Source of the DNA: Raphidiopsis brookii D9
GTDB lineage: Bacteria; Cyanobacteriota; Cyanobacteriia; Cyanobacteriales; Nostocaceae
DNA length: 32,000 bases
Assembly (NCBI GenBank): GCA_000175855.1
Contig: ACYB01000001.1
Location: 1-32,000 of the forward strand
Direction of reading: 5' to 3'
The notes below the pieces were generated by a model, which was not told the origin of the DNA, searched no databases, and was given only the letters and a program-made list of their open reading frames with translations. Every line of letters starts with the position of its first letter. The stretch's first letter is position 1. The position numbers and the translations under genes are program-made. Shown piece by piece: positions 1-32,000 of this stretch.

Positions 1-3
1 CTT

Positions 4-392
4 GAGACAAGAAGTGTTTTCTTCCCTGGGACTGTTGTTTTGGATAGGGTAAGTGGAAATGTGAGTTGTTTAATAGCATTGGATCCCCGCCAACCCCCCT
101 TAAAAAGGGGGGGCTTTTAGACTAAACACGATGTATATAAAATATTTATATTGTGAAGTCTGTTAAGTATAATATGGTGAGCTCGCTCTTTTAACCACCG
201 TTAATTTTAATAGGTTCTGTACTATGGTTTTTTCTTTCTCCCTAGGATTTACTCCATCCATTACAATATAAGCAGCTCCAATTCATCATAAACCAACTAA
301 AAACAATTAGCCCCCCTTTTTAAGGGGGGTTGGGGGGATCAAGAAAATTTAAACCTTCTTAGGGGGTATTTGAAACTGATTACTCTTTAGGA
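4..392. repeat. Copy 1 of a ~385-bp direct repeat (copy-to-copy offset ~437 bp)
   Basis: Aligns by eye to 443-827. The central ~190 bp are identical, with scattered SNPs/indels elsewhere and a more divergent first ~45 nt. A 50-bp unique spacer (393-442) separates the copies. Confidence 0.85.
82..340. mobile_element. MITE-like non-coding element bounded by ~31-33-nt terminal inverted repeats (copy 1)
   Basis: Left arm 82-114 is 'gatccccgccaaccccccttaaaaagggggggc'. Right arm 310-340 is 'gcccccctttttaaggggggttggggggatc', its near-perfect reverse complement. Each arm also holds a C6TT/AAG6 hairpin. The ~195-bp AT-rich core has no ORF of 60 aa or more. No target-site duplication was identified. 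Confidence 0.45.
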
Positions 393-442
393 TAATACCT
401 GCAGCGCACTCGCACACTCCCGATGATGCTCAAAATTCCCTG

Positions 443-827
443 GAGAGAAGAGTGTTTATTCTGTGAGACTGTTGGTTTTTATAGGGTAAGTGGAAATGTG
501 AGTTGTTTAATAGCATCGGATCCCCCCCAACCCCCCTTAAAAAGGGGGGCTTTTAGATTAAACATGATATATATAAAATATTTATATTGTGAAGTCTGTT
601 AAGTATAATATGGTGAGCTCGCTCTTTTAACCACCGTTAATTTTAATAGGTTCTGTACTATGGTTTTTTCTTTCTCCCTAGGATTTACTCCATCCATTAC
701 AATATAAGCAGCTCCAATTCATCATAAACCAACTAAAAACAATTAGCCCTGCTTTTTAAGGGGGTTGGGGGGATCAAGAGAATTTAAACCTTCTTAGGGG
801 GTATTTGAAACTGATTACTCTTTAGGA
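443..827. repeat. Copy 2 of the ~385-bp direct repeat, ending 10 bp from the pglX stop codon
   Basis: Same sequence as 4-392, e.g. 'gtaagtggaaatgtgagttgtttaatagcat' and 'ctgattactctttagga' occur in both copies. Confidence 0.85.
519..775. mobile_element. MITE-like element bounded by terminal inverted repeats (copy 2, right arm degenerate)
   Basis: Left arm 519-550 is 'gatcccccccaaccccccttaaaaaggggggc'. Right arm 746-775 is 'gccctgctttttaagggggttggggggatc', which carries 2 substitutions and 1 deletion in the hairpin. Confidence 0.4.
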
Positions 828-836
828 AAGGAGGGT

Positions 837-2177
837 CTATTTTTTCCACTGAGATGCTTTTTCTAAATCTGCCATTTTTAAATCGCTACCCTCATAAACT
901 AGTCCTTTAAATCGACAGTAGTTATATGCTACACCATCATCTAAATCTAGTTTAATTCGAGCATCGGCTAAATGTTGCAGTTTTTCTTGATATTCTGCTA
1001 GTTCTGACTGTTGGTCTTGTAATTCTTTGAGACGCTTACTAGCAATTTTTTTATCTGCATTGTTGGTGCTGATTTCCAGTTGTTTTTGATATTTAGTGAT
1101 TTCTCCTTCTAGTTTGATTTGCAGTTCTAACACATAGTCTGTGCGCATACGAGCCAGGGCATCTTCCTGGTAACGGTGTAAATAGATTAAGGCATTAAAG
1201 GCTCGTTTTTTTCCGCTAGTGAATAACCAGTATATGGGACGTTTTTTATAGGTTTGGATATGGTCGGAGATAAATTCTTGCAGAAAGTAGCGTTGGATCC
1301 TTTCTCGCGGACTTTCCCCATTTTTGAGGGTGAGGGTGTCAGCAATAAATTTCAGGTTTTCGCTGCAAGTATCTGCACTGTAGGCAATTTGGATAAATTC
1401 TTCAAAACGGGTAATGATGTCATCGGTAAAATAGGTTTGATCTGTGATGGGAATTATGGCATGATTGCTAGCTGGGAACTGTTGGTGGAGAGATGGGTCA
1501 AAGGGGTTTCCAGCATGAATGATGCCAGGTTTGTCAAGACTATACCTGCCCATGATACAACCTACTATGTAGGACAGGAGGGAACGGATATCTCGTTGTT
1601 GATCTGCACGGTTGATTGTAATTTGGTCTTCTGGGACTTCTGGAGTTAATTCTGTTTCTAGTCCGTAGGTTTGGATCCAGTAGCGGTTATTTTCTTCTTC
1701 TAGGAGTTGCAGTTGTCGGAATGCGGTTTCTGATTGGTTTTGCCATTGGGTGAAGCATTGGGAGATGGAGGGGGAATTGTGGCGCAATAATGGATGGGTT
1801 AGGAAGTCCCAGGAGGTTTCAAGGTTATCCCAATCTTGACGAGAAATGTTAATTGCCTGATCTATATTTTCAGTGATCTTAATTTGGGCTGTGTCGATAG
1901 TATTATTAAGTATTGGAAAATTTGATATTTGTCCAACTTCAAAATTTAATGTTGGAGAAAGTGAGCCTGTTGTACCATTCATAACAGGTGAATTCATCAC
2001 TCCTAAAATTGCTTTAATTATAGTTTTATCATTTGAAAATATTGACATACCTGCATCCGCAAAAATAAACCCTTGGGGATAAAATCTCAACGAAAAATAA
2101 CTACTTGTTACCTTGGACCAACTTACACTTTCTTTAAAATATTTATCTGTATTTTGGGGACGTGATCTAGGTTTCAT
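837..2177 (-). pseudogene. pglX: pglX fragment: C-terminal portion (446-aa ORF; the frame stays open upstream to about 2310)
   Basis: Reading the same frame upstream of 2177 gives 'KKWFPYNKGGEFRKWYGNQQYVVNWENDGFEIRNFGIEYG' before the first Met. The C-terminal 'LDLDDGVAYNYCRFKG' matches the typical PglX tail. Confidence 0.85.
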
Positions 2178-2277
2178 TCCATATTCAATGCCAAAATTAC
2201 GAATCTCAAAACCATCATTTTCCCAATTAACAACATATTGTTGATTCCCATACCATTTTCTAAATTCTCCGCCTTTA

Positions 2278-4458
2278 TTATAGGGAAACCATTTTTTTCC
2301 AGATTTTTTTAGCAGCTTCCCGGTTATCTAATCCAAACCCTATATTATTAATATTAACTTCTGTCCATAAGCGCAAAAATTTATCATTATTGCCGGTTTG
2401 CAATCCAACACATGGAGATGCAATATCATTTAGAGGTTTAGATTCCTGAAAAATCTCTAAAACTCTCTCACTTACCCAATAGGCGATCGCACTTCCTGGA
2501 ATTTTAGAGAAATTTTCTGATGTGACATAAAAGACACCTGTACCATCTGAGGACTTTGCATTACGAACATTATTCATTGCGGGAAATATTTTTGGTTTTT
2601 CACCATTTTCATCTAAATCTTCTGTTTCAATCCATGTATATGAACCAATACAATTTTGATTATCTTTTTTACGTAAACTAAAAGCGGAAGTGCCGAAAGC
2701 AATTTTCATTACATTATTATCCATGTGAAGCAATGTCAGAATTGAATAATCATTTAATATATGTTTCCTCAAATGTTCATAGCTACTCAAAAACATCCAT
2801 GATTGCATAACTACCATTGCTGTCATTCCTTCATCTCTGGTTATTTTAATCAACCGTTCCATGAAAACGGCAAATAAATCTCCTTTACTTTTTTTGTAGT
2901 ATTTTTCGGCAAAAGATTTAATGGTTTCGTTAAAACTCCTATTACCCATATAGGGAGGATTTGCGACCACTACCCAATACTTATTAGTCAATAATTCAGC
3001 TTGACGAATTAAACTATCTAAAAAAGCAATATCTTTTCCCTTCAAAATAGGATTACTCAACTCCAAATCTGCCAATTGCTTTCTCAAAATAGTGCCATCA
3101 AAAGATGGCGGTGTGATCAAACTTCCTAAATTATCTGCATCTACAAAAGCACCCAGTAATGGTTGCCAATCCTTCTCCATCAATTTCCCTGTAGTTGGTA
3201 ACTTATACCCCCGTGTACAGCGCACAGTTTTAATATTCAAAGCAGGAACATTCCTAAAAATACGCTTATTTATAGCCCTTGCCTTCATTAAAACTGCAAA
3301 ACTCGCTAACTGTACAGCTCTCTCATCTATGTCCAATCCATACAAATTGTGACTCAGGATAAGTCCGGGAATATCCTTTTCCAAATATCCCTGCTCCTTA
3401 TAAATTTCCATCAATAAATCGAAAGCATAGACCAAAATATGTCCACTTCCACAAGCAGGATCAATTACTGTTAACTCCTCCGGTGTCAAAGCAATTCCTG
3501 GACTTACCTTTTCTTTCAACAATCCCAACAATGGAGCTGTATCCGATACTTTTGATTCTTCTTGTTCTTCCCCACCCCTGATTTTTTCACCCTCCAAATA
3601 ATAGGGCATTTTTTCCCGTAATTTTGATTGGGGGTGGTTTTCTAACCATAACCTACCTAAACTATTTTCCACCATATACTGCACAATCCACCGAGGTGTG
3701 AATAGTTGGGTTGCTGCTGGTATATCCTTAGCTTCTACCTTAGATTTGGCTCCAATTACCTGGTCTTTGCGCTCAGAAATATAAAATTGATATAGCCATC
3801 CCACTATCTCTATATCTTCCCATTCCTCCTGGGCAATTTCTTTCACCAGTCTCCCAATGATTGAATCTTGACCTAGTAGATTAACTGGCAAAAGTAATGC
3901 TGGATACCTCGTATCAAACAAGGCTGGTATACTAGAAGACAAAGCCTGACATTGAGCTAATAATAATTGACGATATAGATATTCTTCTGGGTTGGTCTGT
4001 TGACTTGCTAGATCCTCCCATTGTTTTAGGGTTTGTTGGTTAATTCCAGCTATTTCTCCCGTGTCTGCTATGGAATCCCTATCTCGCAAAATGTCTGGAT
4101 CTACCAAATTGCGATCGCTACTACTTAAAACCCTTCCGATGTAGCCTTTAACCTCCATAAAGCGCAGTGCTACTAATCGGTTAAACCAGGTATAGGCAAT
4201 TTCCTCAACAAGTATATCCAGCACACTATTAGCTTGTTTGTTTAACTGTTTATCTAAATTTTTAGATACTTGTTGTTCTAATAAATATTTTATATGAGAT
4301 TGTAGTTCTTGATATTGTGTAGCTTCTTGGCTATTGAGTGTTTGTTCCCCACTTAATAAACCTCCTGCAAAATTCCTCTGGTCAGTAATGGTTTTTCCGT
4401 AATGGCAAGTTGGGTAGCACGTGTGCTTACCTGTTCTCTTAGATGGTTCCGTGCCCAA
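2278..4458 (-). pseudogene. pglX: pglX fragment: N-terminal and methyltransferase-core portion (the 726-aa ORF in the track; its first ~22 aa are out-of-frame artefact)
   Basis: The track ORF begins at a TTG, and its residues 'MGTEPSKRTGKHTCYPTCHYGK' overlap the genuine N-terminus, which is encoded in another frame from the ATG at 4490. The fragment contains the NPPY and SAM-binding motifs. Confidence 0.85.
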
Positions 4459-4541
4459 ATGGCAAAGTTCTTGATAGTGGTTCTATTCATATACAAAAGT
4501 TTAATACTAATTTTATTTTTTATTTTTTTATTTTTGACTTT

Positions 4542-4564
4542 TCCCTGGGTTTTTAAACCAGGGA
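4542..4564. other. 7-bp hairpin (tccctgg / ccaggga) next to a ~36-nt T/A tract (4505-4540), between the RNase T2 stop and the pglX start
   Basis: Inverted repeat seen directly. Neither strand has a U-run 3' of the stem, so it is not called as an intrinsic terminator. Confidence 0.5.
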
Positions 4565-4585
4565 ATCTACTGCAGTAAAAAATCT

Positions 4586-5344
4586 TTATTGTGTTAAATT
4601 ACTAACCCCAAACCCATCAACCACAACTTGATTACAAGACTGACCACCACTAGGAAGTAGGAGATCTGCCAGTTTTTGACCAGACTGAGGGCGTTTGATT
4701 TTTAGACGAATTTCTGTGGCAAGATTGTTCGTAGAATCGCATTTAAGGTTCAAACTGGAAGAACTACCACTGCCAAAAGTTCCTTCAAATGCTGTTTTTA
4801 CCTGATCTAGGGAGACTGTTTCACCTATGTGCTCAATAAATAAATTTCGCACTTGAGAATCATTAAATTCCTTCAGTAGGTCTACGGATAGATCATAGTA
4901 ATTATCTGAGTTTCTCCCATCACAGGTTCCATGTTTGATCCATTCATGACGTTCAAGACTAGACTCTCCAAAACCTGGCATTACTTCATCTAATTCATCA
5001 GTAGTTTCCGTATCTACCTCCACTATGGGTAAATCTTTCCAGTTCCCGGTTTTGTCGTTCTCTATATAACTAGCAGAAACATTGCAGTATTCCAGCTTAT
5101 CTGGCCATAATCCATGCAAAGTGAAGTTATTAGCATCGTAACTGGTTGCTGTTTGTTCCTGACATTCTGCTTTGTACCCATGGGTTTCACAAAATCCAGG
5201 TTGCCAGGATAGTGCTAAAGTATATTTTTGAGCGCATCCTTTCGGGGGACAATTATCTGCTATTGCAGTTCCTTGATTAGTAAGTAAGAAAGCTAGTACA
5301 CATGCTACTACTAGTCTTAACGATTGCATAATTCGTACAGTCAT
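4586..5344 (-). CDS. RNase T2 family ribonuclease (RNase I-like) with an N-terminal signal peptide
   Basis: Both catalytic signatures are present: CAS I 'NFTLHGLWPD' and CAS II 'LERHEWIKHGTCDG'. There are 8 Cys. The N-terminus 'MTVRIMQSLRLVVACVLAFLLTNQGTAIA/DN' is signal-peptide-like. The start is set at ATG 5344; the track ORF extends to a GTG at 5368. Confidence 0.9.
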   Translation of the reverse strand: MTVRIMQSLRLVVACVLAFLLTNQGTAIADNCPPKGCAQKYTLALSWQPGFCETHGYKAECQEQTATSYDANNFTLHGLWPDKLEYCNVSASYIENDKTGNWKDLPIVEVDTETTDELDEVMPGFGESSLERHEWIKHGTCDGRNSDNYYDLSVDLLKEFNDSQVRNLFIEHIGETVSLDQVKTAFEGTFGSGSSSSLNLKCDSTNNLATEIRLKIKRPQSGQKLADLLLPSGGQSCNQVVVDGFGVSNLTQ

Positions 5345-5425
5345 AAGTTTAAACTCGCTAGAAAACACACAAAATTTATCACGTTATTATAGAACTGTTG
5401 GGTATAGAATAAATCCACTTGTCAA

Positions 5426-8400
5426 TCATCTTTCCAAACGGATTCTGCAACCTCTTTGAATCTGTTTGAGAAATTCTTCCCGCAATGCTCCCAGATACAC
5501 CTCCACATCTTCTTCATTTTCTAGCACTTTGGTGGGATTAAATCTCCCCACCTGAATGAAGGTGATGGGTTTTGCTGCATGATATGACTTACCCAATTCT
5601 TCTTGAACCTTTTGAGCTTTACCATCTATTTTCTTCCATAACTGGTTTGTCTTGTCGCTTAATTCACTCCGATGGGCGATCGCTGAATCAATAGTTTTTA
5701 TTTCCGATGGGTGAAAATTTTTTATCTCCTGGGGGATCTCAGAAATTTCATTGGCAATTGCTGGGTATTGCTTTTGAATATAATCCCGCATTTCTTTTTC
5801 TTGGTTTTCCATTTCTTGCTGCAGTTCCCCAATCTTTTGTCGGAGGAGTTCCTGTATTTTTTGCTGCACGGGTTCCAGCAATTTTGGCAACTGGTGTATT
5901 ACGCTAGTTGGGTCATCCATCTTGAGAATTTCCTCAACGGATTTTACCCGCTCTAGCAGTTCCTCTTCCTCGATATGGCGCAGTTCTGATTTCAACTCTT
6001 TTAAACTCTGTTGAGCTCCTTGAAATATTTTCAGTTGTGAGTTAAAGAAAGACTTTAACTTTTGTAACTCATCAATATATTCTTCCAGGTCATCCCGACG
6101 ACTACGAACAAGCTGCAAAAACTCCGGTTCATGAGAGTTGTCGGTTCTTAGCTCTTCTAGCATAGCTATGTGGTGTCCCAGCAAATTCCCAAATGGTAAT
6201 TGCTGTTCTTGAGTCAGTTTTAACCATTCTTTTAACCTTTCAACATGGTCCCATAAGAATTCTTTATATGTTTGAAATAGTTTTCCACTCTCCGTAGGTA
6301 TGTCTAGTATATTCTTATCAAGTAATTTACTGGCTAAGTCCCTAGCTACCTTTAAACTAGCTGGATCAATGGTACTAGCCAATTTCACAATATAAGTTTC
6401 TTTCCCCTCACGAGAAAGTAACTTATCTATTAATCCTTCTTCTATATTGACCTTACCTTGTGCGTGTCTCAATTCAACTACACCTGCATTAGCCAATTCT
6501 GCCATTATCCCTAGGGTGTCTAGTTCTGACCAACCATAGGGAGTACGGGTAAACTTATCCATTAAAGATTTAATCGTAGTTGGATGATATTTATTTTGAC
6601 TATGCAAAAAAGATTCCATCTCTTTGTGTGCGGATATATTAACTACCTTATCCGCATCTCCATCGATAGTCCTTTCTTGGATATGACGGGTTAAGGCATT
6701 TTTCACCTGCTCTGGATTTTCAAATCCACTATGGATGTATTGTAACTTGCTATAAGCATTCTTAATTAAATAGGTAAGAGATTGTTTTAACAACTCTGTT
6801 GCAAATTCAGTTCGAGTAATTTCTACTTTATTGCCATAACTAAACACATCCGCACTGGCAATGAGTTTTTTTAGGGTATCTTTGATATTTTCCTCCCGCT
6901 GTGTATTTTCCTCTTTTCGTCCTGCTATAATTTTTTGAATACTAGGACTAAGATTACTACTAGTTTTTTGGCGCAAATACTGATCTGTTTGACTAAACGT
7001 CTCTAAATCTTGCAAAAAGTGATTGTTGTTCCCTATCCTAATTAATAATTCTAAACTGGACTGGGTTGTGATTATACACTTTTCGTTATTCTCAAATTCA
7101 GCATAGTTCTCTCCATAGGGAGTAATAATATGCACAGTCAGTTCTTGTAATTTCTTTCCATAATCACGTTCATCTAACTTACGATTAAATGAATACTTAC
7201 GTTTACCAAATTTGAATTCCCTATCGGTCAAAATTGATTCCCACACCCATTCCTGCAGTTTTTTGTAAATCTCCGTTGGGTTCACCCTTGTGTTTTTAAT
7301 TTCTTTACCAATATCTTGCTCTTCGTTTGTAAGAAATATGTACTCATCTGTATTACGCTGAATTAGGGTTTGTTTTTCCAATCTTCCTAGGGCTTCTGCT
7401 ACTTGTTTTTTCAAACCTAGTCTGTCTTGGTCTATATTGGTTAAACTCAAGGTAGTTAAGTTTTCTATGTTTGTCCTAATCTCTTTAATATATTTAATCA
7501 TAAATAGGGTTTTTAAGAGCTGAATATCAAACTCCTCTAGTTGGGGATTATTCGTAGCCTGAGTAATCACCTGACTAATAACACTATCCAAAAAACCCTC
7601 AATTGCCAAATAAAAAGTATGAAAAGGAACTAACCTACCCAGGGATTGTGCGGAAATTGCTTGAGAAGCAACCTGAAAAGCATCCAGTAAGGAGCGCTCT
7701 CCCGATGCTAAATGTTTACCCGCCGAACCCATTAACCGAATTTGGGTAAACACCTTCTGCAACAGATAAAACTGATAGGGAATAAACGGATAGGCTGCCA
7801 CAAAATCCTGTGCATTCTTATACCCTGGCATATCTGCAGAGTCCTTAAAGGTGATTTGGTTTGTGAGAATGGCAATTTTTTCGGTATATAAATCTTCTAA
7901 ACGTTTTTTGGCTTCCTCAGTTTTAGACAATAACCGTAATTTAATCACCTCATCAGTATTAGCAGAAGATAAATTCAGGGGACGATGAAAACGCCCAATA
8001 ATTTTCGAGAAGTCTTCCCCCTTGATTTTATTTTTGGTGATTTCATCCATAGCTTCTTGGGATGTGACCACCACCCAAGCTCTTCCCTGACTATGGATAC
8101 CCAGATCTTCCACTACTGTTTGCAGATTGAGCATTAATTTGGTGTCTTCGCCAATATACTGACCTACTTCATCTACCATAAAAACTAGGCGATGTTTTGG
8201 TCCCTTGGTGTGCAAATACTCTTTAACTGTTTTGGCAAACTCTTCTGGACTTAAAGTATATTTCTCATTGAACTCTAATAGGCGATTAGCTTGTTCTTCA
8301 CTCATTCCTGTGCTAACTGTTAAAGCAGCAACAATATCATCTTGATAAAAAGCCCAAGCTTCTCGAGTTTCTTCCCAGGATTGTTTGGTTTGGCTATAAA

Positions 8401-8968
8401 AAGCCTCTTTGAAGGACTGATACTTACCCTGACTTTCTAATTGACGTTCAAACCGGGCAATTTCCGGTGTTGTGCCAAAATATCCCAAATGGTCGTCAAA
8501 GACTTTTTGGAATACCTTGGTAATGGTTTCTTTGTCATTTTTATTATTGGCATCGGCCTTAGAATCAATATTAAAGAGAATTACATCACAATGAGTTTGT
8601 GCTGCTAAGGCAATATTTGCCAATAGGGATGGGTCGGGAATTCTTTGGGAATCAAAGTAATCTAAAGCCCGATTATTTCCCACTGAACGATTTTCTAGTA
8701 GATAGGAAAGTATTTTGAGGAAATGAGATTTGCCAGAACCAAAGAATCCCGAAATCCACACGCCCATCTGGTCGGTTGGACTTTCAATTGATTCGGCAAA
8801 TCTGCCAAAAAAAGTATAAAAATGCTTCTTGAGTTCTTCGGTAACTACATACTCTTCTAACTCTTGACGAATATTAGTATCATCCTGCTGTCCCACCTTG
8901 ATGACACCATTAATACTGCGGTTAATATCCTTGGCAAACAGTTCAGTAATGTTCATAGACAGCTCCAT
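5426..8968 (-). CDS. brxC: BREX system P-loop ATPase BrxC/PglY
   Basis: 1180 aa. N-terminus 'NITELFAKDINRSINGVIKVGQ' and Walker A 'GFFGSGKSHFLK', with a long helical C-terminal region. It lies between brxB and pglX. An alternative start at ATG 8956 (MNITELF) is plausible. It overlaps the brxB 3' end by 14-26 nt. Confidence 0.9.
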   Translation of the reverse strand: MELSMNITELFAKDINRSINGVIKVGQQDDTNIRQELEEYVVTEELKKHFYTFFGRFAESIESPTDQMGVWISGFFGSGKSHFLKILSYLLENRSVGNNRALDYFDSQRIPDPSLLANIALAAQTHCDVILFNIDSKADANNKNDKETITKVFQKVFDDHLGYFGTTPEIARFERQLESQGKYQSFKEAFYSQTKQSWEETREAWAFYQDDIVAALTVSTGMSEEQANRLLEFNEKYTLSPEEFAKTVKEYLHTKGPKHRLVFMVDEVGQYIGEDTKLMLNLQTVVEDLGIHSQGRAWVVVTSQEAMDEITKNKIKGEDFSKIIGRFHRPLNLSSANTDEVIKLRLLSKTEEAKKRLEDLYTEKIAILTNQITFKDSADMPGYKNAQDFVAAYPFIPYQFYLLQKVFTQIRLMGSAGKHLASGERSLLDAFQVASQAISAQSLGRLVPFHTFYLAIEGFLDSVISQVITQATNNPQLEEFDIQLLKTLFMIKYIKEIRTNIENLTTLSLTNIDQDRLGLKKQVAEALGRLEKQTLIQRNTDEYIFLTNEEQDIGKEIKNTRVNPTEIYKKLQEWVWESILTDREFKFGKRKYSFNRKLDERDYGKKLQELTVHIITPYGENYAEFENNEKCIITTQSSLELLIRIGNNNHFLQDLETFSQTDQYLRQKTSSNLSPSIQKIIAGRKEENTQREENIKDTLKKLIASADVFSYGNKVEITRTEFATELLKQSLTYLIKNAYSKLQYIHSGFENPEQVKNALTRHIQERTIDGDADKVVNISAHKEMESFLHSQNKYHPTTIKSLMDKFTRTPYGWSELDTLGIMAELANAGVVELRHAQGKVNIEEGLIDKLLSREGKETYIVKLASTIDPASLKVARDLASKLLDKNILDIPTESGKLFQTYKEFLWDHVERLKEWLKLTQEQQLPFGNLLGHHIAMLEELRTDNSHEPEFLQLVRSRRDDLEEYIDELQKLKSFFNSQLKIFQGAQQSLKELKSELRHIEEEELLERVKSVEEILKMDDPTSVIHQLPKLLEPVQQKIQELLRQKIGELQQEMENQEKEMRDYIQKQYPAIANEISEIPQEIKNFHPSEIKTIDSAIAHRSELSDKTNQLWKKIDGKAQKVQEELGKSYHAAKPITFIQVGRFNPTKVLENEEDVEVYLGALREEFLKQIQRGCRIRLER

Positions 8969-9545
8969 GATGAGGTATTAAAGCGAAAGCTCGATAGTAG
9001 TTATCACTTTTAAAGGTATTAAATAAACAGAGTTCATGTCCATCATAGGATCCGGGGAAGAACAGCACTAAGGGAATGTGGTCAAGATAAGGTTGGAGAC
9101 CATTCAAAATACTGTGGGATCTAATTAGGGGCCAACTCGCTCCAACTCCAGTCAGGAATACCAATTGTTCGTTCCCTTGGAGGTGGTTTTGGATCTGAGC
9201 AATCACCTTTTCGGGTCGAACTATGGATTGGATTTTATTCCCGAGAGATTTGCACCCTTCTTTCGCTTCTACCATAAAAGCTTTATTGAGAATTCCTTTT
9301 TCTTGTAATAGTTCTAGGATTATCTTATACAGATTGAATTCTTTAACGATTAAATTTATTGGATCCTTAGTTAGTTGGGAAACAAGTACTTTAGTATATT
9401 CTTGAACATATAGTTCGTCTTCTGGAGCATAATCAAAAACATAGAAACCAATCTCATTGCCAATACCACGATTTTCCAACAGTCGGGAGTCTTGTAGTTT
9501 AGGTAGTAGTTGATTTAATCGTTCCTGAATACTCAATTTAGACAT
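8943..9545 (-). CDS. brxB: BREX protein BrxB (DUF1788 family)
   Basis: 200 aa, immediately upstream of and overlapping brxC. The features 'IGFYVFDYAPEDE' and the C-terminal 'LVLFFPGSYDGHELCLFNTFKSDNYYRAFAL' match my recollection of DUF1788. Confidence 0.8.
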   Translation of the reverse strand: MSKLSIQERLNQLLPKLQDSRLLENRGIGNEIGFYVFDYAPEDELYVQEYTKVLVSQLTKDPINLIVKEFNLYKIILELLQEKGILNKAFMVEAKEGCKSLGNKIQSIVRPEKVIAQIQNHLQGNEQLVFLTGVGASWPLIRSHSILNGLQPYLDHIPLVLFFPGSYDGHELCLFNTFKSDNYYRAFALIPHHGAVYEHY

Positions 9546-9646
9546 CTGTTTTAGGTTAGCAGCACTAAAGACTTAGTATAACAGGCGATCGCATTTTTGA
9601 GGAGAGACTATTATATTTTGTGTTATGTTTTATTCGGAGAGGTTTG

Positions 9647-9671
9647 CAGACCGTAGCGTGGTTCTTGGGTA
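9647..9671. repeat. Direct repeat copy 1: 'cagaccgtagcgtggttcttgggta'
   Basis: Matches 9761-9784 with 1 substitution and 1 indel. The two copies lie 114 bp apart and flank a hairpin (9685-9727). Confidence 0.7.
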
Positions 9672-9760
9672 TCACTATAGGTTAGACTTTACATGTTTTG
9701 ACAGTAGGGAAACCCATTGGTAAAGTCAAAGCGCTAGGATCATTCAACCAGTTGGGTCGA

Positions 9761-9784
9761 CAGACCGTAGCGCGGTTCTGGGTA
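9761..9784. repeat. Direct repeat copy 2: 'cagaccgtagcgcggttctgggta'
   Basis: See 9647-9671. Confidence 0.7.
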
Positions 9785-9792
9785 ATATCCAC

Positions 9793-9945
9793 TTACCAGG
9801 ATGCTAACCTACGTCTTTTATAGGGCACACCCGTAAAAGGTTGAAAACCAGTTATGGGATAAGCATCATCGGTGGGGCTGAATATGCGCATAAAAGCTTC
9901 ACTGAGGAATTGAACGACTCTGGAAAGCGATTTGGAGATCATCAT
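9793..9945 (-). CDS. Small hypothetical protein (50 aa) with a strong Shine-Dalgarno sequence
   Basis: Below the track cutoff. Sequence 'MMISKSLSRVVQFLSEAFMRIFSPTDDAYPITGFQPFTGVPYKRRRLASW', preceded by AAGGAG 9 nt upstream of the ATG. I cannot name a family. Confidence 0.35.
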   Translation of the reverse strand: MMISKSLSRVVQFLSEAFMRIFSPTDDAYPITGFQPFTGVPYKRRRLASW

Positions 9946-10186
9946 AAATTTCGACTCCTTATTATTATGCTATTTATTTGATGTACCTGCAGTGTAATAC
10001 CAAATCTTGGGACTGACTCATTTTTGTAATATATATATAAGTAACTCAACTTTTCTTAAAAGTCCAATTAAAAGCTCAATTGGAGTAGTTTTAGGTGAGT
10101 TTTATTGGTATAAAATAAACTTGAGATTATCTTTATTACAGAAAATATAGTCTTGCTGTCCACCTTATGAGTAGGAAACTAGAGAA

Positions 10187-10813
10187 ATGTCGATTTTAGA
10201 AATCAAGCTACCCATTCATGAAACCTTTCAGAGTACAGTTCAAGGTGAGGGATATTGGACTGGTTCTTTAGTAGATTTTATTCGCTTGTCCGGTTGTCCG
10301 TTGGGTTGTCCTTGGTGCGACACTGGTTATGCTGATGGTGGGGCAAACTTACCGCGATTTGAGCGTACCATTGGTGAGCTTTTAGCAGAAATAAAATCTC
10401 CGAGAATAGTTATTAGCGGTGGCGAACCATTCATTCACAAGCATTTACCTGAATTAGTTCAAGCCTTGTTGGGTGCTGGTAAACAAGTGAGTATTGAAAC
10501 ATCAGGATCCTTTTGGAAAGAAGTTTCTTTATCAGCTTGGATTACCCTATCTCCTAAGGAACATATTAACCCTAAATATCCAGTGCAGAATCAGTTTTGG
10601 AGTAGAGCTAATGAAGCGAAAATAGTGATAGAAACTGGTCAGGAAATTGATTTTTATCAAGAATATTTATCTGCTCGCCCTGATTTGTATGTTTACCTAC
10701 AACCTGAGTGGAATAGTTCATCAAAATCACTGGCTCTGATTTTGCAATTATTACAACAAAAACCCGATTATAAACTTTCTTTACAAACACACAAATATAT
10801 AGGATTACAATAG
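10187..10813 (+). CDS. queE: 7-carboxy-7-deazaguanine synthase QueE (radical SAM)
   Basis: 'ETFQSTVQGEGYWTGSLVDFIRLSGCPLGCPWCDT' matches the QueE N-terminus and carries the CxxxCxxC radical-SAM cluster motif. 208 aa. Confidence 0.9.
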   Translation: MSILEIKLPIHETFQSTVQGEGYWTGSLVDFIRLSGCPLGCPWCDTGYADGGANLPRFERTIGELLAEIKSPRIVISGGEPFIHKHLPELVQALLGAGKQVSIETSGSFWKEVSLSAWITLSPKEHINPKYPVQNQFWSRANEAKIVIETGQEIDFYQEYLSARPDLYVYLQPEWNSSSKSLALILQLLQQKPDYKLSLQTHKYIGLQ

Positions 10814-10820
10814 GTGGGGG

Positions 10821-10970
10821 ATGAAATATGTAGAGAACCTGGCTCTAAAACAAATACGGGAATCTAACTATGCAAAAAAGTATAGGGGAGAACCAGGTAA
10901 AACCGTCCATGAACTGGGGTTGGTGTTCAGCTCTAGCAAACGTAACCTCATTCAAGCAGATTGGGAATAA
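10821..10970 (+). pseudogene. C-terminal remnant of a PD-(D/E)XK nuclease / AAA-ATPase-like (PDDEXK_9-type) gene
   Basis: The 49-codon ORF 'MKYVENLALKQIRESNYAKKYRGEPGKTVHELGLVFSSSKRNLIQADWE' resembles the conserved C-terminal tail of ~500-aa cyanobacterial PDDEXK_9 proteins ('..ALxQIxxKxYxxKY...GKxIxLIGIxF....RNI'). The rest of the gene is absent. Confidence 0.5.
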
Positions 10971-11031
10971 ATTAAGATAGGCAATATTGGGTTTTCTCAA
11001 CCCAACCTACAGTTACCTACAACAAAACCAA

Positions 11032-12213
11032 ATGACCGACTATAGAAAAGAAATCCTATCTGGAGAATCCGAAGAACTGGAATTTAAACGCTCCACGTCT
11101 CTACTAAAAGAAGCTACCCAGACTCTATGTGCTTTTGCTAATCACAAAGGCGGTGTACTGTACTTTGGTGTATCCGATGACGGAACTGTGGTTGGGCAAA
11201 TGGTAAGTGATGATACATTAAAAAACATTGCTAATACCATTAAGCTCAACACAGATCCCAAACTGTATCCCCAAGTGGAAAAAGTGGAGATTGAAGGCAA
11301 ATCTTGTATTCGGGTATGCATTGAGCAGAGCCCATTAAAACCCCATGTTGCCTATGGCAGACCCTATATCCGGATTGGCCCCACCACCCAGCAGTTAGAT
11401 CAGGAGCAGTACCGAATCCTGCTCCAACAAAGAACCAACGGTTATGGATTTGATTTCCAGTCTTGTCCTAGTGCCACTTTAGCAGATATAGACGAAACAA
11501 CCGTGCAAAGGTTCATGGAAACAGCCAATGCTGTCCGTGATTTCAATCAGAACCTCTACCTACCAGTTGATCAGGTTATGGAAAAGCTGGATCTAGTCAA
11601 GAATGACGCAGTTAGCAATGCAGCAGTGCTTCTTTTTGGAAAAAACCCCGCCTGCTTCTTTTCCACCCACTATGAGGTCAAGGTGGCAAGTTTTCCTACA
11701 GATATGGGTTATGATGAAATGACAAATAATTATGAGTATACAGGTAATTTACTCGATATTTTTGGCAAGTCTATGGATTTCCTTTTGGGTAGCATAAGGA
11801 AATCATATAGGAAGGGCGAACAACAAGGTGTTGAAATTCTTGAATTCCCCAGGTTGATGCTGCGGGAGGCTTTGGTCAATCTGATTTCCCACCGAGATTA
11901 CCGTGTGGATGTTAAATCCACCATCGAAGTCAGACCCTCCTATATTCTTTTCTACAACCCTGCTCAACTGTTTACGCCCACTATTACTATTGACGCTCTC
12001 AAGCGACACCATCCATCAAGACCTGGTAATAAATTAATCGCCAGAGTGTTTTATATGATGGGTTTGTTTGAGAACTGGGGTGGGGGCACACTCAAGATTA
12101 TTGAAAGTGCTAGAGAAAGTACGGGTATAGACCCAGAGTTTACCTTTGAAAATGGTATGTTTTCCTTGAAGATTTATCGAAAACCAACTAATGTCAACCA
12201 ATGTGTGATGTGA
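11032..12213 (+). CDS. AlbA_2 (Schlafen-type, 'divergent AAA') + HATPase_c_4 domain ATP-binding protein / putative regulator
   Basis: N-terminal 'ESEELEFKRS...LCAFANHKGGVLYFGVSDDGTVVG' is the AlbA_2 signature. C-terminal 'REALVNLISHRDY ... PGNKLIARVFYMMGLFENWGGGT' is the HATPase_c_4-type signature. The start is set at ATG 11032; the track ORF begins at a TTG at 10987. Confidence 0.8.
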   Translation: MTDYRKEILSGESEELEFKRSTSLLKEATQTLCAFANHKGGVLYFGVSDDGTVVGQMVSDDTLKNIANTIKLNTDPKLYPQVEKVEIEGKSCIRVCIEQSPLKPHVAYGRPYIRIGPTTQQLDQEQYRILLQQRTNGYGFDFQSCPSATLADIDETTVQRFMETANAVRDFNQNLYLPVDQVMEKLDLVKNDAVSNAAVLLFGKNPACFFSTHYEVKVASFPTDMGYDEMTNNYEYTGNLLDIFGKSMDFLLGSIRKSYRKGEQQGVEILEFPRLMLREALVNLISHRDYRVDVKSTIEVRPSYILFYNPAQLFTPTITIDALKRHHPSRPGNKLIARVFYMMGLFENWGGGTLKIIESARESTGIDPEFTFENGMFSLKIYRKPTNVNQCVM

Positions 12214-12252
12214 TCAGCTTTTTTTCACTAATAGCCAAAGGAAACAATCAAA

Positions 12253-12702
12253 ATGACTCAATCAATCGTTGGTAAGTCTTTGTATGAGTCCGATTTCTGG
12301 TTATGGACTCAGGATACCATAGCTAAACTCAAAGCTAGAGATTTTGACCATCTAGACCTAGAAAACTTGTTGGAAGAGATTGAAGCATTGGGACGATCGG
12401 AAAAAAAAGAATTGGCCAGCAGACTAGAAACCTTATTATGTCATCTTCTAAAGCGAATTTATGTTAATTTACCTCAAGAGTTTAATGGTTGGGAGCGCAC
12501 TATAAGGGAACAACGAAGACGTTTAGTCCAATCGCTCAGAAAAACCCCTAGTTTGAAAACCTTTTGGCAAGAACTACTTAGTGATGCTTGGGAGCTTGCA
12601 CTAGATACGGTTCGAGACGATTACCCCCAGTATGAATTTCCGGATACCTGGGAGTTTGGAACTGATATTGATACCATGCTCAATGCCAACTTTTGGGAAT
12701 AG
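12253..12702 (+). CDS. DUF29 domain protein (paralog 1)
   Basis: 'LYESDFWLWTQDTIAKLKARDFDHLDLENLLEEIEALGRSEKKELASRLETLLCHLLK' is the typical DUF29 pattern. Confidence 0.8.
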   Translation: MTQSIVGKSLYESDFWLWTQDTIAKLKARDFDHLDLENLLEEIEALGRSEKKELASRLETLLCHLLKRIYVNLPQEFNGWERTIREQRRRLVQSLRKTPSLKTFWQELLSDAWELALDTVRDDYPQYEFPDTWEFGTDIDTMLNANFWE

Positions 12703-12774
12703 CGATCGCAAACTGCATTGCTTGACACTCCCTGCTAAAATAGACAGATAACCCAGAAAACCCCAACTAACCCC

Positions 12775-13242
12775 ATGGTTCAAGCAACAAACCTCACCTC
12801 GCTTTACGAACAGGATTATCCTGCTTGGTTAGATTTAACCCTAGCACAGCTTAAGCAGCAAGATTTCAGTGCCATTGACTGGGGAAATTTAATTGAGGAA
12901 ATAGGCGCATTGGGAAGGGAACAACGTTATAAAGTGGAAAGTTATTTATTGCGACTCCTTATCCACTTACTACTGTACGAGCATTGGCAAAGTGAACGCT
13001 CTTGGTCAGGTAAAGGTTGGGAAAAGGAGATTGATAATTTTCGGTTAGAGCTTGATTCTCTACTAGAGTCCCAGGTTCTTCGTAACCACTTCTTGGAAAT
13101 CCTAGCAAAGGACTACGCCAAAGCTCGGAAACTGGCTATCAAAAAGTCCGGGTTATCACCGACCATCTTTCCAGAGATTTGTCCCTATACTCTGGAGCAA
13201 ATGCTTGATTTCGGTTGGTTACCTAAAAAATTTGGAGATTAA
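12775..13242 (+). CDS. DUF29 domain protein (paralog 2)
   Basis: 'LYEQDYPAWLDLTLAQLKQQDFSAIDWGNLIEEIGALGREQRYKVESYLLRLLIHLL ... FPEICPYTLEQML' is the DUF29 pattern. It is diverged from paralog 1. Confidence 0.8.
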   Translation: MVQATNLTSLYEQDYPAWLDLTLAQLKQQDFSAIDWGNLIEEIGALGREQRYKVESYLLRLLIHLLLYEHWQSERSWSGKGWEKEIDNFRLELDSLLESQVLRNHFLEILAKDYAKARKLAIKKSGLSPTIFPEICPYTLEQMLDFGWLPKKFGD

Positions 13243-13276
13243 CCATAAAATAAACCATAAAATAAACCATAAAATA
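13241..13276. repeat. Perfect 3 x 12-bp tandem repeat (aaccataaaata)
   Basis: Seen directly. It fills the whole gap between the convergent stop codons of DUF29-2 (13240-13242) and the GUN4 gene (13277-13279). Confidence 0.95.
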
Positions 13277-14008
13277 TTACAATCCATCATCTACATCTCC
13301 CCATAGGGGTAGATGACCGACCGGTGCGGTTATGGTAAAGTTAATATCAGAGTAGTCAAGCCATTTTCCTTCTCTTCTCCATCCTACTCGATCTCCAAAT
13401 TCTCTCCAAATTAGAAGATCGTAGTTTTTACCCCCTCCTAAACTCTCATATATTCTTCGCTGGACTGAGAAACCAAATTTTCCACCACTGTGTTCTAACC
13501 ATAATTGGTCAATGATATGCAGGTCAAAACAGGGAAAATTCTCAATGTCCTGTAACTGTAAGTAGCCTTGTTCTGTTCGTTTTGCCACTATCAACATTAT
13601 CTTTTGTGTTTCCAAATCTGCTTGTTTCCATTTCTTGGCCTTGAGCAATTTGTTTAGTTTCGTGTAAATATTAACTGCTGATCCTTCGGGAGTATGAGAT
13701 GTGTCCGTAATTAGTGTTTTGTTGTTATTGATAGCGCTAATTAATCCACTACATTTAAATAGTAGACTGTAGACCACATCCTTGACCTCTGGGGTTTCTA
13801 GCTTGTCGTTGAGAATGCTAAGGAGGAATTTTGTCCCCTCCTTTCCATAGTTTAAGGCTTGCTGTATTATTTCTGTCCTTCTGTTAGGTGGAGAACTGTA
13901 ATAGTTGATTATCAGTCCTGCTATTCCACTTACAGCAGGATTGTTTGGTACATTGTCAATACTGGTCAGTGCGGCATCGTATTTAGACAATTCTATTGTG
14001 TTGCTCAT
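13277..14008 (-). CDS. GUN4 domain protein (Mg-chelatase activator family)
   Basis: 'FPCFDLHIIDQLWLEHSGGKFGFSVQRRIY ... APVGHLPLW' closely follows the GUN4 core of cyanobacterial Gun4 proteins. Confidence 0.85.
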   Translation of the reverse strand: MSNTIELSKYDAALTSIDNVPNNPAVSGIAGLIINYYSSPPNRRTEIIQQALNYGKEGTKFLLSILNDKLETPEVKDVVYSLLFKCSGLISAINNNKTLITDTSHTPEGSAVNIYTKLNKLLKAKKWKQADLETQKIMLIVAKRTEQGYLQLQDIENFPCFDLHIIDQLWLEHSGGKFGFSVQRRIYESLGGGKNYDLLIWREFGDRVGWRREGKWLDYSDINFTITAPVGHLPLWGDVDDGL

Positions 14009-14111
14009 GAATATATCGGTAGATAGTTTTTACATGATTCTTACTACAAGAGGTTTTATGAGATTACGGTTTGCTCGGCACATTTAGATACGCGAAAATT
14101 TTGCTCATTTA

Positions 14112-16103
14112 CTACTCATATTCATCCAAACTGTATATTTCCAAGTCACTATCCATTGATGCACCAATTCCTGCTAGATCAAAATTGTCATCTGTGAGCT
14201 GAGTGATTTGTCCCGAGAAGAATTCAGCCAAACTTTTAGCTGCTTTAGCTACTTGACTCTCGTTCCAGTTGGAAACTGACCCATTAGATGTAGGTGATTG
14301 ATTGGTTGTGACTCTGGAATCTGATTCCCTGTTGTGTGGATGGGATGGAGTGCTTGGATTAGGTGTCAACTTATTGACTAGTGGTGGGTTACTAGCTGGA
14401 TTGTTGACTGGATTATCAACTATTGTATCAACTGTTTCAATTTTGGGGGATGGGATTGGTTGTGGTACTGGTTGATAAACACGGGTGGAATCTTCTGGTA
14501 TGGAATTTCTTCTGGTGGTGGTAGGCGAGGAATTTGTCTTTTCTAACTGAATCTCAATATGGCGCTGAAAGGTCTGATGAAAGGCATTTTGAATAATCCC
14601 TAGGTCTGATTTACCTTTCTCGTACCATGCTTGTTTAATGCCAATCTTGGCTAAATTACCATCAAATTCTAATAGTTGACTCATCTGACGGAGCATTTCT
14701 CTCCTGGATGCTGGTTGAAGATTGGCCAATACTTGATACCAAATTTGATTTAGGTCATATTCGGATGATGATGGTATTTCTTGTCTTGTTATATTGGGTG
14801 TTTTATCAGATCCATTAGGTAGTGCTTCTGATGAGCTGGATGTAGCTTGTTCTGGGTAATGATGGGAATGCTGGGAATTATTGGTGGGAGGGTTTGCTTG
14901 TTGATAGTCTTGTCGATAAACATGGGATGGTGACACATTGTGGTTAGTCCCATTCTGGTTTTGTATATTCCCTAGATGGAGTGATGGGTTAGATGGAGCT
15001 ACCATGGAGTTCTGGGTAATAGGTAGCAGTCCCAGTAGGGTCACTTCTAGCCATAAACGCGGCTGGGTGGTACTCTTTAATTGTGCTTCGGCTGTTCTTA
15101 ATTGTTGCTGTCCACGTAAAATAAATGTTATGTCTAATTCAGTCGCAAAGTTCACTAATTGTTGCCATGTTTCTTGAGTACAACTCACTAGATCCTGACG
15201 GCTAGAGGCAGTTTTAGCTATCAGTAAATCTCGGTAAAAAGCCCCCAGATTTTGCAGAATAATTAGGGGTTCTCTACCCCTGTCTAAAATCTTGCGTGTG
15301 TTATCTAGTACATTCTCACTGTCATTTTGAGCGATCGCCTGTAATAGGGCAAATAAATCCTTTTCGCTAACGGATCCGACTAAATCCCAAACTTGCTCTG
15401 GGGAAACGTCTCCGGGTAATAAAGCCAATTGGTCTAATAAACTTTCAGCATCTCGTAAACCCCCCTGAGATATTTGGGCAACTAGGGTAATAGCGTCTTG
15501 GGAAATAGGGATATTTTCGTTATGAGCGATTTTAGATAAATGTTTTACCATTGCTTCCAACTGAATCCGGCGAAAGTCAAATCTTTGACAACGGGAAATA
15601 ATAGTTGGCAATACTCTTTGAGGGTCAGTTGTAGCCAGGACAAAAACTACGTGTTTAGGTGGTTCCTCTAAGGTTTTAAGTAGTGCATTAAATGCTGCCG
15701 TACTTAACATGTGACACTCATCAATTACATAAACCTTATATCGACACTGGACGGGGGCAAATTGGGCCTTTTCTATTAGTTCGCGAATATTATCCACACC
15801 CGTATTACTAGCAGCGTCAATTTCAATCACATCCAGGGAATAACCCTTGGTAATGCCTTGACAAATATCACATACACCACAGGGGGTGGGAGTGGGATGA
15901 CCACTTTGGAGACAATTTAATGATTTGGCCAAAATCCTCGCACTGGAAGTTTTCCCCGTACCCCTGGGACCTGTAAATAAATAAGCTGGAGCAACCTTGA
16001 CTAAACTAATAGCATTTGTCAGTGTGGTGGCAATTGCTTCCTGTCCAACTAGTTCAGCAAAACTCTTGGGGCGATACTTATGATGTAGGGGCTCGTAGGA
16101 CAT
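14112..16103 (-). CDS. dnaX: DNA polymerase III subunit gamma/tau
   Basis: 'MSYEPLHHKYRPKSFAELVGQEAI', Walker A 'GPRGTGKTS', Zn module 'CGVCDICQ', 'SRCQRFDF', and a long low-complexity C-terminus. Confidence 0.95.
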   Translation of the reverse strand: MSYEPLHHKYRPKSFAELVGQEAIATTLTNAISLVKVAPAYLFTGPRGTGKTSSARILAKSLNCLQSGHPTPTPCGVCDICQGITKGYSLDVIEIDAASNTGVDNIRELIEKAQFAPVQCRYKVYVIDECHMLSTAAFNALLKTLEEPPKHVVFVLATTDPQRVLPTIISRCQRFDFRRIQLEAMVKHLSKIAHNENIPISQDAITLVAQISQGGLRDAESLLDQLALLPGDVSPEQVWDLVGSVSEKDLFALLQAIAQNDSENVLDNTRKILDRGREPLIILQNLGAFYRDLLIAKTASSRQDLVSCTQETWQQLVNFATELDITFILRGQQQLRTAEAQLKSTTQPRLWLEVTLLGLLPITQNSMVAPSNPSLHLGNIQNQNGTNHNVSPSHVYRQDYQQANPPTNNSQHSHHYPEQATSSSSEALPNGSDKTPNITRQEIPSSSEYDLNQIWYQVLANLQPASRREMLRQMSQLLEFDGNLAKIGIKQAWYEKGKSDLGIIQNAFHQTFQRHIEIQLEKTNSSPTTTRRNSIPEDSTRVYQPVPQPIPSPKIETVDTIVDNPVNNPASNPPLVNKLTPNPSTPSHPHNRESDSRVTTNQSPTSNGSVSNWNESQVAKAAKSLAEFFSGQITQLTDDNFDLAGIGASMDSDLEIYSLDEYE

Positions 16104-16417
16104 GGGTAGTCTAGTTTCTATACCAGAATATAATTAGATCAAGTTCGACCAGTCAATACGTTTTAATTCTAGGCAATTTTGAAACATTATTAGCAAATAT
16201 TTAACCATGTTACATCACGTCTAACAATTCTTAGGTGTTCGATTTGCTCCAAGGGTTAGAAGTTAAGGACCTCAAACAACTATACTTATACTAACCCCCA
16301 AAGCCTAGATTGTCAATTGAGTCATGCTTTGCTGTTTGATCTGGGTTGGGGGTTCATCTTTACCCGGACATTTTTAGATAAAGGTAAACCCTTGCTTCCA
16401 AACCTATCCAAACTTAA

Positions 16418-17062
16418 ATGATAGAACAAATGTTAAACCGTGTAGTTAAATGGCTTAAACAAATTCTAAAAAGAGTATCTCAAGCCTTATCTGGTCAAAG
16501 ACGTAGATCTAGCCAGTCGCCACAAAATGGCGAGGAAAAGAGCATACCACCCTTAAGTGACACAGATTTAGAATTTTTGTTCACAGAACTTTTGACAGGG
16601 GTTCGTCAGGCCAAGGGACGGACCTGGGCGCGAAACTGGTTACATCAAATTGAACATCGGGTCACTACTGGTCAATGGTTAGACTGGTTACACAAGTTTG
16701 GTAATAAATTATTAAATTCCAAAAATCCCCACAACGAGATGGCATCTCGTCTAGTACAGTTAGGGGAGTTAGACGTAGGTGAAGTAGGTGATCTAGCCTA
16801 TGAGATAGGCATGGAGTTATTAACTCGCATTCCCATAGAACCAATATGGGAATATGACGGACCCGACGGGGAGATAGTAGAAAGTCCAGCAGAGGAAAAC
16901 TTATCCTTAGAAGAACAAGTAGTAACTCAGGATGATTTATTGGCTATTTTGCGAGAAAATGAACCCCTGCGCCGACAAATATCTCAAGATCTACAAATAG
17001 ATTCGGATGATCCCCAGGTGATTCTTGAGGGTATAATCGACCAAGCAAAAGAGAATCCCTAA
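16418..17062 (+). CDS. Hypothetical protein (214 aa)
   Basis: Long ORF with an ATG start, divergent from dnaX. No motif recognised. Confidence 0.6.
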   Translation: MIEQMLNRVVKWLKQILKRVSQALSGQRRRSSQSPQNGEEKSIPPLSDTDLEFLFTELLTGVRQAKGRTWARNWLHQIEHRVTTGQWLDWLHKFGNKLLNSKNPHNEMASRLVQLGELDVGEVGDLAYEIGMELLTRIPIEPIWEYDGPDGEIVESPAEENLSLEEQVVTQDDLLAILRENEPLRRQISQDLQIDSDDPQVILEGIIDQAKENP

Positions 17063-17377
17063 CTCACTTCGGTTAAGACATTTAACCGCCAACAACTCAC
17101 CTGGATTTGAGAATTTTATTCTATTGTGTTCTCCAAAGAGTTGGAAAAAATTTTTAGATGTGATAGAATAATCTATCTAAAAGATAATATGTGTAAGCCT
17201 AGCTTCCGGGCTAGGATCAGGTAAGGATGTAAGTGTAGATTTACAAGGGACTGGCCAAGTACCCCCTAGGGGATAGCTTAACTAGTTTTTTGCTACACTA
17301 TAAACAATCGCCTTATGGCATATAGATCGTTAACTTTGACAAAAACTTACGGAGACTAGAACCAGGAACAAATCAGC

Positions 17378-18409
17378 ATGGTCAATCAGAACTTAACCGC
17401 CAAAGAAATTGGATTTACTCACGAAGATTTCGCTGCTCTACTTGATAAGTACGATTATCACTTCAGCCCTGGTGATATTGTACCAGGTACAGTGTTTAGT
17501 ATAGAGCCGCGTGGCGCTCTGATTGACATTGGTGCTAAAACAGCAGCATACATACCTATACAGGAAATGTCTATTAACCGGGTGGATGCCCCGGAAGAAG
17601 TCTTACAATCAAATGAAACGCGGGAATTTTTCATTCTCACTGATGAAAACGAAGATGGTCAGTTGACTCTGTCTATTCGTCGTATTGAATACATGAGAGC
17701 ATGGGAAAGAGTGCGGCAATTACAGAAAGAAGATGCCACTGTCCGTTCTGATGTTTTTGCAACTAATCGTGGCGGTGCATTAGTACGAATCGAAGGACTC
17801 AGGGGTTTCATTCCCGGTTCCCATATTAGCACTCGCAAGCCCAAAGAAGAACTAGTAGGGGAACAACTGCCCTTAAAATTCCTAGAAGTGGATGAGGAGC
17901 GTAACCGCTTGGTCCTCTCCCATCGTCGGGCACTGGTTGAACGTAAGATGAACCGCTTGGAAGTGGGAGAGGTAGTAATTGGTACTGTTCGCGGCATCAA
18001 ACCTTATGGTGCATTTATTGATATTGGTGGTGTAAGCGGACTACTACATATCTCTGAAATCTCTCAGGAGCATATAGACACGCCCCATAGTGTATTTAAT
18101 GTAAATGACGAAGTAAAAGTCATGATCATTGATTTAGATGCTGAGAGAGGTCGTATTTCCCTATCTACCAAGCAATTGGAGCCCGAACCCGGGGACATGA
18201 TTAAGAATCGTGATTTAGTCTATGACAAGGCTGAAGAAATGGCAGCTAAGTATAGGGAACAAATGTTAGCTAAACAGCAGGGTATTGCCGTTGCACCAGT
18301 GGAAGGATCAGAAACCGCACCGGTGGAAGAACTAGAAGTAGTTGCTGAAACCGAAGTTCCACCAGCAATTGAAGTGGAAGAAGAAATCCCGGTGGCGGTG
18401 GAAGAGTAA
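17378..18409 (+). CDS. rpsA: 30S ribosomal protein S1 (cyanobacterial Rps1A type, three S1 domains)
   Basis: 'FSPGDIVPGTVFSIEPRGALIDIGAKTAAYIPIQEMS', 'GFIPGSHIS' and 'GTVRGIKPYGAFIDIGGVSGLLHISEIS' are S1 domain repeats. The C-terminal tail is acidic. Confidence 0.95.
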   Translation: MVNQNLTAKEIGFTHEDFAALLDKYDYHFSPGDIVPGTVFSIEPRGALIDIGAKTAAYIPIQEMSINRVDAPEEVLQSNETREFFILTDENEDGQLTLSIRRIEYMRAWERVRQLQKEDATVRSDVFATNRGGALVRIEGLRGFIPGSHISTRKPKEELVGEQLPLKFLEVDEERNRLVLSHRRALVERKMNRLEVGEVVIGTVRGIKPYGAFIDIGGVSGLLHISEISQEHIDTPHSVFNVNDEVKVMIIDLDAERGRISLSTKQLEPEPGDMIKNRDLVYDKAEEMAAKYREQMLAKQQGIAVAPVEGSETAPVEELEVVAETEVPPAIEVEEEIPVAVEE

Positions 18410-18448
18410 CATATCTGTTGTGGTTATCTACAGCAAAACACTTAAACA

Positions 18449-18477
18449 AGAGGGTAATTCCCCTCTTTTTTATTTTT
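18449..18477 (+). terminator. Rho-independent terminator of rpsA
   Basis: Stem 'agaggg' (18449-18454) pairs with 'ccctct' (18461-18466) over a 6-nt loop, followed by 'tttttatttttt'. It lies 40 nt after the rpsA stop. Confidence 0.8.
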
Positions 18478-18524
18478 GCTAACTGGCATTGTTAATCTTA
18501 ATTAGTCTTATGGAGGTTAGACAC

Positions 18525-19259
18525 ATGGTTACTATTAAATGTGGTAACGTTGTCTTTTCAGATATTCAGGCAGTTTTATTCGATAAAAATGGTACTTTAG
18601 AAGACTCAGAAGATTTTTTAAGATCCCTAGGTCAAAAAGCAGTAAGACTAATAGACGCGCAAATTCCCGGTATTGGGGAACCATTGTCAATGGCGTTGGG
18701 GATTAGTGGAGATGTGTTAGATTTAACAGGTTTAATGGCCGTAGCCAGTCGCAAGGAAACGGAAATTGCTGCTGCTGCTTACATTGCGGAAACTGGTAGG
18801 GGATGGTTTGATTGTTTAAAAATTGCCCGTCAAGCTTTAAAAGAAGCTCATGAATATATTGGACAAAACCCATCCTCTTTATATCCAGGAGTCTTAGAGC
18901 TGTTGGAGTTATTATCATCCCGGGGAACAAAACTGGGGATTCTTTCAGCTGCGACCACTAAAGGTGTGAAGCAGTTTGTTACTTGTTATGGTTTGAGAGA
19001 CTATCTAGAATTAGAAATGGGAGTGGATGAGGGCCTTGGTAAACCAGATCCTAGGTTGTTTTTACAAGCTTGTAATACCTTAGGCGTGCAGCCTCAAAAT
19101 GCTTTAATGGTAGGGGATTCTATAGGTGATATGCAAATGGCACGAGATGCTAAAGCAGGGGGTTGTATAGGGATTACCTGGAACAATAACTTGGCACAGG
19201 TACGGGGAGCGGATGTGGTTATCCATCAACTTGCTGACATCCAAGTTTTAACTAATTAA
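18525..19259 (+). CDS. HAD-superfamily hydrolase (phosphoglycolate-phosphatase-like)
   Basis: Motif I 'AVLFDKNGTLEDS', 'ILSAAT', and 'GKPDP ... MVGDSIGDMQMARDAKA'. The start is set at ATG 18525, preceded by GGAGG 8 nt upstream; the track ORF starts at TTG 18489. Confidence 0.8.
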   Translation: MVTIKCGNVVFSDIQAVLFDKNGTLEDSEDFLRSLGQKAVRLIDAQIPGIGEPLSMALGISGDVLDLTGLMAVASRKETEIAAAAYIAETGRGWFDCLKIARQALKEAHEYIGQNPSSLYPGVLELLELLSSRGTKLGILSAATTKGVKQFVTCYGLRDYLELEMGVDEGLGKPDPRLFLQACNTLGVQPQNALMVGDSIGDMQMARDAKAGGCIGITWNNNLAQVRGADVVIHQLADIQVLTN

Positions 19260-19277
19260 TGGCCTGATCTGGAAAGC

Positions 19278-20489
19278 TCACGGTTTCAATCCAGCAATTT
19301 TCTGGACAAAATAACCCTCTTGGTATTTTAGTTCTCGGGCAATTTTTAATCCCTGCTCAAAAGCTATTAAAGCGTTGGCACTTTCTTCTTTCTGTACATA
19401 AATATCCCCCAGTTGATCATAGGCTTGCATTAGTCCATAAAAATTTCTGGCTAGGGTTTGGGTTTCTAGGAGAATTTTACTAGCTTGTAATGCTTCTCCA
19501 ATTTGATTTTGGGAACGATAAAGATCAATGAGTTTTTCTAATGCTTCACCAGCGCTTAGATACATTTGCAATTGCCAAGCAATAATATAAGCCTCTTGAT
19601 AACTGTTCAATGCTGGTTGGAGAAAGGAAGGATTTTGTGGTACTAGGGACTGATAATTTTCTGCTATTGCTATTTTTATCCGGGGAATTGCCTGCTGGTT
19701 GTCTTGTTGATTGTAAATTGATGCTAACTGATTGAGTATATTAATTGCTTTAAGGGGTTGTTTACTTTGTTCAAAAATATAAGCCAGTTGTTGTAAATAC
19801 CTTAATTGATTGGTTCTATCACCTCTAGTTACTGCTAAATTCAGTAGCTCTTGATATGTGATCGCAGCTTGGGAATAATTAAACCAATTTAGATGTAACT
19901 CACCTATTTGATTCAGAGTTTCCACCTCAGCAACCAGGTCATTTTCACGTTTGACCAGACTTAGAACCCGCTCATAAACCTTCACTGCTAACTGAGGAGA
20001 ACGTACATTTTGATATCCTACCCCTAGCGATCGCCATAGTTGTAAATCAGCACTTTTTTCATTTTGTAACTGGGTTTCAATTTTCCGTAAGCTCTGGGTG
20101 ATATACTGTACCTGTTGTCGATTATTTTCTCGCCAGGCAATTGCACCTACTCTTGATATTGCTTGTACTTGTGATAACAGACCTAAAAATCGTCTTAGTC
20201 GCAATTCTCGATTCCACATAGAAAAAGCAGTTTCTTGATCTCCACTTTCTAACCTGATTGTAGCCTGTTGATTCAACTCATCTAAGGCAGCTTCTAAGGT
20301 TTTTAATTCTTCCGTAGTTAATGGTTTTTCGTTGACATTACTCCTAATGAGGGAGTCTGGTATATTAGTTTCTAGGGGATTGGGGGAAAACTTATCTATT
20401 GTTGGTTTGGGATTTTGTGCCAGTGTCACAAAACTTGACAAATGCCAGATAATAATACTAACTACCACATAATTTAATGTTTTGAGCAT
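19278..20489 (-). CDS. TPR-repeat protein with an N-terminal signal/anchor sequence
   Basis: N-terminal hydrophobic segment 'YVVVSIIIWHLSSFVTLAQ', followed by repeated A/Y/L-rich helical-pair patterns typical of TPR proteins. Confidence 0.7.
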   Translation of the reverse strand: MLKTLNYVVVSIIIWHLSSFVTLAQNPKPTIDKFSPNPLETNIPDSLIRSNVNEKPLTTEELKTLEAALDELNQQATIRLESGDQETAFSMWNRELRLRRFLGLLSQVQAISRVGAIAWRENNRQQVQYITQSLRKIETQLQNEKSADLQLWRSLGVGYQNVRSPQLAVKVYERVLSLVKRENDLVAEVETLNQIGELHLNWFNYSQAAITYQELLNLAVTRGDRTNQLRYLQQLAYIFEQSKQPLKAINILNQLASIYNQQDNQQAIPRIKIAIAENYQSLVPQNPSFLQPALNSYQEAYIIAWQLQMYLSAGEALEKLIDLYRSQNQIGEALQASKILLETQTLARNFYGLMQAYDQLGDIYVQKEESANALIAFEQGLKIARELKYQEGYFVQKIAGLKP

Positions 20490-20555
20490 AAATTACCCAC
20501 CTTCTCCAGTATAACTAAACCGTGAAATTACCATATTTAGGCCTCTTTACCCCTT

Positions 20556-21335
20556 ATGAGTAAACTCATCCCCGCCCTCAGCATCAAAAACTTTAATTTT
20601 TATTACAACAATCGAAAAATCCTTGAGGGTGTATCAATGAATATATCTCAAAACAAAATCACAGCCATGATTGGGCCTAGTGGTTGTGGCAAATCTACTT
20701 TTCTAAAATCTCTTAACCGTATGAGTGAACTAGAAGGAGAAGTGAAATTAGAAGGAACAGTAGAATTTTTTGGACAAAATATCCATGGTAAACGGGTAAA
20801 TTTAAATCGTCTTCGCCGTCAGATTAGTATGATCTATGCCCTACCAAATCTTTTCCCCATCAGCATCTATGACAATGTGGTCTACGGGGTAAAATTAATT
20901 GGCTGGCATCCCAAAGCAGAATTAGATGAAATAGTAGAGATAGCACTCAAGAGGGCAAATATTTGGGAGGAGTTGAAAAATAAAATGCACAAATCAGCCC
21001 TAGAATTGTCTATAGGACAACAACAAAGACTTTGTATTGCCCGATCCCTAGCTGTAAAACCACAGGTACTATTAATAGATGAATTTTGTCTAGGACTAGA
21101 CCCCATTGCCATTAGAAAGATGGAAGAACTCATAGAGTGTTTGCGATCGGAGTTAACAATTGTGTTTGTTTCTCACAATATCCAACAGGTTTTAAGACTA
21201 TCAGATTTTACTGCCATATTTCAATACAATCAAAATCATGTTGGGAATCTGGCAGATTTTGGTCCTAGCAAAAGAATCATAGCGAATAGTTTTCACCATC
21301 GGATTCGGGATTCTATAGGTAACTATTGGCGATAG
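20556..21335 (+). CDS. PstB-like ABC ATPase, orphan and divergent
   Basis: Collinear with PstB: 'GPSGCGKST' (Walker A), 'LSIGQQQRLCIAR', 'LLIDEFCLGLDP', 'VSHNIQQV'. No pstS/C/A genes are adjacent. Confidence 0.8.
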   Translation: MSKLIPALSIKNFNFYYNNRKILEGVSMNISQNKITAMIGPSGCGKSTFLKSLNRMSELEGEVKLEGTVEFFGQNIHGKRVNLNRLRRQISMIYALPNLFPISIYDNVVYGVKLIGWHPKAELDEIVEIALKRANIWEELKNKMHKSALELSIGQQQRLCIARSLAVKPQVLLIDEFCLGLDPIAIRKMEELIECLRSELTIVFVSHNIQQVLRLSDFTAIFQYNQNHVGNLADFGPSKRIIANSFHHRIRDSIGNYWR

Positions 21336-21342
21336 GTCGGTT

Positions 21343-21900
21343 TTAAGGTTTTAGGACTAGAAATGAACGAGCTAAGAAAAAGCTAGTAACCGTTTTAGCG
21401 TCTACAGGCTCTCCTCTATCAATAGCGGTTTCTAATTCTGCAGGGGATAAAAATACAGTTTCAATATCTTCATCTTCATCTTGCTGGGGGGGTGTTTCCA
21501 GTTTTTCCAAATCCCGAGCTAAAAAAGCATAGATAATTTCATCGGAATAACCAGGTGCTAGGAAAAATTCTCCTAACTTATCCCACTGATGAGCTTTGTA
21601 ACCAATTTCTTCTTGAATTTCTCTTTGTACTGTTGTCAAGGGCTTTTCATTTGGTTCCACAGTACCAGCAGGAAATTCTAACAACCTTCCCTGAACTGCA
21701 AAACGATATTGGCGCACCAGAATTAATTTGCCATCATCAGTAACTGGAATGGCTAAAGCACCACCGGGATGACGAATACATTCCCATTCTCCTTCCGACT
21801 TGTTTGGTAACCGTAAACGACTCACTTCAAAGTCGAATTTGCGACCCTTATGGAATAAACGTTGCTTAAGCAACTGTGGCAATTCTCTACCTAATGGCAT
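21343..21900 (-). CDS. NUDIX hydrolase (ADP-ribose pyrophosphatase-like)
   Basis: Nudix box 'GTVEPNEKPLTTVQREIQEEIGY' fits Gx5Ex7REUxEExGU. Confidence 0.9.
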   Translation of the reverse strand: MPLGRELPQLLKQRLFHKGRKFDFEVSRLRLPNKSEGEWECIRHPGGALAIPVTDDGKLILVRQYRFAVQGRLLEFPAGTVEPNEKPLTTVQREIQEEIGYKAHQWDKLGEFFLAPGYSDEIIYAFLARDLEKLETPPQQDEDEDIETVFLSPAELETAIDRGEPVDAKTVTSFFLARSFLVLKP

Positions 21901-21957
21901 AATAAACTTCTAATTTTGGCAACTACTAGGAATACATACGGGGAGCAAGTCATACAA

Positions 21958-22479
21958 TCAGGGCCTTCGGATAATAGTTTTCACAGCTGAACCACTACAC
22001 AAGTGTACATCAGAATGGTCTACATTTCTCAATAGATTCCTAATTGTCATTCCAGATATGGGATCTTGCCAGTCTCCAGCAATTTCTTCTAAAGGAACTA
22101 ATACAAAACCTCGTTCATACATTCGTGGATGGGGAATTTGCAGGTTGGACTGATTTAAAATTAGGTTATCATATATTAACAAGTCCAAGTCTAAGGTTCT
22201 TGCTCCCCAACGTTCTAGGCGCACGCGACCGAACTGTTGTTCCACTGCCAATAAGCTGGCTAATAGGTCATGAGGTGACATTGTTACCTCAAGTATAGCA
22301 CAAGCATTTAAATAATCTGGTTGAGATGGACCCACAGCTTTGGTTCTATAAAAACTAGATGTAGATTTTATAAGTAAGCCCGGGATTTGAGATAATGTGT
22401 CTAAGCATGATGATAGAATACTGGTTGAATCGCCCAGGTTACTGCCTAGGGCAATTGCAGTTTTATGAGTACTCCCCAT
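21958..22479 (-). CDS. folK: 2-amino-4-hydroxy-6-hydroxymethyldihydropteridine diphosphokinase
   Basis: 'AIALGSNLGDS', 'QPDYLNA', 'RWGARTLDLDLL' and 'IPHPRMYERGFVLVPLEEI' follow the HPPK pattern. Confidence 0.9.
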   Translation of the reverse strand: MGSTHKTAIALGSNLGDSTSILSSCLDTLSQIPGLLIKSTSSFYRTKAVGPSQPDYLNACAILEVTMSPHDLLASLLAVEQQFGRVRLERWGARTLDLDLLIYDNLILNQSNLQIPHPRMYERGFVLVPLEEIAGDWQDPISGMTIRNLLRNVDHSDVHLCSGSAVKTIIRRP

Positions 22480-22524
22480 GTTAACTAGGTCCGAAACCAG
22501 GGTTCGGTGAGTAATGAGTTTTGA

Positions 22525-22725
22525 CTATTCTTTATCAATCTTGGGGACAAAATCAGGACGATCCTTACTTTCCCAACCTGGGGGACGTTTAGAATTGTAC
22601 CAGGCGATTGAACCAATAGTAACTGCAGCAACAAAGCCAACCACATAGACTAAGGTGAAGGCCAATGGAAAATGATTACCAGCGGACACTGGCGCTGCTT
22701 CTAGTAGTATTAACGACAAACTCAT
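22525..22725 (-). CDS. Small single-pass membrane protein (66 aa), function unknown
   Basis: One clear hydrophobic helix 'FPLAFTLVYVVGFVAAVTIGSIAW' followed by a charged tail. ATG start, with AT-rich promoter-like sequence upstream. Confidence 0.6.
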   Translation of the reverse strand: MSLSLILLEAAPVSAGNHFPLAFTLVYVVGFVAAVTIGSIAWYNSKRPPGWESKDRPDFVPKIDKE

Positions 22726-22859
22726 GAGTGTTTTATCCCACTGCTTATAATATAGGATTTCAGGATTTTATTTCATTTTACTATAATCTCACATATTATA
22801 GGCATAGTTAACCAAATATGTTGAATATAATATTTGATTTGGGAAAAAAACAAATGTTA

Positions 22860-25229
22860 TCAGTCAGGTTTGAGTCGTTCTCGCCAAGATGGTTGGCCAG
22901 CTGGGGAATTGGGAGTTGGGAGTGAGGATGGCACAGTCTGGAAATCATTGCGACGCCGCCTTCTTCTTCTGGTAGAAGTGGTATTTTCCTCAGTTGAGGA
23001 TGGCACAGTCTGCACATCGTAGCGACGCCGCCTTCTTCTTCTGGTAGAAGTGGTGCTTTCCTCAGTTGAAGATGGCACAGTCTGCACATCGTAGCGACGC
23101 CGCCTTCTTCTTCTGGTAGAAGTATCCTGATCTTGGTCTAATTGCCAATTGCGCCCTCTTCTACCACTTTGGCTGGTAGATGAATTACCATCTTGAGAAT
23201 CTGAGTTATCATCACGCTTAGAAAATTTAAAGCCAGCATTTTTCTTAGAAATTGGTTGAGCCTTGATTGTGGCTTTGCGCTTTGCCACTCGGGAAGGTCG
23301 TGGAAACTTTTCCACTTTCAGGTCTTTTACAGCTCCCTCCATGAATTGAGACCAGGTGTAAGCAGCTGTGGAACTGGAACCATGAGTAGGGCGATTGTTA
23401 TCATTACCTAGCCAAATTCCTGTTACCATTTGGGGTATGTAGCCAATAAACCATAAATCCCTTGACTCATCAGATGTACCGGTTTTTCCTGCTACTGGCC
23501 TGTCTGGCAATTGGGCGGCCCGTCCAGTACCGTTGGTAACTACATTGGTTAACATATTGGTCACAATACCACTGCTATCAGCATCCAAGGCTCTTTTAGG
23601 TTGGAAATTCGCACTCCAAATTACATCACCCTGACGATTAAGAATGCGACGAATGGCGTGTGCTTCCGTATGTAAACCTTCAGTGGCAAAGGAACCATAG
23701 GCACTGGTTAATTCTAAAAGGTTAACCTCATTAGAACCAAGAGCTAAGGAGTAGTTATGTTCTAAACGTGATTTAATCCCCATGTTTTGGGCAATTTTAA
23801 TGGTTGGCTCATAGCCAACATCTATTAACACTTGAAGGGAAATTGTATTGATGGATAGAGCCAATGCGTCTTGCATGCTCATTAAACCACGGAACTTCTC
23901 GCTATAATTCTTTGGCTCATAACCTCTAAATGAAATAGGCTGATCCATATATGTATCCCCTGGATTCTTACCTGAAGCTATGGCAGCTGCATATACAAAG
24001 GTTTTAAATGTTGAACCTGGCTGTCTTTGAGCTTGGGTTACTCTATTGAACTGAGTTTTGGCAAAATCTTTCCCTCCAACCATCACCTGAATTTCTCCAT
24101 TACGGGGATTAATAGACACTAAGGCACCTTCTCGAAACCTTCCCCAAGTTCCTTCTGTTTTCAGGGTTTTTACTAGTACCTCTTCCGCCATTTTTTGCCA
24201 ATTTGAATTTAAGCTAGTTTCTACAGTTAGTCCACCCGCTGCTAAAATATCGGGTTTCAGGTATTTGGGTAGCTGCTGCTGCACGTAGGAACAAAAATAG
24301 GGCGCAGTAACTTGAAATCGTCTGGGTAAATTACTCTTAACTGTAAGTGTTTGTTGAAGTGCGGACTGTTTTTCTTGGGGTGTAATTACTCCATCCTCCT
24401 CCATTCTTTGTAAAACCGTATTTCTTCTGGCTATAGCTCCAGGGAGATTCTTGTCGGGAGCGTAAATATTGGGTGCAGGAGCAAGACCAGCAATAGTGGC
24501 TATTTCTGATAAGTTCAGTTGATCTACTGTTTTGCCAAAATATACCCAGCTGGCATCTGCTACTCCGTAAGCTCCCGAACCTAAATAAACTAAATTTAGG
24601 TAACGTTCTAAAATTTCTTCTTTGGTGAGTTCCCCTTCTATTTTCTGGGCTAAACGCACTTCCTTGAGTTTGCGCCACAGAGTCCGCTCTTGACTAAGAA
24701 ACAGAATTCTAGCCAGTTGTTGAGTAATGGTACTACCACCTTGAACTACGTTTTTTGACTGGAAGTTACTGAGAGTAGCCCTAATAATTCCCTGAAAGTC
24801 TATTCCATCATGTTGTTTGAATCTTCTGTCTTCTGACGCAATAAAGGCTAACTGCAATTTGTCTGGAATCTGTTGTATTTTTAACTGCTCTCTTGTTGCT
24901 TCCCCTTGCTGCATTAAGACAGTACTGTCCCCAGCTTTAATGGTCAGGGTTTGTTGCCTTATCATCGCATTAAGTTCTGATTTATCTGGTAAGGAACTGT
25001 CTACTGTCCGAATACCATAGTTTAAACCAATTATGGTACTACTTAAACCTAACCCCGCCCAGAACCAAATCTGCCGATAAAACGGCTTCTCACCTCTCCC
25101 AATTTTTTCTCTCACCATCAACGATAGCTGCTGAATATGCCCAAGTAACAAGCCCAATTTTGGTGGTATACTCAGGGGTAGTTTCTCATCTGTGGGATTC
25201 TCGTTTTTCTGATTATTACCAACTGGCAA
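22860..25229 (-). CDS. Class A penicillin-binding protein (PBP1A family transglycosylase/transpeptidase)
   Basis: Glycosyltransferase motifs 'EDRRFKQHDGID', 'GGSTITQQLAR' and 'RKLKEVRLAQKIE'. Transpeptidase motifs 'GSTFK', 'SIN' and 'KTGT'. N-terminal TM segment 'IWFWAGLGLSSTIIGL'. TTG start at 25229, with AAGGAG 9 nt upstream and an in-frame TGA just before it. Confidence 0.95.
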   Translation of the reverse strand: MPVGNNQKNENPTDEKLPLSIPPKLGLLLGHIQQLSLMVREKIGRGEKPFYRQIWFWAGLGLSSTIIGLNYGIRTVDSSLPDKSELNAMIRQQTLTIKAGDSTVLMQQGEATREQLKIQQIPDKLQLAFIASEDRRFKQHDGIDFQGIIRATLSNFQSKNVVQGGSTITQQLARILFLSQERTLWRKLKEVRLAQKIEGELTKEEILERYLNLVYLGSGAYGVADASWVYFGKTVDQLNLSEIATIAGLAPAPNIYAPDKNLPGAIARRNTVLQRMEEDGVITPQEKQSALQQTLTVKSNLPRRFQVTAPYFCSYVQQQLPKYLKPDILAAGGLTVETSLNSNWQKMAEEVLVKTLKTEGTWGRFREGALVSINPRNGEIQVMVGGKDFAKTQFNRVTQAQRQPGSTFKTFVYAAAIASGKNPGDTYMDQPISFRGYEPKNYSEKFRGLMSMQDALALSINTISLQVLIDVGYEPTIKIAQNMGIKSRLEHNYSLALGSNEVNLLELTSAYGSFATEGLHTEAHAIRRILNRQGDVIWSANFQPKRALDADSSGIVTNMLTNVVTNGTGRAAQLPDRPVAGKTGTSDESRDLWFIGYIPQMVTGIWLGNDNNRPTHGSSSTAAYTWSQFMEGAVKDLKVEKFPRPSRVAKRKATIKAQPISKKNAGFKFSKRDDNSDSQDGNSSTSQSGRRGRNWQLDQDQDTSTRRRRRRRYDVQTVPSSTEESTTSTRRRRRRRYDVQTVPSSTEENTTSTRRRRRRRNDFQTVPSSLPTPNSPAGQPSWRERLKPD
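22927..23125. repeat. 72-bp tandem repeat, ~2.8 copies, inside the PBP1A 3' end
   Basis: Units start at 22927, 22999 and 23071 ('gatggcacagtctg...cgacgccgccttcttcttctggtagaagt'). They encode 'TSTRRRRRRRYDVQTVPSSTEE(S/N)T'. Confidence 0.9.
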
Positions 25230-25488
25230 GAGTCATTTCTCCTTATCAGACGTAGTTTAAGTGAAGTTTTAATTGTTTTAATTATAGCTTTAGCCAGAAC
25301 GCCATGGACAGGTCTGATGGCTAAGCTAAAAGTCAGTGCTGGTGTTCTGAATCGCCCCATTCCCAGTGGCTACGGCTATAGTTAGTGACTAATATCACTC
25401 ATACTGAGCCGTTTCAACCACAGTAGTTTTAATGTAAAACTGGCAAATTTCCCTCTTTCCGGAGATATTTTGGGCGAATTTCCCTTAG

Positions 25489-25911
25489 TTAGTTTTGTAC
25501 GTCCACCCAGCGACGGTAAAGTTTTTGAATTTTCCTGAGCAAGGAGGTGTAAATTGTTTGATTATAATCCAAGTTTTTAGTTAAATCCTGTATTTTTGTT
25601 AGCAATTTAGCCTCTTCCGTAGCCACTTCACCATCACTATAGATTAACCCACTGATGGATTCAATTAAGTCTTGACACTGTTCTAAACTAGGGCGATCGC
25701 CTAAATACTCTCTTACCCATTGATAGCATTGATCTGGTTTAACTTGAACTAACTCGTAGAGCCAAGGTTTGATTTCTGGATCAGCAGAAAGACCCTTAGA
25801 ATGGGCTATCTCTCTGAGATATTGTCTTTCCTCTGGCTGAATTCTACCATCAATCCAAGCTGCACCAATGAGAATTTTAACTAGATTTTTTACGTCGGGA
25901 TGATTAACCAT
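25489..25911 (-). CDS. TerB-like (tellurite-resistance TerB / DjlA-N type) domain protein
   Basis: 'KILIGAAWIDGRIQPEERQYLREIAHSKGL' and a second 'YSDGEVATEEAKLL' element resemble the TerB repeat pattern. GGAGGAGG lies upstream of the ATG. Confidence 0.5.
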   Translation of the reverse strand: MVNHPDVKNLVKILIGAAWIDGRIQPEERQYLREIAHSKGLSADPEIKPWLYELVQVKPDQCYQWVREYLGDRPSLEQCQDLIESISGLIYSDGEVATEEAKLLTKIQDLTKNLDYNQTIYTSLLRKIQKLYRRWVDVQN

Positions 25912-25974
25912 TTTGCCTCCTCCAGTAGATTCGGACTCTGGTTAAATGATACAATAGTTGGGGATATTTCAAGT

Positions 25975-27315
25975 CTAATCCTTGTTTTTTCTTAAACGCA
26001 CTAAGAAAAAACCGTCCATAAGCTGTTGGTGTGGCCAGAGCTTTAACCATCCGGGGGAGGAAACATCCAGAAAATCAAAGTTTGGCTTTTCCATCTCCCA
26101 CTGGGGATTGATATGCAAAAATTCTCTAATTAGGTCCTCGTTCTCCTGGGGATGCAAGGTGCAAGTAGCATAGACTAAGACTCCTCCTGGCTTGACAAAC
26201 TTGGCAGTATGGGATATAAGTTCTTTCTGTATGTGAGCAAGATCTCCTACGGAGCTAGGGTCTTGTCGCCAGCGTGCATCAGCGTGACGGTGCATAGTCC
26301 CTAAACCAGAACAGGGAGCGTCTAACAGTACCCGGTCAGCTACATGGTGGAATTGAGTAAAATTGCGACTGTCTCCAGGAAAAATTTCAATGGATTGCAA
26401 ACGGAGACGTTGAGCATTTTCACTGAGTTTACGTAAGCGAGAAGGAGTGCGATCGCAGGCATATATTTTGCCATTATCACCCATTAATTCGGCAATGTGG
26501 GTGGTTTTTCCCCCGGGGGCGGCACAAACATCAATAATCACCTCACCAGGCTTAGGATCGAGCAAATGACCAACTAACTGGGCCGCAGCATCTTGTATGC
26601 ACCACCATCCCTCAGTGAAACCTGGTAAATTTTGAATTGGTCCAGCAGGGTTGACTAACCTTAACCCCTGGGGTAAGTGGGGTATCCTATCCACTAAAAT
26701 ACCAGCCTTTTTAAAAACTGATTCCACCATTTCTAGGGAAGCTCGAAGAATATTGACCCGTAAATCAATCGTCGGAGTTTGATTCATCCACTGACAGAGT
26801 TTTTCCGTTTCTTCCTGGCCCAACTGTGATAACCAAACCTCAATTACCCAATTGGGAAAGCTGTATAAAATACCTAGTCTTTCTACCAAATTTTCCGGAA
26901 GGATCAGGGGATCAGAGGTCTTTTCCAAAAGACGTATATATTGGCGTAAAAAACCATTCACAAAACCAGTTAACCCGGGGAAACCATTTTCTTTTGCCAG
27001 TTGCACAGTAGTATTGACAGCAGCAGAAACGGGGATTTTTTGTTGGTAACGCAGTTGATACAAACCCAGATGCAAAATACATCGCAGATCCCTTGGCTGT
27101 TGTTGTGATTTTTTATCAGCAATTTGGTCAATTATTGCATCTAAGCTGCGTTGTCTCCTCACACTACCGTAGACCAATTCTGTCATTAATCGTCGGTCAT
27201 GATCAGACAACTTAAACTTCTGTAAAGTGCGATCGATAGCAATATCAGCATAAGCTCCCCGGTGTACTTCTCTGAGAGCAGTAAATGCTATTTGTCGAGT
27301 AGATAAGGTTTTCAT
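25975..27315 (-). CDS. rsmB: 16S rRNA (cytosine967-C5)-methyltransferase RsmB/Sun
   Basis: NusB-like N-terminus 'RQIAFTALREVHRGAYADI', SAM site 'DVCAAPGGKT', catalytic 'LLDAPCSGLGT' and 'VYATCT'. The start is set at ATG 27315 (MKTLSTRQ); the track ORF extends to 27372. Confidence 0.9.
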   Translation of the reverse strand: MKTLSTRQIAFTALREVHRGAYADIAIDRTLQKFKLSDHDRRLMTELVYGSVRRQRSLDAIIDQIADKKSQQQPRDLRCILHLGLYQLRYQQKIPVSAAVNTTVQLAKENGFPGLTGFVNGFLRQYIRLLEKTSDPLILPENLVERLGILYSFPNWVIEVWLSQLGQEETEKLCQWMNQTPTIDLRVNILRASLEMVESVFKKAGILVDRIPHLPQGLRLVNPAGPIQNLPGFTEGWWCIQDAAAQLVGHLLDPKPGEVIIDVCAAPGGKTTHIAELMGDNGKIYACDRTPSRLRKLSENAQRLRLQSIEIFPGDSRNFTQFHHVADRVLLDAPCSGLGTMHRHADARWRQDPSSVGDLAHIQKELISHTAKFVKPGGVLVYATCTLHPQENEDLIREFLHINPQWEMEKPNFDFLDVSSPGWLKLWPHQQLMDGFFLVRLRKNKD

Positions 27316-27413
27316 AAAAGGATCATTATACCATTTTAACATGCACTGAACAAAGGGAATTGCCTGGGGCAATTCCCTTCTTGCACAGTTGTCAAAGGTG
27401 CTGTGGTATTGAT

Positions 27414-28274
27414 TTATCTTCTTCTGCTACCAAAACCGCCAGAGCGCCGAACCCCAGAAGAACGAGATCCACTGCCAAAACTACTACCAGAATTACGTCG
27501 CAGAGAACTAGACCGCCCTGATGAGCGGAGATTACTACCCCCAAAGCCAGATCCAGTAGCTCTACCACCAGTATTATTCCGATTTGTCAATCCACTATTA
27601 GATCTAAGGGATCCAGTAGTACGGAAAACTGCACGATTTCTCACAGCTGCAGGTGGTTGATTATAGCGACTTTGATAACTAGAAACTGCTGCATTATAGC
27701 TAGAACCATATCCACCATGACCATAAATACCACCGGGTTGATAAACGGGGGGTACGTAGTACTGAGGTCTGAATAACATACTACCAATGGCCTGACCTGC
27801 TATATTACCAGCTACAGCAGCTGCGAAAGGAGTCCAGAAACTAGACTCTTGACGGACAAAAACCGTTTCCTGCTGTCCGGTTTGAGGATTACTTCTGGTT
27901 TCGGTAACATTATGGACATACTCAATTTTAAAGTCCTCGGTTATATATAAGGCTAGTTGTCCATTCTCCACCTTTAAATAACTTTTTTTGCCCTCTTTGA
28001 CTTCCTCATCAGTTAAACGAGCCATTTGTAATTTCTCCGTGGCAAAAGTTGGTGGTTGATTGCCCAGCAAAAATAGGGTATACTCACCATTGGCATCGTT
28101 ATAAGTAACCTGTTGTACTTGATACTGTCCATCATTGAGTTTAGTGGGGGTTGCACTTTGACTACCATTGGAGTAGGTGGTATTTTGGGAACCTCCCCCA
28201 CAAGCAATGGTTGTTAAGCACAAAGTTAGGGCTAAACAAACAATTGTCAGTTTACGCATTATAGTCTTGACCAT
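27414..28274 (-). CDS. Putative lipoprotein with a Gly/Ser/Arg-rich low-complexity C-terminal tail
   Basis: 'MVKTIMRKLTIVCLALTLCLTTIACGG' is a signal peptide plus a lipobox-like Cys. The last ~78 aa are G/S/R-rich, ending 'GFGSRRR'. The start is set at ATG 28274; the track ORF begins at a TTG at 28334. Confidence 0.65.
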   Translation of the reverse strand: MVKTIMRKLTIVCLALTLCLTTIACGGGSQNTTYSNGSQSATPTKLNDGQYQVQQVTYNDANGEYTLFLLGNQPPTFATEKLQMARLTDEEVKEGKKSYLKVENGQLALYITEDFKIEYVHNVTETRSNPQTGQQETVFVRQESSFWTPFAAAVAGNIAGQAIGSMLFRPQYYVPPVYQPGGIYGHGGYGSSYNAAVSSYQSRYNQPPAAVRNRAVFRTTGSLRSNSGLTNRNNTGGRATGSGFGGSNLRSSGRSSSLRRNSGSSFGSGSRSSGVRRSGGFGSRRR

Positions 28275-28339
28275 TTGAATAATTTGATTTTTCCGGGGTG
28301 TTATTTTTGATTGCCAATAACTCAAGGTTAACAAGAAAA

Positions 28340-28927
28340 TTAGAGAGGAATCAACTCTGGATAATATTCTAACAAATGATCATCTGTCAGTTCATCGCCC
28401 AAGCGTGCAGGAGAGAAGTGAACTTGGATGGCTCTAAGTTTATTTTGGTAGTGTAAGTTCACTAATGATTTTAACCCAGCTTTGAGGGAAGAAATCTGGG
28501 CTAGATTTGTTTCTATTTCTGGTACTTCACCTTCAAAAGCAACTGTGATCATAACTAGCACATTCCGGGTAACGGGAATGGATAACGCCTGACCTGGACT
28601 AGAACCGGTATCAAGGTCAGCTCCATATCTCCCCGCAGAATCAGTAAATAATTCATTTACATAGTCTCCCGCTTCTCCCTCGTTCCAGAATACATCTCCC
28701 TCATTACCAGCAGCAACCCAGCACTGGTCATATCTCAACAGGGTTTCACACACTGTGACTAGTTGCTCTCCTAATGATTCTAAATCACCTTCAGCATCTA
28801 TTGCTTCTCTAGCAGCACTATTTAAGACTCCTAAAATTGGTGCCACTTCCTGACCATTCAGGTGCAAAAATATACGGGAGACTACGTAACGTGTTCTACC
28901 GATAAACTTATTAAATAAATTGGCCAT
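28340..28927 (-). CDS. Conserved hypothetical protein (195 aa; possibly DUF1517-like, uncertain)
   Basis: Long ORF with an ATG start. It is acidic and ends 66 nt upstream of the lipoprotein gene on the same strand. The family assignment comes from weak recall only. Confidence 0.55.
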   Translation of the reverse strand: MANLFNKFIGRTRYVVSRIFLHLNGQEVAPILGVLNSAAREAIDAEGDLESLGEQLVTVCETLLRYDQCWVAAGNEGDVFWNEGEAGDYVNELFTDSAGRYGADLDTGSSPGQALSIPVTRNVLVMITVAFEGEVPEIETNLAQISSLKAGLKSLVNLHYQNKLRAIQVHFSPARLGDELTDDHLLEYYPELIPL

Positions 28928-29006
28928 TTTTTCCCAATAGATTTTGTAGTCCTTTATTCCAATATGATATCAGAAAGAGGGATTAGGAAAGGAAGAGAAA
29001 AGAAGA

Positions 29007-29543
29007 TTAAATCAATCTCTGGTTCATCAGTTTTTGGTATTCTGCTTCACTAATGAGGTCTTGGGGAGATTCGACCCGGTCTAAAAATACTAAACCTTCC
29101 AAGTGATCATACTCATGTTGAAAAATTCTTGCCACGAAGTTGACTAACTCCTGTTTTTGAAAATTACCATTTCTATCAGTATATTCCACTTGAATTCTTT
29201 CATACCTAGGAACCAAACCCCTGATTCCTGGAACACTTAAACAACCTTCCCATCCTTTGGTAATTTCTGTTCCATAACCAACTATTTTAGGATTAATCAT
29301 TGGTGTTGGCTCCATTTCCGGTGCGTGGGGATATCTGGGATTAGGACGGGAAGCTACAATAAATAGGCGCAATGATTGGGCCACTTGGGGTGCAGCAATG
29401 CCCACCCCATTGGACTGGGCAACTGTGGTTATTAAATGATCAATTAGTTGTTGTATTTCCCGATCATTTATCGCTTCAATTTCTGTAGCTTTTTGCTGTA
29501 ATAAGAGATTGCCCAATTGAATAATTGATGATTTACCAGTCAT
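29007..29543 (-). CDS. def: Peptide deformylase
   Basis: All three PDF motifs are present: 'GVGIAAPQV', 'EGCLSVPG' and 'QHEYDHLEG'. Confidence 0.95.
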   Translation of the reverse strand: MTGKSSIIQLGNLLLQQKATEIEAINDREIQQLIDHLITTVAQSNGVGIAAPQVAQSLRLFIVASRPNPRYPHAPEMEPTPMINPKIVGYGTEITKGWEGCLSVPGIRGLVPRYERIQVEYTDRNGNFQKQELVNFVARIFQHEYDHLEGLVFLDRVESPQDLISEAEYQKLMNQRLI

Positions 29544-29574
29544 ATTTTAACTTCCTATTTCCTACTATTAATTA

Positions 29575-29592
29575 CTATACTAGATAGTATAG
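29575..29592. promoter_or_regulatory. Perfect 18-bp palindrome 'ctatactagatagtatag' upstream of def
   Basis: 8-bp arms with a 2-bp centre, 32 nt upstream of the def ATG. It contains TATACT/TAGTAT -10-like hexamers on both strands. Confidence 0.35.
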
Positions 29593-29619
29593 CATGTTAT
29601 TTAAGCCCGTGTTGTAAAA

Positions 29620-30792
29620 CTATCTTCGGGATCTTATCGGTAGGGGTCCTGGCTTAACAGTTAAATTTAAATTTGTACCATTACGCTCCACTTCTATTGC
29701 CAGAGGAGTTCCAATTTGACTTTTTTCTACAAGTTTTTGCACTTCCTCGACTTTAGTAATTGATTGGTTGTTAATGCTTTTAATTACATCCCCTGCTCTT
29801 AGTCCTCCCTCTGCTGCTGGTGATTGAGGAACAATTCTAACTAAGAATACTCCTTTATCAGTAATAATATTGACCCTACCATCAAATCTACCAACTATTC
29901 TATTCTTAATCTCAGGAGTGAGGGTGATCATTTCTACTCCCAAATAAGGATGATCAACGCGACCATTGGTAATTAATTCTTGGGCAATTTTTTTCACGGT
30001 ATTAATGGGAATAGCAAAACCTAAACCTTGGGCACCTTGAATAATCGCAGTGTTCATACCTATGGCTTCCCCGCGAGCATTTAAAAGCGGACCCCCAGAA
30101 TTACCTGGATTAATCGCTGCATCAGTTTGTAAGTAATCTACCCGTTTATCACTAGCACCAATATCAGTGCTAGACCGATCTGTAGCGCTGATGATGCCAG
30201 AAGTTACGGTATTGTTTAAACCTAAAGGATTACCAATAGCAATTACTGCTTCTCCAGGCTGTAAGTCACTGGAATTACCTAGAGTTAAAGTGGGCAGATT
30301 TTGAGCATTAATTTGGATAACTGCCACGTCTGTAACCGCATCTTCGCCCAACACCTTACCATCAAAACTACGCCCGTCTTTCAGAGTTACTGTTACCTGA
30401 TCCGCACCGTCTACCACATGGGAATTAGTTAAAATTTGACCAGAAGCATTAATGATAAATCCTGAACCACTACCTCTTTCTACCCTTTGTTCTGGTTGGG
30501 GAAGAGCATCACCAAAAAATCTACGTAAGAATGGGTCAGAAAACTCTTCTGGTACTTGAGAGGTAACAGTTCTGGCAGAGTCAATACGGACAACCGCACT
30601 TCCCACTTTTTGCACTACTTGAACAATAAAATTTGGATCACCACCAACTACGACCACAGAATTGGACTTAGTGGTTGATTCAACTTGAGGGTTGATTTTT
30701 TGTGGTGTGAGATTTCTGCCATTTAAATTGGAGCAGCCTGTCACAATTACGATTAGTCCAGTCATGAATATTGAGCGTTTTAATTGAGCCAT
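29620..30792 (-). CDS. HtrA/DegP-family serine protease (trypsin-like domain + PDZ)
   Basis: Catalytic triad context 'TNSHVV', 'DVAVI' and 'GNSGGPLLN', with a C-terminal PDZ ('GLRAGDVIKSINNQSI'). The start is set at ATG 30792 ('MAQLKRSIFMTGLIVIVTGCS', signal/lipobox-like); the track ORF extends to 30867. Confidence 0.9.
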   Translation of the reverse strand: MAQLKRSIFMTGLIVIVTGCSNLNGRNLTPQKINPQVESTTKSNSVVVVGGDPNFIVQVVQKVGSAVVRIDSARTVTSQVPEEFSDPFLRRFFGDALPQPEQRVERGSGSGFIINASGQILTNSHVVDGADQVTVTLKDGRSFDGKVLGEDAVTDVAVIQINAQNLPTLTLGNSSDLQPGEAVIAIGNPLGLNNTVTSGIISATDRSSTDIGASDKRVDYLQTDAAINPGNSGGPLLNARGEAIGMNTAIIQGAQGLGFAIPINTVKKIAQELITNGRVDHPYLGVEMITLTPEIKNRIVGRFDGRVNIITDKGVFLVRIVPQSPAAEGGLRAGDVIKSINNQSITKVEEVQKLVEKSQIGTPLAIEVERNGTNLNLTVKPGPLPIRSRR

Positions 30793-30880
30793 GGAAGGAT
30801 GAATGAAGGTGGAAAATAAGTAATTGATCATAATTTTGTGGTGGAGCTGGTGGGGGATTGGAAGCATGAGCTAGGATAGC

Positions 30881-30904
30881 GGAAAATTTGCCAGGAAAAT
30901 TTGC
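30881..30904 (+). promoter_or_regulatory. Two direct copies of 'ggaaaatttgc' (13-bp spacing) abutting a TAGTAT -10-like hexamer upstream of dnaN
   Basis: Copies at 30881-30891 and 30894-30904. TAGTAT lies at 30905-30910, and the dnaN ATG is at 30938. Confidence 0.3.
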
Positions 30905-30937
30905 TAGTATGATCCTTCACTATCTGTGTTCAGATTT

Positions 30938-32000
30938 ATGAAATTAATTTGCTCTCAAAGCGATCTTAGTACCAATCTCGCCCTGGTCAGTCGTGCAGTG
31001 CCATCTAGACCCACCCATCCCATATTAGCTAATGTACTTTTGCAAGCAGATGAAAATACGAACCAAGTTAGTTTAACAGCTTTTGATTTAAGCTTAGGTA
31101 TTCGTACCAGTTTCACTGCGGAGGTAATAGAAGGTGGAGCAATTGCTCTCCCTGCTAAAATCTTAGTGGATATTACTTCCCGCTTACCAGAGGGGGATAT
31201 TACCCTAGATAACCAGTCGGGGAGATCTAAGGCTAAGGCAGAAGGTATAAATTTTATTCTAAAGCCCAAAAATGGTAAGTACGAACTGCGGTCCATGGGG
31301 GCAGAAGAATTTCCCGAATTACCCCTAATTGAGAATTCCAATGCCATTCAACTGACTACTGCGGCTCTAGTTGAGGGTTTAAAAGGTTCATTATTTGCTA
31401 CTAGTAGTGATGAAACCAAGCAGGTTCTAACAGGGGTACATTTAACAGTTAAACAAGATGTTTTAGAATTTGCAGCTACGGATGGACATCGGCTAGCAGT
31501 GTTAGAAACCATTAATGAACGCCCCCTAGAAAATGATGAACAACTAGAAGTGACCGTACCTGCCAGGGCATTACGAGAACTACAGAGGATGCTAAATCAT
31601 AGCGCTTCAGAAGAAGCAGTGTCTTTGTACTTAGACGAAGGTCAAATAGTATTTGCTTGGCAAAATCAACGTTTAACTAGTCGCACCTTGGAGGGTCAAT
31701 ACCCTTCCTATAGACAATTAATACCTCGTCAGTTTGAAAGACAACTGGTGTTAGAAAGAAAACAATTTATTAGCACTTTGGAACGAATTGCCATACTAGC
31801 TGACCAGAAAAATAATATTGTTAAAATCAATATTAATACTGGAGACCAGGAAATTACTTTATCATGTGAGGCTCAAGATGTAGGTAATGCTACTGAGTCT
31901 ATGCCCGCACAAATTTCCGGAGAAGACATTGTTATTGCTTTTAATGTCAAATATTTACTAGAAGGACTCAAAGAATTGCCATCCACAGAAATTCAGATGC
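30938..32000 (+). CDS. dnaN: DNA polymerase III beta sliding clamp (partial, 3' end outside the window)
   Basis: My own translation from ATG 30938 gives 'MKLICSQSDLSTNLALVSRAVPSRPTHPILANVLLQADENTNQVSLTAFDLSLGIRT...QVLTGVHL...ATDGHRLAV'. The frame stays open to the window end, which explains its absence from the ORF track. The 130-aa minus-strand ORF at 30955-31347 is its antisense shadow. Confidence 0.95.
   Translation, partial: MKLICSQSDLSTNLALVSRAVPSRPTHPILANVLLQADENTNQVSLTAFDLSLGIRTSFTAEVIEGGAIALPAKILVDITSRLPEGDITLDNQSGRSKAKAEGINFILKPKNGKYELRSMGAEEFPELPLIENSNAIQLTTAALVEGLKGSLFATSSDETKQVLTGVHLTVKQDVLEFAATDGHRLAVLETINERPLENDEQLEVTVPARALRELQRMLNHSASEEAVSLYLDEGQIVFAWQNQRLTSRTLEGQYPSYRQLIPRQFERQLVLERKQFISTLERIAILADQKNNIVKININTGDQEITLSCEAQDVGNATESMPAQISGEDIVIAFNVKYLLEGLKELPSTEIQM

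Follow-up and report, generated by a model that had tools for sequence, protein, structure and literature searches.

A predicted exported RNase T2 is probably a long-term passenger in the BREX operon of Cylindrospermopsis/Raphidiopsis

The window analysed here, a stretch of 32,000 nucleotides from Raphidiopsis brookii D9, carries on its minus strand a run of BREX genes in the order brxB, brxC, an RNase T2 open reading frame (ORF) and pglX, the last of which is read in two pieces (2278-4458 and 837-2177). The features of this region are as follows.

837..4490, minus strand: pglX, split by two single-base frameshifts in an otherwise clean 1217-aa ORF
4541..4565, minus strand: 8-bp hairpin past the RNase stop; the tract behind it is rich in A and not in U, unlike that of a canonical terminator
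4586..5344, minus strand: RNase T2/RNase I-like coding sequence, 252 aa from the ATG at 5344 (PF00445, 2EA1 and NCBIfam matches)
4922..4948, minus strand: CAS II motif HEWIKHGTC with its His, Glu, Lys and His (sequence, structure-relative and 24-sequence alignment)
5099..5125, minus strand: CAS I motif FTLHGLWPD with the catalytic His (sequence, structure-relative and 24-sequence alignment)
5258..5344, minus strand: putative Sec-type signal peptide, residues 1-29, predicted cleavage AIA/DN (heuristic hydropathy and motif check)
5345..5425, minus strand: 81-nt spacer between brxC and the RNase gene; its conserved part is the TATAAT unit (5386-5391) plus GTGATAAATTTTGTGTGTTTTCTA
5426..8968, minus strand: brxC, intact, 1180 aa (PADLOC BrxC, 1303 bits; dN/dS 0.22)
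8943..9545, minus strand: brxB, intact, 200 aa (profile matches)
9793..9945, minus strand: conserved 50-aa ORF upstream of brxB (dN/dS 0.06; retained in BREX-less strains)
10987..12213, plus strand: Schlafen gene with AlbA_2 and HATPase_c_4 domains (domain matches)

An earlier, sequence-only reading of this DNA had placed the RNase gene co-directionally between the brxC stop codon (5426-5428) and the pglX start (4490), and these coordinates proved exact; the ATG at 4490 was confirmed by tblastn, in which an intact Nostoc PglX matched from residue 1 to residue 35. In the window no ORF resembling brxA was found, and the 50-aa ORF upstream of brxB gave no family match. The genes pglZ and brxL lie outside the window, which appears to start near the end of the source contig, CRD_00002 being pglX and CRD_00003 the RNase gene; for that reason, no absence of pglZ and brxL is claimed for D9. 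The BrxB and GUN4 proteins encoded in the window are identical to entries of D9, a strain of the Cylindrospermopsis raciborskii clade. A 95%-identical copy of the window's Schlafen gene sits just past brxL in intact loci elsewhere, and Schlafen genes of this AlbA_2 and HATPase_c_4 class have already been reported as BREX-linked (PMC12839542).

The maximal ORF of the RNase gene runs from 4586 to 5368 on the minus strand (260 aa from a GTG at 5368) and is intact, as had been claimed, with the likely start moved to the ATG at 5344; the resulting length of 252 aa is also that of the GenBank entry EFA74473.1 (CRD_00003). The protein matches the Pfam family Ribonuclease_T2 (PF00445; E=5.8e-19) with 69.4 bits, where the curated cut-off is 26. 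Among solved structures, E. coli RNase I (2EA1, E=1.8e-25) comes closest to it by sequence, and both catalytic motifs align. It is not an equivalog of RNase I, scoring 105 bits with NCBIfam NF007502 against an equivalog cut-off of 436. The two RNase T2 signatures and the eight cysteines that had been read from the letters are all present. In an alignment of 24 homologues, H78, H134, E135 and H139 are invariant and K138 is nearly so; C53, C62, C88, C142, C203 and C238 are invariant as well. All eight cysteines lie in the mature part of the protein, with one more in the signal peptide. By these residues the window RNase is a catalytically complete RNase T2 resembling E. coli RNase I, to which it is distantly related, and it would be expected to have the alpha+beta RNase T2 fold with conserved disulfides. 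Its 90%-identity cluster comprises 76 member sequences, almost all of those listed being 246-260 aa long; the ones with names come from strains of Cylindrospermopsis raciborskii, C. curvispora and Raphidiopsis curvata.

A classical signal peptide ending AIA/DN had been proposed for this protein, and its anatomy was borne out by a hydropathy and motif check, a heuristic on which the Sec call as a whole depends. It consists of an n-region with two Arg residues (MTVRIMQSLR), a hydrophobic core (LVVACVLAFLL) with a mean Kyte-Doolittle score above 3 and the segment TNQGTAIA/DN with its A-x-A cleavage motif, and it is kept in all lineages of the genus that were compared. The RNase is thus predicted to be Sec-exported and would be periplasmic or extracellular. 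Since BREX is understood to work on phage DNA inside the cytoplasm, an exported RNase was counted against a functional link between the two. The export signal bears directly on whether the RNase could be a genuine accessory of BREX or a back-up effector that cooperates with BrxC and PglX, as it would separate the enzyme from the compartment in which BREX acts.

The arrangement of the genes, on the other hand, is what such an accessory would show: the RNase gene is co-directional with brxC and pglX, the spacers are short and no terminator is predicted between the three genes. The last observation makes co-transcription plausible, and the RNase gene is probably transcribed together with the BREX operon or as a part of it. 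A promoter of its own had also been considered for the RNase gene. The TTGACA (5420-5425) and the TATAAT (5386-5391) lie where they had been placed, with 28 nt between them, but they make up a putative promoter at most, and no sigma70 pair was predicted: a scan of the coding strand over 4300-5700 returned neither a sigma70-type pair nor an intrinsic terminator, and gave fewer matches than shuffled sequence. The TTGACA is specific to the lineage of the window and absent from the other lineage compared; not being conserved between lineages, it was rejected as a -35 element. The 14-nt TATAAT-bearing unit, ATAATGTGATAAAT, lies about 40 nt upstream of the RNase ATG and is present in one, two or three copies depending on the lineage, and a -10-only internal promoter for the RNase is possible. 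Downstream of the gene, where a hairpin with an A/T tract had been noted, the hairpin does exist, with a stem conserved in three lineages and a variable loop, but the tract is A-rich and no intrinsic terminator is predicted there.

The sequence-only reading had stressed an intact RNase gene beside a broken pglX, and had offered as one of its two explanations that unrelated cargo had landed in a decaying operon. The frameshifts in pglX would fit a recent arrival of this kind. The gene is indeed broken, but merely by two single-base changes in A-runs: the first lesion is a run of five A at 4392-4396 where three relatives have six, and the second a run of seven at 2304-2310 where a close relative (contig L095) has six. 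Correction of both run lengths gives an uninterrupted PglX of 1217 aa, and because two single-base fixes suffice, an old pseudogene was rejected; there is no further decay in the window pglX beyond these two homopolymer lesions. Every other window gene that was checked is intact, so that two lesions in pglX exceed what uniform homopolymer error would lead one to expect (the chance that both fall in pglX is about (27/164)^2 = 0.03 under uniform error over homopolymer runs). Judged from the two A-runs, the lesions are recent mutations, phase variation or sequencing errors, and not the product of long decay.

Beyond the window, the RNase gene occupies the slot between brxC and pglX in every fetched locus of the genus that retains BREX, the most distant of them at about 91% DNA identity. 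It follows brxC immediately in the two chromosome-scale NCBI contigs L095 and L096 (98-99% identity to the window), in the metagenome contigs L001-L010 (about 92%), in the chromosome-scale L139 and L141 (91.5%) and in the JGI metagenome contig L098 (91%). L139 (GCA_051062915.1) and L141 (CP073250.1) are complete genomes in which an intact brxB-brxC-RNase-pglX-pglZ-brxL series follows the 50-aa ORF, with products of 1189 aa (brxC), 251 aa (RNase), 1217 or 1212 aa (pglX), 872 aa (pglZ) and 672 aa (brxL); no brxA was called in either of these intact loci. The physical association of the RNase with BREX is therefore genus-wide among the fetched BREX loci, and stronger than first claimed. Between the window and the lineage at about 92% identity, dS is 0.21 for the RNase gene and 0.18 each for brxB and brxC, a similarity from which it follows that the RNase was already in the slot before the sampled lineages split. 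The corresponding dN/dS values are 0.21 for the RNase, 0.18 for brxB and 0.23 for brxC; over eight lineages the RNase ratio is 0.15-0.26, with no disrupted copy. By these ratios the RNase is under purifying selection, like brxB and brxC. The defence island of the genus varies by strain and may hold BREX, Schlafen, AbiEi, a phospholipase D-domain (PLDc) protein, an AAA_12 protein and a PDDEXK_9 ATPase.

These comparisons decide the question of recent cargo. It could be said in favour of a decaying operon that in L095 pglX does not lie next to pglZ and brxL, and that BREX is wholly deleted in one complete genome, R. curvata NIES-932. The broken brxC of L095 and L096 was not relied on as a sign of decay, since these contigs also split their dnaX, S1 and DUF29 genes and differ from the window by indels in homopolymers, which suggests sequencing error. 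However, the insertion preceded the separation of lineages that now differ by a dS of about 0.2, brxB and brxC have kept dN/dS values of 0.18-0.26 since then, and the events of decay are strain-specific and later than the arrival of the RNase. Moreover, the presence of the RNase inside intact six-gene BREX-1 loci in two complete genomes argues that it was not inserted into a decaying operon. A recent landing in such an operon is refuted on this timing, and we give it next to no credence. Of the earlier explanation, the part about unrelated cargo probably stands, while the decaying operon does not: the operon was intact, and in places still is.

The same loci could be taken to favour an accessory role, as the RNase is present in intact BREX-1 operons and has been kept in its slot while the DNA diverged by about 9%, its dS being equal to that of brxB and brxC. 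A different picture is given by genomes that have lost BREX. In R. curvata NIES-932 (complete, AP018317.1, L142) and in the two independent metagenome contigs L143 and L144, all BREX genes are gone and the RNase gene is intact. There, QueE and the 50-aa ORF are followed by about 280 bp from the 3' end of brxC, by the spacer and by an intact RNase gene for 251 aa; beyond it, NIES-932 continues with the hairpin, an element resembling a MITE and the Schlafen gene, while contigs L143 and L144 end within or just past the hairpin-MITE region. The brxC remnant proves the former presence of BREX in these genomes. Relative to L139, a first deletion of 3.9 kb removed brxB and most of brxC, and a second of 8.4 kb removed pglX, pglZ and brxL. 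The RNase thus was not lost along with BREX, and it differs by three conservative amino-acid changes only, with all catalytic residues kept. That both flanks were deleted and the 756-bp RNase gene was nevertheless retained argues for some BREX-independent reason to keep it. Through the first deletion, sequence immediately preceding brxB is joined in NIES-932 to what is left of brxC, so that either promoter, the one upstream of brxB or the possible internal one, could drive the RNase there. An RNase that stays intact where every BREX gene is deleted is hard to reconcile with an accessory of BREX, and the accessory or abortive effector envisaged earlier is disfavoured by these genomes.

Evidence from outside the genus points the same way. 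None of 80 related RNase T2 loci (species-representative genomes, at most 10 kb of flank per side) carried brxB, brxC or pglX; these loci are a sample and not a census, drawn from the matches listed (600 stretches), among which Cylindrospermopsis itself does not appear, and BREX was sought around them by tblastn with the BREX proteins of the window only. Conversely, RNase T2 is absent from 27 other BREX-1 loci. The recurrent linkage that an undescribed BREX component should display was therefore not seen in either set. The adjacency of brxC and pglX in canonical BREX-1, on which the earlier reading had relied, does hold: outside the genus the gap between the two genes is 18-143 bp in 26 of 27 BREX-1 loci. 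The only other occupied slot found, in the distant locus L136, contains a SoFic defence gene. In the closest BREX relatives, a Nostoc genome and one sequencing-run contig with 60-61% BrxC identity, brxC and pglX are adjacent and there is no RNase. One of these two carries an AAA_15/21 ATPase as cargo between pglX and pglZ; in the other, the same interval holds a helicase, DarT and, downstream, a partial gene whose product has an ADP-ribosylglycohydrolase domain and is not the macrodomain antitoxin DarG. HEPN, PIN and Schlafen RNases are indeed among the auxiliary nucleases that BREX loci recruit (PMC12839542), but with no linkage outside the genus among the loci listed, no RNase in the Nostoc relatives, an export signal and survival without BREX, a cooperating BREX effector seems very improbable.

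The nearest RNase orthologues outside the genus, from Sphaerospermopsis, Trichormus and Anabaena azotica (64-68% identity), sit in an unrelated, conserved context, which further tells against a BREX component. In Sphaerospermopsis and Trichormus the neighbourhood is hyp141 (encoding a 141-aa secreted protein), RNase, Uma2 and RecJ, without BREX; in A. azotica the hyp141 gene is just upstream of the RNase gene, and no BREX gene is nearby. In a tree, the RNase of the genus nests within the Nostocales RNase T2 clade, on a long branch (67-70% identity, against 83-89% among the sister genera). No second RNase paralogue of the genus occurs among the 120 hits listed. The composition profile shows no G+C anomaly at the RNase gene, which matches its neighbours, and hence no compositional sign of recent foreign origin. 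A search for flanking repeats as insertion scars gave just two-copy matches of 11-16 nt, consistent with chance, and a search of viral contigs for phage carriage gave only giant-virus homologues at 26-30% identity, and so no sign of carriage by phages.

Taken together, we consider the RNase to be probably (at a probability of roughly 0.65) an exported RNase T2 that has been a long-term passenger in the BREX operon and is not a defence component; its retention by BREX-less relatives is what makes this the most likely reading. In the course of events that we propose, the gene would descend from the RNase T2 of sister Nostocales and would have moved to its place between brxC and pglX in some ancestor of the Cylindrospermopsis/Raphidiopsis lineages sampled. 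The Sec-exported, disulfide-bonded enzyme would be active in the periplasm or extracellularly, where its most plausible role, a physiological one that we infer, may be the scavenging of nucleotides and phosphate. Selection would then keep the RNase for its own function, and it would neither need BREX nor be needed by it. Several observations speak against a passenger. The position within the operon is kept genus-wide, also in the two BREX-1 loci that are fully intact; what is embedded in BREX loci is often defence cargo; and the long branch could reflect a changed role.

Some of these observations would also fit a stand-alone factor of defence or phage susceptibility, independent of BREX and housed in a defence island. 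Such an RNase might degrade incoming or released RNA at the envelope, might enter the cytoplasm when the envelope is damaged, or might act through envelope signalling in the manner of the Acinetobacter baumannii protein RnaA. It is embedded, depending on the strain, in a variable defence island with BREX, Schlafen, AbiEi and others, it persists next to the Schlafen gene after the loss of BREX, its branch is long, and the one other gene found to occupy a brxC-pglX slot is the SoFic defence gene. Yet the RNase is present and intact in every fetched locus of the genus while the surrounding defence genes vary, its orthologues live in a stable non-defence neighbourhood, and no PADLOC-DB v2 defence model matched the window RNase or its L139 orthologue at E<=0.01. 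We regard a stand-alone defence role as unlikely.

To the extent that the literature could be searched, no description of RNase T2 with BREX was found, in keeping with the earlier statement that no described BREX subtype has an RNase T2 partner, and the genus-wide physical association is new to the literature found. If the RNase is a passenger, it cautions against annotation by guilt of association, as a gene may reside in a BREX operon for a long time and throughout a genus without belonging to BREX. The locus also indicates that a BREX-1 operon tolerates an insertion of 0.9-1.0 kb between brxC and pglX, genes that are otherwise almost always adjacent. The strains form a natural series of genotypes, namely intact BREX with the RNase, BREX with homopolymer frameshifts in pglX, and an RNase that remains after BREX was deleted on either side of it, and this series offers a comparison set for the roles of BREX and of the RNase in an ecologically important toxic bloom-former. 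Were the phage-related minority reading true instead, an extracytoplasmic RNase would join the defence repertoire, and RNase T2 would be a new class of extracytoplasmic defence-island gene.

Among known systems, the auxiliary nucleases of BREX loci offer a first comparison; to our knowledge, they carry no export signal. They include PARIS OLD/TOPRIM, GmrSD/BrxU, HEPN, PIN and Schlafen proteins, and the window RNase resembles them as a co-directional nuclease placed within the core genes (PMC12839542). A 2026 survey lists REase, HNH, OLD/TOPRIM, HKD, HEPN, PIN and Schlafen as BREX-embedded nuclease families, and RNase T2 does not appear among the BREX-embedded nucleases in its main text and six supplementary files (PMC12839542). 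Auxiliary nuclease families in BREX recur across many taxa (PMC12839542), whereas the window RNase is predicted to be exported, is found in BREX loci of one genus only and is kept after BREX deletion. Of the properties of a BREX auxiliary gene, it therefore has the placement within the core genes and lacks the recurrence across taxa and the shared fate.

A second comparison is with A. baumannii RnaA, a periplasmic RNase T2 homologue with eight cysteines that alters susceptibility to phage Loki: its loss makes cells more susceptible and its overexpression blocks infection (PMC10249906). This precedent lends some support to a phage-related role and, by analogy, allows one to imagine the window RNase as a BREX-independent envelope determinant of phage susceptibility that was captured by the defence island and has outlived it, which we think quite doubtful. 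RnaA is without the catalytic residues and is reported to be non-catalytic, acting through control of the capsule by the two-component system BfmRS (PMC10249906), while the window RNase keeps all of its catalytic residues.

Closest in sequence are the Nostocales orthologues, which fall in one clade with the window RNase at 64-68% identity and share its catalytic residues and cysteines; both the window RNase and the Sphaerospermopsis protein are without the ~90-aa N-terminal domain found in many relatives. They differ in their non-BREX context and in the longer branch of the Cylindrospermopsis copy. E. coli RNase I (rna; 2EA1/2PQX) has CAS I and CAS II motifs that align with those of the window RNase, and both proteins have a signal peptide and eight cysteines. 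The two are only distantly related (105 against 436 bits); the first CAS II position is Tyr in RNase I and His in the window RNase, and the gene of the latter lies inside a BREX operon. It is well established that enzymes of the RNase T2/RNase I kind cleave single-stranded RNA non-specifically, by way of a 2',3'-cyclic phosphate, in the periplasm (PMC8765455). The window RNase, with its complete catalytic motifs, would be expected to act like RNase I, as a non-specific periplasmic enzyme working through a 2',3'-cyclic phosphate.

pglX (window 837-4490) is a mosaic across conspecific strains, as compared in two chromosome-scale contigs at 98-99% DNA identity to the window (L095, GCA_002321935.1, and L096, GCA_002321945.1) and two intact BREX-1 loci at 91.5% (L139, GCA_051062915.1, and L141, CP073250.1). 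The full-length PglX proteins of the other strains share just 74-77% identity with that of the window, whereas the genes flanking pglX show 91-98% DNA identity between the same strains. One block of the gene is swapped wholesale in L096 (window ~2229-2719) and another in L095 (~1886-2008); judging from the sequences, this replacement looks like an exchange of the target-recognition region, that is, an altered methylation specificity. The strains also differ in pglX by single-base indels, all within A or T runs of at least five bases (window 4392-4396, 2304-2310, ~2380, ~1248, ~1213 and ~1053), and each assembly carries its own set. These are either sequencing errors or slippage-prone tracts that may be able to toggle BREX off and on. 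Many genes are split in both L095 and L096, including brxC and pglZ; L095 additionally splits dnaX, S1, DUF29 and adh_short, and a run of N lies within pglX of L096. Apparent pseudogenes in these two assemblies should not be trusted without resequencing.

Several repeats and short genes surround pglX, the RNase T2 gene and brxB.

Repeats and short genes near pglX, the RNase T2 gene and brxB
Window 18-827: tandem pair of ~436-bp elements, directly after the pglX stop
L139 9876-9995, L141, L142 (R. curvata NIES-932) 10845-10955 and the ends of metagenome contigs L001-L010: palindrome-rich insert of ~125 bp, separating the RNase hairpin from the start of pglX
Window 5372-5391, L139 8968-9030, L142 9930-9995: 14-nt unit ATAATGTGATAAAT, with TATAAT inside it, immediately 5' of the RNase gene
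L011 (Sphaerospermopsis) 9427-9852, L012 (Trichormus) 9383-9808, L016 (Anabaena azotica) 9098-9520: gene for a 141-aa protein, the immediate upstream neighbour of the RNase T2 gene
Window 9793-9945, minus strand: 50-aa ORF, flanked by the QueE-like gene and brxB

The tandem elements, which are 89-96% alike and each flanked by G/C-rich inverted repeats (CCCCCCAACCCCCCTTAAAAAGGGGGG), look like MITEs and occupy the position where pglZ comes next in intact loci. The palindrome-rich insert, with short inverted ends (AGTAAGT...ACTTACT), is found in the ~92% lineage and is missing from the window; breaks in metagenome assemblies fall inside it. The ATAATGTGATAAAT unit is present as one degenerate copy in the window lineage, two copies in L139, L141 and the metagenome contig L144, and three in L142 and the metagenome contig L143; the unit may tune expression.

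The 141-aa protein of the sister genera is 80-82% identical across the three, has a signal-peptide-like N-terminus of its own and may serve the RNase as a partner or an inhibitor; its gene is not present in the Cylindrospermopsis loci. Upstream of brxB, no brxA-like gene was found in these cyanobacterial BREX-1 loci (window 9546-10186; L137, L138 and L139). In the window this region has stops throughout all three frames and contains a short GAACCGCGCTACGGTCTG-like motif twice. The 50-aa ORF is under strong conservation (96% identity, dN/dS 0.06), is retained in the BREX-less NIES-932 and gave no family match in Pfam, NCBIfam or PADLOC.

The gene content of the island around BREX varies across strains and relatives; L137 (Nostoc) and L138 (a sequencing-run contig), the closest relatives outside the genus, carry cargo between pglX and pglZ.

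Variable genes of the island
Window 10987-12213, plus strand, and L139 18351-19514: Schlafen AlbA_2 + HATPase_c_4 gene
L096 1-7400 and 18246-19159: DUF2357, AAA_12, PLD-domain (PLDc) and AbiEi genes
L142 6667-8220: AAA-ATPase_like/PDDEXK_9 gene
L138 8356-14546: helicase, DarT and partial ADP-ribosylglycohydrolase gene, between pglX and pglZ
L137 17221-19095: AAA_15/21 ATPase, between pglX and pglZ

Only one further BREX-1 locus was found in which a gene fills the brxC-pglX slot: in the distant L136 a SoFic (Fic-domain) defence gene lies there (2215-3387; PADLOC E=2e-112). In intact loci the Schlafen gene directly follows brxL; in L095, as in the window, it is located upstream of the QueE-like gene, and this difference in position indicates rearrangement of the island. 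Its class, Schlafen AlbA_2 + HATPase_c_4, has been reported as a widespread BREX-linked RNase (PMC12839542).
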